Positions 1 to 64,000 of a stretch of DNA of 64,000 nucleotides are shown piece by piece (within the stretch, counting starts at the first letter, position 1; each line of letters starts with the position of its first letter). A program made the translations under genes and the position numbers. The notes below the pieces were generated by a model. That model made no database searches and was not told the DNA's origin. It was given only the letters and a program-made list of their open reading frames with translations. The stretch spans positions 4,772 to 68,771 of the forward strand of contig JAFGBF010000002.1 in the NCBI GenBank assembly GCA_016933255.1. The letters are read 5' to 3'. Source of the DNA: Candidatus Krumholzibacteriota bacterium (GTDB lineage: Bacteria > Krumholzibacteriota > Krumholzibacteriia > Krumholzibacteriales > Krumholzibacteriaceae).

Positions 1-28
1 TGAACAGACACAAATTTTTTCTTGCATT

Positions 29-319
29 ATGCTTGATATCGGTGAATATGAGACGGTAAGCACAAGGAGGTTAGAGAAAGCGAGGAAGGCCATGGACGAA
101 AAAGGAAACAGAAAAAACGCCGGGCAGGGCAGCGGCCAGGGGCTTGGACGCGGCGGCGGAAGAGGCCGGAACAAGGGTGGAGCTTTCGGCCCGGGAGGAT
201 ATTGCGTATGCGCAGCCTGCGGACACAAAGAACCGCATTCACCGGGGATCAAGTGCACCACGGTCAAATGCCCTGAATGCGGAAAACCGCTGGTAAGAGA
301 AGAACTTCTGAACAAATAG
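29..319 (+). CDS. Small Gly/Arg-rich protein with a C-terminal four-Cys zinc-ribbon (CxxC...CxxC)
   Basis: The 96 aa ORF has a G/R-rich low-complexity segment (GQGSGQGLGRGGGRGRNKGG) followed by CVCAACG....CPECG. No family is recognised. Confidence 0.35.
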   Translation: MLDIGEYETVSTRRLEKARKAMDEKGNRKNAGQGSGQGLGRGGGRGRNKGGAFGPGGYCVCAACGHKEPHSPGIKCTTVKCPECGKPLVREELLNK

Positions 320-402
320 CCCCTGGGGAGCAGCGATGGGACCCTACGATCTGGTCGTGATAGGCGGCGGCCCCGCCCTCGCCCCGAAGGAGGACAATTC
401 CC

Positions 403-1785
403 TTATTTTTTCAGTCCCGAAGGCACCTGCGGAGTCGACAGGATCCTTTCGAACTCTTTCCAGCTCTCTTCGGCCGATTCCGCGCCGCATCCTTCCATGT
501 GTTCCTTGATCAGGTCATACCCGACATAGTAGTTCACTATGTATGTCCTGAACTGCTCGAAAAAATCGACGACCTTGCGCGCCCTGTCGGGAGAAAGAAG
601 GACATTCCTCGAAAGATATTCCGCCGTCTCCTCAGCGTCTGCCTCTCCCTCGAGATAGAGCCTCGCCGCTTCCATCCTCGCGTAGGAGAGCTTCTTCGTA
701 AGTCTGCCTATCCTGTCGTAGAGATCGGCGTTCGAAGGGTCAAGCCCCGCCAGGGGATAGAGTACCTCTCTTTCGAATTTTTTGCGCTCATCACCGGGAA
801 ATGCCATCTCGATCCCGTAATTCGCTGTCCCCTCGGCGATCAGCGATTGGGGACTGTAGAGGGGATATACGCAATATTCCACCCAGCCGCGTTCCTTCGA
901 CAGGTGCTGCTCGAGAAGGGCGTTATAGACGTGATGCCCGGGATAACCCTCGTGGGCCGCCAACCCCACAGGCGCGTCGATATATGTCGGAAGATCGATA
1001 TTGACCTGTATCAGGGAGTGGGCGTTTCCCTTGTACCAGTTATAAGCTCCCCATGAGACGCCTGTGACAAACTCGACATCGAAAGATTCATCATCTGGAA
1101 GGCTGATATACTTCTTCGTCCTTTTTCTCGCTTCATCTATGACGGCTGTGAAGACACCCGCCACCCTGTCTGCCGGTATGATAAAATTTTTTCTAAACCG
1201 TTCGAGCCTTTCGGGAAGCGTCCCCTCCCCTTCAGGCACAAGCGCTTCGACCTCTTCCATGATCTTTTTGAAATCATCTTCTGTATAGCGCGGTACCTCG
1301 ATATCATACAGAGCCCTTGATTCCTCGTCGAACGGGTGTTTCGCGCCGCCGAGGACGCTGAGATGCATCGCCAGCGCTTTCAGCTGCTTGAGGAGATATT
1401 CCCTGCGGAGTTTTACTATCTCATCCGCGCCGGAAAGATCGGCCTCGCACAGCCTGCCGATCAGCGCTCCTGTCTCGGAAGATAATTCTCCGAGGCTCTG
1501 CTGTCCTTCCTCCGCCTGCGTTTTCCACTCCCCGGGCCCGTAATAGGCGTCCACATACATCGGATCGTGCTGGCCGGCCGCAAGGACCAGCTTTACATAC
1601 TGCTCTGCGATACTGTTCATCATACTCTCTCTATCGCTTTTGGTTGAGGCATCTTCCGAGGCAAAGGCGCTGCCCGGCGGAACCAGGCATACCGCAGATA
1701 TCAGCACCGCCAGAAAAATAGAACAGGCCGTCATCATCGCCGGAAAAAAAACGGGACGAATCCCCTTAAAATATCGAATCGACAT
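403..1785 (-). CDS. DUF885-family protein (putative secreted metallopeptidase-like)
   Basis: It has an N-terminal hydrophobic signal/TM segment and the motif HEGYPGHHV, which matches the conserved HExxPGHH signature of DUF885. Length is 460 aa. Confidence 0.55.
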   Translation of the reverse strand: MSIRYFKGIRPVFFPAMMTACSIFLAVLISAVCLVPPGSAFASEDASTKSDRESMMNSIAEQYVKLVLAAGQHDPMYVDAYYGPGEWKTQAEEGQQSLGELSSETGALIGRLCEADLSGADEIVKLRREYLLKQLKALAMHLSVLGGAKHPFDEESRALYDIEVPRYTEDDFKKIMEEVEALVPEGEGTLPERLERFRKNFIIPADRVAGVFTAVIDEARKRTKKYISLPDDESFDVEFVTGVSWGAYNWYKGNAHSLIQVNIDLPTYIDAPVGLAAHEGYPGHHVYNALLEQHLSKERGWVEYCVYPLYSPQSLIAEGTANYGIEMAFPGDERKKFEREVLYPLAGLDPSNADLYDRIGRLTKKLSYARMEAARLYLEGEADAEETAEYLSRNVLLSPDRARKVVDFFEQFRTYIVNYYVGYDLIKEHMEGCGAESAEESWKEFERILSTPQVPSGLKK

Positions 1786-1978
1786 ATCTTCTCCTCTCAG
1801 AATCAGTATCTGCCCGATGATATTACATATCTATCCGGTTATTCCATGAAATTGTTCGGCTGAAAGATAAAGAGGAGACAGGAAACAGGACCACTCAATA
1901 CCGCCGAGTGATCCTGCTTTCCCGCTTTCGAAGTAAAAATCCACGCCCCCCCCACATAAAAGGGCGCGCGAGCTGTTT

Positions 1979-2995
1979 CTACTTCTTCAGAGTCACATGC
2001 CCGGAAGCTGTCGTCATAAATATCTGCGGATCGTCGCCATTTCTGGTAAACGACTTTTTGAGATAAGTTTCGCCATGCTTCTTGAACTCTTCCTCATTAT
2101 CAAAACCAAAGGGGCAGCTGATACGCCCTCTTCGTTTTCTTGCCTCGAATTCAAAATATCCGCGGACTTCCTGTCCGTTATAATCGAGAGTGACATCTCC
2201 CGAGGCGGTCGAAAGTTCGAGATCATATTTGCAGCTTTCGGCGAGCACTACCTCGACCTCTCCCGAGGCGGTCGAAAAACTGCTCGCGCCGGTGAAACTT
2301 ACTTTCTCGACAACGATCGTCCCGCTTGCGCAGCTGAGTTTGAAGGTCCCTTTGCAGTCAGAGACTTCTATATCGCCGGATGCCGTGCTGAACTTCAGGT
2401 CTCCCTCCATTTTGGACACTCTGATATCGCCGCTCGCCGTACTCAGCCTCGATTTGGCATTCGATTCTTTTATAGTGATCTCTCCGCTGGCGGTAGAGAC
2501 CTTGTTGCCTCCGTACGCCTTGATCAGGGTGACCTCTCCGCTCGCTGTCGATACGCTGACGTCCCCTTTCGTATCTCTGACCTCTATATCGCCCGACGCC
2601 GTGCTAACTTTGACGCTGCCGAACGGGCCTGATGCATCAAAATCGCCGGAAGCTGTCGAGAACTCTATGTCGATCCCTTTCGGAACGGCCAGTGTCCAGC
2701 GTACTTCTCCCCATGTAGATCTGCCGTGCCATTCTTCCTTTATCTCCACCCTGCTGCTTCTGTCGCTTATTTTGTACTCGAACGCGTCCTCTACATCCAC
2801 GTCATAGAAAAGATCTACTGTCACCTTATCGGAGTCGTGCACCTTGATGGTCACATCTCCGCTTACAGTACTGATATCGATCACCTTGATGCCGGAAAAT
2901 TCCTTGCGGACCTCTTTCCCGTCCTTCGCCTGCATCAGGCAGGGCATAAGGACCAGGATCATGGCACAGATGAATATGGCAGTTACCTTTTTCAT
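1979..2995 (-). CDS. DUF4097-family putative adhesin / beta-helix repeat protein (secreted)
   Basis: It has a signal peptide and more than 10 tandem repeats of STASGD[IV]xV spaced about 17-20 aa apart, which is typical of the DUF4097/YvlB beta-helix family. Confidence 0.6.
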   Translation of the reverse strand: MKKVTAIFICAMILVLMPCLMQAKDGKEVRKEFSGIKVIDISTVSGDVTIKVHDSDKVTVDLFYDVDVEDAFEYKISDRSSRVEIKEEWHGRSTWGEVRWTLAVPKGIDIEFSTASGDFDASGPFGSVKVSTASGDIEVRDTKGDVSVSTASGEVTLIKAYGGNKVSTASGEITIKESNAKSRLSTASGDIRVSKMEGDLKFSTASGDIEVSDCKGTFKLSCASGTIVVEKVSFTGASSFSTASGEVEVVLAESCKYDLELSTASGDVTLDYNGQEVRGYFEFEARKRRGRISCPFGFDNEEEFKKHGETYLKKSFTRNGDDPQIFMTTASGHVTLKK

Positions 2996-3129
2996 GCTGT
3001 CCCCCCTTCTTTAAGGTTACAGGGCCCTGCGGCGGCCCCACGGTTATAATACCTTCACGCATAATACGCGACAGCAGGCGGCGCGGTCGCCCGGTATTGC
3101 AATCCAGAACGAAAAATTCGGACGGAATT

Positions 3130-6036
3130 TCAATTTCGACTGTTCTTTTTCCTGAATTCGGAAGGGCTCATTCCGGTAAACCTCTTGAAGGCCGTATTGA
3201 AGGTGGATTTTGAATAAAATCCCACGTCGTAGATGATCTCGGAGATATTCCTGTTGCTGTATTTTTCGGAAACGAGTCTTTTCTTCGCCTCCTCGATCCG
3301 GTAGTTGTTTATGAAATGGCTGAAACTGACCGAAAACCGCTCGTTTATTATCCTCGAGAGATGGTTGTAATGTATCCCCAGGCGCTTTGCCAGCTTCTTG
3401 AGCGTCAGGTCGGGGTCAAGATAGACCGCTTCCTCCTCGATCAGGGCGGTAAGCTTTTCGAACGCTTCATCCATCCGTTCCGAGTTGATATATGAAGTGC
3501 TGTATTTGTTCTTCTTTTTCAGATTCTTCCGATACTTCGCTCCGGCAAGCGCCCCCGCCGCGGCGAGTAAAACCGCAGAAGCTGAGAGTATTATAAAACC
3601 GGCCCGGCGGTAGAAGGGAGGCCTGACTTCAAAGACCAACGGCTCTTTCTCTTCGCTCCATACTCCACCGTTTCCGACCGCGCGAAGTTCAAATAAATAC
3701 TCGCCCGGTTTAAGGCCGCTGTATACCGCGATCCTCTCTGCCCCCGGCCCGACTGTGATGGCCTCGCGGTCATACCCTTTCAGCCTGTAAAGAAAGCGCA
3801 CCTTGCCGGGATCGGCATAATCAAAAGCGGTAAAACGGATCTCGATCCTGCCTGCGCCGTGGGAGAGGATATGCGTGTTTTCCCGGGGATCGATCTGAAG
3901 CGGCTTTCCATCTATCAGTATCTCTTCTATGACGACCCTCGGCCGTTTACCCGGCATTATCCCGGCCTTTGCGTCAAAAAGGGCCAGACCTGCCGCAGTG
4001 GGATAACAGATCCCTCCGCCCCCGGTCACGAGAACCGCGGGGGAACAAAGGCCGCTGCACCTTTTCGACGGCATCCCGTCTGAATCGTCAAAAAGAAAGG
4101 CCGAGAGGATACCGCTTCCTCCATCGATGCCGGAGCTGAGCGAATCGGCCTGGATCGTAAAGACCCCCGCCTCGCAGCTGATCCATAACCTGCCTGGAGG
4201 AGTCTCGATAATACTGTAGATAAAATCACCGGGCAGGCCGTCTCTCGATGTACAGCTCGATATTCTGCCGCCACTGACAGATCTCAGTCCGTCCCCTTTC
4301 GTACCCGCCCAGACCCTTCCGGAGGAGTCTTCGAGGATCGAGATGACATCAAATTTCGAACCGCCGCTGTCACCGGCTGCTTTTTCGAATACAGCTCCCG
4401 ACAGGATCCATAGACCGTCTTTCGTCCCGGCATAGAGGACACCTTCGCTGCTTTCGTGAAGCGCCTGTACGGCCTGATTCCCAAAGATCACTGAATTTCC
4501 CGGCCTCCCGACAGCGCCTGAGCTGAAGAAATTCAGGCCTCTGTCGGTCCCGACCCACACCGTCCCGGTCCTGTCCTGAAGAAGAGCGGTTATATTGTCG
4601 GAGAGAAGCCCTTCTGCGCTTCCCATATGCAGTATCGACCGTGCTGCTTCGCCGGAAAGAGGCAGAGTGCGGTCTCCGGTGATGACCGTAAGGCCCGCAT
4701 CTTTCGTCCCCGCCCAGAGCCTGTCCCTGTCGTCTATTATGACGGCGCGGACGATATTTCCCGACAGACCGCTCTCTTTATCAAGATGCCCGGCAGCCCG
4801 CCGGCCCGCGACCTTCCAGAGCCCGCTGTTTTCACTGCCGACCCATAGAGCGCCGTCTCTGTCCTCGGCCGGGGAATAGACGGCCCCCGCCGGAAACCCC
4901 TCCGCGACAGCCGTAGAACCCGCCTTTTTCTCTCTCAGCTGCTGAAGCCCCTTCGACTTTGTCCCTGCCCAGATAAACCCGTCCCTGTCGCAGAGGATCG
5001 AGAGCATGTGTGAACTGGCCAGGCGGTCTTCACGGAAAAGGTCTTTCAGGCTGCCGCCCCTTATAACCTTCAGCCCCTCGACCATAGTCCCTGCAAGCAC
5101 ACTGCCGCCTGCTCCCGAGCTCAGGACAGTCGTGGGAAAATGTTCAGTCTCCGGCAGGAGTACAAAGGAGTTACCGCCGGCTTTAAGCTCAAAGATCCCT
5201 TTCATCGTTCCGGCCAGGATCCTGCCGCCGCCGCAGGCAACTATCGAAAGGACCCGCTCTTCGATGAGGCCCTCGTAATACCCGAATTTTTCGGCCAGGT
5301 CCCCCTCGAATCTGGCAAGACCGCCCCGCATCATCCCCACCCAGAGGCGTCCGAGTTCATCGACGGCAGCAGCAGTGATGATCGCGTCAGGCAGCCCTTC
5401 GTCGAGCCCGTAAACAGTGACCTCATCCCCGTCGAACCTGTAAAGCCCGAGTTCGGTTCCGCACCAGATATTCCCCTGCCAGTCACCGGTGACGGCGGTG
5501 ATATGCTCGCTGGCAAGCCCTTCGGCGCTTCCGTACTTCTTCCACTTTCCTTTGTTTATCGAATACAGCCCGCCTCCGTCGGTCCCGACCCATAATTTCT
5601 GATAGATATCCTCATAGAGGGAGGTGATCTTGTTCTCGCTGAGTACCGGGCTGTTCCAGCGGTCGAAGACAGCAAAGTTCACCCCGTCGAAACGGACAAG
5701 CCCGGCCGGCGTGCCGAGCCATATATATCCATCTGCGTCCTGCAGTATAGCCCTTATTTCGTTATGGGGAAGTCCCGAATCGGTGCCCCACGACCTGACG
5801 GTCATGCTGTCCGGATCAAGCCGCGGCTCGGGGTGTGGATCGGCGGCGACAACAGCGTGCGGATCAGCGGCGATAAAAGATAACGAAAGCAGCGCTGCGG
5901 AGAGAAACAGCGGAAGGCGCGGCTTCCCTGACCGAACCCCGGAGGCAGCTTTATTGAATACGCTGAAGATATTAGTACACTTTCTCACGATTTCGTCAAT
6001 CAGGGTAAAGTCCCAGCCTCCGGACGGGCGGATCAT
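3130..6036 (-). CDS. Membrane-anchored one-component transcriptional regulator with a periplasmic two-component-regulator beta-propeller domain, a Y_Y_Y domain, a TM helix and an AraC-type HTH
   Basis: It has a signal/anchor and many Reg_prop repeats (WVGT, WAGT, WCGT, WISC). A Y_Y_Y-like segment (FLYRLKGYD...W..) follows, then a hydrophobic TM segment (FIILSASAVLLAAAGALAGA), then a classic AraC HTH (LAKRLGIHYNHLSRIINERF...FNTAFKRFTGMSPSEFRK). No histidine kinase or receiver domain is present. Confidence 0.7.
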   Translation of the reverse strand: MIRPSGGWDFTLIDEIVRKCTNIFSVFNKAASGVRSGKPRLPLFLSAALLSLSFIAADPHAVVAADPHPEPRLDPDSMTVRSWGTDSGLPHNEIRAILQDADGYIWLGTPAGLVRFDGVNFAVFDRWNSPVLSENKITSLYEDIYQKLWVGTDGGGLYSINKGKWKKYGSAEGLASEHITAVTGDWQGNIWCGTELGLYRFDGDEVTVYGLDEGLPDAIITAAAVDELGRLWVGMMRGGLARFEGDLAEKFGYYEGLIEERVLSIVACGGGRILAGTMKGIFELKAGGNSFVLLPETEHFPTTVLSSGAGGSVLAGTMVEGLKVIRGGSLKDLFREDRLASSHMLSILCDRDGFIWAGTKSKGLQQLREKKAGSTAVAEGFPAGAVYSPAEDRDGALWVGSENSGLWKVAGRRAAGHLDKESGLSGNIVRAVIIDDRDRLWAGTKDAGLTVITGDRTLPLSGEAARSILHMGSAEGLLSDNITALLQDRTGTVWVGTDRGLNFFSSGAVGRPGNSVIFGNQAVQALHESSEGVLYAGTKDGLWILSGAVFEKAAGDSGGSKFDVISILEDSSGRVWAGTKGDGLRSVSGGRISSCTSRDGLPGDFIYSIIETPPGRLWISCEAGVFTIQADSLSSGIDGGSGILSAFLFDDSDGMPSKRCSGLCSPAVLVTGGGGICYPTAAGLALFDAKAGIMPGKRPRVVIEEILIDGKPLQIDPRENTHILSHGAGRIEIRFTAFDYADPGKVRFLYRLKGYDREAITVGPGAERIAVYSGLKPGEYLFELRAVGNGGVWSEEKEPLVFEVRPPFYRRAGFIILSASAVLLAAAGALAGAKYRKNLKKKNKYSTSYINSERMDEAFEKLTALIEEEAVYLDPDLTLKKLAKRLGIHYNHLSRIINERFSVSFSHFINNYRIEEAKKRLVSEKYSNRNISEIIYDVGFYSKSTFNTAFKRFTGMSPSEFRKKNSRN

Positions 6037-6183
6037 TCGCCGGTCATCCCTGCGGTCCGCTGCGGTCGACTCTGTCTCTGGCTATATCTACGATTCTCTG
6101 CGGCGAATGGTTTCAGCAGCGGCAGGAAGGCCCGATTTCCTCCTGTCTGAGTTCTGCCTGACGCGCGAGGCCGCCGCCCGGAC

Positions 6184-6219
6184 GCAAAAAGACCGGAGCC
6201 GATCGATCATCGGCTCCGG
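6184..6219 (-). terminator. Rho-independent terminator downstream of ssb
   Basis: A perfect 11 bp stem (ccggagccgat / atcggctccgg) with a 5 nt loop lies at 6193-6219. On the minus strand it is followed by TCTTTTTGCG, a T-tract, about 90 nt past the ssb stop. Confidence 0.5.
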
Positions 6220-6310
6220 GTTCACCTTATCGGGGCTTTGCTTTGAATCCCGCCCTCATAAACCGGGGCAGAAGCTGGATCTTCCTGTAAAGGAAAATTT
6301 ACCGCAATTT

Positions 6311-6748
6311 CTAGAACGGCAGATCGTCGTCGTCATCGCCGGGCGGGATCTGTGATCCCCCGTCTTCATCCTGCGCCTCGGGCGGCTCGTCAGTGACGAT
6401 TCTGCTTCCCCCGTCCCCTGCGCGCCCGAGCATCACCATCTGATTTGCGATGACCTCTGTCGTATATTTTTTGTTGCCTGCCTGGTCTTCCCAGCTTCTC
6501 GTCTGAATCCGGCCCTCGATATAGACCTGTTTGCCTTTTTGCAGGTACTGGCCGCATATCTCGGCAAGCTTTCCAAAAGCGACGACCTTGTGCCATTCGG
6601 TCCTTGTCTGCCGCTCACCTTCACGGTTCTTGAAATTCTCACTGGTAGCGAGACTGAAATTCGCTACGGTCGTCCCGCTTCCTGTATGCCTAAGCTCCGG
6701 GTCGGAGCCGAGATTACCGACGAGTATAGCCTTGTTGACACCACTCAT
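6311..6748 (-). CDS. ssb: Single-stranded DNA-binding protein
   Basis: The OB-fold core ([20 protein letters not shown]...[12 protein letters not shown]) is followed by a Gly-rich linker and the acidic tail DDDDDLPF. The true start is the internal ATG at 6748, preceded by GGCAGGAGG. The ORF-track start at 6808 is an upstream extension. Confidence 0.9.
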
Positions 6749-7017
6749 CACCGCACCTCCTGCCAAAGAAAAGATTGTGAACCGCTCCCGGCATCTATCC
6801 TCCACCACTCCCCATAAGGTTCAATCAACATTGTATATGCAATTTTACGACGGTCAAGTAAAATTCATCTCTGGTCAATATCACAGATATAAGGTAATAT
6901 TACTCAAATTTCGGGAATCGGAAGATTATCGGGCAAGTTTCCTTGACAACTCTGAAGAAAAGACCGATAATACTAATGGTTCTTATTTGAGACTTGTTAT
7001 TGTTGAAAGGAGAGAGA

Positions 7018-7491
7018 GTGGCACAATATTCCGTAGGCGATAAGGCCCCTGATTTCGAGCTTATCGAGTCGATGGAATCGGCATGGAAACTCTCCGAACA
7101 CCTTGGCGGAAAAAACATAGTCATGCTTCTTTTCCCGCTTGCCTTTTCCCCTCCATGCACAGAAGAACTCTGCAGCATGAGAGACGGCTTCAGGGAATTT
7201 CAGGACCTGGATGCCGATGTTATCGCGGCCAGTATAGACAGCCCTTTTGTCCTGGCCAAATGGAAGGAAGAACTCGGCTTGCCATTCCCGCTGCTGAGTG
7301 ATTTCAACAACGAAGTCTGTCAGGAATTCAATGCTTGCCATGCCGCTCTAGGCCCCCTTCAGGGCGTGGCAAAAAGATCAGCATTTGTAATAGACAACAC
7401 GGGGATAATCAGGTTCTCATGGATCTCAGATGATCCCGGGATCCTGCCCCCACTGGACGAGATCAAAAAGGTGCTGGACAAACTGGATTGA
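7018..7491 (+). CDS. Thiol peroxidase / peroxiredoxin (AhpC-TSA family, Bcp/PrxQ-like)
   Basis: It carries a thioredoxin-fold peroxiredoxin motif (LLFPLAFSPPCTEELC) and a C-x4-C. The likely start is the GTG at 7018, just after AAAGGAGAGAGA. The ORF track begins at 6994. Confidence 0.75.
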   Translation: MAQYSVGDKAPDFELIESMESAWKLSEHLGGKNIVMLLFPLAFSPPCTEELCSMRDGFREFQDLDADVIAASIDSPFVLAKWKEELGLPFPLLSDFNNEVCQEFNACHAALGPLQGVAKRSAFVIDNTGIIRFSWISDDPGILPPLDEIKKVLDKLD

Positions 7492-7666
7492 CCTGGCACT
7501 CACACCATCTCAGCAAAGAAACCCGCTGCCCACCCCCTGGGCGGCGGGTTTTCCTTATCAGCCCCAAAAGCGGCCTGGAGCACCCGCCTCGGTCTGATCT
7601 TGATCGATAAAAAAAGCCCACCCTCTCCGGGCTTGTAAACGCCTTCGAGGATGGACTTTGTAAACA

Positions 7667-7743
7667 TGGGGTGGACAACGGGAGTCGAACCCGCGACAAC
7701 TGGAACCACAATCCAGGGCTCTACCAGCTGAGCTATGTCCACC
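7667..7743 (-). tRNA. tRNA-His (anticodon GTG)
   Basis: The reverse complement folds as a cloverleaf with the anticodon loop TTGTGGT. It has the extra 5' G-1 characteristic of tRNA-His, a TTCGACTCC T-arm, and an encoded CCA. Confidence 0.85.
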
Positions 7744-7836
7744 ATATCCGAATCTATAATCTACCCGCAAGCAGGGCCCCTAGCAAGCAAAATCAGACGC
7801 GGGCGCAGACGCCTCCTCCACGGGGAAAACTCAATT

Positions 7837-7910
<74 letters not shown>

Positions 7911-8011
7911 ATAACAAATGATTCAATAAGGTAGCAATACCGGAGCGCTTAGGCAATGGGAAAATACTTTTCGCGATTGCCATCGCTGATACGAGGGTTT
8001 ATAAATGATGT

Positions 8012-9103
8012 ATGACCGGAAGGAAGATATGTTTTTTCAATACCGCGCCCCGCTGGGGGGGCGGCGAAAAATGGAATTTCGATATGGCCTCCGGCCTCGA
8101 AAGGCTTGGCTATGACGTGTCCGCCGTAGTGGGAAGCAGTGGAAAGTTCCGCGAAAAGATCAGGCGCAGCGGCATTCCGTTTTTCACCGTCGATATATCC
8201 AATCTCTCCTTTCTGAATATCTTCAAGATCAGAAAAGTCCGCGATTTTCTCACCGGCAATTCCATCGACACCCTGATCATAAGCCTTCCGTCAGACCTGA
8301 AAGTCGCGGGGCCGGCGGCGCGGATGGCGGGGACACGCTCTGTGATCTACCGCCGGGGAAGCGCGATACCTTTGCGCGATTCGCCATCGAACCGCTACCT
8401 TTTCAAAAACTGCGTCACCTCGGTAATAGCAAACTCGGAAGAGACAAAAAGAACGATCCTGCAGAATAACGCGGAGATATTCGACCCTGCGAAGATCGAG
8501 CTGATCTATAACGGGATCGATCTCGATGAATGGGACAAAAGAGACAGCCATCCCCTATTCGATTATAGAAATGAGGGGGTCGTGATCGGGACGGCAGGAA
8601 GGCTTGAGATCGAGAAGGCGCACGACCGGCTGATAGACCTCGCGGTGATACTTGAGGAAAGGGGCCTGGATTTCAGGCTTCTTATAGCGGGGAGCGGCCG
8701 GCTGAGGAAAAAGCTTGAGAGGTACGCGGAAAAACGCGGGGTCTCCGGCCGGATCGTCTTCACCGGATTCGTCGAGGAGATGAAAAGCTTCATGGCAGGT
8801 ATCGACATCTTTCTTCTTTCTTCCCTCTGGGAGGGATTCGGTTACGTCCTGATCGAATCGATGGCATCCGGGGTCCCGGTCGTCGCCTTCGATCTTTCAA
8901 GCACAAGGGAGATCATTGAGGATGGAAAAACAGGGTTCCTTGTGCCGCCCGGAGAGGTCCAGGAGATGGCTGAAAAAGTCATCGGCCTGGCAAAGGACAA
9001 GAATCTGCTAAGGAAAATGGGAGAAAACGGCAGAACCGCTGTGGAAAAACGATTTACAGCCGATTCGGCCCTGAAAAAACTTCAGTTTTTCATAGATTTA
9101 TAG
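8012..9103 (+). CDS. Glycosyltransferase family 4 (GT-B fold)
   Basis: The C-terminal GT1/GT4 signature is EGFGYVLIESMASGVPVVAFD...EDGKTGFLV. Confidence 0.8.
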   Translation: MTGRKICFFNTAPRWGGGEKWNFDMASGLERLGYDVSAVVGSSGKFREKIRRSGIPFFTVDISNLSFLNIFKIRKVRDFLTGNSIDTLIISLPSDLKVAGPAARMAGTRSVIYRRGSAIPLRDSPSNRYLFKNCVTSVIANSEETKRTILQNNAEIFDPAKIELIYNGIDLDEWDKRDSHPLFDYRNEGVVIGTAGRLEIEKAHDRLIDLAVILEERGLDFRLLIAGSGRLRKKLERYAEKRGVSGRIVFTGFVEEMKSFMAGIDIFLLSSLWEGFGYVLIESMASGVPVVAFDLSSTREIIEDGKTGFLVPPGEVQEMAEKVIGLAKDKNLLRKMGENGRTAVEKRFTADSALKKLQFFIDL

Positions 9104-9185
9104 TGGTATGAACTCATATCAGGGCCGTACAGCTTCCAGGGGGACTGCTACAGGTCATAAATACATAGTGGTATTTTCTCATATT
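9101..9185 (+). repeat. Pair of 20 bp direct repeats in the promoter region of the secreted-protein operon
   Basis: The repeats are tagtggtatgaactcatatc (9101-9120) and tagtggtattttctcatatt (9166-9185), with 17 of 20 positions identical. A weaker third copy sits near 9216. Confidence 0.5.
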
Positions 9186-9293
9186 TAATTAAGAATAATA
9201 TTGAACTATTCGCTTATCTGTGGTATCATCCATGAGTTGAATGGCGTATTGTAATTTTTCTTGTTTTTTTTCTTCACAGGTAAGGAGGAGATT

Positions 9294-9986
9294 ATGCACT
9301 TGGCTAAGGCGTTTAAGGTTGTGTTGGCTGTAGTTGCTCTGATGCTTTTTTCGTCACTGGTTTTCGCGGATCATTGTCTCATTCTCTATCCCGCAGGCCC
9401 GTGCATCTATGAATACGACGAATCGGAGTACACCCTCATAGGCCCGGGCGATCCTGGCTATGACGCGTTATCCGAATTTTCGCTGGAGGGCGTTGTTCTC
9501 GTCGCTATAAAAGATGGCGCGATCGATGAGGCTATATACCAGGCACCGGAGCTCAGGGGCTTCCGCCCGTCGCGTGATGGCAAATTTGGATATGTCTTTG
9601 ACCTGACCGAGTTCACTCTTGTCGTCGACGGTTTTTCAGGGACCCCGACTACATATGAGAATATCCTGTTGATCTTCGACGGCTTTGTTCCCGCCGAATG
9701 CATCCCGACAGTATATTTTGACTATGAGCTTCTTACGAATTTTACTGTTCCGATAGGAGATCTTGTCGTATCTACTCCTACGGACTATGGAAACAATTAC
9801 TCCGATATTCTGACATTCGATGTCGTCTGGAGCGGTTGTTACGGACTCCATATATGGGCTTTCGCCGATGAGAATCATAATGGCCAGAGGGATGGAGGCG
9901 AATGTTTTACTGCCTACTCCCATGATATACTCGTCCCGGCTGAAGAAGCAAGTTGGGGTAAGATAAAAATTCTCGACCGGGACTAA
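9294..9986 (+). CDS. Hypothetical secreted protein
   Basis: The ATG at 9294 is preceded by TAAGGAGGAG, and a signal peptide (MHLAKAFKVVLAVVALMLFSSLVFA) follows. No domain is recognised. It is the first gene of a three-gene secreted-protein locus. Confidence 0.45.
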   Translation: MHLAKAFKVVLAVVALMLFSSLVFADHCLILYPAGPCIYEYDESEYTLIGPGDPGYDALSEFSLEGVVLVAIKDGAIDEAIYQAPELRGFRPSRDGKFGYVFDLTEFTLVVDGFSGTPTTYENILLIFDGFVPAECIPTVYFDYELLTNFTVPIGDLVVSTPTDYGNNYSDILTFDVVWSGCYGLHIWAFADENHNGQRDGGECFTAYSHDILVPAEEASWGKIKILDRD

Positions 9987-10204
9987 GTGCCGGGGGCAAA
10001 ATAATCCACATTCCGGGGGCTGTCTCTGCAGGCGGCCCCTTTGTCTTTAATAGTGCGATTTTTCCGCGCCAGCGATTTCGATCGGCCGGGTAAGCCCGAA
10101 ATAAATCAAACTTTTGCAAAGATGATGCGTATACTGTATATTATCTCCGTTTCAGGATAGTCGGCATTTCAGACGATTCGTGCTTTGCAGTCATGGAGTA
10201 GATC

Positions 10205-12709
10205 TTGTTGAATTGGCGGATCCGGCCTTTCATCTGTTTTTATATTTATTTGATCGCTGCCGCTCTGGTCTTTTGTCTTTCGGCCACGGGCGCGGCTTCG
10301 GACAGGTATGATCCCTTCGACTCCAAAGATTCCTTTCCGGATCTCACGCCGGTAATCGGCGGAGAATTCGTCCACAACATCGGCAATCTGCAGATGAACA
10401 TAACCAACTGGGGTTTTGTCGGATCGATGCCGAACAGTTCCCTTCCGATGCGCGACTCCCCTTCAGCTCAGTATCCCGCAGGGTCAGGGATCGAATATCT
10501 CTACGCAGCCGGGATCTGGGTCGGCGCAGTCAATGGCGGGATTCCTTTCGTCTCGACAGGTTATCCCGAGACGGAATTCCGTCCGACAAGCGATCCGAAA
10601 GATACGATCTACAGAACCAGGGAAGGAGATATCCGCGGAGGACACTTTCCCTCCCACGCGGATGACGACAACGACGGGTCGTGGGACGAAGATTTTCTTA
10701 ACGGGCACGATGATGACAGTGACGGCCTGATCGACGAGGATTTCGCGGCAAGAAGCGACCAGATGTTTTCCTGTGAATATTTCGATAATGTCCCGGCTAT
10801 TTCCCTGATCTGGCCCGAGCATGAACCGATGAAGATCAGGGTACGGCAGGAGAGCTATCAGTGGGGGGAAGACCTGATGAATGATTTCGTCGGTGTGAGG
10901 TACACGATCACGAATGTCGGGTTCAACTATCTTACAGGCGTCTATGTGGGAATATACGCAGACCTCGACGCAGGGGGCAGGGACAGGGGGACCTATTACA
11001 TGGATGACCAGGTCGCCTACTGGCAGGGAATACATTGCGCCCAGAAGGGATCCGCTGAATATCCGGTCAATCTGAAGATCGCCTATGTCTATGACGATAA
11101 CGGCGACGACGGATACACTACCGGTTATTTCGGGATCCTGTTCCTCGGGCACACGACTACGGTCAACGACAACAATGCTCCCCCCTATCCCTCCAAGATC
11201 GTAGCCGGCTTCCAGACGTTCAGGGGCCTTCAGCCGTATATTAACGGGGGAGACGCGACAAATGATTTTGAGAGATATGAACTCCTTTCCAGTTCCGGAT
11301 TCGATCCTGACACGGAGGATCCCGGTGACTACAGGATCCTTCTAAGCACGGGGCCGTTCAACTACCTCTCCCCGAGGATGTCTATATATGTCGATATCGC
11401 GTTCGTAGCAGGAAGCAGTTTCGAAGATATGCTGGACAACGCGGCAACCGCCCAGATCCTCTATGACGGATGCTGGTACGATCTCGACGGCGACCCTGAG
11501 ACGGGAGCGATCGGAAGAGAGAGCCCCGTAGTCGGTCCGATAGATGATTACGACCCTGATCCGTGCGACTCAGATGGTGAAAAATTCGATGTCGCCAAAT
11601 ACGACACGATGTGGTCCAACCTCGATTGTTATTATGAGAAATGGGCCATGAACTACAGCGGCTGTTACAGGCCGTACGGAGTCGAGCCGGAATACTACAT
11701 GACAGGTATCGGCGGAAGGGAATATCAGCTTCACTGGATAACAGGAGCAGCTCCGATTTCTCCCAATATGAGAGTCGTACCCGGTGATCATAAAGTATCG
11801 GTATACTGGGATGACTTAAGCGAGGTTTCCGTCGACGTGATGACCCTTGAACACGATTTCGAGGGTTATCAGGTATGGAGAGCTGATGAGTGGCACAGGC
11901 CCCTTGGTACCAGCGAGGAAAACGGGCCGAGCCATGATCTGTGGTCGCTTCTCGACACCCGGGATCTCATAAACGGGATAACTCCCGACAAAGGTTTCAT
12001 GGGGCCGCCGGAATCAGGCGGACTGGAATATGAACCTCTCCTGCATATTCCCGATCTTGACGATTACATCAGCAGCTTTGAAATGAGTCTTACTGAATAC
12101 CCCGATGATTCTATTCCCTGCCCTCCCGAACTGACATCAGCGGAATGCGATACGCTGGAAAGGCTCGTGCTGTACAAGCTGGGCCGTGAGGGCGGAAAAC
12201 GGTATTACAAATACACTGACTACTCGGCAAAGAACGGCATGCATTATTTCTATTCTGTCACGGCGTACGATCACGAGATCAAAAACGGCCTCCCCGTGGC
12301 ACACGGAAGGTATAATTCCCCCTCGGTTAACTTTGAATATGCCGTCCCGTATTCTTCTTCACAGACAAGCGATGAATACGATGAAGAAAAGATCTACGCG
12401 GTGCCAAACCCTGTGACAGCAGAAAGTATGGCTCCATGGACACTGGGCCCCGTCAACGACGACGCTTCGGGGCTGAAGGTCGAGATCCGAAACCTGCCGG
12501 CCTGCCTATCCACTCTCCGAATATTCACTCTATCCGGAGACCTGGTATATATAATTGACCATGACGGCAGATCTGGAAACGGGACAGTCGCGTGGAACCT
12601 TGTCTCCAGAAACGGACAGGACGTGACAAGCGGGGTTTATCTTTTTTCAGTCAAACCGCATGATCGGAAGTTTTCTCAAAAAGTCGGGAAATTCGTTGTT
12701 ATTCGTTAG
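10205..12709 (+). CDS. Large secreted protein with acidic Ca-binding-like repeats and a T9SS C-terminal sorting domain
   Basis: It has an N-terminal signal peptide, with TTG as the probable start. There are DxDxDG-type acidic repeats (DDDNDGSWDEDFLNGHDDDSDGLIDEDF). The last roughly 80 aa match the T9SS C-terminal-domain pattern (AVPNPV...IYxxxG.LV.....G..G..AWN.....G..V.SGVYLFSV...K....K). Confidence 0.6.
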   Translation: MLNWRIRPFICFYIYLIAAALVFCLSATGAASDRYDPFDSKDSFPDLTPVIGGEFVHNIGNLQMNITNWGFVGSMPNSSLPMRDSPSAQYPAGSGIEYLYAAGIWVGAVNGGIPFVSTGYPETEFRPTSDPKDTIYRTREGDIRGGHFPSHADDDNDGSWDEDFLNGHDDDSDGLIDEDFAARSDQMFSCEYFDNVPAISLIWPEHEPMKIRVRQESYQWGEDLMNDFVGVRYTITNVGFNYLTGVYVGIYADLDAGGRDRGTYYMDDQVAYWQGIHCAQKGSAEYPVNLKIAYVYDDNGDDGYTTGYFGILFLGHTTTVNDNNAPPYPSKIVAGFQTFRGLQPYINGGDATNDFERYELLSSSGFDPDTEDPGDYRILLSTGPFNYLSPRMSIYVDIAFVAGSSFEDMLDNAATAQILYDGCWYDLDGDPETGAIGRESPVVGPIDDYDPDPCDSDGEKFDVAKYDTMWSNLDCYYEKWAMNYSGCYRPYGVEPEYYMTGIGGREYQLHWITGAAPISPNMRVVPGDHKVSVYWDDLSEVSVDVMTLEHDFEGYQVWRADEWHRPLGTSEENGPSHDLWSLLDTRDLINGITPDKGFMGPPESGGLEYEPLLHIPDLDDYISSFEMSLTEYPDDSIPCPPELTSAECDTLERLVLYKLGREGGKRYYKYTDYSAKNGMHYFYSVTAYDHEIKNGLPVAHGRYNSPSVNFEYAVPYSSSQTSDEYDEEKIYAVPNPVTAESMAPWTLGPVNDDASGLKVEIRNLPACLSTLRIFTLSGDLVYIIDHDGRSGNGTVAWNLVSRNGQDVTSGVYLFSVKPHDRKFSQKVGKFVVIR

Positions 12710-12711
12710 GC

Positions 12712-14964
12712 ATGAAAAATAAAATGAGAAGACCGCAAAAACATAGAAGATTATTTATTGCCCTGATTCCTCTCCTTGCATGTACTGTTGCCGCCGCCGC
12801 GATAACAGGCTGCACGGAAAACACTGTCTATACCGGTAATATCGCCGAAAACCTGGCTCCCAACATCGAATTGACCAACGGCCCCATCGAAGGGGATTCG
12901 ATAGAATATCATGTTCATTTTTTCTGGTACGGCGATGACCCTGACGGAGAGATCGATCATTACGAGATAATATTGGTGGATGGCGACCCTGTCGGGTTTA
13001 ACCCTGCCGATACGGCTGGAAGCGAGAAATGGACATCCACGATATCAACCGACAGCCTCTTCACGACGACAGCAGACATATTTGATAACACGGTGACTAT
13101 CAATGAGGCTATTTATGCTGTTTTCGCCACGTATCACACACTTTTTATCAGAGCTATCGATGACCGCGGCGCCTCTTCTGAAGTCATATTAAGGTCGTTC
13201 AACGCCTGGACGCTCGCGCCCCATATAAATATTGATACCCCGCTGAACCCTCAGCCCGGATCGATGAACTATCTGAGCCCGCTGATAAAATTCACATGGT
13301 CCGGTAAAGATCCGATTGACAGCCCCTGGAATTATCAGGCGATCGATTCGGCGAGATACATGTGGATATCCTATTATCCCGGCATTGTAGACGATATAAA
13401 TCAGTTTCCTGAAAATTTCGAGGATGATTGGAAAAAGTGGTATTCCATAGATTGCGAGGGCGATTCAGGTATCTCCACTATCCTTGGAGATGACGAGATA
13501 ATTCCCGCAGGCCACCCGTATATAATCGCGGTCCAGGCCAAAGATGATGCCGGAGCAGTGTCGGCCGTATTCAACCTGGAGACCAATGTCAGGGCATTTA
13601 CAGTAAGGGTCCCTACTGGACCGTTTCTTACAGTGAACGAGACATACCTTGGAAGATTTAAATTTCTCGGCATCGATCTTGTGTCGGTCACAACAAAAGT
13701 CCCCCCCGGTTTCCAGATGAATTTTTCCTGGACGGCCGATGCCAGCGCGTACGGAGGCGTCGTTTCATCGTACAGGTATGGATGGGATATAGAAGACCTG
13801 AATGATCCGGCGGACTGGGCCGTATTCCCAAGTCCATATGTCAAGGCTGCTTTGCCGAAGACCTACTATTCCGGAATCCATACCCTCTATATCGAAACCG
13901 CGGACAATATGGGGATCAAGACCCTTGCCGTGATCGAAGTGACGATCATCCCGTCGAGTTTCGAGAAGGACCTTTTGTGGATAGACGATTTTCCATCCTC
14001 GGATTTTCAGCAGGTCTTCTACGCCTTTCCCACAGAATCGGAGCACGACGAGTTCTGGATGGATATATGCCTGCGCTCGGCTGCTTTTAACCCGTCAAGA
14101 GATGTATGGGACGTCTCGGAACATGAATTCCGCATCCCCCCGATGGATGTGGTATTCGACTACAAGAATATTATCTGGTCTTACAGTTCAACAAACGATC
14201 CGGTCGCCGGAAGCTCATGGACAAGGCTCGTCAAGTTTACGCCCGAAGAGATCTTTCCTCTCGAGGAGCGCATACTCAACTACATCCCGTTTTATCTCGC
14301 AGCCGGCGGTCATATCTGGTCGGAGGGTATGTCGGCAAGAACTGGAGGTATGGCCTCGTCCCTGTCGACATACCTTCAGATCTTCCCCAATTACCTGAAG
14401 TGTCACTCCGGGTATTACGCATACGGATGCGTCGATACTCTCGGGGTCCGATCGATGCCGTACAAAGATTATTGTGTCAGCGTCATCGACAAGGTCGAAG
14501 GAATATTCAGACTCGACCTTCCGTACTACAGGGATAAGTCACTCGACGGCTTGAGATCCAATAAACTGGAGACGAAGGATTATTTCTCTACCAGCATCGT
14601 GGGATTCCCTAAAAAACTCGAACTCTGGGAGGTCGTTACAAGGCCGGGGATGTTCTTTGACCCGGACATAAGGGGCTTTCACTATGCCGAGATCTATAAT
14701 CCTCTCTACGCCCTGATGATATTTGGGACACGCAGCCAGAGTTGTTTTCATCCGATATACAGGATGCAGGCGATAAGCGCGAGATCGGTGATCCATGACC
14801 AGCCCGTCGCCTTCTGGACGACAAAGCATATTGATGCAAGAGCATTGACTCCCGGTGCCGTATCGGCTCCCAGCGTTCATTTTGGATTGCCACTCTGGTT
14901 CTTCAGCCGGGCACAAGTCGATTCCATAGCCGATGCCATCTTCACCGTCTGGGATATCAAATGA
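12712..14964 (+). CDS. Large lipoprotein of unknown function with three repeated F.W.G.D..G.I..Y-type modules
   Basis: The signal peptide has a lipobox (LLACTVAAAAITGC). Internal repeats are VHFFWYGDDPDGEIDHYEI, FTWSGKDPIDSPWNYQ and MNFSWTADASAYGG. Only 3 nt separate it from the upstream gene. Confidence 0.5.
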   Translation: MKNKMRRPQKHRRLFIALIPLLACTVAAAAITGCTENTVYTGNIAENLAPNIELTNGPIEGDSIEYHVHFFWYGDDPDGEIDHYEIILVDGDPVGFNPADTAGSEKWTSTISTDSLFTTTADIFDNTVTINEAIYAVFATYHTLFIRAIDDRGASSEVILRSFNAWTLAPHINIDTPLNPQPGSMNYLSPLIKFTWSGKDPIDSPWNYQAIDSARYMWISYYPGIVDDINQFPENFEDDWKKWYSIDCEGDSGISTILGDDEIIPAGHPYIIAVQAKDDAGAVSAVFNLETNVRAFTVRVPTGPFLTVNETYLGRFKFLGIDLVSVTTKVPPGFQMNFSWTADASAYGGVVSSYRYGWDIEDLNDPADWAVFPSPYVKAALPKTYYSGIHTLYIETADNMGIKTLAVIEVTIIPSSFEKDLLWIDDFPSSDFQQVFYAFPTESEHDEFWMDICLRSAAFNPSRDVWDVSEHEFRIPPMDVVFDYKNIIWSYSSTNDPVAGSSWTRLVKFTPEEIFPLEERILNYIPFYLAAGGHIWSEGMSARTGGMASSLSTYLQIFPNYLKCHSGYYAYGCVDTLGVRSMPYKDYCVSVIDKVEGIFRLDLPYYRDKSLDGLRSNKLETKDYFSTSIVGFPKKLELWEVVTRPGMFFDPDIRGFHYAEIYNPLYALMIFGTRSQSCFHPIYRMQAISARSVIHDQPVAFWTTKHIDARALTPGAVSAPSVHFGLPLWFFSRAQVDSIADAIFTVWDIK

Positions 14965-15032
14965 AATGGCTTGACAGCCGTTCAAACCGCTGATACGATA
15001 CGGATCGCAATCATAGTTTCAGGCGCTCTATA

Positions 15033-15237
15033 TGATCAAAAGGGGAAGAGGGTGTGATTCCCTCACGGACCCGCCACTGTGATTGGCCTGTCCCGTGCCG
15101 CTGCTCTTGAAGCGGGCGTTAATACGCGATAGGCCATAAGTCAGGATACCTGCCTGAGACACACTTTGTCCCTGGACCTCTTCGAGGAATGAGAGGATAG
15201 GGAGAGGCTGACACCCCCTCCACCTTTTTTTCCAAAA
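15033..15237 (+). promoter_or_regulatory. Cobalamin (adenosylcobalamin/B12) riboswitch with a terminator expression platform
   Basis: The conserved core AAGGGGAAGAGGGTGTGATTCCCTCACGGACCCGCCACTGT is at 15037-15080. The B12 box AGTCAGGATACCTGCC is at 15139-15154. An intrinsic terminator follows: the stem GGAGAGG/CCCCTCC (15201-15221) plus a 7-T run (15225-15231), about 110 nt upstream of the receptor ATG. Confidence 0.8.
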
Positions 15238-15340
15238 AGGACCGGAGGGTTTTCTGTATCCCCCGGCCAAGAACTGGATCCTCTTTTGTTCTTCGATGAG
15301 ATTCTGCTTTGCGTTTCGGCTTCGGGCCGGTTGGAGCAGT

Positions 15341-17479
15341 ATGAAGGTGACTCGGAACAGACACCTCTTTTTGGCGGGGATCATCACGCTTTGCGCGATA
15401 CTTCTGTTTCCGCAAGCATGCAAAGGAAAAGGGGACAAAAACCGGCCGGACGGCGGCGCTAAAAAGAACGGGGCCCGGCTCAAAGAAGCCCCCCCAAAGA
15501 GCAGCTCGATTCCGGACACCCTCTTTTTTGCCCCCGAGATCATAGTCGAAGGCTTCTATATATCCCCTGAGAAAGAAATATTCAACCGAAGCGGCTTTGT
15601 CGGCTTGATAGAACTGAATAATAAAACGACCGCGATCGAGGATGCCGCCGATATCCTTTCCAGGACTGTCGGAGTCAAGGTCAACCAATACGGCGGCCTG
15701 GGTTCTTTCGCTACCATGTCGATACGGGGATCATCTTCGACGCAGGTGCAGGTCTATATAGACGGAGTCCCGCTGAATGACGCATATTCGGGGTTCACCG
15801 ACCTGTCTGACCTTTCCCTTGATGATATCGGAAAGATAGAAGTCTACCGGGGATTCAGCCCGACAGGGTTCGGAGCATCCTCTGTGGGCGGCACGGTAAA
15901 CCTTGTTCCAGGCTCCAGCCTGGCCGATGGAAAAGGAAAGGCCCCCGCTGCCCTGACAGCGTCGGCATCATCGGGTTCGTTCGGCACGAGGAAGTATTCC
16001 ACGGCATTCGATCTCAACAACTCCATTTTCAGTATGCACGCGCATGGCGGATATATGGAGAGCAGGGGAGATTTTTCATTCCTCGATGACAACGCGACGC
16101 CTGAGAACCTTCTCGATGACGAGATCGCCGCGCGTGAAAACAACGATTTTACGAAATGGAACATAGCCGGAAAACTTGATCTTGAAATGCCCGGGTTCAG
16201 GGCCTTATCGCTGAACCACAGCAGCGTGATCCGCGAGGGCGGCGTTCCCGGGATCGGGGCTGACCAGTCTTCCAGGGCGCGCCTGGAGCGCGATCGCCGA
16301 ATCTCATGGCTGAAGATCAAACCGGAGACCTGTTTTACGGGTTCGCTGCAGACAGACGCGACAGTCTTCTATTCCTCGACAGCCGAATCGTTCTTCGACC
16401 CGGGAGGAGAAATCGACCTCACCGTTCAAAAAACCGACAACAGGATCATATCTTTCGGAAGCAATCTGAAAACAGGATACGCCCCGGATTTTATGCCGCT
16501 GTCGATAGAGGCTTTTCTTGAGGGGAAAAAAGAAAGATTCCACCCCGTAGAATATCTGCCGATATACCAGAGCGGCCCCGACAGAAAGAGAGAGACACTG
16601 ACCTTTGCATCATCAGGCGACCTTTCTTTTTTCGATGAAAGGGTCATTGTCACGTACGGCCACCGGTGGGAATGGTATACAAGTGAATTCTATGATGAGC
16701 CTTTTTTCCCGTGGCTTCCGCCGACTCCTCTGGGGAAGATCTCGGGAAGGAAAGATTCGCCGGGAGCCGGCATGAGACTTCGGCCGTTTCAGTACCTTAC
16801 GATCAAAGGGAATATCGGCCGCTACTACAGGGTCCCGACATTCTTCGAGATGTTCGGCAATCTGGGCAGCGTCACGGGAGATTCCGGACTCAAACCGGAG
16901 AGCGGCCTCAACCGGGATATCGGGATCATCCTTTCGGCAGACAGATTCTGGGGGATCGGAAATCCCTTCCTCGAAGCCATATACCTCTACAACGAGATCG
17001 ACGACCTTATACTCTTCTTTCCCAATTCGCAATCGACCGTTAAGCCTGAAAACATCGGATCGGCGAGGATCAGGGGGATCGAACTTTCCACCGCCGGGAC
17101 TATTCCGGGATCGCTGAGGCTGTCGGGAAATTACTGCTGGCTGGAAAGCACCGACACGGGGCCGATACCGTATTATAACGGGAACAGCCTGCCGGCAAGA
17201 CCGGAGCATGAGACTTCCGCCGCGATAGAATACCTGGGGAAGATGTGGAGCGCCTCCTGGGAACTCCACTACACAGGGACGAATTTTCTCGACAGGGCGA
17301 ACGGTAAAATGGTGGACGGCCGGACGATCCATAATCTGAACCTCACTCTCAAGTCTGTCATTGAAGATATGACTTTAACTATAGAAGGACTGAATATCGG
17401 TGACGAGCGGGCCAGCGACGTGGCTGGGTTCCCTCTTCCCGGCAGGAGTTTTTACGTATCGGTCAGGTACCGGCTTTAG
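15341..17479 (+). CDS. TonB-dependent outer-membrane receptor (riboswitch-controlled, BtuB-like)
   Basis: It has a signal peptide and a plug domain (DAADILSRTVGVKVNQYGGLGSFATMSIRGSSSTQVQVYIDGVPLND), then a long beta-barrel. The true start is the ATG at 15341, after GGAG. Confidence 0.85.
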   Translation: MKVTRNRHLFLAGIITLCAILLFPQACKGKGDKNRPDGGAKKNGARLKEAPPKSSSIPDTLFFAPEIIVEGFYISPEKEIFNRSGFVGLIELNNKTTAIEDAADILSRTVGVKVNQYGGLGSFATMSIRGSSSTQVQVYIDGVPLNDAYSGFTDLSDLSLDDIGKIEVYRGFSPTGFGASSVGGTVNLVPGSSLADGKGKAPAALTASASSGSFGTRKYSTAFDLNNSIFSMHAHGGYMESRGDFSFLDDNATPENLLDDEIAARENNDFTKWNIAGKLDLEMPGFRALSLNHSSVIREGGVPGIGADQSSRARLERDRRISWLKIKPETCFTGSLQTDATVFYSSTAESFFDPGGEIDLTVQKTDNRIISFGSNLKTGYAPDFMPLSIEAFLEGKKERFHPVEYLPIYQSGPDRKRETLTFASSGDLSFFDERVIVTYGHRWEWYTSEFYDEPFFPWLPPTPLGKISGRKDSPGAGMRLRPFQYLTIKGNIGRYYRVPTFFEMFGNLGSVTGDSGLKPESGLNRDIGIILSADRFWGIGNPFLEAIYLYNEIDDLILFFPNSQSTVKPENIGSARIRGIELSTAGTIPGSLRLSGNYCWLESTDTGPIPYYNGNSLPARPEHETSAAIEYLGKMWSASWELHYTGTNFLDRANGKMVDGRTIHNLNLTLKSVIEDMTLTIEGLNIGDERASDVAGFPLPGRSFYVSVRYRL

Positions 17480-17490
17480 GGAGGCTTAGT

Positions 17491-18903
17491 ATGGTCCGAG
17501 ATCTGAAATCATTGGCGATCCTCACTCTTTCACTCTGCTGCACGGCAGCATTCGGCGTCGCCTCGCCCTCAGCGGCTGAATATGCGTTCATAACGACTTC
17601 AGACTACGAGACGGGATCGGCGGCCGAGATCCTGCTCGATAGTTCATATACCACTCACACGGATGTCGCAGATATCCACAGCGACGCAGTGGCCAGATGG
17701 TATAACGGGTTGATCTATGTCGTAAACAGAGGGGGCGACAATATTCAGGTCCTTGACCCTGAAGACGGATTTTCCACGCTGAGGCAGTATTCGACGGGAA
17801 ACGGGACAAATCCGCAGGACATAGCCTTTCGCTCGGAGACAAAGGCGTATATCTCGAGCTTCGACACTAACGAACTGCTCATAATGAACACCGTCACAGG
17901 GGAAATAACAGGCAGTATCGATCTTTCTTCATTCGCCGACAGTGATGGACTCTGCGAGATGGCATATATCTTTATCAAGCATGACATCCTGTTTGCCGCC
18001 ATTCAGAGGATCGACCGCAACAACTACTGGGGGCCGGTCGGCGACAGCTATATCGCGGTCGTTGACTGCGCCGCCGACACGCTGATAGATTGCGACCCGG
18101 TTACTCCCGGCCTGCAGTCGATAGCGCTTACCGGCACGAATCCATTCTCCGAGATCCGGTTCGATCCTGTTTCGCAAAAGCTGCATCTTTCCTGCGTCGG
18201 ATGGTGGGGGATGCAGGACGGCGGCATAGAGATCGTAAATCCATATACCTTTCAGTCTGAAGGGTACCTTTTGACCGAAGCTGCGGCGGGAGGAGATATC
18301 AACGACTTCGATATCCTGGGCGCCGAAAAAGGGTACGCGATCGTCACGAACTCGATTTTCCATACCGAGCTGATAAGTTTCGACCCGGCGGCCGGGATCA
18401 AGATAGCGACCCTCTATTCGCCTGGCGCCTATGTGATAAATGATATCGAGCTCTCGCCATACGGCGAGCTTTTCCTCGCCGATCAGACTCCGACAGATCC
18501 CGGGATCCGTATCTTCGACACCGGGACGGACTCCGAGATCACGTCATCTCCCCTATACACCGGGCTGCCTCCCTTCGACATCTGTTTCAGCATCCCATCG
18601 TACGCAGGCGCAGGCGAGACCCCGCCCGCGACATTCATCGGGCAGAACTATCCGAATCCCTTCAATCCGGCGACGACGATCCCTTTCTCTATCAGCAGGT
18701 CACAGGCGGTTAATATCGCGATCTATGACCCATCCGGCAGAAAGATCCGGGAACTCACATCGCGCTTCTATGAAGCGGGAACTCATAAAGTCGAGTGGGA
18801 CGGGAAAAACGATGGTGGCTGTCCCGCATCCAGCGGAATATATTTTGCGAGATTTTCAAGCGGCGGGTTCTCTGATTCGAAGAAGCTGATCCTTCTGAAG
18901 TAG
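17491..18903 (+). CDS. Secreted beta-propeller-like protein with a T9SS C-terminal domain (candidate surface B12-capture protein)
   Basis: It has a signal peptide and YVTN-like propeller motifs (YVVNRGGDNIQVLDPEDG, LFLADQTPTDPGIRIFDTG). The canonical T9SS tail is GQNYPNPFNPATTIPFSI...IAIYDPSGRKIREL...HKVEWDGKNDGGCPASSGIYFARF...KKLILLK. It starts 12 nt after the receptor stop. Confidence 0.55.
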   Translation: MVRDLKSLAILTLSLCCTAAFGVASPSAAEYAFITTSDYETGSAAEILLDSSYTTHTDVADIHSDAVARWYNGLIYVVNRGGDNIQVLDPEDGFSTLRQYSTGNGTNPQDIAFRSETKAYISSFDTNELLIMNTVTGEITGSIDLSSFADSDGLCEMAYIFIKHDILFAAIQRIDRNNYWGPVGDSYIAVVDCAADTLIDCDPVTPGLQSIALTGTNPFSEIRFDPVSQKLHLSCVGWWGMQDGGIEIVNPYTFQSEGYLLTEAAAGGDINDFDILGAEKGYAIVTNSIFHTELISFDPAAGIKIATLYSPGAYVINDIELSPYGELFLADQTPTDPGIRIFDTGTDSEITSSPLYTGLPPFDICFSIPSYAGAGETPPATFIGQNYPNPFNPATTIPFSISRSQAVNIAIYDPSGRKIRELTSRFYEAGTHKVEWDGKNDGGCPASSGIYFARFSSGGFSDSKKLILLK

Positions 18904-18920
18904 GATTTCCAGAGAACAGG

Positions 18921-19598
18921 TCATCCTCTGTTTTCGTTGTAGTCTTCAGCCTTGTGGCGGATGATCTTTCCCTCGATCATGTAAATGACGTCTTCCGCTA
19001 TATTGGTAGCCTGATCGGCTATACGTTCGAGGTGTCTGGAGATCGAAAGCTGGTGAATGAGGTTCTCGACGTCGGCCGGTCTTTCTTTTATCTCTTTCTG
19101 TATTTCGAGAAAGAAATCGCTGTTCATCCCGTCGACAATCTCATCCGATACGCAGACCTTGTGGGCCAGGATCGAATCTTCATTCACAAGGGCGTCGAGG
19201 CTGTTTTTTAGCATCTCCCTGACTTTGGTCGTCATCTCGGAGAAATCGAACAACGACTTGTCCCTGCTGCTCTGAGCGAGGAACAGCGCCCTCTCGGCGA
19301 TATTGACTGAAAGGTCGCCGACTCTCTCCAGGTCGTTGTTGATCTTCAGTATCGAGATTATAAGTCTCAGGTCCACGGCGACCGGTTGATGGAGAGCGAG
19401 TATCTTGAGACACTCTTCCTCAAGTTCGACTTCCATCCTGTCGATCTCCGGATCACCGTCTATAACTTCTTTCGCAAGTTTTTCGTCCCGCGACTCGAGA
19501 GACTTGACCGCCTTGAAAAGACTTTCCTCCACCGAAGTGCCGACAGTCAAAATCGCCTTTTTCAACTTATCGATTTCCACGCGGATATGCTTGGACAT
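18921..19598 (-). CDS. phoU: Phosphate signalling complex protein PhoU
   Basis: Two PhoU repeats are present (LAKEVIDGDPEIDRMEVELEEEC...; ERIADQATNIAEDVIYM). It is the last gene of the pst operon. Confidence 0.9.
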   Translation of the reverse strand: MSKHIRVEIDKLKKAILTVGTSVEESLFKAVKSLESRDEKLAKEVIDGDPEIDRMEVELEEECLKILALHQPVAVDLRLIISILKINNDLERVGDLSVNIAERALFLAQSSRDKSLFDFSEMTTKVREMLKNSLDALVNEDSILAHKVCVSDEIVDGMNSDFFLEIQKEIKERPADVENLIHQLSISRHLERIADQATNIAEDVIYMIEGKIIRHKAEDYNENRG

Positions 19599-19618
19599 CC
19601 TTTCTCTCCTCCTGTTAT

Positions 19619-20389
19619 TTATCCGAATCTTCCGGTAATGTAATCCTCAGTCTGTTTCTCGCCTGGTTTCGTAAAAATCTGGCTCGTCTCACCGAATTCT
19701 ATCAGATCACCCTCGTAAAAAAAAGCCGTCAGGTCAGAGACTCTCGCCGCCTGCTGCATGTTATGCGTTACAATAAGGATCGTGTATTTACCTTTTAATT
19801 CTTCTATCAGATCTTCTATCTTCGACGTGGAACGCGGATCCAGAGCTGAAGCCGGCTCGTCCATGAGAAGGATCTTCGGGTTGACCGCAATGGCCCTGGC
19901 AAGGCACAACCTCTGCTGTTGGCCGCCGGAAAGCCCCATGGCGTTATCACCCAGCCTGTCCTTCACTTCATCCCACAACGCGGCCTGCTGGAGACTTTTC
20001 TCTACCAGGCCGGCAAGTTTCGACCTGTCACGGACTCCGTGGATCCTCGGACCAAAGGCGATATTGTCGAATATACTTTTGGGGAAAGGATTCGGCTTCT
20101 GGAAGACCATTCCGACCTGTTTCCTAAGCATCACGACGTCGAGTCCCTGCGTGTATAGTTCCTGGCCATCCAACCTGAGCGATCCGCCCGCCCTGCAGCT
20201 CGGAATAAGATCGTTCATCCTGTTTACCGCCCTGAGAAAGGTGCTCTTGCCGCATCCGCTCGGACCGATGATGGCGGTAACAAGGCCTTCCGGTATTTCG
20301 ATGTCCACTTTCCTGACTGCTTCATTGTCTCCGTAAAAAACAGAGAAGCTTTCGGCTTTCAACAGGTCTTTCTTGCCCGGAAAATCCAT
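19619..20389 (-). CDS. pstB: Phosphate ABC transporter ATP-binding protein
   Basis: Walker A (GPSGCGKST) and the ABC signature ([14 protein letters not shown]) are present, with Walker B ([11 protein letters not shown]). It has PstB length and position. Confidence 0.9.
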
Positions 20390-20396
20390 TATCAGG

Positions 20397-21743
20397 TCAT
20401 CCTCTCAATTTCTTCGTGATCCTGGCCCTCAGCAGGATCGCGGTCAGGTTCAGCAAAAGTACCATGGCCACAAGGGTGAAGACCATTCCATACTGTACGT
20501 GACGGATCTCGTCTACCGCCTCGTGTTCGGTCGCAAGATTATAGATGTTCCACGGCAGGGCCGGAGTTGGCTGCGACAGCGTTTCGAACAGTCCGAGCGG
20601 CTTACCGACGCTTACGGCCGCTGTGAATATTATCGGAGCCGTTTCTCCCGCCGCGCGCCCCAGGCTTATAATAGTGCTGGTCAGTATGCCGGGAAGCGCC
20701 GCTGGAAGTATGACCCTGGCGATCGTAAACCACTTTCCCGCTCCAAGGCTCATCGAAGCTTCCCTGTATCCTCTCGGAACGGCGAGGATCGCTTCCTCTG
20801 AGGCCCTTATAATAGTCGGAAGCACCAGCAGGGCAAGCGTCATCGATCCGGCCAGTACGCTCTTTGAACTGGACACGTGCATCGTATTAATGAAGAACGC
20901 CAGGCCGAAAAGTCCGAACACAATACTCGGAACTCCCGCGAGCGAGCTGATACATGTCCTCAGCAGGCTTACGAATTTACCGTGTCCGGCGTATTCAGCG
21001 AGATATATCGCGGTGATTATCCCTAGCGGAATGGCGAATATCATCGAGCCGATCGAGAGATATAATGTTCCCAGCATCTCCGGCCATATACCGCCGAAGA
21101 AATGAGCGTCCTTCGATTCGTCGAAGAGGAAACGCCAGTATAGGGTCATCTTCGGCTTCAGCATCTTTTCGATATCACTCTCAAGAACGCCGAAAAGCCT
21201 TTCTATCGTCGTTCCGGCAAAAAGCTCCGCCCTCGGTGTCTCGATACTTTTGCCCATCCCCGAAGTATCCGAATAATCGTATCCCTCGACGAACAGTACC
21301 TGGTGCAGCTTTATTAGCGCCCGGTCGTATCTGGTCTGGCCGTACTTTTTTCTTATCAGCGCTTTTTCTTTTGCGCCTTCTCTCGGTCCGAGTAATTCGG
21401 TGATAAGACCTTTTAGTTCGCTGAAATCCGATCTGTACTGTCTTCGAAACTCCGGGCCGGACTCCTTCATCTCCTCTTCAAAAGAATCGAGAATATCGTA
21501 AACAGGTTTTCTGGCCTCCAGCGCTTCATCCAGATCCCTTGCCAGGGCTTCTGCGTTTCCACGGCCGAACTGCTCCAGAGACATTTCCCTGTACTCTACC
21601 GTGCCGCGGAATATGAAAGCTTTCAATCCGCGAACGATGATCGGCTGCAGCAATATCAGAAGCGCCATACCCATAAGTATGATCGCAAAGAATCCTACCG
21701 AAGTGAACGAGCGATCCAGCAGTTTTCTTGTTCCGACTTCCAT
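20397..21743 (-). CDS. pstA: Phosphate ABC transporter permease PstA (with an approximately 200 aa periplasmic insertion after TM1)
   Basis: The C-terminal permease core carries the EAA-like loop, and the protein ends ...[19 protein letters not shown]. Its 448 aa compare with about 290 aa for a typical PstA. Confidence 0.85.
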
Positions 21744-22904
21744 CTACGAGCCGCTCCTTCTCGATTTTCTCACGATCATCTCGCTGACGAAATTGGATAT
21801 GAACGCAAATAGCAGAAGGCCCAGGGCCATGGCAAAGAGGACATGGTACCTCGCCGAACCGGTGACATGATCCGCCTCGCCCATATCTCCCGCGATCGTC
21901 GCGGTAAGCGTCCTGACAGGCTCGAGCAGGTTGAACCATGGTTTCGGTATCCTCGCGGCATTGCCCGAAGCCATCCAGACGACCATCGTCTCGCCGATAG
22001 CTCTCATAACCCCGAGTATCACCGCCGCGGTGATCCCGCTTTTAGCGGCCGGAACGACCACCTTGACCAGTGTTTCAGCCCTTGTGGCCCCCAGCGCGTA
22101 GCTCCCCTCCCTGAGATCCCTCCCCACCGCGTTCAGCGCGTCCTCGGAGACGCTTACTATCGTCGGCAGTGCCATTATTCCGAGAATGACCGAAGCGTTA
22201 AGAGCGTTGGTACCGCTCGCTATCTCAAGCCCGTTTAGAAAAACATAGATCCTGCTGATAAAATAGAAAGAGACTGCCGAACCCGCGAGCCCTGCCGCGA
22301 CACGCGAGATCTTTCTGACATTCCTGGTGAACATGCCGCTCAACAGGTCGCTTGTGACGATGACCAGGATTGCCGCCAATGGGATCAGCACTACAAGCGC
22401 AGCGGCACTGAGAAGCGAACCTCCTTTTTCCTGGAGCATCGGAGCAAAAACGACCAGCGCGAAAAATCCGTAAACTACCGAAGGGATAGCGGCAAGCATC
22501 TCTATGACCGGCTTTACAACCTGCCTGAGAGAGAACGGGAGTATATCGCTGAGACAAAGGGAGGCGAGAACGCCTACCGGCACGGAAAACAGGATCGCCC
22601 CGAGGGTAACCAGACCACTCCCGATAAAAATCGCCAGCGCTCCGAATTCCGCTTCTTCTCTGGACGGATACCACCTCGAGCTTCCGAGAAACTCCCTGAA
22701 CCCTTCGAGCCTGAAAAAGGGGAAAGCATCCTTGATGATGAAATAAAAGATGAAAAGAAGGGCGATCAGAGAGCTCGAAGCAATGAGTATAAGCGTGGAA
22801 TGGCCGATACGGGAACCGATCGATCTGAAACGCCTCTCCCTGGCACCCATCATCAGTCGGCTCCCGATCACCTTGTCGTCTTTGTCTGTTTTCGCTTCGG
22901 CCAT
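21744..22904 (-). CDS. pstC: Phosphate ABC transporter permease PstC
   Basis: It is a multi-TM permease with an EAA loop (SEDALNAVGRDLREGSYALGATRAETLVKVVVPAAKSGI). It lies between pstS and pstA. Confidence 0.85.
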   Translation of the reverse strand: MAEAKTDKDDKVIGSRLMMGARERRFRSIGSRIGHSTLILIASSSLIALLFIFYFIIKDAFPFFRLEGFREFLGSSRWYPSREEAEFGALAIFIGSGLVTLGAILFSVPVGVLASLCLSDILPFSLRQVVKPVIEMLAAIPSVVYGFFALVVFAPMLQEKGGSLLSAAALVVLIPLAAILVIVTSDLLSGMFTRNVRKISRVAAGLAGSAVSFYFISRIYVFLNGLEIASGTNALNASVILGIMALPTIVSVSEDALNAVGRDLREGSYALGATRAETLVKVVVPAAKSGITAAVILGVMRAIGETMVVWMASGNAARIPKPWFNLLEPVRTLTATIAGDMGEADHVTGSARYHVLFAMALGLLLFAFISNFVSEMIVRKSRRSGS

Positions 22905-22931
22905 CTGGGTCCCTTACATCTTAATAATATC

Positions 22932-23774
22932 CTAGTACTTGGTCACGGGGATAAACCCGATCTCCTCTATGATCTCCTGTCCCTTAGGAGTAAGATAGAG
23001 CGAAACAAAAGCGTGAAGATGTGTCCCGAGTTTCGGATACTTGTCGGTGAACATGAAAAGAGGCCTCGCGATCGGGTAGGTGCCGGAGGACACTGTGTTG
23101 CGGTCCGGCATGATACCGTTGACCTTGAGAGCCTTGACGGTGCGGTCGACGAATCCGAGTCCCGCGTAGCCGATAGCGGCCGGGGTGCTCTGGACTCTCT
23201 GACGCACTGCTCCGTTGCTTCCTACATACTCGGTGTTTTCGTGGATCTTTTCCTTTGCCATGACCATCGTCTCGAAAGTCTCGTATGTACCGCTGTTCGT
23301 GTCGCGGCTGACCCTTACTATCTGAACGTCCGGTCCGCCGACTTCCTTCCAGTTTACTATCTTGCCCATGTAGATATCACGGACCTGCTCGATTGTGAGA
23401 TTCCCTACAGGATTACCCGGATGGACAATGATCGGGAGACCATCGACCGCCACGACGTGCGCTACAGGCATTCTACCCTTCTCGACCGCGGCCATGAACT
23501 CTTTCTGCTTCATGAAACGTGACATGTCCGCGATATCACACATGCCGTTGATCAGGCTCTTAGCTCCGTTGCCGCTGCCCGATTCGCTCACCGTAATGTT
23601 GACATCCTCATGAAGGGACATGTAGTACTCGGCGAACGCCTTGGCGATCGGTCCAACTGTCGTTGACCCGTCGATTATTATTCTTTCTTCCGCCGCGGCA
23701 TTTCCAACAGTCATCCCTGACAGCATCACGAGCGCGCATGAGAAAACGGCGATGGATTTTAAAATCGATCTCAT
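22932..23774 (-). CDS. pstS: Phosphate-binding periplasmic protein PstS
   Basis: It has a signal peptide and the PBP-like motif GSTTVGPIAKAFAEYY. It is the first gene of pstSCAB-phoU. Confidence 0.85.
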   Translation of the reverse strand: MRSILKSIAVFSCALVMLSGMTVGNAAAEERIIIDGSTTVGPIAKAFAEYYMSLHEDVNITVSESGSGNGAKSLINGMCDIADMSRFMKQKEFMAAVEKGRMPVAHVVAVDGLPIIVHPGNPVGNLTIEQVRDIYMGKIVNWKEVGGPDVQIVRVSRDTNSGTYETFETMVMAKEKIHENTEYVGSNGAVRQRVQSTPAAIGYAGLGFVDRTVKALKVNGIMPDRNTVSSGTYPIARPLFMFTDKYPKLGTHLHAFVSLYLTPKGQEIIEEIGFIPVTKY

Positions 23775-23816
23775 TTGATTCCTCCTTTTTACTTTACCTT
23801 AATGTCATTCAGGCGG

Positions 23817-23854
23817 ATTAGGTCTTTATTAGTGTTCTGTTAGATTTCCGTTAA
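23817..23854 (-). promoter_or_regulatory. Candidate Pho boxes upstream of pstS
   Basis: Read on the minus strand, the sequence is TTAAC-n6-CTAAC-n6-CTAAT-n6-CTAAT, with centres exactly 11 bp apart (plus-strand starts at 23817, 23828, 23839 and 23850). It lies 43-80 bp upstream of the pstS ATG. Confidence 0.5.
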
Positions 23855-23876
23855 CAAAACCCAGGACTTGTCCGCG

Positions 23877-25007
23877 TTAGAATTTTAGTGCTATATCTAC
23901 CTGGAGTCTTTTGTAATCGACTTCTTCGTCGATCCCCTTGTTGTTCATGAAAAAGCTTACACCCAAGTCAACCTTGTCCGCAAGTCCGTATCCGAGACCT
24001 AACTCGAATCCGTTCCCGTCCGTTCCGCCTCCCCTGAAATCGGAGTCGGTAAAGACGCCGATGACCGCGTCGTCTTCTATCTCACGGTAGTTCAACGCAA
24101 ACTTGGCGTTTCCCTTGCCCTTGCCGCGTTTTACCGTTGCTCCAAAAAGATAGCCGGTGTTGAGGCTGTCGGCGGCGGTGTTGTTCACGTAGTTGCCGTA
24201 TACCGAGAATCCGAGTTTGTCCAACTTGAACCCGAACTCACCGAGGAGCTCGAACTGGTTGAAATCGTTGGCGTAGAAGTAGTCTGTGTCATCACCATCG
24301 ACGACTACGTCAGCGGTATTACCAAACGGGTCTTCATTGTCGAAAAAGAGCGGGGTCTTTCCCGGTTCTATGTTGTAATCATAAAAACCAACGCCGGCCA
24401 TCAGGTGCATGTCGTCAGCAGGCTTTACCTTCAAGGCTCCCTGCGCGCCGATCATCCTGAAATCGTCGGAAGAACTGTTTTCCTCCACATAGAAGAAGCC
24501 GGCACCAAGCATGACCGTTACCTTCTCGTTCAGGTCGCCCATGAAAGTCGCGGCGAGTCCCTCCGGGTTCAGGTCGCCGTCCCAGATAAGTTCAGTCTTC
24601 TGTACTTTCTGGAAGGGAAGCTTCATCTTTCCGCCGATTACGTTCAGGCCCTTTACGGCCGTAGGATGAAAATCGAAATATGCAAGGTCGAGATTGAACG
24701 GCTTGGTCGACCAGCCGCCGTCGAGGCTCTGGTTGGTCGAAACCGGATCATCCGACCCGCTGGCGAGACGAACACCGACGGAGATATTTTCGCTGATCTC
24801 TGCCGAAAGCATCAGTCTCGCACGTATTCTCCATCTGGTCCTGTCCTCGTCCTTCGATTCATCCTGTATCAGTTCGTGGCGATGGCGAAAATCTCCACTG
24901 AGTTTGACCTTATCATACCAGTTACCCGCCTTCGCCGCCGCGGTCATAAGCATCACCAATGCTGCCGCGATTACGATAGTTCTTTTCATAAATTTAATTC
25001 CTTTCAA
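23877..25007 (-). CDS. Outer-membrane beta-barrel porin (likely phosphate-selective OprO/OprP-like) inside the Pho cluster
   Basis: It has a signal peptide (MKRTIVIAAALVMLMTAAAKA), alternating amphipathic beta-strand character, and a C-terminal ...VDIALKF. It sits between phoR and pstS. Confidence 0.55.
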   Translation of the reverse strand: MKGIKFMKRTIVIAAALVMLMTAAAKAGNWYDKVKLSGDFRHRHELIQDESKDEDRTRWRIRARLMLSAEISENISVGVRLASGSDDPVSTNQSLDGGWSTKPFNLDLAYFDFHPTAVKGLNVIGGKMKLPFQKVQKTELIWDGDLNPEGLAATFMGDLNEKVTVMLGAGFFYVEENSSSDDFRMIGAQGALKVKPADDMHLMAGVGFYDYNIEPGKTPLFFDNEDPFGNTADVVVDGDDTDYFYANDFNQFELLGEFGFKLDKLGFSVYGNYVNNTAADSLNTGYLFGATVKRGKGKGNAKFALNYREIEDDAVIGVFTDSDFRGGGTDGNGFELGLGYGLADKVDLGVSFFMNNKGIDEEVDYKRLQVDIALKF

Positions 25008-25227
25008 CTGATCCTTTCAAAATGATCGAAATTTACTGAATCCGTTTCGATCGCCTTATTTCGTCTCTTTACGATCTCGTCTCTTTATCATCCGCGGGCC
25101 TTTCTTTACAACCTCCCGGCCACGCAAAAACACAAGTCGTTTTTTTTAACAACGTATAAAAGTATAGAAAAGAAGTGTTAGGCGTTTATGAAGGGAAAAT
25201 TAGAAAATAGTTAGCTTCAAATCGTTG

Positions 25228-27003
25228 TTATTTGCGGGGTATGCGTATCTTAAAGACGCTGCCTTTGCCGAATTTGCTCTCCACCGAGACTCTTCCCCCA
25301 TGTACTCCGGCGATGTGTTTGACTATCGCAAGCCCGAGCCCGGTGCCGCCCAGCTTGCGGCTCCTCGCCTTGTCTATACGGTAGAACCTCTCGAAAAGCC
25401 GTGCCTGGTTTTCAGGTTCGATCCCACATCCCCGGTCGATCACTTCCACGGCAAGATACGCGTTCTCCTGGAAGGCCTTGACGGTCACCTTGCTGTCCTT
25501 CTCGCTGTACTTTACCGCGTTTTCAACGAGATTGATTACAGCCTGCTCCAGAAGTGCGGGGTTTGCTCGGCCTTCAAGGTCCTCATCGCAATCGACCTCG
25601 ATGATTATATTCTTTTCTGCGCCTTTGACGGAACATACCTGGCGAGCGTCGTCGAGGATCTCCCTGATCTTCGTTTTTTCGAACCTAAGGCTTCCTGCCT
25701 CTTCTCCCCCCTCGACCTGAGCGAGTAGAAGAAGATCGTTTATTATGCTGCTCATACGGTCCGCCTGCCGGTCTATAATCGAAAGAAACTTTTTCGATTC
25801 GGCCGGGGAATCTATTGCTCCATCAAGCAATGTTTCGACAAAACCTCTGATCGCCGTGACCGGCGTCCTCAGCTCATGCGAGACGTTGGCTACAAATTCT
25901 TTCCGAACGTTTTCCAGTTTCCTGATCCTCGTAACATTGTTGAGCACGATGACGGCGCCCGTACCGTTACCGCTAACGCTATTAAGAGTCACACCCCTGG
26001 CCTGTATGAACGTGCTTTCCACGCCGAATCTAAGCGCGAAATCGGTCTCCACTGGAATATCACTGGAGAGAGTTTCAGCTACGAATTCCTGGAGCTGCTG
26101 GCTCCGGACGACCTCCTGTATAGATCTTCCGCAAGCTTCTTCAGGGGTGAGGCCAAGAAGCTTTGAGGCACCGGGATTCATTCGGACAATCTTTTCGTCT
26201 GAATTCACTACCAGGATCCCTTCGGGAATGGCCTGGAAGACCGCTTCCTGCTCGCTCTTCTGCGATTCCACGGTATCGATCCTGTTCCTGAGTTTCGAAG
26301 CCATATCGTTGATAACTCGCGCCAGTTCACCGACTTCCGCGAGCCCGTACGTCGGAATCCTGTAATCGAGATCCTCACCCTCGAAATGCTCTATCCCTTT
26401 TTTCATTTCCTCCAGAGGATTACTGATCCTTCGAGATACCAGAATACTGAGGATCGCTGAGATGAGCGCCGCGACGACGCCAGCGATAAAGAGGCGCCTG
26501 TACATCACCGACAGGCTGCCCTCGACTTCCGTAAGAGGGATCGAAGCCCTTACGGTGCCGAGGATAATATTTTCTGACTCGAGCGGAACCGCCACGTACA
26601 GAAAGTTCCGCTTGAGAGTTCCGCTGTATCTTTCAGATATCCCTATCGAGCCGGAAAGCGCTTTTCTGACTTCCGGCCTGTCCGCGTGATTCTCCATCCT
26701 TGCTGGATCTTCTTCCGAATCACCAAGAACGACCCCGCCGGGATCGATCACGGTAAGCCTCATCTCTGAACGGTCTCCGTATTCGTCGCAGAGAGAATCT
26801 ATCGCCGCGGAAGTCAATCCGGCGAAACCGGACGACAGGTGCATCGATACGATACCTGCCCGTTCCTCGAGACTGCGGGAGATATCCTTCTTGTGAAAAT
26901 CTTTCACCGCCTTCGACGCGTACCATGTTACCGATATAAGTGCCAAAAAGATTATCAGAATGTAATAAGGCAGGAGATGCCATATGATACGTTTTTTCGC
27001 CAT
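25228..27003 (-). CDS. phoR: Phosphate regulon sensor histidine kinase
   Basis: It has two TM segments, HAMP, PAS, the H-box HELRTPVTAIRGFVETL, and an HATPase domain (GGTGLGLAIVKHI). It is adjacent to phoB. Confidence 0.85.
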   Translation of the reverse strand: MAKKRIIWHLLPYYILIIFLALISVTWYASKAVKDFHKKDISRSLEERAGIVSMHLSSGFAGLTSAAIDSLCDEYGDRSEMRLTVIDPGGVVLGDSEEDPARMENHADRPEVRKALSGSIGISERYSGTLKRNFLYVAVPLESENIILGTVRASIPLTEVEGSLSVMYRRLFIAGVVAALISAILSILVSRRISNPLEEMKKGIEHFEGEDLDYRIPTYGLAEVGELARVINDMASKLRNRIDTVESQKSEQEAVFQAIPEGILVVNSDEKIVRMNPGASKLLGLTPEEACGRSIQEVVRSQQLQEFVAETLSSDIPVETDFALRFGVESTFIQARGVTLNSVSGNGTGAVIVLNNVTRIRKLENVRKEFVANVSHELRTPVTAIRGFVETLLDGAIDSPAESKKFLSIIDRQADRMSSIINDLLLLAQVEGGEEAGSLRFEKTKIREILDDARQVCSVKGAEKNIIIEVDCDEDLEGRANPALLEQAVINLVENAVKYSEKDSKVTVKAFQENAYLAVEVIDRGCGIEPENQARLFERFYRIDKARSRKLGGTGLGLAIVKHIAGVHGGRVSVESKFGKGSVFKIRIPRK

Positions 27004-27004
27004 C

Positions 27005-27694
27005 CTACTTCTCCCTGAACCGGTAGCCGACGCCCCTGACCGTCTCGATCATCTTTCCAAAGTCTCCGAGTTTTTTTCTAAGGCTGACGATATGGACATC
27101 CACCGAGCGGTCGGTCACAGGATAATCTTCGCCACGGGCAGTGTCTATAAGCTGCTGCCGCGTGAAAACCCAGCCGGGTCTTCTCACCAGCTGATGGAGT
27201 ATGAGAAATTCCGTCGAGGTAAGCTCTATACTGTTCCCTTTTACGAGCACTTCGTGCCTGCCGGGATGGATTTGAAGGTTGTTTATCGATATTACGGCGT
27301 CTTTCCCCGGCGCGGGGGTACCGGCCCGTCTGAGTACTGTCTTCACCCTCGCGACAAGTACCTTCGGACTGAACGGTTTCGTAATATAGTCATCGGCGCC
27401 CAACTCAAGACCGGCCACGATATCCGATTCATCTCCCTTTGCCGTCAGCATCACGATCGGAATAGAGGCAGTCCTCGTATCCTGCTTCAATGTGCGGCAG
27501 ACTTCGAGTCCATCGATTCCTGGAAGCATAAGATCGAGGAGGATAAGATCGGGAGATTTGTCCCGCGCCGCCTTTACGGCGTCCTCTCCCGTCTCGACCC
27601 GGGCGACCTTGAATCCGCTGCGTTCGAGGTTGTAACTCACCAGCTCCAGGATATCCTCCTCGTCGTCTACCGCCAGGATAAATTCATGGGCCAT
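27005..27694 (-). CDS. phoB: OmpR/PhoB-family response regulator
   Basis: The receiver (ILAVDDEEDILELV...DLMLPGIDGLEV) is followed by a winged-helix output (...VHIVSLRKKL..). It lies immediately upstream of phoR. Confidence 0.85.
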   Translation of the reverse strand: MAHEFILAVDDEEDILELVSYNLERSGFKVARVETGEDAVKAARDKSPDLILLDLMLPGIDGLEVCRTLKQDTRTASIPIVMLTAKGDESDIVAGLELGADDYITKPFSPKVLVARVKTVLRRAGTPAPGKDAVISINNLQIHPGRHEVLVKGNSIELTSTEFLILHQLVRRPGWVFTRQQLIDTARGEDYPVTDRSVDVHIVSLRKKLGDFGKMIETVRGVGYRFREK

Positions 27695-27903
27695 TTCTCA
27701 CCTTCCTGAAATTAACAAATAAATTTCACTGTAATAACAATTAGGTGAATTTTGTTAAGCGCTTATTGCCAATTCGTGAGATTTTCGTTAATTCTAACAG
27801 TTCGGCAGAAATAATTAAAAGATAAAAGGAAGTCAGGCCGTTTAAAATATTATGGCGCTGATTTTCCGCGATTCACATAACTAGCCGGCAGGAAACAATA
27901 ACT

Positions 27904-27980
27904 GGTCGGGGTGACTGGATTCGAACCAGCGACTTCCTGCTCCCAAAGCAGGCGCGCTAACCGAGCTGCGCTACACCCCG
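27904..27980 (-). tRNA. tRNA-Pro (anticodon TGG)
   Basis: The reverse complement is CGGGGTGTAGCGCAGCTCGGTTAGCGCGCCTGCTTTGGGAGCAGGAAGTCGCTGGTTCGAATCCAGTCACCCCGACCA. The anticodon loop TTTGGGA gives TGG, and CCA is encoded. Confidence 0.85.
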
Positions 27981-28119
27981 ACACAAGGACAGGTCTATAT
28001 ATACAAAATGCCGCGGTCAAAACATAGAAATATATTTTTTGCCCGCCTTATCAGCTTCGCTTCAGATACAGGCTCGCCGTCGCGGACCTTGCCCAAGCAA
28101 GGGGTAGACCATGATTCCG

Positions 28120-28425
28120 CTACGGGGTTGCCTGTCTGTAAACCCCTACTTCATTGAAAAGTCGTTTTCCAAGTCGGTCTTTTTCCACTTCCAAATCATA
28201 GCTCGTCTGCAAATTAAGCCAAAACCTGTCAGTGGTTCCAAAATACCGTGAAAGTCTCAGCGCAGAATCAGCAGAAATCGCACGCTTTCCATGAACGATC
28301 TCATTAATCCGTCTGGCTGAGACATTGATGTCCTTAGCAAGTCGATATTGGCTAAGTTCCAGAGGCTTAAGAAATTCCTCCAACAAAACTTCTCCAGGGT
28401 GAATGGGATCCATTTTTTTTGCCAT
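28120..28425 (-). CDS. higA: HigA-family antitoxin (XRE HTH)
   Basis: The signature HPGEVLLEEFLKPLELSQYRLAKDINVSARRINEIVHGKRAISADSALRLSRYFGTTDRFWLNLQTSYDL is the canonical HigA pattern. Confidence 0.75.
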   Translation of the reverse strand: MAKKMDPIHPGEVLLEEFLKPLELSQYRLAKDINVSARRINEIVHGKRAISADSALRLSRYFGTTDRFWLNLQTSYDLEVEKDRLGKRLFNEVGVYRQATP

Positions 28426-28435
28426 AATGATGCTC

Positions 28436-28723
28436 CTAATGATAATCTACTATCTGCACATTGTGTGCATGTCCATTTCGCCAAACGAAACAAACTCGCC
28501 ATTGATCATTTATGCGAATGCTGAACTGCCCTTTCCTGCTGCCTGATAACTTTTCAAGTCTATTCCCTGGGGGATTTTTAAGGTCTACTAAAGCTTCCGC
28601 AGCATCGACCATCACAAGTTTCCTAAGGGCAAGACGTTGCAAGCTCCCGGAAAGTTTCCTGACTCTCACACGGTGAAATATCTTTTCAGTGTCTTTGTCC
28701 GCAAATGATCGAATCATAATCAT
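28436..28723 (-). CDS. higB: HigB toxin (RelE/ParE superfamily mRNA interferase)
   Basis: The protein is MIRSFADKDTEKIF...GQFSIRINDQWRVCFVWRNGHAHNVQIVDYH. The toxin gene precedes the antitoxin by 10 nt, which is the HigBA order. Confidence 0.75.
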   Translation of the reverse strand: MIMIRSFADKDTEKIFHRVRVRKLSGSLQRLALRKLVMVDAAEALVDLKNPPGNRLEKLSGSRKGQFSIRINDQWRVCFVWRNGHAHNVQIVDYH

Positions 28724-28850
28724 ATAATAACGCGTCTCGCTATTAACGTCAAGCGTTATTATTGTCAGTGAGGTATCAACGGATTCTTTACAATCATGGA
28801 GAATTATTTTTCGCTTCTCCTGCCGGTCGCTCCGCCATAATCATGGCGAA

Positions 28851-30086
28851 TTATTCTTCAGGTGTTTTCCCCGTCGCCTCGTTATAGAGACCTATTATCT
28901 GGCAGTAATGGGCCTCTGTGTCGTAGAGTTCCTCCGCCTTTTTTCTCCCGGCTTCGCCCATCCGGCGCCGCATATCGCGGTCGCCCGCCATCCGGCCGAG
29001 GCACTCAGCGAGCTTCTCCCTGTCGCCTGCGGGAAAGAGGAGCCCGTTGACCCCGTCCTCCACCATCTCGGGTATCCCTCCGATATCGGCGGCGACAACC
29101 GGTTTGCCGACGGCAAGCGCTTCCATCACCGAGAAGGGAAGGTTCTCGTACCATCTCGACGGGACCACCACACAGCTCGATTCCTCGAGAAGGAGCCGCA
29201 GGTCATCCCCCGTGACAAACCCCAGGAATTCCACATCCGCCCCTTTTTCCGCGACAAGCTTCTTAAGGTCCGCTGAAAGCGGGCCTTCGCCGGCGATCTT
29301 GAGCGAGACGTTTTTCATCGAAGAGACTGCCTCGATCAGAAGATCTATCCCTTTCTCATGCGAGAGCCGGCCGAAATAAAAGAAATACCCTTTTTCGGCC
29401 CGCGGGGTGAATGATCCCACATCTACAAAATTCGGTATCGAGACTATTTTCTCTTTCTTTATCTTTCCTTCGACAAGCTTTCCCATCAGAAACCTGCTCG
29501 GAGTGATAAACCTCTCCACCTTCGACGGGACTCTTGAGACCCTGTCGCAAAAGGTAGTCATCATAGCCACGATGCTGGCCGGAAGGCTTCCTTTTTTGCA
29601 TTTGTGCATGACGCAGTTCCAGTACCGCTTTGGGAGGCAGAGCTCGCAGATCTTGTCTCCGCGCAGAAATGTCGTATTCGGACAGACGAGGCGGTAATCA
29701 TGCAGGGTCCATACGATCGGTATCCCCCTTTTTCTAAGGGGAGCTATTATCGATGTGGTCAGATGCCCGTGGATATTGTTGAAATGGGCGATATCAGGCC
29801 TTTTATCCTCGATCAGCCGGTCTATCGCCTTCCTCGCCTCACTGTTATATATGCTTCTGGAAAGGACCTTCAGCGCAGCCCCGGCAGAGGACTCTGCAAG
29901 AAGTGAGGGGAAATCTATCTCGCTGGTGAAATACCCAGAATATTCAGATTCGATGTTCTGCGGGTGCTGCATGGCAAAATGGATCACCTCGTGCCCCTTC
30001 TGCTCGAGGAGGCGCGAAAGATTGAACATATATGTCGAATCTCCGCCCCGGTAGTAGTGATATGTCTGAACCATCAGGATCCGCAT
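28851..30086 (-). CDS. Glycosyltransferase family 4
   Basis: The GT-B signature is ENLPFSVMEALAVGKPVVAADIGGIPEMVEDGVNGLLF. Confidence 0.8.
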   Translation of the reverse strand: MRILMVQTYHYYRGGDSTYMFNLSRLLEQKGHEVIHFAMQHPQNIESEYSGYFTSEIDFPSLLAESSAGAALKVLSRSIYNSEARKAIDRLIEDKRPDIAHFNNIHGHLTTSIIAPLRKRGIPIVWTLHDYRLVCPNTTFLRGDKICELCLPKRYWNCVMHKCKKGSLPASIVAMMTTFCDRVSRVPSKVERFITPSRFLMGKLVEGKIKKEKIVSIPNFVDVGSFTPRAEKGYFFYFGRLSHEKGIDLLIEAVSSMKNVSLKIAGEGPLSADLKKLVAEKGADVEFLGFVTGDDLRLLLEESSCVVVPSRWYENLPFSVMEALAVGKPVVAADIGGIPEMVEDGVNGLLFPAGDREKLAECLGRMAGDRDMRRRMGEAGRKKAEELYDTEAHYCQIIGLYNEATGKTPEE

Positions 30087-30291
30087 TCTCCGGCCCCCTG
30101 TTAAAATAAAAACCCTGCGCCCGGGGAAGGCCGCGCTTTGAGACTCTGAATCTACACCAATATCCCTTTGATATCAAAGAAAATGAATGCCGTACGCTTT
30201 CGGAAGCCGATATAAACAGCTTGACTATCGCCATTCCGTATATTATAGAAATTGTATAAGAATATGATGTTTATGACGCTCTGAACGGAGG

Positions 30292-30921
30292 ATGGCGTTG
30301 AGGAAAAAAAGCTTTATTCGGGGGATCTCTCTTTTTCTGTTTCTATGTCTGGCGATGACAGGCACAGCCTTCGCTCAGGCAAATTCAAACAAGGCGGTCA
30401 TTCATCTCGGCGGGTCCTACAACAAGTCGCTGGTCGATGACACAGGCGCCGGATTTTTCGGGCTCGACATCTATGTCGGAAAGATGATAACCAACGAACT
30501 ATGCTTGGGATTCTCAATCGGATATGATGTCGTTGTTTACGATACGCCCGCGGAGGAACTCCTGAAGGAAGAACCTTTCAAGGAGATGCTCGGGGTCATC
30601 CCCTTCACGCTCAAAGCGAAATATTATCTTACATTTTCACAGATGGTCCAGGCCTACGTCTCAGCGGGCGCCGGAGTCTACCGTGCGGCTCCGTCCCTCG
30701 GAGGCCGGCCGATCCCGTCTCCGCCCGAGGTAGGGACTATCGGCTCGATAAGGGGATCTGGAAACTGTCCCGGCGGATCGATAGGTGTCGGACTTGATTA
30801 CTGGTTCCTGCTTACGACAGGTATCGGGTTCGAACTCGAATATCATATGTTCAAGGTACCAGACGGAGATAACTTCAGTTATGTCCAGGCCCGTGTAAAT
30901 TATTGCATGATTAAATTCTAG
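30292..30921 (+). CDS. Small outer-membrane beta-barrel protein (OmpA/OmpW-like 8-strand type)
   Basis: It has a signal peptide (…LAMTGTAFAQ), alternating hydrophobic strands, and a C-terminal aromatic (…NYCMIKF). Confidence 0.5.
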   Translation: MALRKKSFIRGISLFLFLCLAMTGTAFAQANSNKAVIHLGGSYNKSLVDDTGAGFFGLDIYVGKMITNELCLGFSIGYDVVVYDTPAEELLKEEPFKEMLGVIPFTLKAKYYLTFSQMVQAYVSAGAGVYRAAPSLGGRPIPSPPEVGTIGSIRGSGNCPGGSIGVGLDYWFLLTTGIGFELEYHMFKVPDGDNFSYVQARVNYCMIKF

Positions 30922-31774
30922 GGCCTGATTTGACGGCACTGAAGACCCGGATATCTTTCCCATCGTCGTAACTGGCTATATCCTCATAGAGCCCGTTTTT
31001 CCTGAAGAGCCTCGCTATTATCTTATCCTGTCCGGCGCCGATCTCGAAAGCCAGCATTCCGCCCGGTCTGAGAAAAGCCGGAGCTCCCGCGATCAGCCGC
31101 GTGAAGATATCAATCCCGTACGCTCCCGCGTCAAGGGCCTCTACAGGTTCATGATCGATAACTTTCGAACCTAGTTTTTCGAGCGAGCCTGTCGGGATAT
31201 ACGGGGGATTACAGACGACAAGATCAGCTTTTCCCTCGAGCCCTTCTCCTTCAAAGGCGCTGAAAAGATCCCCGGTGAAGAGCTTAACCTTCTCCCCGAC
31301 CCCGAAACGCTCGACATTCTTCGAGGCGACAGCGATCGCTTCTTCTGTGATATCAGAAGCCAGGATGAGAGTGTTTTTTGTATTGAGAGCCAGCGCCACC
31401 GCTATATTGCCGCTTCCTGTCCCGATTTCAGCCACGGTGATATCAGCCTTTTCTTCCTGCATCTTTTCAATGAACCCTATACACTTTTTTGTCAGCAGTT
31501 CCGTCTCTTCTCTCGGAATCAGGGCGCCGGGCGCACATAGAAAGAGTTCGCCCATGAACGGAGACTGCCCGAGAATATACTCAAGAGGCGTGCCCTCTTT
31601 TCTCATCGCTAAGAGCTTCCCCAGGTCCAGCCCCGCCTTCTCGAGAAAGCCGGGGGAAGCTGCTCTCAGCCTTCCGCCCGATATTATATCGGCGAGAAGC
31701 AGAGTCTCTTCAAGGGGATCTTCAAACCCTTCTTCCCTGAAACGTTCGTATATTTCCTTCAGGAATAAATACAT
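30911..31774 (-). CDS. prmC: Peptide chain release factor N5-glutamine methyltransferase
   Basis: It has a SAM-binding motif (VAEIGTGSGNIAV) and the NPPY catalytic motif (VVCNPPYIP). Confidence 0.8.
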   Translation of the reverse strand: MYLFLKEIYERFREEGFEDPLEETLLLADIISGGRLRAASPGFLEKAGLDLGKLLAMRKEGTPLEYILGQSPFMGELFLCAPGALIPREETELLTKKCIGFIEKMQEEKADITVAEIGTGSGNIAVALALNTKNTLILASDITEEAIAVASKNVERFGVGEKVKLFTGDLFSAFEGEGLEGKADLVVCNPPYIPTGSLEKLGSKVIDHEPVEALDAGAYGIDIFTRLIAGAPAFLRPGGMLAFEIGAGQDKIIARLFRKNGLYEDIASYDDGKDIRVFSAVKSGPRI

Positions 31775-31790
31775 TTTCTGTCCTTACTTA

Positions 31791-32894
31791 TCATTCGGAT
31801 CCTTCGGCCATACCGAGATAAAGCTCATGATACTGCCTTGCGATAGCTTCCCAGCCGTGATCAGCCCTTATTTTTTCCATCGCCCTCTCGCCTTTCCTCT
31901 GCGCTTCTTCAGGGTGGAGCAGCATATACTCGAGTTTTGCAGCCAGGTCGGCCGGGTCGGATACGCGGAATGAAAAACCGATTCCGGCAGCGACAGCTTC
32001 GTTTTCCGGAATGTCGCTATAGACCGTCGGCGTACCGAAAGAGAGCCCTTCAAGCAGAGCGATCGACATCGCCTCATACTCTGAGGGAAAAATAAATATC
32101 TTCGCGTGGGCGTAAAGAGCGAAGAAATCGTCCCCGGTAATGAACCCTGTGAACTTTACTCCTTCCGGAGCGCAGTTTTTAAGTTCTTCGAAATATTCGT
32201 AATCAGTAGCCTCTCCTCCTCCGGCAATGACGAGAGGGATATCCGTATCGAGCGCCTTGTACGCATCGATAAGAGTCGAGAGCCCTTTCGTCCTTTCGAT
32301 CCTTCCCGCCGAACAGAAGAAAAACCCGGAACGCTTCAGCGACCACTTGTCGAGAAGAGATTCGTCCGGCTTTTTCCTGATCTCGATTCCGTTCGGAATA
32401 TGTATGACGTCGCTCTGATATCTCAGGTTATAGTAGTCAGCAAGCGGTTTCGAAACAGAAGTCCTTACCTTGGGGACTCTTATAAAGACCTTTTCGGCGA
32501 TCTTGGAAAGCGACCTTGGAAGCAGGCCCCATTTTTTTCTTATATATGCCTGGCCGTGCGAAGTGACTATCACCCCGTATTTCGGCCGTGGGAGCCAGGC
32601 AAGTATGGCGGGATCGACGCTGTGAATATGGACGATGTCATAATCTTCTCTTCGCGACTTCATAGACGCGTTCCACATGTGAGAGACCATCTCGAGCGAT
32701 TTTCTCCTGCTCCCGGCCACAGAGATGACTCTCGCCCCGTGATAATCAGCGATATCCCTGCAGTATGAATCATATCCGTAGATGGTGATCTCGTGGCCCA
32801 GGGCGGAAAGATGGGGGACAAGGGAATCTACCACCACTTCGACGCCGTGGTGTCCGGGGACCCCTTTTATCCCTAGTATCGCAATCTTCATCAA
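31791..32894 (-). CDS. Glycosyltransferase family 4 (DUF1972-type N-terminus)
   Basis: The N-terminus is ILGIKGVPGHHGVEVVVDSL, and the C-terminal GT-B domain is ...AMSIALLEGLSFGTPTV. Confidence 0.75.
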   Translation of the reverse strand: MMKIAILGIKGVPGHHGVEVVVDSLVPHLSALGHEITIYGYDSYCRDIADYHGARVISVAGSRRKSLEMVSHMWNASMKSRREDYDIVHIHSVDPAILAWLPRPKYGVIVTSHGQAYIRKKWGLLPRSLSKIAEKVFIRVPKVRTSVSKPLADYYNLRYQSDVIHIPNGIEIRKKPDESLLDKWSLKRSGFFFCSAGRIERTKGLSTLIDAYKALDTDIPLVIAGGGEATDYEYFEELKNCAPEGVKFTGFITGDDFFALYAHAKIFIFPSEYEAMSIALLEGLSFGTPTVYSDIPENEAVAAGIGFSFRVSDPADLAAKLEYMLLHPEEAQRKGERAMEKIRADHGWEAIARQYHELYLGMAEGSE

Positions 32895-32908
32895 TCGGCT
32901 CCGATTAT

Positions 32909-33904
32909 CTAATCAAGGCAGACCGGTTTTCCCCGCATGACCCTCAACCTGTTCCTGGCGACCCACAGGATCGGCTTCAGCGGATTCCTTCTCATCGCGG
33001 GAACTGCGGTTCCGGTCATCCAGCAGTTTCTTGTACAGGAAGCGACCTGTCTTCTCACTTCTTCGGCCTTTTCGCTCTTCCATATCTCTTCGAAAGACTG
33101 TGTCTTGAGATCGCCCATCACAAGCGGTTCAAGCGAGCCGTTGCAGGCGAGCACCTGCCCCCATGGATCGAGAAAAAATGTGTCTGTTCCCGCCCTGCAG
33201 GGTATAGGCCTTGCCTTGCCCTGCATATGTCCGAGAAGGCCCAGGTTCAGATAGGCCCTGAACCAGTCCTTGACTCTCTTCTTCAGCTTCGCTCTCGGAG
33301 AGGAAAGAAGCGCCTCCATAAACTGCTGCATGGTCTTTTCGACCTCTTTGATGTTATCGATACCGTTATCCTCCTTGAAAAAATAGAAGGAATTGTGCAC
33401 AACGGCATTGGCGAATTCTACACCCATCGAGGCTACAAGGGTATAGAGGTCGAGAAGGTCGTGGCTGTTGTCCCCTGATATCGTCATCGCGAACCCGATA
33501 TCTTTCACTCCCATCCTCTTGAGCCTGAGGATCGTCCTGAGAGCCCTGTCAAAACCGTTTTCCAGCCCGCGAAGCCTGTCATTCAGCGCCGGCAAGCCCT
33601 CTACGCTGACGCGTATCGTTATGTCGGAGAATTCTCTGGCGATATCTATGATCCTGTCGTGGAAAAACCCGTTCGTACTTATTTCCAGTCTTTCCGATTT
33701 CGTATCAAGGATCTCGACTATCCTGCGGATATCCTTGCGAAGCATCGGTTCTCCCCCTGTAATATTCAATCGCTGCATCCCGCCCGGGATCTTCTTGAGT
33801 ATTTCAGGATCGAACTCTTCGGATGCTTTACTCGGATTCCGCCAGGCATTGCACATCTGGCATCTCGCGTTGCACCTGTATGTAGTTATTACCGCGCATT
33901 CCAT
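32909..33904 (-). CDS. Radical SAM enzyme with a SPASM/twitch-like C-terminal Cys cluster
   Basis: The CxxxCxxC motif (CNARCQMC) sits at the N-terminus. C-terminal cysteines are CRAGTDTFFLDPWGQVLACNGS...CTRNC. It lies between a GT4 gene and the ABC-2 exporter genes. Confidence 0.7.
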   Translation of the reverse strand: MECAVITTYRCNARCQMCNAWRNPSKASEEFDPEILKKIPGGMQRLNITGGEPMLRKDIRRIVEILDTKSERLEISTNGFFHDRIIDIAREFSDITIRVSVEGLPALNDRLRGLENGFDRALRTILRLKRMGVKDIGFAMTISGDNSHDLLDLYTLVASMGVEFANAVVHNSFYFFKEDNGIDNIKEVEKTMQQFMEALLSSPRAKLKKRVKDWFRAYLNLGLLGHMQGKARPIPCRAGTDTFFLDPWGQVLACNGSLEPLVMGDLKTQSFEEIWKSEKAEEVRRQVASCTRNCWMTGTAVPAMRRNPLKPILWVARNRLRVMRGKPVCLD

Positions 33905-33985
33905 TTCAGTTACCGCTGCCTTTCCTCACAGGATGGAGCAATATTTATGACAATCGAGCCGTGCAATACCTCTATCCTTCATATA

Positions 33986-35263
33986 TCAGGCTCTTTTCAT
34001 CCACTTGAAGATCTCTCTCATATCCGGACGCTTGCCGTACATGAGAATACCGATCCGGAATATCTTCGCCGAGATCAGGGCGGAGATATATATGGCTCCC
34101 AGCATTATCAGGATACTCAGGAGTATCTGCCACGCCGGAGGAGTAAGGATATTTATCCTCATGAACATCACTATTGGCGTAAACATCGGTATAAGGCTGA
34201 GCAGAGTCGCAAACATGCCGTCAGGATTCTGTATTATCATCATCGGAACGATGATCGTAAATACAAGACACAGGACGATAGGCTGCTGCAGCTGCTGAGC
34301 CTCCTGGTCGGTATTGCATACGGCTCCGACTCCGGCGAACATCGTAGCATAGAAAAAGAAACCGAGGAGATAATATACGACAAAATATGCCATCGTCGCC
34401 GGAGAAAGGTTTGCCGCGATCTCGGCAACAGGGCCGCCCAGGCTCAGACCGTAAAGTGCGAAAACAAGAGCGCAAGTCACCCATATCAGATATTGCGTCA
34501 GCCCTACGGCGCCGACGCCGATGATCTTGCCGAGGAGCAGGTCTATAGGCCTGAGAGAAGAAAGCATTACCTCGATCACCCTGTTGTTCTTCTCCTCTAT
34601 GACGCTTCTCTGAACCACTATTCCCCACATCAGGATCGACATATAGAGAAGCATTATAAAGACCATCGTCGACATGAAGATCGAGTCGAAACCTTTCCCT
34701 GCCTCTTCCTCTCCCTCTTTGATCTGGATCATCTCGATCTCTACTTCTTTTACAAGTTTTCCTACGACATCATACTCAAGGCCTTCCCTTTTCAGCCTCT
34801 CGCTGATGACGACGTTGTCGATCGCCGATTCAAATCTTTCCATCGTCTTGATATTGCCGAGCTTCTTGCCGAAAAAGGTCGCCTTGCTCTCTTTTACCAC
34901 ATCTTCCGGAAGGACGAGGTAGCCGTCTATGACATCGCTTTCGATCTCCAGATTCAGATCTCTTTTGATAGTGTTGAGCTCAAGCCCGCTCGTTTCGATC
35001 TTTCTAAGTTCGTACTTATTTGTCCCGTCCGGCAGCGTATCGGAGAGAGCCGATTCGATTTTATCGAATATCACTCCGCTCCCGTCTATAACGGCTATTT
35101 TTACTACCGACTCCGGAGTGAACTTCATGAAAAGGGCTGGAGCGAAAATGATCCCGCCCATCAGAAGAGGGCCGAGTATCGTACCGATTAAAAAACTCTT
35201 TTTCTTGACTCTCTCAAGATACTCTCTTTTTACTACCTTAAACATCTTCTTCATCGAGCTCAC
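33986..35263 (-). CDS. ABC-2 family transporter permease (large extracytoplasmic N-domain)
   Basis: It has one N-terminal TM helix, an approximately 170 aa external domain, then 5 TM helices. It is translationally coupled to the ATPase gene. Confidence 0.65.
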   Translation of the reverse strand: MSSMKKMFKVVKREYLERVKKKSFLIGTILGPLLMGGIIFAPALFMKFTPESVVKIAVIDGSGVIFDKIESALSDTLPDGTNKYELRKIETSGLELNTIKRDLNLEIESDVIDGYLVLPEDVVKESKATFFGKKLGNIKTMERFESAIDNVVISERLKREGLEYDVVGKLVKEVEIEMIQIKEGEEEAGKGFDSIFMSTMVFIMLLYMSILMWGIVVQRSVIEEKNNRVIEVMLSSLRPIDLLLGKIIGVGAVGLTQYLIWVTCALVFALYGLSLGGPVAEIAANLSPATMAYFVVYYLLGFFFYATMFAGVGAVCNTDQEAQQLQQPIVLCLVFTIIVPMMIIQNPDGMFATLLSLIPMFTPIVMFMRINILTPPAWQILLSILIMLGAIYISALISAKIFRIGILMYGKRPDMREIFKWMKRA

Positions 35264-36155
35264 CCCCTTTTTCCTTGACCTTGATTATGAAAATATCATG
35301 CAGGGATATCTCTCCTATCTCATATCTCTCGACCTGCCCCTTCTCGATCGCGAAGCTGAGGATCCTGTTCGGGTCGGCGCCGTCTTTGAGGTTTATGCTG
35401 AGATCGTTCCCGAATTCACTTATCTTCTCTACATCAGGATACCCCTCCAGGATCTTTTTATCCCCCGAAAACCTCATCGAGACGACATTCTTGCTGAATT
35501 TGAGTTTGAGTTCGCTCAGCTTGCCTTCAAGCACCTTTCTGCCCTTGTTGATCAGGCAGATCCTTTCGCAGAGCTTTTCGACCTGATCCATAAGGTGGGT
35601 GGAGAGGATGACTGTCCGCCCTTCGTTTTTCATCGTGATAATAATATCCTTCAGGATCTGCGTATTGATCGGATCGAGCCCCGAAAAAGGTTCATCGAGG
35701 ATGACAAGCTGCGGATCATGGAGCACTGTGGATATGAATTGAATCTTCTGCTGCATTCCTTTCGACAGCGCTTCCACTTCCTTGTCGCGCCAATCCCCAA
35801 GCTCTACCCGGTCGAGCCATTCATTCGCCCTCATGACCGCCGTCGATCTGTCGATTCCCTTTATTTCTCCCAGGAAGACCAGGTGGTCGAGGACTTTCAT
35901 CTTCCTGTACATGCCTCTTTCTTCAGGAAGATATCCGATCTTTTCTTTTGTCTTTTCACTGAGAGGAGCGTCGAATATATCGATGCTCCCTTCATCCGGC
36001 TGGATGATATTCATGATCATCCTTATCGTCGTCGTTTTTCCCGCCCCATTAGGTCCGAGGAGTCCGTATATCCCTCCCGGCTCTACGACTAGCGAAAGAT
36101 CATCTACAGCGGTATGGCCGTCATACCGCTTCGTGACATTTTTTATCGAAAGCAA
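35238..36155 (-). CDS. ABC transporter ATP-binding protein (ABC-2 type exporter)
   Basis: Walker A (GLLGPNGAGKTT), the signature (LSKGMQQK) and Walker B (LILDEPFSGLD) are present. Confidence 0.85.
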   Translation of the reverse strand: MLSIKNVTKRYDGHTAVDDLSLVVEPGGIYGLLGPNGAGKTTTIRMIMNIIQPDEGSIDIFDAPLSEKTKEKIGYLPEERGMYRKMKVLDHLVFLGEIKGIDRSTAVMRANEWLDRVELGDWRDKEVEALSKGMQQKIQFISTVLHDPQLVILDEPFSGLDPINTQILKDIIITMKNEGRTVILSTHLMDQVEKLCERICLINKGRKVLEGKLSELKLKFSKNVVSMRFSGDKKILEGYPDVEKISEFGNDLSINLKDGADPNRILSFAIEKGQVERYEIGEISLHDIFIIKVKEKGGELDEEDV

Positions 36156-36196
36156 TATTCATCCTCCCTTTTTTGCAGAGACCATCCCTGGCGCGG

Positions 36197-36823
36197 CTAC
36201 GCCTTCCTGTCTTCTTTAAAATCGCCGAACTCTATCAGCCCTCTCATTTCGACAAGCGCCCTGTATCTGTGGCTGATCATATTTTTACGGTCCAGGTCCA
36301 TTTGAGCGACAGTCGATCCTTCCTCAGGGAGATAGAATACCGGGTCGTATCCGAACCCGTTGCTGCCTGCCGGCTCTTCGGCTATCATCCCCTCCAGGAC
36401 TCCTTCTGTCATCAGGATTTTTTTATCTGTTCCCGGGGCGGGAAACAGGACCATCACGCACCGGAACCTGGCTTTCCTTTCATCGCCTTTTTTACCCCGA
36501 AGCTCTTCAAGCAGCAGCTTCGAGCGGTCGGAGTCGCTCGCGCCATTGCCTCCGTACCGCGCCGATCCTATTCCAGGCTTTCCATCGAGCGCGTCGACTT
36601 CGATTCCGGAATCATCGGCAAGCGCAGGCAGCCCTGTCGCCTTATAGGCAGCTTTGGCTTTTATCAGGGCGTTTTCAAAAAAACTGTTTCCGGTCTCTTC
36701 CGGCTCAGGGAAAGGCGGAAAATCATCGAGACTTGACATTTCTATCCCGGTGCCCGAGAGCATCTTTTCGATCTCCCTGATCTTTCCCCTGTTTCTTGTA
36801 CCGATCACTATCTTGAGCGCCAA
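36197..36823 (-). CDS. rdgB: Non-canonical purine NTP pyrophosphatase (XTP/dITP diphosphatase)
   Basis: The Ham1/RdgB motifs are IVIGTRNRGKIREI and FGYDPVFY. Confidence 0.85.
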   Translation of the reverse strand: MALKIVIGTRNRGKIREIEKMLSGTGIEMSSLDDFPPFPEPEETGNSFFENALIKAKAAYKATGLPALADDSGIEVDALDGKPGIGSARYGGNGASDSDRSKLLLEELRGKKGDERKARFRCVMVLFPAPGTDKKILMTEGVLEGMIAEEPAGSNGFGYDPVFYLPEEGSTVAQMDLDRKNMISHRYRALVEMRGLIEFGDFKEDRKA

Positions 36824-37563
36824 TTCAAAACCTTTTTCTGATACTTGATTATCTGTTTTATCCCCGCCTTTGCCGAAGCAAGCATCTTATCGAGCTCTTC
36901 GCGTGAAAATGCTTCTCCTTCAGCGGTCCCCTGAATCTCTATATATTCATCCCTGTCATTCATCACGACATTCATATCGACGTCAGCGGTTGAATCGAGT
37001 TGGTAGTCGAGATCGAGCACTGGCTTTCCTTTTATCATCCCGACGCTTACTGCACCGACAAACCCTTTCAGCAAAGGCGCGTCGAGCTTAAGCTGTTCGA
37101 GAGCTCCGGCCATCGCTATGAGCGCTCCGTTGATCGAAGCGCATCTCGTCCCTCCGTCTGCCTCGATTACGTCGCAGTCGATGAAGATCGTTCTCTCCCC
37201 GATCTTTTCGAGATCGACGACTGCGCGAAGCGAGCGGCCGATCAGTCTCTGGATCTCGTGCGTACGGCCCTTGATCTTTCCCTTCGCCGATTCCCGGGGG
37301 ATCCTCGATGGGCTCGATCTGGGAAGCATACCGTATTCAGCCGTTATCCAGCCCTTCTGCGTCCCACGCAGAAAAGGCGGAACAGAATTCTCGATCGTTG
37401 CCGCACAGACCACACGGGTCCTTCCCATCTCTATCAGCACAGAACCTGGAGCACTTTTGATATAGTTCAGGGTCGCCTTGATAGGCCTGAGCTGATTAAG
37501 GCTTCTCTTTGTTTTCACTGTCATCGGTATGCCATCCTTTGCCATCTTTCTCTTTTCCGACAT
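36808..37563 (-). CDS. rph: Ribonuclease PH
   Basis: The RNase PH motifs are LRPIKATLNYIKSAPGSVLIEMGRTRVVCAA and DADGGTR. The real start is probably the Met at MTVKTK. Confidence 0.85.
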   Translation of the reverse strand: MSEKRKMAKDGIPMTVKTKRSLNQLRPIKATLNYIKSAPGSVLIEMGRTRVVCAATIENSVPPFLRGTQKGWITAEYGMLPRSSPSRIPRESAKGKIKGRTHEIQRLIGRSLRAVVDLEKIGERTIFIDCDVIEADGGTRCASINGALIAMAGALEQLKLDAPLLKGFVGAVSVGMIKGKPVLDLDYQLDSTADVDMNVVMNDRDEYIEIQGTAEGEAFSREELDKMLASAKAGIKQIIKYQKKVLNWRSR

Positions 37564-38356
37564 GTTCGACTTTTAGTATCGGCATTCTCAGGAATCTTTC
37601 TCCCACTTCCTTGAAAAGATAGGGGGTATCGCTGACAAAACATTCGAACCTGCCTCTGCTTTCCATATCATTCAGCAGGTCCTTTTCCCTGAGGATCTTC
37701 TCGATCTCGATCGCCGTCTCGGCCGCCGAATCAACGAGAACGACCGACTCGCCCGCGACTTTCGAGATGACCTTCTTCAAGAGGGGATAATGCGTACACC
37801 CGAGCACAAGAGTGTCGGCTTTGAAATCGGCGAGAGGCTGAAGATACCTTCTCGCGACAAGCTCCGTGACTTCGTCATCGAGCCATCCCTCTTCGGCAAG
37901 AGATACGAAGAGCGGGCATGGATGGGATCTTGTCTCGAGATCTGGATCTATATCGAAGATGGCTTTTTCATACGCCCTCGACCTTATTGTCGCGGCTGTC
38001 CCGATCACTGCGATCCTTCCATTCCGGGTCGCCCTGGCGGCCGCTCTGGCTCCCGGCAGCAGGACCCCCGTCACCGGGAGGTCTTCTTTTTCCTGTATCT
38101 CCGGAAGAGCTATCGAAGAAGCCGTGTTGCACGCGACCACGAGAAGTTTTACATCTTTTGTCTTGAGGAACTCGATATTCTCCGAGGCGAATCTGCGGAC
38201 CGTGTCGGGACTTTTCGACCCATAGGGAACACGCGCCGTATCACCAAAATAGACGATCGCCTCTCCCGGAAGACGTTTCATTATCTCGTGCACGACCGTC
38301 AGCCCTCCGACACCTGAATCGAATACGCCGACAGCTTTTTTTCTTTCATCGTTCAT
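37496..38356 (-). CDS. murI: Glutamate racemase
   Basis: The motifs are VGVFDSGVGGLTV, VVACNTAS and GCTHYP. Confidence 0.85.
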   Translation of the reverse strand: MNDERKKAVGVFDSGVGGLTVVHEIMKRLPGEAIVYFGDTARVPYGSKSPDTVRRFASENIEFLKTKDVKLLVVACNTASSIALPEIQEKEDLPVTGVLLPGARAAARATRNGRIAVIGTAATIRSRAYEKAIFDIDPDLETRSHPCPLFVSLAEEGWLDDEVTELVARRYLQPLADFKADTLVLGCTHYPLLKKVISKVAGESVVLVDSAAETAIEIEKILREKDLLNDMESRGRFECFVSDTPYLFKEVGERFLRMPILKVEHVGKEKDGKGWHTDDSENKEKP

Positions 38357-38385
38357 GCTTGTTCTATCTGTTCAGGCTGCAGGTC

Positions 38386-38985
38386 TTATCTCCAGTTGAG
38401 GAGGTCAAGAGGGCCAGTGGTGTCATAATGGCCGGCTATCGTCTCGACTGGATAGCCGTCGACCAGGAATTGCAATTTTCTGATCTGAGGGAAATTGGAA
38501 CTGATCGTCCTCAGGATCATGCTTATCGTATAATACTCGCTGACTCCACCTCCGGGATGTCCCGAGATAAATACCCTGTTAAAATCCACGTACACGGTCT
38601 GTGACTCCTCCACCCAGAACACTTCTATTACATCCGTGCCCTGAGGGAGCGCGGAGATCATCTTATCATCCTCCGGGCCCTGGGCAAGGGCTCTTATCAC
38701 GCCTTTTACCTGCTCTTCGATCCCTTCGCGCACGGCTATCTCTCTCGTCTCCGAAAGAAGGCCGCTCGCGTCTCTGCCGGCAAAGAAAAGAGTCACACTC
38801 ATAGTCTGCTCGGGAACTTCAACGGGAGCCGGGGTTTTCTGGACATTGCTCAGGCGGGTCGATTTTTCGATCAGAAAAATCGAGACTATCACTATCGCGA
38901 CAACGAGCAGGACGATTATTATGTTTTTGCCGGAAATGATAACCTTATCCTTTCGCAAAAAATCCGCCTGAAAGTCCTGAAGCAC
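38386..38985 (-). CDS. GerMN-domain membrane protein
   Basis: It has a single N-terminal TM helix followed by a GerMN-like domain (…VYVDFNRVF…). It lies between the amidase and murI genes, in a cell-wall context. Confidence 0.45.
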   Translation of the reverse strand: MLQDFQADFLRKDKVIISGKNIIIVLLVVAIVIVSIFLIEKSTRLSNVQKTPAPVEVPEQTMSVTLFFAGRDASGLLSETREIAVREGIEEQVKGVIRALAQGPEDDKMISALPQGTDVIEVFWVEESQTVYVDFNRVFISGHPGGGVSEYYTISMILRTISSNFPQIRKLQFLVDGYPVETIAGHYDTTGPLDLLNWR

Positions 38986-39027
38986 GCTTGATCGGCGCCG
39001 CGGCGCGATCCTCTTCGGGACAGGCGA

Positions 39028-40629
39028 TTACCTCGTCATACTGACAGTTTCAGTATATTTTTCCTGGAACCGTCTTACGGCGTTGACTATCCCTTCGATC
39101 ACCCTTGCCCTGAAAAGCGGGTCCTGCACCAGGATCTCCTCTTCAGGATTTGACAGGAAAGCGATCTCGACTAGTACCGCCGGCATCTTCAGGCCTCTTA
39201 AAACCAGCAGCCCGGCCTGCTTGACACCGCGGTTTCTTATTGAAAGACGATTGCTCATCTCTTTTTGTATCAGTTCGGCGAGCTCGCTGCTCTCGCTTAT
39301 AAATTCGTTCTGGACTATGTCCCAGAGAATAAAATCAAGTTCGTCGAGTTCTTCCGGCTTGAGTTCTGGGTTCTCAAACTGGATAGAGGCGTTTTCCTCC
39401 CTCGCGAGCCTCAGATCATCCTCGCTGCGGGCCGGGGCGAGAAAGAAAGTCTCAAAGCCGCTGGCGTCCTGATGAAACCACCCGTTGCAGTGGATGCTTA
39501 TAAAGAGGTCAGCGTCTTCCGAGTTCGCGATCTCCGCTCTCCTGCTCAGCGGTACAAGAATATCGTCAGTCCTCGTCATCACGACCTCTACACCGAATTC
39601 TTCGACAAGCCTCTCGCTGAGAAGGATCGAATAGTCAAGGTTCACATCTTTTTCATAGATTCCGGAAGAGCTCACCTTTCCCTTGTCGACACCTCCATGC
39701 CCGGGGTCTATCGCGATCTTCAGTATCCTGTTTCCTCTGATCGTCTCAGCATCGAGGATCTCCGTCATCTTCATCCCGGCGAAATCAGGATCTGGAATCT
39801 CCGGCAGTTTAGTTTTCTCAAGGAATATTACGAGCTTTCTTGCGCTTCCGCCGCCTTCTGCATCATCAAAAAACTCCACGCGGAACCTCGCTGCCGTCTT
39901 TTTCACATCAAAGAAAAGGTAAGCGTCATGTTCCGTCTGTTCAGCCCTTGTTTTGTTGAACAGCCCTTTTCCTGCCGTCACGGAGAATTTCAGCGTGTTG
40001 AGCCTGCCGCCGTATATCTTCACCCTGAGAAGGCCTGGAGTCTCGCTGTCAACATGGTACAGAAGCTCCTCCGTCAGATCCAGAACAGCTTTTGACCAGA
40101 CCTCGTCATCGGTGAATGTTATGCCGGTGACGTTATATTCGGGGGATCCTATCGTAAGGATCAGCGTTTCTTCATCAAGATCGATCTCTTCAATCGTCGA
40201 TGAAGCGAGGATTGCGGAAATAAACTCGATAGGGATCATGACCAGACCCTCGGAATACCTTACAGGGACCCTCATCAGGACCGGCTGGTCATCTACGATG
40301 ACGACCCTCGTATCAAGCGTGAACATGAACCTGTGCCCGGAGATACTGAGAATAAGTTTGCGGGCACCGGGATTCCAGTGCCTGCTCGCCTTGAAGACGC
40401 GCGCAAGGTTATATCCCGAGATAAACAGCTCTTCACTGTCCTCCTCCAGCCCGAGGAGGGGAATATCCTCGGTCTGGCGTCCGTCCGCGTAGACGACCCC
40501 CAGAGTCTTCTCGGCTTCGGCTCTTTCGTCCGAAATCAGGGGACTGCTGAGGCCGGAAAGCAAAGCAAGTAAAAGAGCGGCCACTGACGTCATCCGGCAA
40601 AAAACAGAATATCGTTTATTCACTGGCAT
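39028..40629 (-). CDS. N-acetylmuramoyl-L-alanine amidase (AmiC-like, Amidase_3 with N-terminal AMIN-like domains)
   Basis: It has a signal peptide. The Amidase_3 motifs are IAIDPGHGGVDKGKVS and ADLFISIHCN. Confidence 0.8.
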   Translation of the reverse strand: MPVNKRYSVFCRMTSVAALLLALLSGLSSPLISDERAEAEKTLGVVYADGRQTEDIPLLGLEEDSEELFISGYNLARVFKASRHWNPGARKLILSISGHRFMFTLDTRVVIVDDQPVLMRVPVRYSEGLVMIPIEFISAILASSTIEEIDLDEETLILTIGSPEYNVTGITFTDDEVWSKAVLDLTEELLYHVDSETPGLLRVKIYGGRLNTLKFSVTAGKGLFNKTRAEQTEHDAYLFFDVKKTAARFRVEFFDDAEGGGSARKLVIFLEKTKLPEIPDPDFAGMKMTEILDAETIRGNRILKIAIDPGHGGVDKGKVSSSGIYEKDVNLDYSILLSERLVEEFGVEVVMTRTDDILVPLSRRAEIANSEDADLFISIHCNGWFHQDASGFETFFLAPARSEDDLRLAREENASIQFENPELKPEELDELDFILWDIVQNEFISESSELAELIQKEMSNRLSIRNRGVKQAGLLVLRGLKMPAVLVEIAFLSNPEEEILVQDPLFRARVIEGIVNAVRRFQEKYTETVSMTR

Positions 40630-40635
40630 CCCTTC

Positions 40636-41094
40636 CTACCTTTCGCGATCCTTGTCCTTGATCGCCCGGGCCAGATCTCTTTTAGCGTCCCTATCGGCTA
40701 TCGATCGCCTTTTGTCGTACGATTTTTTCCCCTTTGCCAGCCCTATCTCCACCTTGACTCTTCCGGCGTCGTTGAAATAGACCTTCAGCGGAATAAGAGT
40801 AAGCCCCTTTTCACGGGTCTTTCCTATAAGGCGCTTTATCTCTCTCGCGTGCACAAGAAGTTTTCGTGTACGGGTCGGCTCGTGGTTATTCCGGTTGCCC
40901 TGTTTGTACGGGCTTATATGCGCGCTGAAGAGGAAAAGCTCTTCATTTTCGATAGAGGCGTACGAATCCTTCAGATGAGCGCTCCCCGCCCTGAGAGATT
41001 TTACTTCTGTACCGGTCAGAACAATACCAGCTTCCATCGTCTCGATGATAGCGTAATCGTGCCTGGCCTTTCTGTTCGTGCAAACGATCTTCAT
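40636..41094 (-). CDS. smpB: SsrA-binding protein
   Basis: The sequence is KIVCTNRKARHDYAIIETMEAGIVLTGTEVKSLR... The true start is the internal ATG at 41094. The ORF-track start at 41154 is an extension. Confidence 0.9.
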   Translation of the reverse strand: MKIVCTNRKARHDYAIIETMEAGIVLTGTEVKSLRAGSAHLKDSYASIENEELFLFSAHISPYKQGNRNNHEPTRTRKLLVHAREIKRLIGKTREKGLTLIPLKVYFNDAGRVKVEIGLAKGKKSYDKRRSIADRDAKRDLARAIKDKDRER

Positions 41095-41390
41095 GACACC
41101 TGATACACCGCGCTCCCCAGCGAATTCCTTCCGCATTGATAAAAAAACCGGCACTTGCCTTCGCTGACCTTCCCCCGGAAGAAGATCGGATCATCGACAG
41201 GCGAAAACTACCAGAGAGATAGCGTATTTTCAAGCAAAAAGGGGCATCCCCGCCGGCCGGACCGGAAAGGTCCGCCGAAAACGGGCTGGTCTTTTCAAAG
41301 GTGCGTAAATTATGAGGGGCCCCGGCGAATTTCACGCATTGACAAAAGGGGTCTGGTTAATTATTGTAATTACCTGAAATTATAGCTTAT

Positions 41391-41474
41391 GCCTGAGTGG
41401 TGGAACTGGTAGACGCGCTGCGTTCAGGGCGCAGTGGGGGTAACTCCGTGGGGGTTCAACTCCCCCCTCAGGCA
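41391..41474 (+). tRNA. tRNA-Leu (anticodon CAG)
   Basis: The sequence is GCCTGAGTGGTGGAACTGGTAGACGCGCTGCGTTCAGGGCGCAGTGGGGGTAACTCCGTGGGGGTTCAACTCCCCCCTCAGGCA. It has the long variable arm and the anticodon loop TTCAGGG. Confidence 0.85.
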
Positions 41475-41495
41475 TTATTTATTTCCAGGGAGAAT

Positions 41496-41900
41496 ATGAT
41501 GGACCTGATCACAACATTTACCGGTCAGTACAGCAACAGCACTGCAATAAAGGGATACAGCATCAGGACAAGCCAGTCAGCGATGAACGGCGGGGACGAT
41601 GAGAACCCCGCTCCTTTCGACCTGCTGCTGACATCGATCTCAGCCTGCAGCGCCGTATATGTCGATTATTTCTGTCAAAAACGGGGGATCCCGACCGAAA
41701 ATATACGCGTGATATTGAAGACCGTGGTCGATCCGGAGAAAAAGAAGATCGGAAAGATAATAATAAATGTGGAGATCCCCGCTGATTTCCCGGAAAAATA
41801 TATCAAACCGATGATGAAATCGGTCGATATGTGCGCGGTGAAAAAACTTATACTCGACCCGCCTGAATTCGAACTGGCCGCGGTAACTACGCCGCTCTGA
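41496..41900 (+). CDS. OsmC/Ohr-family protein
   Basis: It is about 134 aa from the ATG at 41496, after GGGAGAA. It has the two conserved cysteines of OsmC-like peroxidases (SISACSAVY…DMCAV). The ORF-track N-terminus overlaps the tRNA and is spurious. Confidence 0.65.
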   Translation: MMDLITTFTGQYSNSTAIKGYSIRTSQSAMNGGDDENPAPFDLLLTSISACSAVYVDYFCQKRGIPTENIRVILKTVVDPEKKKIGKIIINVEIPADFPEKYIKPMMKSVDMCAVKKLILDPPEFELAAVTTPL

Positions 41901-43164
41901 TCCCTCGGCGCTTTCTCTTTTTTCTGCGGTTGTAGCTCGAAACCAGCTCCATGAATATTCCAAGATCGTTTTCAAGATCCATACGGTTTGAGTCGAAGTA
42001 GAACGGGCGGATCGGGATGTCGTCATGATCGCGGCTTACGCGCGGATAGACCGACTCTGATACTATTCCATTCATGCATGTGAACGGGCTTATATCGATT
42101 ATTCCATCGGCCCCGTTCTCGTACATATAGATACTCTTTCCTACGCTGAGCACCATCTCGCCGAGGGCTCCGTGCCAGGGAAGGTATGGCTCTGCAAGAT
42201 CGAGTATTTCTCTTATCTTCCCCGGTTCTTTCATAGGCGCGAGGGAGCCTTTCAGCGGTTCAAGAAGTTTGTGTTCCAGCCTTTTCTGGAAAAATTTCTT
42301 CAGCTGAACGCCGGCCATTGAAGCTGATATGCCGTTGCCCCTTATCTTCAGGTTCTTCACCTGTTCCTCATCGGTGTACCATATCCATTCGGTAATATCG
42401 GAAAGCCAGGCCGTAGCCCCGAAACGCTCCAGTCTGCGTATCAGATCATCGTTGCTGAAAGTGTTAAGACGGCAGAATATTTCGCCGACGACACCTACAA
42501 GCATCGTTTCTTTCTCCGTATCGACAGGAACAGCGCGGAAGATATCCCTCGCGGCCTCCATCGTGCCGGTCAGGCGGCGTGATACCGAGTTCTTCCGGAG
42601 AGGACCGTTTTCAAGTTCGTCGCAGAATATTCCAAGCGCCTCACGATGCGCGGCGTCCGCGGCCCCCTCTTCCGTCTCACGGGGACGATGCGTATGGAGC
42701 ATCTTGCGCAGCGCGTCGCTTCCGACAAGGGCGAGCCAGCCAAGCTGCATAAGAGGAGCGGCATATCTTCCTATCCCGTCGTATCCGTTCTTACTTGTGG
42801 GAGAGAAGACCATCAGCGATTCGTACCCCATATCGTCGAGTATCTGGCGGAGAAAGGGCGCGTACTGCCCGAACCTGCAGGGGCCTCCTGCCGTAGGCAT
42901 GAGAAACGCCGTCTTTGAAGGGTCAAACCCCGGCGATTCGATGACCCTGAGAAAATTCCCCACCGTCACCCTCTCGGGCAGGCATTCGTCTCCCGACGTA
43001 TACCGGCCGGCCAGATCGAATGTCCTTTCGTTTCCCTCGGGGACGACTTTGGCGTCTATCCCGAAGTGCCGAAACGCTGCTGCAAAAGCTTCGGCTCCTC
43101 CTGAGGACATTCTGGGAATGTAGAGGGTCCTGTCTTCGAGAGACCAGCTTCTTTCTTCCACCAC
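41887..43164 (-). CDS. DUF2229-like protein associated with CoA-substrate-specific enzyme activase (C-terminal portion of a normally fused protein)
   Basis: It is the last gene of the activase operon and overlaps the 3' end of the upstream gene by 55-109 nt in another frame. No catalytic motif is recognised. Combined length with the upstream protein is about 1450 aa, matching single-polypeptide homologues. Confidence 0.45.
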   Translation of the reverse strand: MVEERSWSLEDRTLYIPRMSSGGAEAFAAAFRHFGIDAKVVPEGNERTFDLAGRYTSGDECLPERVTVGNFLRVIESPGFDPSKTAFLMPTAGGPCRFGQYAPFLRQILDDMGYESLMVFSPTSKNGYDGIGRYAAPLMQLGWLALVGSDALRKMLHTHRPRETEEGAADAAHREALGIFCDELENGPLRKNSVSRRLTGTMEAARDIFRAVPVDTEKETMLVGVVGEIFCRLNTFSNDDLIRRLERFGATAWLSDITEWIWYTDEEQVKNLKIRGNGISASMAGVQLKKFFQKRLEHKLLEPLKGSLAPMKEPGKIREILDLAEPYLPWHGALGEMVLSVGKSIYMYENGADGIIDISPFTCMNGIVSESVYPRVSRDHDDIPIRPFYFDSNRMDLENDLGIFMELVSSYNRRKKRKRRGIRAA

Positions 43165-46100
43165 CTGAGTACTCCCTTGCTGTCGAGATAAGCTTCACAT
43201 CTTGTCATCATGCCGGCGTCGTTTCCGTGGGCATCGAACTGCAGCGCGAGCCACGGACGCGACGACGCCCTGTTGCAGAAATGTTTTACATATGAATCGG
43301 GGCCGCATTTGAAATTGGTTATGTAGATCAGATGCAGGTTCTCTCTTTCAGAGGCGAATTTCGCCGCCTGCAGTATCTTTCTGCCGTAATTCCAGAACAT
43401 GTTCTGTCCCTCCTCCTCGATATCGATCCCGTCCAGGGGAAGGAAGAAGAGAGGGATGACATTCGCCCCGTAATAATCCCTCAGCTTGCCCGGCACATCC
43501 ATGTTGATTTCCCGGTCCATCAGATTATACGGTCTTCCAACCAGGATTATCCCCGGCTGATTCTTTTCGTCGAGCGCCGCCAGGGCTTTTTGCCCGCAAG
43601 CCTGGAGCTCACCCTGAAAAAGCCGCTGAGCGGCGTATGCCGCCCTGACCGCCAGTCTGCTCCGCCGCCTGCTCCTGCCGTATCTTTTAGCGAACCGCCA
43701 CAGCTCTTTTTCTACAAATTTTTCTCCCTCCCTGAAATGGACTATGGGAGAAGCTATGATCCCCTCCCTGCCTTCCAGCGCCGGCATGCTCCGGATGACG
43801 AAAGGCAGAGTCTGCCCCCAGGGACAAATATATGATCCGGTCTCCTCATGATCAGTCTCGGCATCTATGATATTGGGGATGAAGATCAGATCGGGGTCCT
43901 CTTCAAGCAGCCGGACGACGTGTCCATGCGCCACCTGGACCGGCGCGCAGGGCTCGGCGACCGAACCTTCGATACCCCTGTTGACGATCTCCCTGTTCGT
44001 CTCAGGAGTCGTCACCAGCTCCATTCCGAGAGCACTCAGAAATGTGCTCCAGAATGGGTATGTATCGAAGTAGAACATCGCAGACGGGATCCCTGCCGTG
44101 ATCCTTTTTCCGCCAGGCGGAGGAGCCGTGTCTATTTTTATTCCCAGCTCTTCTTCGACCAGCGGGATCGTATCCCTTTCAAGAAGGTTCATATATACTT
44201 TCATAAGATCGGGAACGGCCGGCTTAAGATGGGCCCTTGCCCTTTTGTGGTATCTTTCTCCGCACTTGTCGCCCCAGTATGTCTTGCGGCCGGCTACGGT
44301 GAACTCCTGAATATCACAGAAATTCGTGCAGCCGCTGCACGGAAATTCGCGGATACTGTATTCTACTTTCGATATATCCAGCCCGCGGAACGAACTGACG
44401 GTTCCGAGAGCAGTCATTTTTTCTTTCGCAAGCAGGGCGGCGCCGATAGCCCCCATCACTCCGTTATATGGAGGAACGATTATCTCCTTTTCGAGTATCT
44501 GGCTGAAAGCGGCGGCTACCGAGTCATTGTACGCTGTCCCGCCCTGAAAAAAGACGACGTCGCCGATCTTTCTGCCGCGCACGATCCTGTTCAGATAGTT
44601 CTGCACTACCGAACAGGCAAGCCCCGCCACCAGATCGGATTTGCCGGCTCCCATCTTCTGGTATGACGAGAGGTCGCGTTCCATATAGACGGTGCATCGT
44701 TCTCCCATCCGCAAGGGGGCCTTTGAAGCAAAAGCCTCTCTGGAGAATTCATCGATAATATTAATGTCAAGTTTCGAGGCCTGCTCCTCGAGGAATGATC
44801 CGGTCCCGGCCGCGCAAGCCTCGTTCATCGTGAAATCGACGACTATCCCGTCATCGATCGAAATATATTTGGAATCCTGGCCGCCGATCTCGAATATCGT
44901 ATCGACTTTTTTACCAAGCAGCCTTTCTCCGATGAACAGAGCTCCGGTCTTGTGCGCCGTGATCTCGTCATTGACAGTATCGGCTCCGACCAGTTCGCCT
45001 ATAAGTTCGCGTCCCGATCCGGTGGCCCCGACTCCCTTTATCCTGACCCTGTCCCGGGTCCTTTCAGAAAGGATCCGAAGGCCCTCTCCGACGACATCGA
45101 TCGGCCTTGCCTGCGTTCTGAGATATATCTCCTCTATGACCGATCCGTCTCCGGTTATAAGGGCGAGGTTGGTGCTTACCGAACCGATATCCAGTCCGAG
45201 GTATGCGTCTATCGGAATATCCGGTTCACCAATCGAATACGTATCCACGCGGTCGCGCAGAAAACTCACCTTCTCTTTTGACAAACGGTCCCAGGACGGG
45301 AATTCCTCTCTTTCGGAGATATTTTTTTCAGCGACCTTTTCGGCAAGAAGCGCCGTATCTGAATCTTCACAGCTGGCGCGCGATGCTACGATCGCCGATC
45401 CTATAGCTTCAATATAGGCGCACAGGTCGGGGACGAAAAAATCATCGGCGCTGAGCCCGAAGACCTTTCTTACAGATTCAGCGACGCCTCTGTTCATCGC
45501 CACACCGCCGATAAAGGCGGTCCTGCCGGTGATCTTTCTCCCTTTGGTAATATTACTCTTGAAGTTTCTTGCGACCGCTTCGCACAGCCCTTTGAGCACT
45601 TCTGCGGGCTGATACCCTTTCTGCTGCGCGTGTATCATATCGGATTTTGCGAAAACACTGCACCTGCCGGCGATCTTCGGAGAACGCATCGTATATGATA
45701 CGATCTCCCCCACATCCTCGATGCCGTAACAGAGGCGGCTCGCCTGCTGATCCATGAACGAACCGGTTCCCGCCGCGCAGTCTCCGTTAGTCTCATATTC
45801 GATTATAGAGGTATTGCCGTTTTCGCTTGCGATCCTGATATATTTCGAGTTTTCTCCGCCCATCTCGAAAATATTGACGATATCCGGATATAATCCGCCT
45901 ATACTCGCCGCGGCAGCCTTGAACTCGTTTTCGACAGGGATCCCCAGCGCCTCCGACACGAGTCTGGCGGAAGCTCCGGTCACCACGGCTGACCGTATCT
46001 CGGCGGGGCTGATATTCTGATACAGTTCCCGCAGCGAGCGGATGACGGTATCGAGAGGGTCGCCCTGGACTCTCATATACCGCGAGACAGCTATAGATCG

Positions 46101-46253
46101 ACCCGGGTCGTTTCGGTAAGGATAAACGCCTGTTATAAGGCCGTTTCCTTCTTTTTCCAGAAGCTTCAGGCGCTCTGTCTGGCCGAGCAGGGCCCATCTT
46201 GCGCTTACTGTACCTGTATCTATACCGAGCGATAAACCCATGACACCTTTCAA
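43056..46253 (-). CDS. CoA-substrate-specific enzyme activase: two BadF/BadG/BcrA/BcrD-type ATPase domains fused to a 2-hydroxyacyl-CoA dehydratase (HgdB/HadC)-like domain
   Basis: Two ASKHA-type ATPase modules are present (LGIDTGTVSARWAL...; LGLDIGSVSTNLALI...), with conserved Cys for the bridging [4Fe-4S]. The C-terminal region carries the dehydratase-component motif (GIILVGRPYNLMDREIN). Confidence 0.7.
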   Translation of the reverse strand: MKGVMGLSLGIDTGTVSARWALLGQTERLKLLEKEGNGLITGVYPYRNDPGRSIAVSRYMRVQGDPLDTVIRSLRELYQNISPAEIRSAVVTGASARLVSEALGIPVENEFKAAAASIGGLYPDIVNIFEMGGENSKYIRIASENGNTSIIEYETNGDCAAGTGSFMDQQASRLCYGIEDVGEIVSYTMRSPKIAGRCSVFAKSDMIHAQQKGYQPAEVLKGLCEAVARNFKSNITKGRKITGRTAFIGGVAMNRGVAESVRKVFGLSADDFFVPDLCAYIEAIGSAIVASRASCEDSDTALLAEKVAEKNISEREEFPSWDRLSKEKVSFLRDRVDTYSIGEPDIPIDAYLGLDIGSVSTNLALITGDGSVIEEIYLRTQARPIDVVGEGLRILSERTRDRVRIKGVGATGSGRELIGELVGADTVNDEITAHKTGALFIGERLLGKKVDTIFEIGGQDSKYISIDDGIVVDFTMNEACAAGTGSFLEEQASKLDINIIDEFSREAFASKAPLRMGERCTVYMERDLSSYQKMGAGKSDLVAGLACSVVQNYLNRIVRGRKIGDVVFFQGGTAYNDSVAAAFSQILEKEIIVPPYNGVMGAIGAALLAKEKMTALGTVSSFRGLDISKVEYSIREFPCSGCTNFCDIQEFTVAGRKTYWGDKCGERYHKRARAHLKPAVPDLMKVYMNLLERDTIPLVEEELGIKIDTAPPPGGKRITAGIPSAMFYFDTYPFWSTFLSALGMELVTTPETNREIVNRGIEGSVAEPCAPVQVAHGHVVRLLEEDPDLIFIPNIIDAETDHEETGSYICPWGQTLPFVIRSMPALEGREGIIASPIVHFREGEKFVEKELWRFAKRYGRSRRRSRLAVRAAYAAQRLFQGELQACGQKALAALDEKNQPGIILVGRPYNLMDREINMDVPGKLRDYYGANVIPLFFLPLDGIDIEEEGQNMFWNYGRKILQAAKFASERENLHLIYITNFKCGPDSYVKHFCNRASSRPWLALQFDAHGNDAGMMTRCEAYLDSKGVLRWWKKEAGLSKTGPSTFPECPQEEPKLLQQRFGTSG

Positions 46254-46495
46254 ATCCGCAGTATGGCCTTCAGATCATTTTCCTGTTGGATCAGATGCGG
46301 GCCGCGGCTGGAAACATCCCCTATCCGGATAACGCCGGAACCAAACAGACATCCATTATATACCTTATAGAGGTATATTCTCAAGACATTCCCTGAGACT
46401 GCTTCCGATAATGCCGAAAGATCGTCCAAAGACCAGGGAAATACGCACCTTTAATCGTCATCGCCTGAACCCTGATTACGCGCCGTCAGGAACCG

Positions 46496-47068
46496 TCACC
46501 CTGAACCAGAGGTCCTGCGCTTCTTTTTATATATATCCCTGATAGCGGAAAGATCATCCATATACAGTCCCTTTTTGAAATCGGGGAAGGTCCATGGAAG
46601 GGTTATCCATCTACCCTCCTGATACATAAGGACCGGATCGGCGTAGACTCCTTCTCCTATATATATCTTCTGGGGGCCCTCCTTGAACGAGGCAAGGACG
46701 GCTTTGAAAAAATCGATATATCCGGGATCGATGTTGATCCTTCTTTTTCCGTCTTTCGAGAAGCTGTCTTCAAGAGATCTGGCCGAGTGTTTGACCTGTA
46801 CAATATCCATCGCCTCGCCGAGAGGGGCAAATGATACTATTACCCTTGAGATACCCGGCCCCATCTCATCTTCGTAATAATCGGTCATGTCGAAAGGAAA
46901 AGCTTTTCCCCTGTAATCGATCGGACCCAGGATCCCCTCTAACTCCTTAAGCAGCTTATCCATATCGGCATGCGCGGCTGATCCCGCCATTTCCTCGCTC
47001 AAAAGAAGAGCCGCAAAAAACTTTACAGGTGCTCCACTTTCCGGATTCCCTGCTTTCGGATGGCCCAT
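46496..47068 (-). CDS. Conserved hypothetical protein (operon partner of the activase)
   Basis: It is a 190 aa ORF between the NAT-like and activase genes. No motif is recognised, and the start is uncertain. Confidence 0.35.
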   Translation of the reverse strand: MGHPKAGNPESGAPVKFFAALLLSEEMAGSAAHADMDKLLKELEGILGPIDYRGKAFPFDMTDYYEDEMGPGISRVIVSFAPLGEAMDIVQVKHSARSLEDSFSKDGKRRINIDPGYIDFFKAVLASFKEGPQKIYIGEGVYADPVLMYQEGRWITLPWTFPDFKKGLYMDDLSAIRDIYKKKRRTSGSG

Positions 47069-47874
47069 TCCTTTTTCATCCTTTCGATATATTCACGCGC
47101 TTCGGCAGTCACCTCTTGCGAGATCCCGAACTCATCCTCTATTCTCGACTCGAGGCTCTTCCTTATGTTCTCGTTTATCTTCTGGTCGCCGCGCCGAAGC
47201 CTCAGGTGATGATTCTTGATATAAAGATGTCCATTTTCAGTGAGCTTTGTCAACTGCAGCGAATTCATCATCGGAAGCGAAAAAGATTCTTTCCAGTATC
47301 TTATGAACTGCGCCTGAGCTACCGGAGTCGTTCTTACCCTGTATCTCCATTTTTTTTCGCTTCCGGTAACTGTGTACAGATCATAACTCTCCATCCCCTT
47401 CGGCCTTAGTTCCACAGTTCCGAACGCCGTACTGATCGATGCGGGAAGAGAACCGAGTTCTACCGGTTCCCCCAGAAGATACCCCGGATCGATCAGATAC
47501 CTCTTTTTGCCGGCATGTACGACGAGTGCGCAGTGAATATTTGTTCTTTTCATATCGGCCATTACGGGGTAGCACCTGTATCCGGAATTGGAGAGGATCG
47601 AGCCGAGGCACCAGGTAAGGGAGAAACATGTCCCGCCCGTATTATCCCCGATATAGCCGCTGATGACATCTTCCGGACCGCGCAGACGCCTGTCGGGATC
47701 ATCTATCGTATATTTTGTTATGATCTTTGTAAGGTTTTCATATGGAAGTTTTGAAAAATGAGACGCCACTGCCCGCAGCAGGTCATATTCAGGGTCGCCT
47801 GAAGGGAGTGAAAAGTGTTCAAAAAAAAGTTTTTTCGCGTTAATTCCCGCTCCGCCCAATTTTTTTCCTTTCAC
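47023..47874 (-). CDS. Arylamine N-acetyltransferase (NAT)-family protein
   Basis: The motifs PYENL and GGTCFSLT contain the catalytic Cys, and a downstream His/Asp sits in IHCALVVH…DPG. This is consistent with the NAT Cys-His-Asp triad. Confidence 0.5.
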   Translation of the reverse strand: MKGKKLGGAGINAKKLFFEHFSLPSGDPEYDLLRAVASHFSKLPYENLTKIITKYTIDDPDRRLRGPEDVISGYIGDNTGGTCFSLTWCLGSILSNSGYRCYPVMADMKRTNIHCALVVHAGKKRYLIDPGYLLGEPVELGSLPASISTAFGTVELRPKGMESYDLYTVTGSEKKWRYRVRTTPVAQAQFIRYWKESFSLPMMNSLQLTKLTENGHLYIKNHHLRLRRGDQKINENIRKSLESRIEDEFGISQEVTAEAREYIERMKKEWAIRKQGIRKVEHL

Positions 47875-48214
47875 CTCAAATGTCCCGTCACTCCGGCCCG
47901 AAACGCCTTATGACCAGGCGCCGCTGCCGAAGCGGACTTTTCTCGCCCGGCCACTGCCGGCACCTTTCCGGTAACCTCCGGAGCTATTGACACTGCTTTA
48001 GATAGCATCTTTTCGCCTTTCGATGCAACAAAAACCGGACCTCAGCGATATTTCGCGCGCTCTGCGGCTCTTTCTCCGTTTCCTCTCACAGGTTGACATC
48101 GGCAAGAGGTTTCCTTTATATTTAGCGTCCGGCTTTGAATAGATCCTGGCCGGAAATCCAGCAGCTGCCGCAGTCAGCCGGCGGCATCAAGTATACTAAA
48201 AGGGAGGCTCGGTC

Positions 48215-50584
48215 TTGTCTAAAAAAGAGTCCAGCAAAAAATTCACTTTCGGCCCAAAGCGCGGATATTACGCGGAAATCGGACCAGACAGCAGCTCCAG
48301 CCGGGGCAGTGAAGAAGCTATCAGGATGTTCGATGATTACGACCTGGTCTACAGGTCTCTTTGCGGCATTCTGTACAACTTCGTCCCGAAATCGGGCCAC
48401 CCTGGAGGATCGATATCCTCCGGCAGGATCGTCGAAAGCCTCCTCTTTAATACTATGGACTACTGCATAGGCGATCCCGAATGCACTGGGGCCGATATCC
48501 TCTCATACGCCGCGGGGCACAAAGCGATGGGGCTCTACGCTATGTGGGCGCTGCGGAACGAATGCGCCAGGATCGCCAGCGCAGAGCTGCTTCCGGGCCC
48601 GGAAAAACAGCTCAGGATCGAGGATCTGCTCGGTTTTCGCCGCAACCCGACCCAGGAAACTCCCCTTTTCTCAAAGTTCAAGGTAAAGCCGCTCGACGGA
48701 CATCCATCCCCGATAACTCCCTTCGTCAAGCTTTCGACAGGCGCGTCTGGAGTAGGAGTGACGACCAGTTTCGGACTCGGCTTCGGCGCGATGGACGCCT
48801 ACGGCAAGAATGCTCCTTTCGTACACGTCCTTGAGGGCGAAGGCGGGATGACTCCCGGCAGGGTCTCAGAGGCTATGGCAACCGCCGCTTCGGCGCAGAT
48901 GTGGAACATCATGCTCCATGTCGACTGGAATCAGTCGTCTATCGATTCCGACAGGGTCTGCCGCGACGGGGAGACTCCCGGAGACTATGTGCAGTGGTCG
49001 CCCACGGAGTTCTGCTACATGCACGACTGGAACGTCATACTGGTAGAGAACGGCAAGGATATCGGGCAGGTCCTCGCCGCGCAGGAACTTGCGATGAAGA
49101 GACAGAACGATCAGCCTACAGCGATCATCTACCGCACGATAAAAGGATGGCAGTACGGGATCGAAGGAAGAAAATCACATGGCGCGGGACACGACTTCTG
49201 CTCCGAAGCATATTACAAGACGCTGAAACCTCTCGAAGAACGTTTTGGGGTCACATTCCCGAAATTCGAAGGGGAAAAGACACCGGTAGCTATCGAAAAA
49301 GCCTTCTATGACGCGCTTATGGTAGTAAGAAAGATCCTGGAAGATAACAGGGAGATCACCGATTTCTTCGGCAGGATGCTGACCGAAGCCCACGACAGGC
49401 TCATCGGCGCGAAGAAGACCTTGCGCAAAAACGCCGGCGATGTCAGCCGGATCTACAGCGATGATATCAAAGCTGACAAGATCCCCGCCGAATTGACGTA
49501 TAAACCAGGATCCAGCCAGACTCTCCGGGCTGCGCTCGGAGAGACGCTGAACTATCTGAATAAAAAATCAGGAGGAGCCATAATCTCCGCTTCGGCCGAT
49601 CTGCTCGGTTCGACTTCGATCCTCAAGGCCGGCGACGGATTCGCCGAGGGGTTCTACAACGCCGTCTCAAACCCCGATTCGAGGATCCTGTTGACCGGGG
49701 GGATCTGCGAAGACTGTATGGGCGGGATCATGGCCGGGCTGTCGACCTTCGGGCATAACATCGGCGCCGGGTCCTCCTACGGAGCTTTTATCGCTGCTCT
49801 GACTCACATCACGGCCCGTTTGCACGGGATCGGACAGCAGGGAAAGCAGCAGTATAATAATGAGCCTCACAACCCCTTCTTTCTCGTATGCGCCCACGCA
49901 GGGCTAAAGACCGGCGAGGACGGGCCGACCCACGCCGACCCGCAGGCGCTGCAGCTTCTGCAGGAAAACTTCCCCAAAAACGTTATGATAACCCTGACGC
50001 CATGGGATCCGCAGGAGGTCTATCCGCTCGTGATAGCTGCCCTTAAAAAACGCCCCGCTGTCATCGCTCCCTTCGTAACGCGTCCGAATGAAAAGATATT
50101 CGATCGAAAAGCTCTGGGACTCCCTCCTGCCACAGAAGCGGTCAAGGGGATCTACGCGCTGCGCAGGGCCGACGGATCGAAGAAACCTTACCATGGAACC
50201 CTCGTCCTTCAGGGAAGCGGCGTTACGAACACATTTATTGAAGAAGTGCTGCCGAAGATCGATGAAGCAGGACTGAATATCAACATCTTCTACGTCGCGA
50301 GCGCGGAACTCTTCCTGATGCTTCCTGAAAAAGAGCAGAAGAGTATCTATCCCGACAGTCTGGCGAATGAAGCGATGGGGATCACCGGGCTGACACTGCC
50401 GACGATGTTCAGATGGGTCACTTCGAGCGGCGGAAGGGATTCCAGCCTTCACCCGTTCAAGCACGGTCATTACCTTGGCAGCGGACAGGCGCACAAGGTG
50501 CTTGAAGAAGCCGGCCTTCACGGCGCCGGCCAGTGGGCGGCCGTCGAAAAATACGCCGCCGGGATGGAAAAGAAAAATTCATAG
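48215..50584 (+). CDS. Transketolase-family thiamine-diphosphate enzyme (divergent, 789 aa)
   Basis: The TTG start at 48215 follows GGGAGG. The TK motifs are SGHPGGSIS, a GDG-like HVLEGEGGMTPGRVSEAMATAASAQMWNIMLHVDWNQSSIDS, and GEDGPTHADPQ in the C-terminal pyrimidine-binding domain. Confidence 0.6.
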   Translation: MSKKESSKKFTFGPKRGYYAEIGPDSSSSRGSEEAIRMFDDYDLVYRSLCGILYNFVPKSGHPGGSISSGRIVESLLFNTMDYCIGDPECTGADILSYAAGHKAMGLYAMWALRNECARIASAELLPGPEKQLRIEDLLGFRRNPTQETPLFSKFKVKPLDGHPSPITPFVKLSTGASGVGVTTSFGLGFGAMDAYGKNAPFVHVLEGEGGMTPGRVSEAMATAASAQMWNIMLHVDWNQSSIDSDRVCRDGETPGDYVQWSPTEFCYMHDWNVILVENGKDIGQVLAAQELAMKRQNDQPTAIIYRTIKGWQYGIEGRKSHGAGHDFCSEAYYKTLKPLEERFGVTFPKFEGEKTPVAIEKAFYDALMVVRKILEDNREITDFFGRMLTEAHDRLIGAKKTLRKNAGDVSRIYSDDIKADKIPAELTYKPGSSQTLRAALGETLNYLNKKSGGAIISASADLLGSTSILKAGDGFAEGFYNAVSNPDSRILLTGGICEDCMGGIMAGLSTFGHNIGAGSSYGAFIAALTHITARLHGIGQQGKQQYNNEPHNPFFLVCAHAGLKTGEDGPTHADPQALQLLQENFPKNVMITLTPWDPQEVYPLVIAALKKRPAVIAPFVTRPNEKIFDRKALGLPPATEAVKGIYALRRADGSKKPYHGTLVLQGSGVTNTFIEEVLPKIDEAGLNINIFYVASAELFLMLPEKEQKSIYPDSLANEAMGITGLTLPTMFRWVTSSGGRDSSLHPFKHGHYLGSGQAHKVLEEAGLHGAGQWAAVEKYAAGMEKKNS

Positions 50585-50640
50585 GCCGGGCCGGGTGACA
50601 GCATAAGATCAGTGTTTCAAGTATCGAGGGGGTCGTCTGC

Positions 50641-53085
50641 TTGAAAAAGAACCGTCTTGCCGCCTGGTCGTTTGCCGTCCTGTCGATGATCCTTCCCTTT
50701 GCCGGGAGCTGCCCGGCCGAGGTCGACGGACCGGTGACATACCCGTTAAGAAGCGATATATATACATATCTGTCTGTATCGGATACAGATGACGCATCAT
50801 CGATCTTCGTCAATCCGGCGGGGCTTGCGTTCCGTCCCTACAGATCGATGATCCTCAGGGGCGCGTACAGTTACGACAGGATAAACGAAATCACCCTTGG
50901 TCTTGCTTTCCCCAACATCGGTATCGGTTATTCCAGAATAGACGAGATCAGATACAAGTCAAATTCCCTTCTGCTCGGCCTTGCGCTACCTTTGGGCGGC
51001 AGGTTCAGCATCGGGAGTTCCCTTGCCTGGCAAAGCAGCAATATGGATAACGATCCCTCCCCATTTTCCGCGGGCCTCGGCTTTCTCATCCGTCCGAACC
51101 GTTTCCTTTCCCTGGGCGGAATCTGGAATAACGCAAACCGGCCGGATTTCGGAGGCGGGAGACTCGAAGACCGTTTTACCTTTGCGGCTTCGATAAGGCC
51201 GATGAGAGAAAGAATAACCCTTTCCGCTCAAACCGACCTCAAGGAAGGCCTGAGACCCGGATATCTTTTCGGCGCAGGCCTCGTACTGCTCCCCGGGTTC
51301 GAGATCTACGGGTCGTATATGAAAGATCTTTCAGGAAACGGCGCCCCTTACGAGGAGTTTTCCGCCGGGATGGCATTTTCCCTTGATTACGGCAGGGTCA
51401 GGACGGGGACCCGAATGGCCGCCAAAGGCAAGAGCGAATACAGCATCAACTCGGTCTCGATCGAAAAAAGCGCCGCGTACAGAAGAGATTCCCTCGTCAA
51501 AAAAGAGATCTTCGCCCAAATCGAGGTAAGCGGGAAATATCTCGATGAAGGAGGGAGATTTCAGCTTACAGGGACAAAGAGCCGAGACCTCCACCCGCTG
51601 CTCAAGGAGCTTCGAAACATCAGGGATGATGAGGATATCATGGGATTGATCCTCGACATAGGCCCGCTCACAGGCGGATTCATTGGCCCGGTCGACGCAA
51701 ACCTTTCCGAGATACGCTCCGCCGTCTCGGAGATCAGGTCGGCGGGAAAACCGGTCGTCGCCTATCTCTCGTCGGGAGGAGGGGCTTCAGAACTCTATCT
51801 CGCTTCTGCCGCCGACAGGATCGTCTCTCCAGAACTCTCGCTTATCGGGAGGATCGGAGTATCTCTCGAAGTAAAAAGGCTGAAAAACCTTTTCAATAAA
51901 TTCGGTATCGATTGGGACCACACCACGGCGGGCAAGTACAAATCATCGTTCCACACTCAGTATACCGACACATCTACGGTGGAGCAGGCTGCTGAAATTC
52001 AGGAAATGGTCGATGAAGCATACCGCGTCATTATAGCGGCGATCTCCGAAGGGCGCGGAATCGCGGCCGAGAAAATGTCCGCGCTCGCTCAGGGACAGAT
52101 CTTCTCTCCCGATGAAGCCGTCGAAAACGGCCTGATCGACAGGGTCGGGTGGAAGGCGGAAGCCCGTGAGGAGCTTGGGCTTCTTGCCGGAAAGAAAGAC
52201 CCGGGATCAGTATCCACTGCGTCCATAGCAGACAGGGTCCACTGGAATGACAGATGGGCCCCGCCCCCTGCGGTCGCTATAGTAGGAGCCTACGGGGAGA
52301 TCCGGTCCGGCAATAACATCCTTGACCCGGTGCGGGGCTCAAGGACGATGGGGTCCTCTTCTATAGTATCCTCGCTGAAAAGGGCCTCTGACTATCCCGG
52401 CGTTAGAGCGATAGTATTCAGGGTCGACAGCGGCGGAGGGTCGGCGCTGGCCAGCGATGAGATCCTTGCGGAGATCCGCCGGATTCAGACTGAAATGAAT
52501 ATCCCTGTCGTGATCTCGATGTCGAATATTGCGGGATCGGGAGGTTACTGGATATCGATGTACGGCGACGCGGTCTTCGCAGATCCGCTTACGATCACCG
52601 GCAGCATCGGAGTAGTCTCGGCGAAACCGGTCCTGAAAGCTCTCTATGAAAAACTCGGCGTGAACAACGAGGTCTTCAAATCCGGAGAACATTCCGACGC
52701 GTATTCGTCCGGCAGGCTTTATACGGAAGAAGAGCGGGAGATGCTCGAAAAACAGATAGAAAATATTTACGAGATATTCGTCTCGAAAGTCTCGGAAGGA
52801 AGAAAGATCGAGAAGGAAAATGTATACCCTATTGCCGGCGGCAGGCTTTATTTTGGTACGCAGGCGCTTGAAGCCGGCCTTGTCGACGATCTGGGCGGAG
52901 TGTGGGACGCAGTTGATGCCGCAGCCCGGATGGCCGGAATCGAAGACGACTACACGACGATGTATTTTCGAGCCTTTAAAAGATTCTTCTTCGACAGTGG
53001 CGGGGTCTCTCCGCTCGGCGTGCTGAAAGCGGCAAAAGCCCTCTGGCCGGTCAGATCAGGCGCAGACCTTTTCGAAAAGCCTTAG
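50641..53085 (+). CDS. sppA: Signal peptide peptidase SppA (tandem S49 domains) with an approximately 270 aa N-terminal beta-barrel-like extension
   Basis: Two S49 modules are present (GGGASELYLASAADRIVSPELSLIGRIGV; SNIAGSGGYWISMYGDAVFADPLTITGSIGVV). The N-terminus has a signal peptide, an NPAGLAF motif and alternating beta-strand patterning. Confidence 0.75.
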   Translation: MKKNRLAAWSFAVLSMILPFAGSCPAEVDGPVTYPLRSDIYTYLSVSDTDDASSIFVNPAGLAFRPYRSMILRGAYSYDRINEITLGLAFPNIGIGYSRIDEIRYKSNSLLLGLALPLGGRFSIGSSLAWQSSNMDNDPSPFSAGLGFLIRPNRFLSLGGIWNNANRPDFGGGRLEDRFTFAASIRPMRERITLSAQTDLKEGLRPGYLFGAGLVLLPGFEIYGSYMKDLSGNGAPYEEFSAGMAFSLDYGRVRTGTRMAAKGKSEYSINSVSIEKSAAYRRDSLVKKEIFAQIEVSGKYLDEGGRFQLTGTKSRDLHPLLKELRNIRDDEDIMGLILDIGPLTGGFIGPVDANLSEIRSAVSEIRSAGKPVVAYLSSGGGASELYLASAADRIVSPELSLIGRIGVSLEVKRLKNLFNKFGIDWDHTTAGKYKSSFHTQYTDTSTVEQAAEIQEMVDEAYRVIIAAISEGRGIAAEKMSALAQGQIFSPDEAVENGLIDRVGWKAEAREELGLLAGKKDPGSVSTASIADRVHWNDRWAPPPAVAIVGAYGEIRSGNNILDPVRGSRTMGSSSIVSSLKRASDYPGVRAIVFRVDSGGGSALASDEILAEIRRIQTEMNIPVVISMSNIAGSGGYWISMYGDAVFADPLTITGSIGVVSAKPVLKALYEKLGVNNEVFKSGEHSDAYSSGRLYTEEEREMLEKQIENIYEIFVSKVSEGRKIEKENVYPIAGGRLYFGTQALEAGLVDDLGGVWDAVDAAARMAGIEDDYTTMYFRAFKRFFFDSGGVSPLGVLKAAKALWPVRSGADLFEKP

Positions 53086-54156
53086 AAGATTCGCCCCCAT
53101 GACCCGGTCTGTATCTTCATCGGAAAACCCTCGATTTTTCAGCTCGGCAGCTATCAACGGGACGCCTGATATATCTTCAAGGCCGACCGGCATGATCGGG
53201 GTCCCGTCAAAATCCGATCCCAGCCCGACATGGCTGATCCCGGCGACAGATACGGCGTGTTCTATATGGTCGGCGACTTCAGCGATACCGGGCATAGGGA
53301 TCACGGAGATCTGCTTCATGTACCGATCCAGGATCTCGCCGTCCACGCGCGCCACATCTCCGTCATATTTTTCGGCAAGCTCCGATCTTTCTTTCTTGTA
53401 CCTGTTCCAGACAGACATCACCTGATCGCTGCATACCTGTTCGAGAAAGGCCGGAAAATAGTTTATCCCTACTACGCCTCCGTTTTCCGAGAGCGCCCTG
53501 AGCATATCGTCTGTAATATTGCGCGGAACATCACAGATCGCCCGCATACAGGAATGCGATACGAGGATCGGATTGGAAGCCGCCTCGATCAGGTCGAAAA
53601 AAGTCCGGTCGGAACTGTGGGAAAGATCGATTACCATCCCTGCCCTGTCCATCTCTTTGACCACCTCGAATCCAAATTCGCTAAGCCCGCCCCATCTATC
53701 TTCGCCTTCACAGGAATCAGCTATTTCGTTGTTGTTGTTCCAGGTCAGAGTCAGGCACCGGACACCGTTTTCGTACAGCCTGTGGAGAGCCTCGACATCC
53801 GAACCTACAGCGTGCCCCCCTTCGACTCCGATCACCACGGCTATCTTCCGATCATCGGTGATACTCCTGATCTCGGAACCTTTATTTACCACCCGCGCAG
53901 AACCGCTGTTTTTTTCGATCTGCCGGCGCAGCCTGCCGATCATCTCGATCGTACTTGCGTTCCATCTTTCAGGCGGGAGGTCGGGGTCGACCCAGCAGGC
54001 AAAAACCTGGGCTCCGTATCCAGCTTCCCTCATTCTTGGAAGATCGATATGCCCGTCAGGCAGCCGTTTTCCAAGATCGATACCATCGTCATCGGTAAGC
54101 CGTGTCGCCGTATCGCAATGCGCGTCAAAAACAAAACCTGCTCCCGCCTTATTCAT
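53056..54156 (-). CDS. Membrane dipeptidase (peptidase family M19)
   Basis: The zinc ligand motifs are FDAHCDTA and VIDLSHSSDRTF, and HVGLGSDFDG. Confidence 0.85.
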   Translation of the reverse strand: MNKAGAGFVFDAHCDTATRLTDDDGIDLGKRLPDGHIDLPRMREAGYGAQVFACWVDPDLPPERWNASTIEMIGRLRRQIEKNSGSARVVNKGSEIRSITDDRKIAVVIGVEGGHAVGSDVEALHRLYENGVRCLTLTWNNNNEIADSCEGEDRWGGLSEFGFEVVKEMDRAGMVIDLSHSSDRTFFDLIEAASNPILVSHSCMRAICDVPRNITDDMLRALSENGGVVGINYFPAFLEQVCSDQVMSVWNRYKKERSELAEKYDGDVARVDGEILDRYMKQISVIPMPGIAEVADHIEHAVSVAGISHVGLGSDFDGTPIMPVGLEDISGVPLIAAELKNRGFSDEDTDRVMGANLLRLFEKVCA

Positions 54157-54241
54157 CGGTTTCCTCCAACGGTAAAATGCTCTTTCACTATCTTTTAGAT
54201 ATTAAAAGATGGAGGGGATATTATACAGCAGATTAATGATC

Positions 54242-54757
54242 CTAATGGACGATCTTTGCGGAAGTGGCAACATCTCCATAGACGTAAAGGGCATATGGAA
54301 GAAGCTCTTCCTTGCTTCTGATCGCGTATTCCTGGACTGTCGGACCGCTGAAACGGATATCGATGCTGTTGCTGGCGAAAAATTCCCAGCCAGCCTGGTT
54401 TACCGATGTCGCTCCTCCGATATAATCGAAATCGGCCACGACTTTGCCCCCGTAAAACTGGAGCCATATCGTGTTCAATGTCGGGGGGAATTCATTTTCC
54501 ATGGCGAAATAGGAAAATAGAGCGGTCTGGACGTTTTTAATATTCTGCACTGTGACCGCGACCTGGGCAGCTTTCTTGGAGCGATAAAAGTTTGATATGA
54601 CTATAGTTGCGAGGAATCCAATGATCTCCACGACAATAAACAGCTCGAGGAGGGTGAATCCGGCGATCCCGATCCTGCCGAGAAGAGACCTTTTCTTTCT
54701 TCTTCCTCTTGCTCCGATTGCAAGAATACCTGTTAAATAGCGGAAAAATCGCAACAT
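54242..54757 (-). CDS. Type IV pilin / pseudopilin-like protein (prepilin N-terminal methylation motif)
   Basis: The sequence is …RRKKRSLLGRIGIAG|FTLLELFIVVEIIGFLATIVI. This is a class III leader with a conserved Glu+5. The leader is unusually long in the only open frame. Confidence 0.55.
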   Translation of the reverse strand: MLRFFRYLTGILAIGARGRRKKRSLLGRIGIAGFTLLELFIVVEIIGFLATIVISNFYRSKKAAQVAVTVQNIKNVQTALFSYFAMENEFPPTLNTIWLQFYGGKVVADFDYIGGATSVNQAGWEFFASNSIDIRFSGPTVQEYAIRSKEELLPYALYVYGDVATSAKIVH

Positions 54758-54880
54758 GCACTCCTTCTGCCCTTAAAGATCTAAGATTCCAGCACGCTGT
54801 GGTTTGAAGCAAAAAACATGACAAAAAAGAAGGGGAGGACTGAAGCCCTCCCCTCTGATCGATACGTTTTGAAGGTCGAT

Positions 54881-55108
54881 TTATTCAAACGGTACAGGCA
54901 CGACCTTGACTACCTCCGGAATCCTCTCCTTGAGAACCTTTTCGACTCCAAAAGTCAGGGTCATCTGCGACATAGGACAGCCTGCGCAGGCCCCTTTCAG
55001 CCTTACCTTTACTATACCGTCCTCGACAGAGACCAGCTCGATATCTCCACCGTCAGCCTGAAGGTTCGGCCTGATCTCCTCGAGTACTTTTTTTACTTTT
55101 TCGAACAT
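54881..55108 (-). CDS. NifU-like (Nfu-type) Fe-S cluster scaffold domain protein
   Basis: The 75 aa protein has the CxxC motif GACAGCPMSQMTL, typical of the NifU C-terminal domain. Confidence 0.75.
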   Translation of the reverse strand: MFEKVKKVLEEIRPNLQADGGDIELVSVEDGIVKVRLKGACAGCPMSQMTLTFGVEKVLKERIPEVVKVVPVPFE

Positions 55109-55374
55109 TATTCATCCTCCATTAAGTTGTGTCGGAAAAAATATACTATATCATACTTAACAATCCAAGAAAGAAGTTTTACCGGATCGGTATCCGGCAG
55201 GCAAAACGAAGACCCTGGGCCATGCGCCGGCAGTAAATGCAGAAAAATTCCTTCCGAGGAAAAATAATCGTCTTCTTGCGCTGTTATCAAGTTGCTAATA
55301 TAATACGGATCGACAGCGGGGCCCCCTTTGACCGGAAGGCTCCGGCATGCGGGCAGATTAACCGAGAGGATTAA

Positions 55375-56286
55375 ATGGGCAGTCACAGCGGTCACGATCA
55401 TCACAGCTACGGGATCGAAGCCGGCAGAAGAATCACTATCGCCAGCATAGCCATCAATGCCATCCTGATAACGCTCAAGATCTTCGGAGGCATTTTCGGG
55501 CGGAGCCGCGCCCTTCTCGCAGACGGCATCCATTCCATATCCGATTTTATCTCCGATTTCGTAGTCCTCGTCGGCCTTCATTTCCTGAGAAAAGAAAGTG
55601 ACGAAGATCACCCGTACGGTCACGGAAAAATAGAAAGCGTCTCCACTCTATTTGTAGGGACGATCCTTCTCCTGGCGGCTTTCAGGATCGGCGTGGAAGC
55701 TGCGACTGCGATCTATAAGGGCGATATATCGATCCCCGGCAGATTTACCATAATAATAGCCGCTCTTTCTGTCATCTCCAAAGAGACGATGTACCACCTG
55801 ACCGTCAGGGTCGGAAAAAAGGCGGGAAGCGAGGCGATGATAGCCAATGCGTGGCACCACCGCTCCGACGCCATATCTTCGATCATAACGCTTGCCGGCA
55901 TATCTCTTGCCGTTTTTAACCCTTCTTTAAGGGTCCTTGATTCATACGCCGCCCTTCTGGTTTCATTCTTTATTATAAAGGTCGCCTTCGATATCCTGAA
56001 ACCCGCCATAAACAAGATCATCGACACATCGCCATCAAAAGAACTAATTACTGAAATATTCGAAATCGTATGCGATGTTCCCGGAGTGATCGAATGCCAC
56101 GACCTGATGGCCAGATATTACGCGGACAGGATCAGGATGGAGATCCATATTCAGGTCGACCCGCAGATGACAGTGATCGATTCGCACCGGATCGTCGACG
56201 ATGTGGTGGGGAGGATCACAGAAAAACATCCCGAAATAGAAAAAGTGCTCGTACATGTGGATCCGCATAGAGAAAGGCAGCAGTGA
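55375..56286 (+). CDS. Cation diffusion facilitator family transporter
   Basis: It has a His-rich N-terminus (GSHSGHDHHSYG) and 6 TM helices, with conserved motifs (ADGIHSISDFIS) and (HVDPH) in the cytoplasmic domain. Confidence 0.8.
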   Translation: MGSHSGHDHHSYGIEAGRRITIASIAINAILITLKIFGGIFGRSRALLADGIHSISDFISDFVVLVGLHFLRKESDEDHPYGHGKIESVSTLFVGTILLLAAFRIGVEAATAIYKGDISIPGRFTIIIAALSVISKETMYHLTVRVGKKAGSEAMIANAWHHRSDAISSIITLAGISLAVFNPSLRVLDSYAALLVSFFIIKVAFDILKPAINKIIDTSPSKELITEIFEIVCDVPGVIECHDLMARYYADRIRMEIHIQVDPQMTVIDSHRIVDDVVGRITEKHPEIEKVLVHVDPHRERQQ

Positions 56287-57416
56287 AAAAAATAGAGTTT
56301 TTCAGACATGGTATCGGAGATGAAGAGATCGAACGTGTCGGCGGTGTGCTTAGATCGCTTTTCCTTACTACAGGAAACGAAGTTGCGGAGTTCGAGGAGA
56401 CCCTTGCCGGTTATCTCGGCCTGCCGGAAACGGTCGCCGTCACGAGCTGCACGGCGGCGATGCAGCTTGCTCTCCTCGCTGAGGGGATAGGCCCGGGAGA
56501 CGAAGTGATCACAACTCCCCTTACTTTCATAGGATCGGTCAACGCTATCCTGATGACCGGTGCCACGCCGGTCCTTGCGGATGTCGACCGCTCGACAGGA
56601 AATATAGACCCTGCCGCCGTTGCCGGGGCAGTCACCCCCCGTACGCGGGCGATACTCCCCGTCCACCTGTACGGCCAGATGTGCGATATGGAAGCTCTCC
56701 GCCAAATTGCCGACAGCAATGGTCTTTTCATCGTCGAAGACGCTGCCCATACCCTTGAAGGCGAGTGGAACGGGAAAAGACCGGGGCATTACGGCGACTA
56801 CGCCTGTTTTAGTTTCTATGCGACAAAGAATGTGACTTCGGGGGAGGGAGGGGCGATATCGCTAAAAGACCAGGGTAAGTGCGACCTGCTCAAACAGCTT
56901 CGTCTGCACGGCTTCGACAGAAACGCGATGGAGCGATATACCGATCATTTCGAGCAGTACGATGTCCGGATCCTCGGCTGGAAATACAACATGGATAATA
57001 TCCACGCCGCGATCCTGAATGAACAGATGAAGAAACTTTCTTCGATGCTCAAGAGGCGAAAAGAGATATACAGGATATATCTCGACGCGTTTTCAGGGAT
57101 CGAAGGGATAGAACTTCACGATATCAGGCCCGAAGCCCGGCATGCCTGCCATATCCTCACTCTTCTTGTCGACCCGGAGAAACGCGATACCGTCATGTCT
57201 GAGATGCAGAACAGGGGTATCGGGATGTCGATCAACTTCCATCCCGTTCACCTCATGACCTACTACAGGGAGAGATTCGGTTACAAAAAAGGTGATTTCC
57301 CCGCAGCAGAGGAGATCGGCTCGAGGACGCTAACCATACCCTTCTACCCTAAACTGACCGCCGAAGAGATCGAATATGTGATCGAGAATCTTATCGATAT
57401 CGTCAGATCTTCCTGA
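56283..57416 (+). CDS. DegT/DnrJ/EryC1/StrS-family PLP-dependent sugar aminotransferase
   Basis: The PLP Lys motif is FYATKNVTSGEGGAI. The GTG start overlaps the CDF stop (GTGA). Confidence 0.85.
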   Translation: MKKIEFFRHGIGDEEIERVGGVLRSLFLTTGNEVAEFEETLAGYLGLPETVAVTSCTAAMQLALLAEGIGPGDEVITTPLTFIGSVNAILMTGATPVLADVDRSTGNIDPAAVAGAVTPRTRAILPVHLYGQMCDMEALRQIADSNGLFIVEDAAHTLEGEWNGKRPGHYGDYACFSFYATKNVTSGEGGAISLKDQGKCDLLKQLRLHGFDRNAMERYTDHFEQYDVRILGWKYNMDNIHAAILNEQMKKLSSMLKRRKEIYRIYLDAFSGIEGIELHDIRPEARHACHILTLLVDPEKRDTVMSEMQNRGIGMSINFHPVHLMTYYRERFGYKKGDFPAAEEIGSRTLTIPFYPKLTAEEIEYVIENLIDIVRSS

Positions 57417-57633
57417 AAAGGCGAAATTCGGATCGATGCGGCTTTTTCCACTTCGCCCCCCCCGGGTTCCGAAAAAAGTTCCGTTTGACTTTTCTTTTCG
57501 ACAGTGTTATTTTTTTCACATGTTAAGCTTTTCTCACAAACTGGGGCCGCAGGCAGAATTGCCAAGCGGCTGCCTGATTCGCTGTTTCAAATGGGCGCGT
57601 TAAAAATTTTGACGCCCTGGAAGGAGTTCCAGA

Positions 57634-59607
57634 ATGAATAAGTCTCTCTTGTCCTTTGTTTCCGCAATCCTTATCACGGTTGTGGCCTTCCCGGTCCTGG
57701 CAGGCGATATCCACAATGCCATTCAAAGCAGCGACGCCGCCAGAGTGAAAGAGATCCTGAAGAACAATCCGGAAAAGGTCAACGAACGGGCAGATAATCA
57801 GTTTGATGAGCTTCCGATACATACCGCCGCGACAACGGGCAACGTGGATATCGCCCGGATCCTTATAGAAGCAGGCGCCGCAGTCGATGCCGGCGACAGC
57901 GATAACAGCACCGCCCTTGATATCGCGGCGATGCGCAGGCACGCCGAAATGGTCACCTTTCTGCTCGAACAGGGAGCAAACGTCAACCATCGGGACCGCA
58001 AGGGCGACACTCCGATCAGTTTTGCCTCGTACCGCGGCAATGAAGAAGTGATTCGGCTTCTGCTCGACGCCGGCGCGGACCTTTATTATCGAAGGCCGGA
58101 CGGAGAGACTCTGATGCATTTTGCCTGCGGCAGAAACCTGCCCTTTCTTGTCGAACATATCCTGGAAAACGGGACCGACCTCGAGACGCGGGCATCAAAC
58201 GGAGGAACGCCTCTGGCTTATGCCGCAGGATCCGGAAATGCCGAGATAGTCAGGATGTTGCTTGAAAAAGGCGCTTCTCCCAATCCCCCCGTAAAAGAGG
58301 GAGGGATTACCCCCCTTATTTTCAGTGCATGGCGCGACGCGGTGGAATGCGCCCGTCTTCTCCTTGAAAAAGGCGCTGATATCAGCGTGAGGTCAAACTC
58401 GGGCAGAACGATCCTGATGGACGCGACCTCACAGTCCTCTGTCGAGATGATCAGACTGCTACTCGAGCATGGCGCCAATGTCAACCTGGCCGATGAAGAC
58501 GGCCAGACAGCTCTGGTAATCGCCGTGGAAAATGGAAAAACGGAACATGTCGCCGCGCTGCTCGAAGCTGGCGCAAAGCCGGATCTCGGAACCGACAAGA
58601 GTGGAAGGACCGCTCTGCAGCTCGCATCGATCAGGGGCTACAGGGAGATCGCGGACAGGCTCATTACAGCTGGAGCAGGCTCATCTGACAGCGGAAAATG
58701 CGGTACGCCGCCGATTCTCTTCGCTGAATATTATGGAAACGACGAAGTTGCCAGTCTCTTAAAATCAAAGGGAGTCTCTGGAAAAGGCAAAAAAACCGAC
58801 CGGTCTCTCGCCGCAACAGGCAACCTCGGTAAGAAAGAGGCAGCGATCTATTTTCTGGGTCACAGCGGCTGGGCCGTCAAGACACGCAACCACCTTCTCA
58901 TTATTGACTATTATAAACAGGGCGGCGATCCGGATCGAAAGGGCCTGTGCAACGGGACTATAAACACCGCGGAACTCGCGGGGAACAAGGTGACAGTCTT
59001 TGCTTCCCATTTCCACGGCGACCACTATGATCCCTGCATCTTCGAATGGAAGGATGAGGTGGAGGATATAACTTACTTCCTTGGTCTGCAGCCGAGAGAC
59101 AGCGTTCCTCCATACGAGTTCATGGAAGAGCGTGTGTCAAAGGATTTTGGGGATATCAAACTCACTACCATACATTCCACAGACGCAGGAGTAGGAATGC
59201 TTATCGAAGTGGACGGCCTTACTATATTCCACGCCGGCGACCACGCAAACGGCCGTATCGGCCTGATGGACGAGTTCACGGACGAGATCGTTTTTCTCAA
59301 AGAAAACTGTCCGCGTCCGGATATCTGCTTCATGGGAATCAGGGGATGCAGCCTCGGCACGCCGGAGCAGGTCAAAGAAGGTGTAGAGTATACCCTTGAA
59401 AAACTCAGCCCCAGAGTATTTATCCCGATGCATGCCCGGGCAGATGGAGAGATATACAGGGAATTCATTGATGAAATAAGCGGCAAGTTCAAGAATGTCC
59501 AGATGGCAGCGCCCGGTAACCGGGGTGATCATTTCATATACAGGAACGGAAAGATCATCGACCCGAGGCCTTTCACTCCGGGCCTTGTTTCAGCTGCGAT
59601 CAAATAA
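57634..59607 (+). CDS. Secreted ankyrin-repeat protein fused to a C-terminal metallo-beta-lactamase-fold domain
   Basis: It has a signal peptide and about 10 ANK repeats (G.TPL..A...G......LL..GA..N). The C-terminal 230 aa carry an HxHxDH-type metal motif (FASHFHGDHYD) and a downstream HAGDH. Confidence 0.7.
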   Translation: MNKSLLSFVSAILITVVAFPVLAGDIHNAIQSSDAARVKEILKNNPEKVNERADNQFDELPIHTAATTGNVDIARILIEAGAAVDAGDSDNSTALDIAAMRRHAEMVTFLLEQGANVNHRDRKGDTPISFASYRGNEEVIRLLLDAGADLYYRRPDGETLMHFACGRNLPFLVEHILENGTDLETRASNGGTPLAYAAGSGNAEIVRMLLEKGASPNPPVKEGGITPLIFSAWRDAVECARLLLEKGADISVRSNSGRTILMDATSQSSVEMIRLLLEHGANVNLADEDGQTALVIAVENGKTEHVAALLEAGAKPDLGTDKSGRTALQLASIRGYREIADRLITAGAGSSDSGKCGTPPILFAEYYGNDEVASLLKSKGVSGKGKKTDRSLAATGNLGKKEAAIYFLGHSGWAVKTRNHLLIIDYYKQGGDPDRKGLCNGTINTAELAGNKVTVFASHFHGDHYDPCIFEWKDEVEDITYFLGLQPRDSVPPYEFMEERVSKDFGDIKLTTIHSTDAGVGMLIEVDGLTIFHAGDHANGRIGLMDEFTDEIVFLKENCPRPDICFMGIRGCSLGTPEQVKEGVEYTLEKLSPRVFIPMHARADGEIYREFIDEISGKFKNVQMAAPGNRGDHFIYRNGKIIDPRPFTPGLVSAAIK

Positions 59608-59647
59608 ACCTGCAGCCCGGCAGACAGAGAGAGGCTGTGCCGCGCCA

Positions 59648-60751
59648 TCAGACCAGTCTCGCTATATGGGCGTCCAGCAATCGCCCGACGATCCTTTTTT
59701 CGGTGAATTCCCCGGCGCGTTCAAATGCGCGCGCCGCGATCGAATCGTAAAACTCCCTGTCTCCGGCCAGCCGTGCCATCGCCTTTCCTATCTCTTCGGG
59801 AGACTTAACGGGGACAAGGATGCCTGTCCGCCCATCTTCGACCAGTTCGGGAATCGATTTCCAGCGGGTGGCGATCACGGGGACTCCCGCGGCGAACGCC
59901 TGGAGTATCACCGCCGGATGCCCCTCTCCCTCATGATAGGTGGGAAGAAGAAGGAAATCGTATTCGCTTAACCTTCCTATTACTTCATCGGGCTGAAGTC
60001 TGCCGCCGTATCGGCAATTGGTATTCGCCTCCAGTGATCTGTCAAACGGCTCTTTGTCGCGGGGAAGGATATCGCCGAAGAAATCTACGCGGACCTTTGC
60101 CTCGTTTCCAACCGCTTCTATTATATCGAATACTCCCTTTTCTCTCTTGATCTGTCCGATGAAAATACCTCTGCCGGAAAAACTCCCGGACGGCATCCTG
60201 TCCGGTATCATCGAGTCGGGAATGAAGTTTGGAAATCTGGCGATGCGGCTTCGGTCGATCTGAAGCCCGTCGATAAGATCCGATTCCAGCGCCGCGGTCT
60301 GGGGAAGAATAAGATCCGCTTTCCTTATCATCTTGATGACGATATTCCGCCTTAACCCCCGAAGCGTTTTCAGCTTATCGACGAAAAAGGAACCGAAGCT
60401 CTTTATGACGAATGGCTTGCCGGTCAATATGCAGATGCCGATAAGCGGAATCCCTATTGAACAGACGAAGGAACTGTTCACCCAGAAAAGCACGGCCCTC
60501 GCTCTGAATACTTTTCCTGTGAAGGAAAAGAATATTCTGAAAGCCCTGAGAATATCGCCGGGGGGGCGGCTGGAATTATGGACCCTGATGAATCCGCGAG
60601 AGGATGTATCGATCATATCCAGGGTGATCCCCGCCTTGGACCAGTAAACGCTTTTAAACAGATTGTATGTGGAGACCGTATCTCCACCGATCGGGGGAGG
60701 GAGCGGGCCTGTCAGAAGTACCCGTTTCTTTTTTTCACCCTTCTTTTCCAT
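59648..60751 (-). CDS. Glycosyltransferase family 4
   Basis: The GT-B signature is EGEGHPAVILQAFAAGVPVIATRWKSIPELVEDGRTGILV. Confidence 0.75.
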   Translation of the reverse strand: MEKKGEKKKRVLLTGPLPPPIGGDTVSTYNLFKSVYWSKAGITLDMIDTSSRGFIRVHNSSRPPGDILRAFRIFFSFTGKVFRARAVLFWVNSSFVCSIGIPLIGICILTGKPFVIKSFGSFFVDKLKTLRGLRRNIVIKMIRKADLILPQTAALESDLIDGLQIDRSRIARFPNFIPDSMIPDRMPSGSFSGRGIFIGQIKREKGVFDIIEAVGNEAKVRVDFFGDILPRDKEPFDRSLEANTNCRYGGRLQPDEVIGRLSEYDFLLLPTYHEGEGHPAVILQAFAAGVPVIATRWKSIPELVEDGRTGILVPVKSPEEIGKAMARLAGDREFYDSIAARAFERAGEFTEKRIVGRLLDAHIARLV

Positions 60752-60826
60752 CAGTCTCTCGATTCCGATCCGGGACGCATCAGCCCTTGAATACGGACTT
60801 ATGACGACTAAAGTCTTTTGTACCTT

Positions 60827-61900
60827 TCATCGGTCTTTATTCTTTTTTTTCAGTTCCCTTGCGAATTTCTTGATTTCTTTCCATTTCTCTTTTTCAACGG
60901 CGCTCGCCTTCATACTTTGCCGTTTCGCCAGATAGCCGTATTCTCTTTTTAATTTCAAATAACTCTCAAAGCGTTCTGGAGAAAGGATATTATTATTTAT
61001 GGCTTTTTGAACCGCACACCCCGGTTCATCGCCGTGACTGCAGTCTCTGAACCGGCAGTCAAGTGCCAATTCTTCTATGTCGTCAAAGACATGCTTCAGC
61101 CCTTCCTCATCACCCCAGACCTGCAGTTCACGCATCCCGGGAGTATCGATGACCATGCCGCCATTCGGCAGGATAATTAATTCGCGAAAAGTGGTGGTAT
61201 GCCGGCCCTTGCTATTTGAATCACTCACTTCCCTGACCTCCAGACGATCAGTCCCGAGAAGTGTATTTATAATGGTAGATTTTCCTACTCCCGAAGAACC
61301 TAAAAATGCGACTGTCCTTCCCGCACTGATATATCTGCCCAGTATTTCCATCCCGAGATTCTGAGAGGCGCTGATGGCATGCACATCGACCTCCAGCGCT
61401 ATTGATTCCACTTCATTTTTCCGGTCTTCGGCATCAGGACACAGGTCGGACTTGTTCAGCAGGATGACCGGGACAGCTCCGCTTTCCCAGGCGACAGATA
61501 AATATCTTTCAATTCGGCGCAGATTAAAGTTCAGATCCAGGCCGGTGACGATAAAGACATAGTCAAGATTGGCGGCGATAACCTGTTCATCTGTCACCTC
61601 TCCCGCGACTTTTCGACTGAATGCGTTCTTTCTGGGAACAAGTCCGTGTATAGTCGCTTTATTTTCGTTCGAGCGCTCAGAGACGGCGACCCAGTCACCG
61701 ACGGAGGGAAACCCGCCTTTGCTGGCGGTCTCAAACCTGAACTTGCCTGATATTTCGCAGGCATATTCCCCCTGCTCGCCATAAGCGATATATTTCCCCC
61801 TGTTCTCCCTGCTTATCCGCATCGCAGAAAAGCCCATATCCTGAAAAGGTTTGAATTCCTCTTCGAAATATCGATCCCATCCCAGATCAGACAATTTCAT
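60827..61900 (-). CDS. rsgA: Ribosome small-subunit-dependent GTPase A
   Basis: It has a circularly permuted GTPase (VAFLGSSGVGKSTIIN) and a C-terminal zinc finger (CRFRDCSHGDEPGC). Confidence 0.9.
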   Translation of the reverse strand: MKLSDLGWDRYFEEEFKPFQDMGFSAMRISRENRGKYIAYGEQGEYACEISGKFRFETASKGGFPSVGDWVAVSERSNENKATIHGLVPRKNAFSRKVAGEVTDEQVIAANLDYVFIVTGLDLNFNLRRIERYLSVAWESGAVPVILLNKSDLCPDAEDRKNEVESIALEVDVHAISASQNLGMEILGRYISAGRTVAFLGSSGVGKSTIINTLLGTDRLEVREVSDSNSKGRHTTTFRELIILPNGGMVIDTPGMRELQVWGDEEGLKHVFDDIEELALDCRFRDCSHGDEPGCAVQKAINNNILSPERFESYLKLKREYGYLAKRQSMKASAVEKEKWKEIKKFARELKKKNKDR

Positions 61901-62628
61901 CCAGATCCTCCATCAAAATTGCGGCTTTGTAACGGTTTGATAATATAATATCTCGTCGTAACGACGTTTCTGGTCTTGAAAGAAACGCCGCGCGATTTCA
62001 GGTCTTCATCTATACGCCTATAGTCAAACCCGAAATGAGTGCCCCACCCGGATCTTTGATCCCGAAACCTGCTCATATCCCTGTATGTCATCAGCGACGA
62101 CAGATACTTATTGTAGAGCCGGCCGTCCCTTTGCGGCAATTCATCGAGTTTATACTTATAAATCAGGGTCTTTGCAAGAAATTTGAAGATTCCGACCGGC
62201 CCTATTTCAATCGGCAGCGTAATCAGCAAAGTGCCTCCGCTTTTTGTCGCGTTCAGCAGATTATAGATTGCAGCGTGCGCATCGCCGACATGTTCCAGCG
62301 TCTCGAAGCAGGTCACAAAATCAAACCGCCCAATATCGGATGGCTTATTCAAGTCGAGCAGTTCAAATCGATACGACGGATAGTTTGATCTGGCTATTTC
62401 CAGATGTTCCGGATAGTGATCGAATCCGGATACTTCGGTAGGGCTGATAAGATCGGCGACGATCTTCGTTAAATAACCCGTACCGCACCCGATATCGGCA
62501 TATTTAAGATCCTCGATCTCTTTGAGTGACTCTTTATCGATTACAGACTGAATCTCTTTAAGCCGCTGTCTGTGGGGCCAGTTCTTGATCGATCGGTCTT
62601 TATAGGTAAGCGAATGATCTTTTTTCAT
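61897..62628 (-). CDS. Class I SAM-dependent methyltransferase
   Basis: Motif I is DIGCGTGYLT. Confidence 0.7.
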   Translation of the reverse strand: MKKDHSLTYKDRSIKNWPHRQRLKEIQSVIDKESLKEIEDLKYADIGCGTGYLTKIVADLISPTEVSGFDHYPEHLEIARSNYPSYRFELLDLNKPSDIGRFDFVTCFETLEHVGDAHAAIYNLLNATKSGGTLLITLPIEIGPVGIFKFLAKTLIYKYKLDELPQRDGRLYNKYLSSLMTYRDMSRFRDQRSGWGTHFGFDYRRIDEDLKSRGVSFKTRNVVTTRYYIIKPLQSRNFDGGSG

Positions 62629-62706
62629 CTCACTCCTTCGAATCTATTGCCGATGCATATACCAGTTATGATAAGGTTGCAACTTCACATCGAGCCGCGC
62701 ACGCTG

Positions 62707-63477
62707 TTATGCGTCAGCCTGCCTCCGCGCTTTTTTAAGTCTTACGATAATATTACTGCGTGAATCATTCATCAGTTTTAAACTGAGAAACTTCATCACC
62801 AGCAGCTCGAATATCACTAATGGGCCCAGCATCACAGAATCAGCAGGCCCCTGCAGCAGATCCATCCCGGCAAGTTCAAACCCTGCGAGCGGTGCATTCG
62901 TCCTTATCGTGTAGGGTCTGTTCAGGCGGTAACAAGTCGGATAGACATCCGCTTCATCGCGATTTTGAAGATATTTGATCGCCTTTTTTTTCAAGAACCC
63001 CGGACACGATCTTGCGATCAGTATCTTATAATTCTTAATGTTCGGAGTGTGAAAAATAAATAACCCATCTTCGGCCAATACCCTGTTTATCTCAGAAAGA
63101 AGAATATGAGGTTCGGGCAGATGCTCAACAACCATATTGGCGGTAATTAGATCAAATGAACGGTCGTTGAACGGAAGTTTCTCAATAGATCCCACGATCC
63201 TGTGCTGAATTATCCTGTTCGCCCTCAAAGCCCCGGGATCCCCATCTATTCCGACAACAAGCTTTGCGCGTTGAACCAGATCATGCTGCGAATATTCTGA
63301 ATCCGGAAGTGAATTCGAAAAGATCCTGTGCCCGCATCCAAGGTCAAGCCAACGCGTTTCTCCGTCAATACAGGCCCTTAATCTATCACGATATACGATT
63401 TGCGGATTCACCATTCCGGGAATTAGCATTCCTTCGATCCTCGAATAGCACTTCCACAATCTATTCCGCATTGTCAT
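62707..63477 (-). CDS. Class I SAM-dependent methyltransferase (Methyltransf_11-like)
   Basis: Motif I is WLDLGCGHRIFS, and there is a post-I acidic residue (DLITANMVVEHL). Confidence 0.7.
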   Translation of the reverse strand: MTMRNRLWKCYSRIEGMLIPGMVNPQIVYRDRLRACIDGETRWLDLGCGHRIFSNSLPDSEYSQHDLVQRAKLVVGIDGDPGALRANRIIQHRIVGSIEKLPFNDRSFDLITANMVVEHLPEPHILLSEINRVLAEDGLFIFHTPNIKNYKILIARSCPGFLKKKAIKYLQNRDEADVYPTCYRLNRPYTIRTNAPLAGFELAGMDLLQGPADSVMLGPLVIFELLVMKFLSLKLMNDSRSNIIVRLKKARRQADA

Positions 63478-63571
63478 CCCCCGTCAGTCAGCGCACTCAA
63501 AGCTCTCAAAGAACAGCATCAACTCTACCGCACCCTCCTTCGAGAGATCGATCTTCCACTTGTCGCAAAAA

Positions 63572-63700
63572 TCACGAAATATCTTCAGGCAGTTCTTTCT
63601 CGTCCTTTTTTGAAAAATGCCTGAAGAGCAGCTCTGTCATGATGAATGAGATCGCAAAGACCACAGCGGGAATGACTATTCCGAATACTAACCCCTTCAT
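63572..63700 (-). CDS. Putative 42 aa single-TM mini-protein
   Basis: The protein is MKGLVFGIVIPAVVFAISFIMTELLFRHFSKKDEKELPEDIS. Its ATG overlaps the stop of the upstream mini-ORF (ATGA). It falls below the ORF-track length cut-off. Confidence 0.3.
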   Translation of the reverse strand: MKGLVFGIVIPAVVFAISFIMTELLFRHFSKKDEKELPEDIS

Positions 63701-63819
63701 CAGTTGTCCTCCCTGCCGCCATGATGTTTTCTCCACGAATACCAGGCGAGGATCAGACCCGCAAATGATGTCACGTATGCGAGCGACATTCCCAGCACCA
63801 TCTTCAGTCCGTTATCCAT
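63700..63819 (-). CDS. Putative 39 aa single-TM mini-protein
   Basis: The protein is MDNGLKMVLGMSLAYVTSFAGLILAWYSWRKHHGGREDN. It is translationally coupled to the downstream mini-ORF. Confidence 0.3.
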   Translation of the reverse strand: MDNGLKMVLGMSLAYVTSFAGLILAWYSWRKHHGGREDN

Positions 63820-64000
63820 TATTTTATCCTTTCTCAGATATTATATTTCCGGCCACGTAATATTTTGAAAAGACCGGCCGGCTATCCGGCGGCGATATCT
63901 TCCGAAAAGGCCGGCGCGCCTTGCGGCTGCGGAACCTGTTCCCAGACCCCGTATTCATTCCTCCCACTTCACCTTTTTTTCAAGCTCTTCGATATAATGT

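Follow-up and report, generated by a model that had tools for sequence, protein, structure and literature searches.

A gene on the forward strand of a 64,000-nucleotide stretch of Krumholzibacteriota DNA (hereafter the window), at positions 57634..59607, was found to encode a 657-aa protein in which a predicted export signal is followed by an ankyrin-repeat array and a metal-dependent hydrolase domain of the metallo-beta-lactamase (MBL) fold. The gene is real, and the fusion that it encodes is already widespread in uncultured bacteria rather than unique to this genome. With a probability of roughly 0.6, we read its product as an exported, most likely periplasmic, two-module metal hydrolase equipped with an ankyrin recognition module.

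The gene and its local signals

The protein derives from a single uninterrupted ORF of 657 codons plus stop, and the gene was judged complete from the ORF scan and from homologue matches. The best relatives (P0121 and P0261) showed 69% identity across 99% of the length, and the matches at this level came from Krumholzibacteriota and Latescibacterota MAGs. A Shine-Dalgarno motif, AAGGAG (57621..57626, + strand), was read directly from the sequence 7 nt 5' of the ATG at 57634; its strength indicates that 57634 is the start codon, and hence that the hydrophobic N-terminus is translated. In the 218-nt gap downstream of a DegT gene, a candidate sigma-70-like promoter (TTGACT-17-TATTTT, with TG; 57485..57513, +) was recognised by consensus match only, and with two such sites observed against 1.5 expected in shuffles, support for this promoter is weak. 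No additional copy of the gene was found within the 64-kb window.

Export signal and predicted location

A Sec-type signal peptide was predicted at aa 1-23 (57634..57702, +) from inspection of the sequence and from family conservation. The N-terminus reads MNKSLLSFVSAILITVVAFPVLA followed by GD, with a basic n-region, a hydrophobic core, V at position -3 and A at -1; these Sec/SPase I features (MNK, then SLLSFVSAILITVVAFP, then VLA immediately before GD) were identified by eye and in the family alignment rather than with a dedicated predictor. A hydrophobic, signal-like N-terminus was present in 115 of the 119 long family representatives, and three frameshift-split homologues likewise start with signal peptides. 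Position -1 was A, G or S in 207 of 227 family members, and the -3/-1 rule was satisfied across the family, implying a signal peptide of approximately 23 aa; the median 10-residue hydropathy of the family signal segments was 2.95. The signal peptide described in the initial annotation was thereby upheld, and its family-wide conservation suggests that the whole fusion protein is exported, as had been claimed. The hydrophobic core of the query is long (approximately 19-20 residues), such that an uncleaved signal-anchor is possible for the query protein itself.

Lipoprotein sorting was rejected, given that the query has no lipobox and that lipobox-like sequences occurred in only 4 of 115 relatives, as was Tat export, since an RR motif is lacking in the query and RR-like motifs were seen in only 10 of 227 relatives. 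Pfam matched no T9SS C-terminal sorting domain in the protein. As both a lipobox and a Pfam T9SS sorting domain are missing, a periplasmic location appears more likely than an extracellular one; both had been allowed for in the initial annotation. According to PMC9594773, ankyrin proteins need co-translational targeting for export, and the very hydrophobic signal peptide would fit the co-translational (SRP-type) export that fast-folding ankyrin proteins require.

The ankyrin array and its relationship to the catalytic domain

The ankyrin solenoid extends over aa 24-386 (57703..58791, +), as delimited by Pfam, repeat parsing, the structure model and Foldseek. Manual parsing resolved an N-cap (aa 24-54) and ten repeats, comprising R1 (55-87), R2 (88-120), R3 (121-153), R4 (154-186), R5 (187-219), R6 (221-253), R7 (254-286), R8 (287-319), R9 (321-353) and R10 (354-386), in agreement with the earlier count of about ten. 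Pfam ankyrin matches covered aa ~25-385 (Ank_2, E 2.6e-62 and 207.8 bits against a cut-off of 27.3; Ank, 192.8 bits), and the tandem repeats of approximately 33 residues, with a TPLH-type helix-turn-helix and scores above the Pfam cut-offs, identify an ankyrin repeat protein. Paired helices run across aa 25-378 of the model at pLDDT >90, and Foldseek matched the array to ankyrin-R, AnkB and DARPins. The most conserved repeats were the N-cap and R1-R3, with conservation about equal to that of the MBL domain; in R2, positions S89, D90, S92 and R120 were 74-95% conserved. The least conserved segment of the protein is the 16-residue linker at aa 387-402 (58792..58839, +), which was modelled at pLDDT 77-89 with a short helix at 392-395.

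The full-length model had a pLDDT of 92.1 and a pTM of 0.87 and, judged on pTM alone, the array and the MBL domain would be rigidly coupled in a fixed orientation. Mean-field DCA of 294 sequences was used to look for coevolution of the MBL domain with the ankyrin blocks; its highest-ranking pairs were artefacts of repeat register and gap edges, and the best pairs between the N-terminal block and the MBL domain reached z ~3.5 at rank ~300.

The fixed ankyrin-MBL contact that this pTM would imply is also what would be expected if the ankyrin array acted intramolecularly in the periplasm instead of docking another protein, cradling, stabilising, gating or metal-loading the MBL domain while the substrate was a small molecule, a reading that we regard as possible but doubtful. 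It draws on the behaviour of periplasmic AnkB towards KatB (Howell et al. 2000, cited by PMC12754779), on the variation in repeat number across the family, from approximately 7 to 15, while the MBL domain stays constant, and on a loop near motif 1 (aa 430-439) whose pLDDT rose from 71 in the isolated domain to 93 in the full-length model, a weak indication as the alignments differed. However, the most conserved surface, R1-R3, should lie far from the MBL domain as estimated from standard ankyrin geometry, and ten or more repeats far exceed the needs of a stabilising cap. Relatives with the MBL domain only also occur, among them P0193 and P0230, which have signal peptides of their own, and this argues that the domain folds without ankyrin repeats.

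Fold and class of the MBL domain

The MBL-fold domain, compact at approximately 245 aa, occupies aa 403-645 (58840..59568, +). Pfam, profile searches against the PDB, the model and Foldseek all place it in the Lactamase_B_3 / UPF0173 / UlaG-like clade. Lactamase_B_3 (PF13483) matched aa 405-600 with 26.5 bits in the whole protein and 30.0 bits with the domain alone (cut-off 24), was the only Pfam family to match the domain even at E<=10, and was matched by 69 of 70 relatives. In a structure prediction, as had been suggested together with the initial annotation, the isolated domain was modelled with a pLDDT of 92.7 and a pTM of 0.91. Foldseek returned 137 PDB matches at E<=0.001, of which the top ones listed were all MBL-fold (3BV6, UlaG, TM1162, Igni18, 3KL7 and the cAMP-bound protein 7E3W). 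A profile search against the PDB matched TM_1162 (E 6.5e-9), and a single-sequence search of the domain against PDB sequences gave nothing significant.

Several better-known classes were considered and rejected. For class B beta-lactamases (B1/B2/B3), AiiA-type lactonases and glyoxalase II, there was no PF00753 match at E<=10, and none of their structures was among the top 50 Foldseek matches. For the beta-CASP ribonucleases (RNase J, CPSF73), Pfam matched neither the beta-CASP domain nor the RNA-metabolising MBL C-terminal motif, the compact 245 aa hold no insertion of that type, and the Foldseek match to CPSF3 was weak (TMq 0.41). Assignment to UlaG proper was likewise rejected, as the domain has 245 aa and starts at its first beta-strand straight after the linker; no ula genes were found near the gene. 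The subfamily classification advised at the outset therefore placed the domain with none of B3, glyoxalase II, RNase J/CPSF or AHL lactonase. An anti-phage defence role was also discounted, PADLOC having matched generic ankyrin only and the MBL domain alone having matched nothing.

These results bear on the substrate classes first proposed (a beta-lactam, a lactone or quorum signal, or a nucleic acid), which found no support in a domain matched by Lactamase_B_3 only and structurally nearest to 3BV6, UlaG, TM1162 and Igni18. A secreted enzyme that is directed to a protein partner and acts as a beta-lactamase, as a lactonase of AHL quorum signals or as a nuclease is, in our estimation, an unlikely identity for the protein, even though it has the MBL fold with a full HxHxDH...D...H ligand set, and even though its structural neighbour Igni18 is promiscuous, acting as a phosphodiesterase, lactonase, lipase and beta-lactamase (PMC7846560).

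Motifs and metal site

The HFHGDHYD and HAGDH motifs on which the MBL assignment had been based lie at aa 459-466 and 533-537, and the metal-ligand set to which they belong was found to be complete and, apart from the motif-3 His, conserved. Motifs 1, 2, 4 and 5 of the MBL superfamily (Asp; HxHxDH; bridging Asp/Cys; His) are all present. They correspond to D425 (58906..58908, +; 99% conserved), H459-F-H461-G-D463-H464 (59008..59025, +; approximately 100%), H533-A-G-D536-H537 (59230..59244, +; bridging Asp 100%, flanking His 98% and 96%) and H600 of PMH (59431..59433, +; 100%), and among 355 relatives D425, H459/H461/D463/H464, D536 and H600 were 99-100% conserved.

The motif-3 region, located by alignments, is H514-S-T-D517 (59173..59184, +). 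H514 stands at or beside the canonical motif-3 His position, where no more than 15% of the family have His, and D517 is 99% conserved and aligned with UlaG Asp184. By this alignment, the motif-3 His would be replaced family-wide by a near-invariant Asp, as in UlaG and 3BV6, in which the fourth His is known to be replaced by Asp (Asp184 in UlaG; PMC7846560; PMC3219644). With a motif-3 His that varies across the family, the metal site may not be the same as in canonical binuclear Zn hydrolases. A family-specific Cys, C572 (59347..59349, +; 90% conserved), lies in a loop that reads G-C here and G-G in UPF0173 proteins, and H410 of the LGHSGW motif (58861..58863, +; 93% conserved) would correspond by position to the second-sphere His8 of TM1162 and position 11 of Igni18 (PMC7846560).

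Exchange of the motif-3 His for a carboxylate also occurs in the Fe-binding MBL-fold proteins 3BV6 and CmlA, although CmlA has Ala482 in place of the last His (PMC7846560), whereas H600 is invariant here. A non-hydrolytic di-iron or manganese redox enzyme, resembling the MBL-fold beta-hydroxylases CmlA and FrsH and holding its substrate on the ankyrin array, nonetheless seems very unlikely to us: FrsH and CmlA were among the Foldseek matches (E ~1e-10 to 1e-9), but these were limited to the shared core (TMt 0.31-0.33), and UlaG, a hydrolase, has the same Asp. The hosts of the family are mostly anaerobes, which, for a periplasmic protein, makes O2-dependent hydroxylation unlikely.

Family and distribution

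A search for further ankyrin-MBL architectures, also suggested with the initial annotation, recovered the full-length arrangement in at least 330 protein clusters (E<=1e-60). Searches with the MBL domain retrieved 1415 representatives at E<=1e-3, of which 261 also reached E<=1e-30; at least 250 aa precede the domain in 119 of the top 150 representatives, and all 66 of the long representatives retrieved by the MBL domain alone (66/66) carry ankyrin repeats. Given the 330 full-length clusters and these 66 representatives, the fusion is not an artefact of chance or assembly. Some MBL-only relatives were without a signal peptide, indicating that the domain can also function in the cytoplasm. Literature searches on ankyrin-MBL fusions or periplasmic ankyrin hydrolases, and on ankyrin in Latescibacteria, Krumholzibacteria and Zixibacteria, found no paper on the family.

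Long bacterial ankyrin arrays are usually taken as signs of host interaction, and proteins rich in ankyrin repeats are a typical feature of symbionts and pathogens. The initial annotation had accordingly treated such arrays as rare in free-living bacteria and as a mark of a host or partner, a view that the distribution of the family does not support. The MBL domain was present in 174 species genomes, and the 80 listed were all uncultured environmental MAGs or single-cell genomes, from more than ten phyla; family labels include Latescibacterota, Krumholzibacteriota, WOR-3, Zixibacteria, Aminicenantes, Cloacimonadota and Bacteroidales. A eukaryote-like effector, whose repeats would target a host protein after delivery to a eukaryotic partner, is extremely improbable against this background of uncultured environmental lineages. 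Partial NCBIfam matches to Legionella Dot/Icm Ank effectors were obtained, but every Legionella T4SS_Ank* model scored far under its cut-off (best AnkY, 138 bits where 600 are required), and the matches therefore reflect ankyrin repeats in general. The protein moreover has a Sec signal peptide of the classical type but lacks any dedicated secretion signal, and its orthology over the full length in different phyla speaks for a housekeeping role in the envelope.

Genomic context

Gene neighbourhoods were compared by all-vs-all BLAST of the ORFs from 83 related loci and the window, and no family-wide shared neighbour gene was found among them. Neighbours in the window recurred elsewhere as two isolated weak matches only, to a CDF protein in locus L006 and to RsgA in L042. 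Associations restricted to particular lineages were a GntR-ABC transporter, upstream in loci that bear the label Aminicenantes/Acidobacteriota, a T9SS M28 peptidase adjoining the gene in WOR-3, and DUF6530 upstream in Krumholzibacteriia (a Pfam match in L007 and the same 160-aa ORF in L009). In the absence of a conserved neighbourhood, no pathway is suggested.

A pair of genes encoding BlaI and an M56 protease was seen in Latescibacterota and in L012. The BlaI-type repressor and the BlaR1-type M56 protease are directly adjacent to the gene in L004, L005 and L012 and approximately 3.6 kb away in L009, and their proximity in these four relatives would suit the beta-lactamase reading discussed above. 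However, the sensor domains of the M56 neighbours are of the TPR or HEAT type and not penicillin-binding, and the window contains no such pair.

Proposed function and significance

In the two-module hydrolase that we favour, the MBL domain would be an active mono- or binuclear metal hydrolase, for which Mn or Fe is as plausible a metal as Zn, given a ligand set like that of UlaG and 3BV6. The bond acted on would most likely be a phosphoester or phosphodiester, or else a lactone or ester, judging from the chemistry of relatives, namely Igni18 and the UlaG-like proteins, which use phosphorylated sugars and nucleotides (PMC3219644). The ankyrin array, fixed relative to the catalytic domain, would recognise or position a conserved target in the envelope or periplasm, probably making contact through the conserved concave surface of its first three repeats, R1-R3.

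A narrower version of this model, which we offer tentatively, is a periplasmic 'clamp', in which the N-terminal repeats, through their conserved concave face, would capture a conserved macromolecule of the envelope and present it to a Mn/Fe-type MBL site. Besides a protein, its target could be a lipid head group or a polymer other than protein, and in some lineages the enzyme may be under BlaI/BlaR1-type envelope signalling. If true, the clamp would represent a class of periplasmic metallohydrolases, targeted to their substrate and not described before, in more than ten largely uncultured phyla.

As predicted from the family's N-termini, arrays of 7-15 repeats are routinely exported, within an enzyme, to the envelope of uncultured environmental bacteria, which affects the interpretation of ankyrin counts in MAG surveys. 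The family is large and conserved over its full length, and its metal site is intact and slightly unusual (Asp for the motif-3 His, a Cys and an extra His); having no characterised member, it is a defined target for the discovery of new envelope activity. It also lends itself to the question of how repeat proteins that fold fast are exported. Its importance is moderate, as no long-standing question hinges on the family.

Comparison with known systems

UlaG, the E. coli L-ascorbate-6-phosphate lactonase (2WYL/2WYM), and V. cholerae 3BV6 were top Foldseek matches (E ~1e-13, TMq 0.64-0.67), and hhalign gave UlaG 86% probability, covering UlaG residues 32-283 only and with large gaps. Shared between these proteins and the family are HxHxDH, the bridging Asp, a His soon after it, the C-terminal His, and the Asp (UlaG Asp184, D517 here) in place of the motif-3 His. 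Identity between UlaG and the MBL domain is only approximately 15%, and UlaG is longer (354 aa against 245 aa); its N-terminal hexamerisation helices and long active-site loops are absent here, the UlaG hexamer being built by N-terminal helices alpha1-alpha2 and C-terminal elements (PMC3219644). UlaG is cytoplasmic and belongs to the ula operon, whereas the present protein is predicted to be exported and is joined to an ankyrin array, and its gene has no ula neighbours.

The UPF0173 proteins TM1162 (3X2Z), Igni18 (6HRG), 3KL7 and 7E3W were the best PDB sequence-profile matches, and have in common with the family a compact single-domain size, LGHS, YHAGD, a D-(I/V)-A-(F/L)-L-P strand, PMH and the Lactamase_B_3 match. 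They are cytoplasmic stand-alone proteins that keep the motif-3 His, with 16-21% identity to the domain described here, and they have G-G and T where the family has G-C572 and H537. Their physiological substrates are uncertain, Igni18 being promiscuous and the 7E3W entry being titled cAMP-bound.

By analogy only, the architecture recalls Pce/CbpE of Streptococcus pneumoniae (2BIB), a phosphorylcholine esterase of the MBL fold that carries a module of choline-binding repeats and in which an extracytoplasmic MBL esterase is likewise combined with tandem repeats that target the enzyme to an envelope substrate. The MBL core of Pce/CbpE was recovered by Foldseek at rank 46, but its choline-binding repeats are C-terminal, its MBL subfamily is another and it acts on the Gram-positive surface. 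The closest parallel on the ankyrin side is AnkB of Pseudomonas aeruginosa, described in PMC12754779 (citing Howell et al. 2000) as periplasmic and needed for full KatB catalase activity. AnkB resembles the present protein in being a periplasmic ankyrin-repeat protein that works with an exported metalloenzyme, and differs in being a short, separate polypeptide encoded beside katB, whereas here at least ten repeats are covalently fused to the MBL domain.

Gene structure and domain architecture

The gene was found to be an unbroken ORF spanning exactly 57634..59607 (+), encoding a protein of 657 aa. The ATG has a strong Shine-Dalgarno sequence 7 nt 5' of it (AAGGAG, 57621-57626), indicating that the hydrophobic N-terminus is translated, and a sigma-70-like site falls within the 218-nt gap that follows the upstream gene. 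Together with the convergent orientation of the gene on its 3' side, these features suggest that the ankyrin-metallo-beta-lactamase (ANK-MBL) gene forms its own transcription unit. Pfam searches assigned aa ~25-385 to ankyrin repeats (Ank_2, E 2.6e-62) and aa 405-600 to Lactamase_B_3, the latter scoring 26.5 bits with the whole protein and 30.0 bits with the domain alone (cut-off 24). Repeat parsing resolved an N-terminal cap (N-cap, aa 24-54) followed by ten 33-residue repeats (R1 to R10) ending at aa 386; the motifs HFHGDHYD and HAGDH occupy aa 459-466 and 533-537. The signal peptide, approximately ten ankyrin repeats and MBL motifs claimed in the initial annotation were all present where it had placed them, and its architecture call was borne out by Pfam, the repeat parsing and a confident model of the MBL fold.

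Fold and metal ligands of the MBL domain

Structure prediction, which the initial annotation had proposed, yielded a confident model of the MBL domain (pLDDT 92.7, pTM 0.91). Foldseek searches of the PDB ranked 3BV6 (Fe-containing, V. cholerae) first, followed by E. coli UlaG (2WYL/2WYM), TM1162 (3X2Z) and Igni18 (6HRG), then 3KL7, FrsH and CmlA, and 7E3W (a cAMP-bound UPF0173 protein), with YhfI, PNGM-1, Pce and NAPE-PLD matched lower; TMq values were 0.54-0.67 and identities 10-21%. The family profile also matched TM_1162 (E 6.5e-9) and Igni18 (3.6e-4). Lactamase_B_3 was the sole Pfam family matched even at E<=10, a threshold at which no match was obtained to PF00753 (class B beta-lactamases, AiiA lactonases, glyoxalase II), and a beta-CASP insertion is absent from the domain. 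The initial annotation had offered beta-lactams, AHLs or nucleic acids as substrates; an enzyme of these classes finds no support in this subfamily assignment, and promiscuous activities on such substrates are possible.

Residue conservation was computed over 355 aligned relatives. Aspartate D425 of motif 1 (99%), the motif 2 (HxHxDH) residues H459, H461, D463 and H464 (~100%), the bridging Asp of motif 4, D536 (100%), and H600 of motif 5 (100%) were accompanied by H533 (98%) and the family-specific H537 (96%), which flank motif 4, by a family-specific cysteine, C572 (90%), and by H410 within LGHSGW (93%), the positional counterpart of TM1162 His8. Residue H514, at or beside the canonical motif-3 His position, is His in 15% of relatives and is replaced by E, R or K in the others; three residues further on, D517 is 99% conserved and pairs with Asp184 in a profile alignment with E. 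coli UlaG. The fourth His is likewise missing in UlaG, 3BV6 and CmlA, which have Asp184 or Glu377 in its place and bind Mn or Fe, not two Zn (PMC7846560, PMC3219644). The domain is thus compact, with a core resembling UPF0173 proteins and a ligand set resembling that of UlaG and 3BV6. Its MBL fold is real and falls in the Lactamase_B_3 / UPF0173 / UlaG-like clade, its ligands are invariant, and the predicted hydrolase is probably catalytically competent.

A non-hydrolytic di-iron enzyme is an unlikely rival to a hydrolase. Most of the characterised neighbours of the domain act on phosphoester or lactone bonds, and phosphodiesterase activity is known for NAPE-PLD, Pce and RNase Z-like enzymes. 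The substrates of UlaG-like proteins are phosphorylated sugars and nucleotides (PMC3219644), and Igni18 is a promiscuous enzyme (PMC7846560). The chemistry of these neighbours leads us to guess that the hydrolase may be of phosphoesterase or lactonase type.

Recurrence of the ankyrin-MBL fusion

When the C-terminal domain alone was used as query, 163 clusters were retrieved from a 5.8-billion-protein collection, many of them with precomputed Ank domains. HMMER, run exhaustively over 1.84 billion representatives, returned 1415 proteins with E<=1e-3, a number that fell to 261 with E<=1e-30; at least 250 residues precede the MBL domain in 119 of the top 150 representatives, and ankyrin repeats were present in all 66 long representatives scanned. 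The search for other such fusions advised in the initial annotation, when run with the full-length protein, gave 330 clusters at E<=1e-60, the best 120 of which share 34-69% identity with the query, nearly all covering 87-100% of it, and are mostly 640-675 aa in length. The closest relatives, labelled as Krumholzibacteriota or 'Bacteroidales' MAGs, are only 69% identical, hence the query protein itself is absent from the searched collections; judged by these best hits alone, the source is probably a Krumholzibacteriota-like bacterium. In NCBI they are called simply 'ankyrin repeat domain-containing protein', and in JGI they appear as 'ankyrin repeat protein / UlaG (beta-lactamase superfamily)'.

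Entries of 350-470 aa, shorter than most relatives, were often artefacts. On three long-read MAG contigs (L001:7250-9404, L002:7418-9188 and L003:4008-5972, L numbers denoting related loci in other genomes) a homologue was split by frameshifts into 2-3 overlapping calls, with 5' pieces that encode a signal peptide and then the shared '(G/A)EIH.A' cap. Truncated gene calling thus accounts for many 'ANK+MBL' entries of this length that lack a signal peptide, and these do not represent a short cytoplasmic version.

When each GTDB species was represented by a single genome, the MBL domain was detected in 174 species. The 80 of these that were listed carry labels including Latescibacterota, Krumholzibacteriota, WOR-3, Zixibacteria, Aminicenantes/Acidobacteriota, Cloacimonadota, Bacteroidales/Prolixibacteraceae, Delongbacteria, Marinimicrobia, Phycisphaerae and Ignavibacteriales. 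A eukaryote-directed effector is an unlikely alternative reading; the host association suggested in the initial annotation is not supported, all 80 being environmental MAGs or single-cell genomes. One MAG, CAZSXU01, encodes two divergent paralogues (L012 and L013; 51% and 49% identity to the query MBL domain), indicating that the family can be multi-copy. The fusion is stable across hundreds of clusters and many uncultured phyla, and the gene is a real, conserved one.

Export and location

In the query N-terminus, MNK-SLLSFVSAILITVVAFP-VLA|GD, the n-region is basic, and a hydrophobic core and a helix-breaking Pro are present, with V at -3 and A at -1; it contains neither a lipobox Cys nor a twin-arginine motif. 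Among the long representatives, 115 of 119 have a hydrophobic segment after an initial Met, and just 4 resemble lipoproteins. Of the 227 members with a locatable N-cap motif, 207 have A, G or S at -1 and most have A, V, L, S or T at -3; the signal peptide implied has a median length of 23 residues, and the median maximal 10-residue hydropathy is 2.95. A signal of Sec type is conserved throughout the family, upholding the initial call of export. One study describes fast-folding designed ankyrin proteins as crossing the membrane only via an SRP-type co-translational route (PMC9594773); by analogy, the hydrophobic signals of this family would fit the same route.

No Pfam match to a T9SS C-terminal sorting domain was found in the query, and its final ~15 residues are disordered in the full-length model, which leaves the periplasm as the default location in a diderm; the predicted export product is probably periplasmic. 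As the h-region is long (~19-20 residues), an uncleaved signal-anchor is possible. Whether the signal is cleaved or retained, the protein body is predicted to face the periplasm.

Genomic context

Upstream of the gene lie a CDF cation-efflux gene (55375-56286, +) and a DegT/DnrJ/EryC1-type sugar aminotransferase gene (56283-57416, +), the start of which overlaps the CDF gene by 4 nt; a convergent group-1 glycosyltransferase gene (59648-60751, -) follows, and other neighbours include RsgA and methyltransferase-like ORFs. Directly 5' of the ANK-MBL gene, these two genes couple a metal exporter translationally with a sugar-modifying enzyme, an unusual arrangement that relatives do not share. The window neighbours do not recur beside relatives, a weak CDF match in L006 and an RsgA match in L042 being the sole exceptions, and no neighbour was common to the whole family among the 83 related loci compared.

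Some lineages have their own arrangements. An ABC ATPase gene, then one for a ~550-aa ABC-2-like permease, lie 5' of the ANK-MBL gene in L039, L054, L062, L067, L071, L073 and L002/L049, labelled Aminicenantes/Acidobacteriota or uncultured; the cassette ends 107-360 nt from the ANK-MBL gene, with SBBP or PD40 beta-propeller genes interposed in some loci, and is preceded by a GntR regulator in L073 and L002. This synteny is lineage-specific. In WOR-3, a T9SS-secreted M28 peptidase gene adjoins the ANK-MBL gene. Both Krumholzibacteriia loci carry one and the same 160-aa ORF ~400 nt 5' on the same strand (L007:3972-4454, L009:3950-4432), assigned by Pfam to DUF6530 in L007; the stretch of the window compared with it, 50-64 kb, contained no similar ORF.

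Paired genes, one for a BlaI-type repressor (Penicillinase_R) and one for a BlaR1-type M56 membrane protease, were located directly upstream on the same strand in two Latescibacterota genomes (L004:2552-4533, L005:2677-4697), directly downstream in L012 (6970-9322) and 3.6 kb away in L009 (10512-12807). The C-terminal sensor domains of these proteases are TPR or HEAT repeats, not a penicillin-binding domain. No such pair occurs in the 64-kb window, and the pairs are too sparse to give more than a hint of envelope-signalling control in some lineages.

Several other features were observed. In a MAG labelled Gemmatimonadota, the directly upstream gene (L008:2554-4410) encodes a serine 'Beta-lactamase' (PF00144) domain along with weak, sub-threshold dockerin and reeler matches. 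Within the window, a 171-aa ORF at 54242-54757 (-) has a prepilin-like N-terminus (GFTLLELFIVVEIIGFLATIV) and no Pfam match at E<=0.001, and may encode a divergent type II secretion or type IV pilin-like pseudopilin. Positions 18000-48000 hold a long series of minus-strand ORFs, including one of 1065 aa (43056-46253), with persistently negative GC skew.

The ankyrin module and comparison with characterised proteins

The full-length model had a pLDDT of 92.1 and a pTM of 0.87. A two-body protein of undefined relative orientation would be expected to give a much lower pTM, and this value accordingly points to a fixed arrangement, in which the two modules would be rigidly coupled. Across 66 full-length orthologues, conservation of the N-cap and R1-R3 matches that of the catalytic domain (mean top-residue fractions of 0.59-0.69 vs 0.65), and R4-R10 have means of 0.51-0.55. 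Residues S89, D90, S92 and R120 of R2, at positions of the concave recognition surface in ankyrin proteins, are 74-95% conserved. This pattern suggests that the N-terminal end of the solenoid binds a conserved ligand, which could be either an external partner or the protein's own MBL domain. A role of the array in target recognition is considered probable; an intramolecular or chaperone-like role, comparable to that of AnkB with KatB, is a less likely alternative. Repeat number varies from ~7 to 15 in the wider family.

The query gene is one ordinary member of an uncharacterised ANK-MBL family, whose members have already been deposited in public databases with generic names; no paper describing or characterising the architecture was found in the literature, and a structure search with the full-length model found the same two-domain arrangement in none of the solved structures. 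UlaG itself was rejected as an identity for the MBL domain, which lacks the hexamerisation helices and long loops of UlaG, is ~15% identical to it and has no ula context. The nearest characterised proteins have the catalytic core alone in common with the query, at 15-21% identity. The closest analogue in design is Pce, an MBL esterase joined to a targeting repeat module, although its repeat type and MBL subfamily differ from those of the query.
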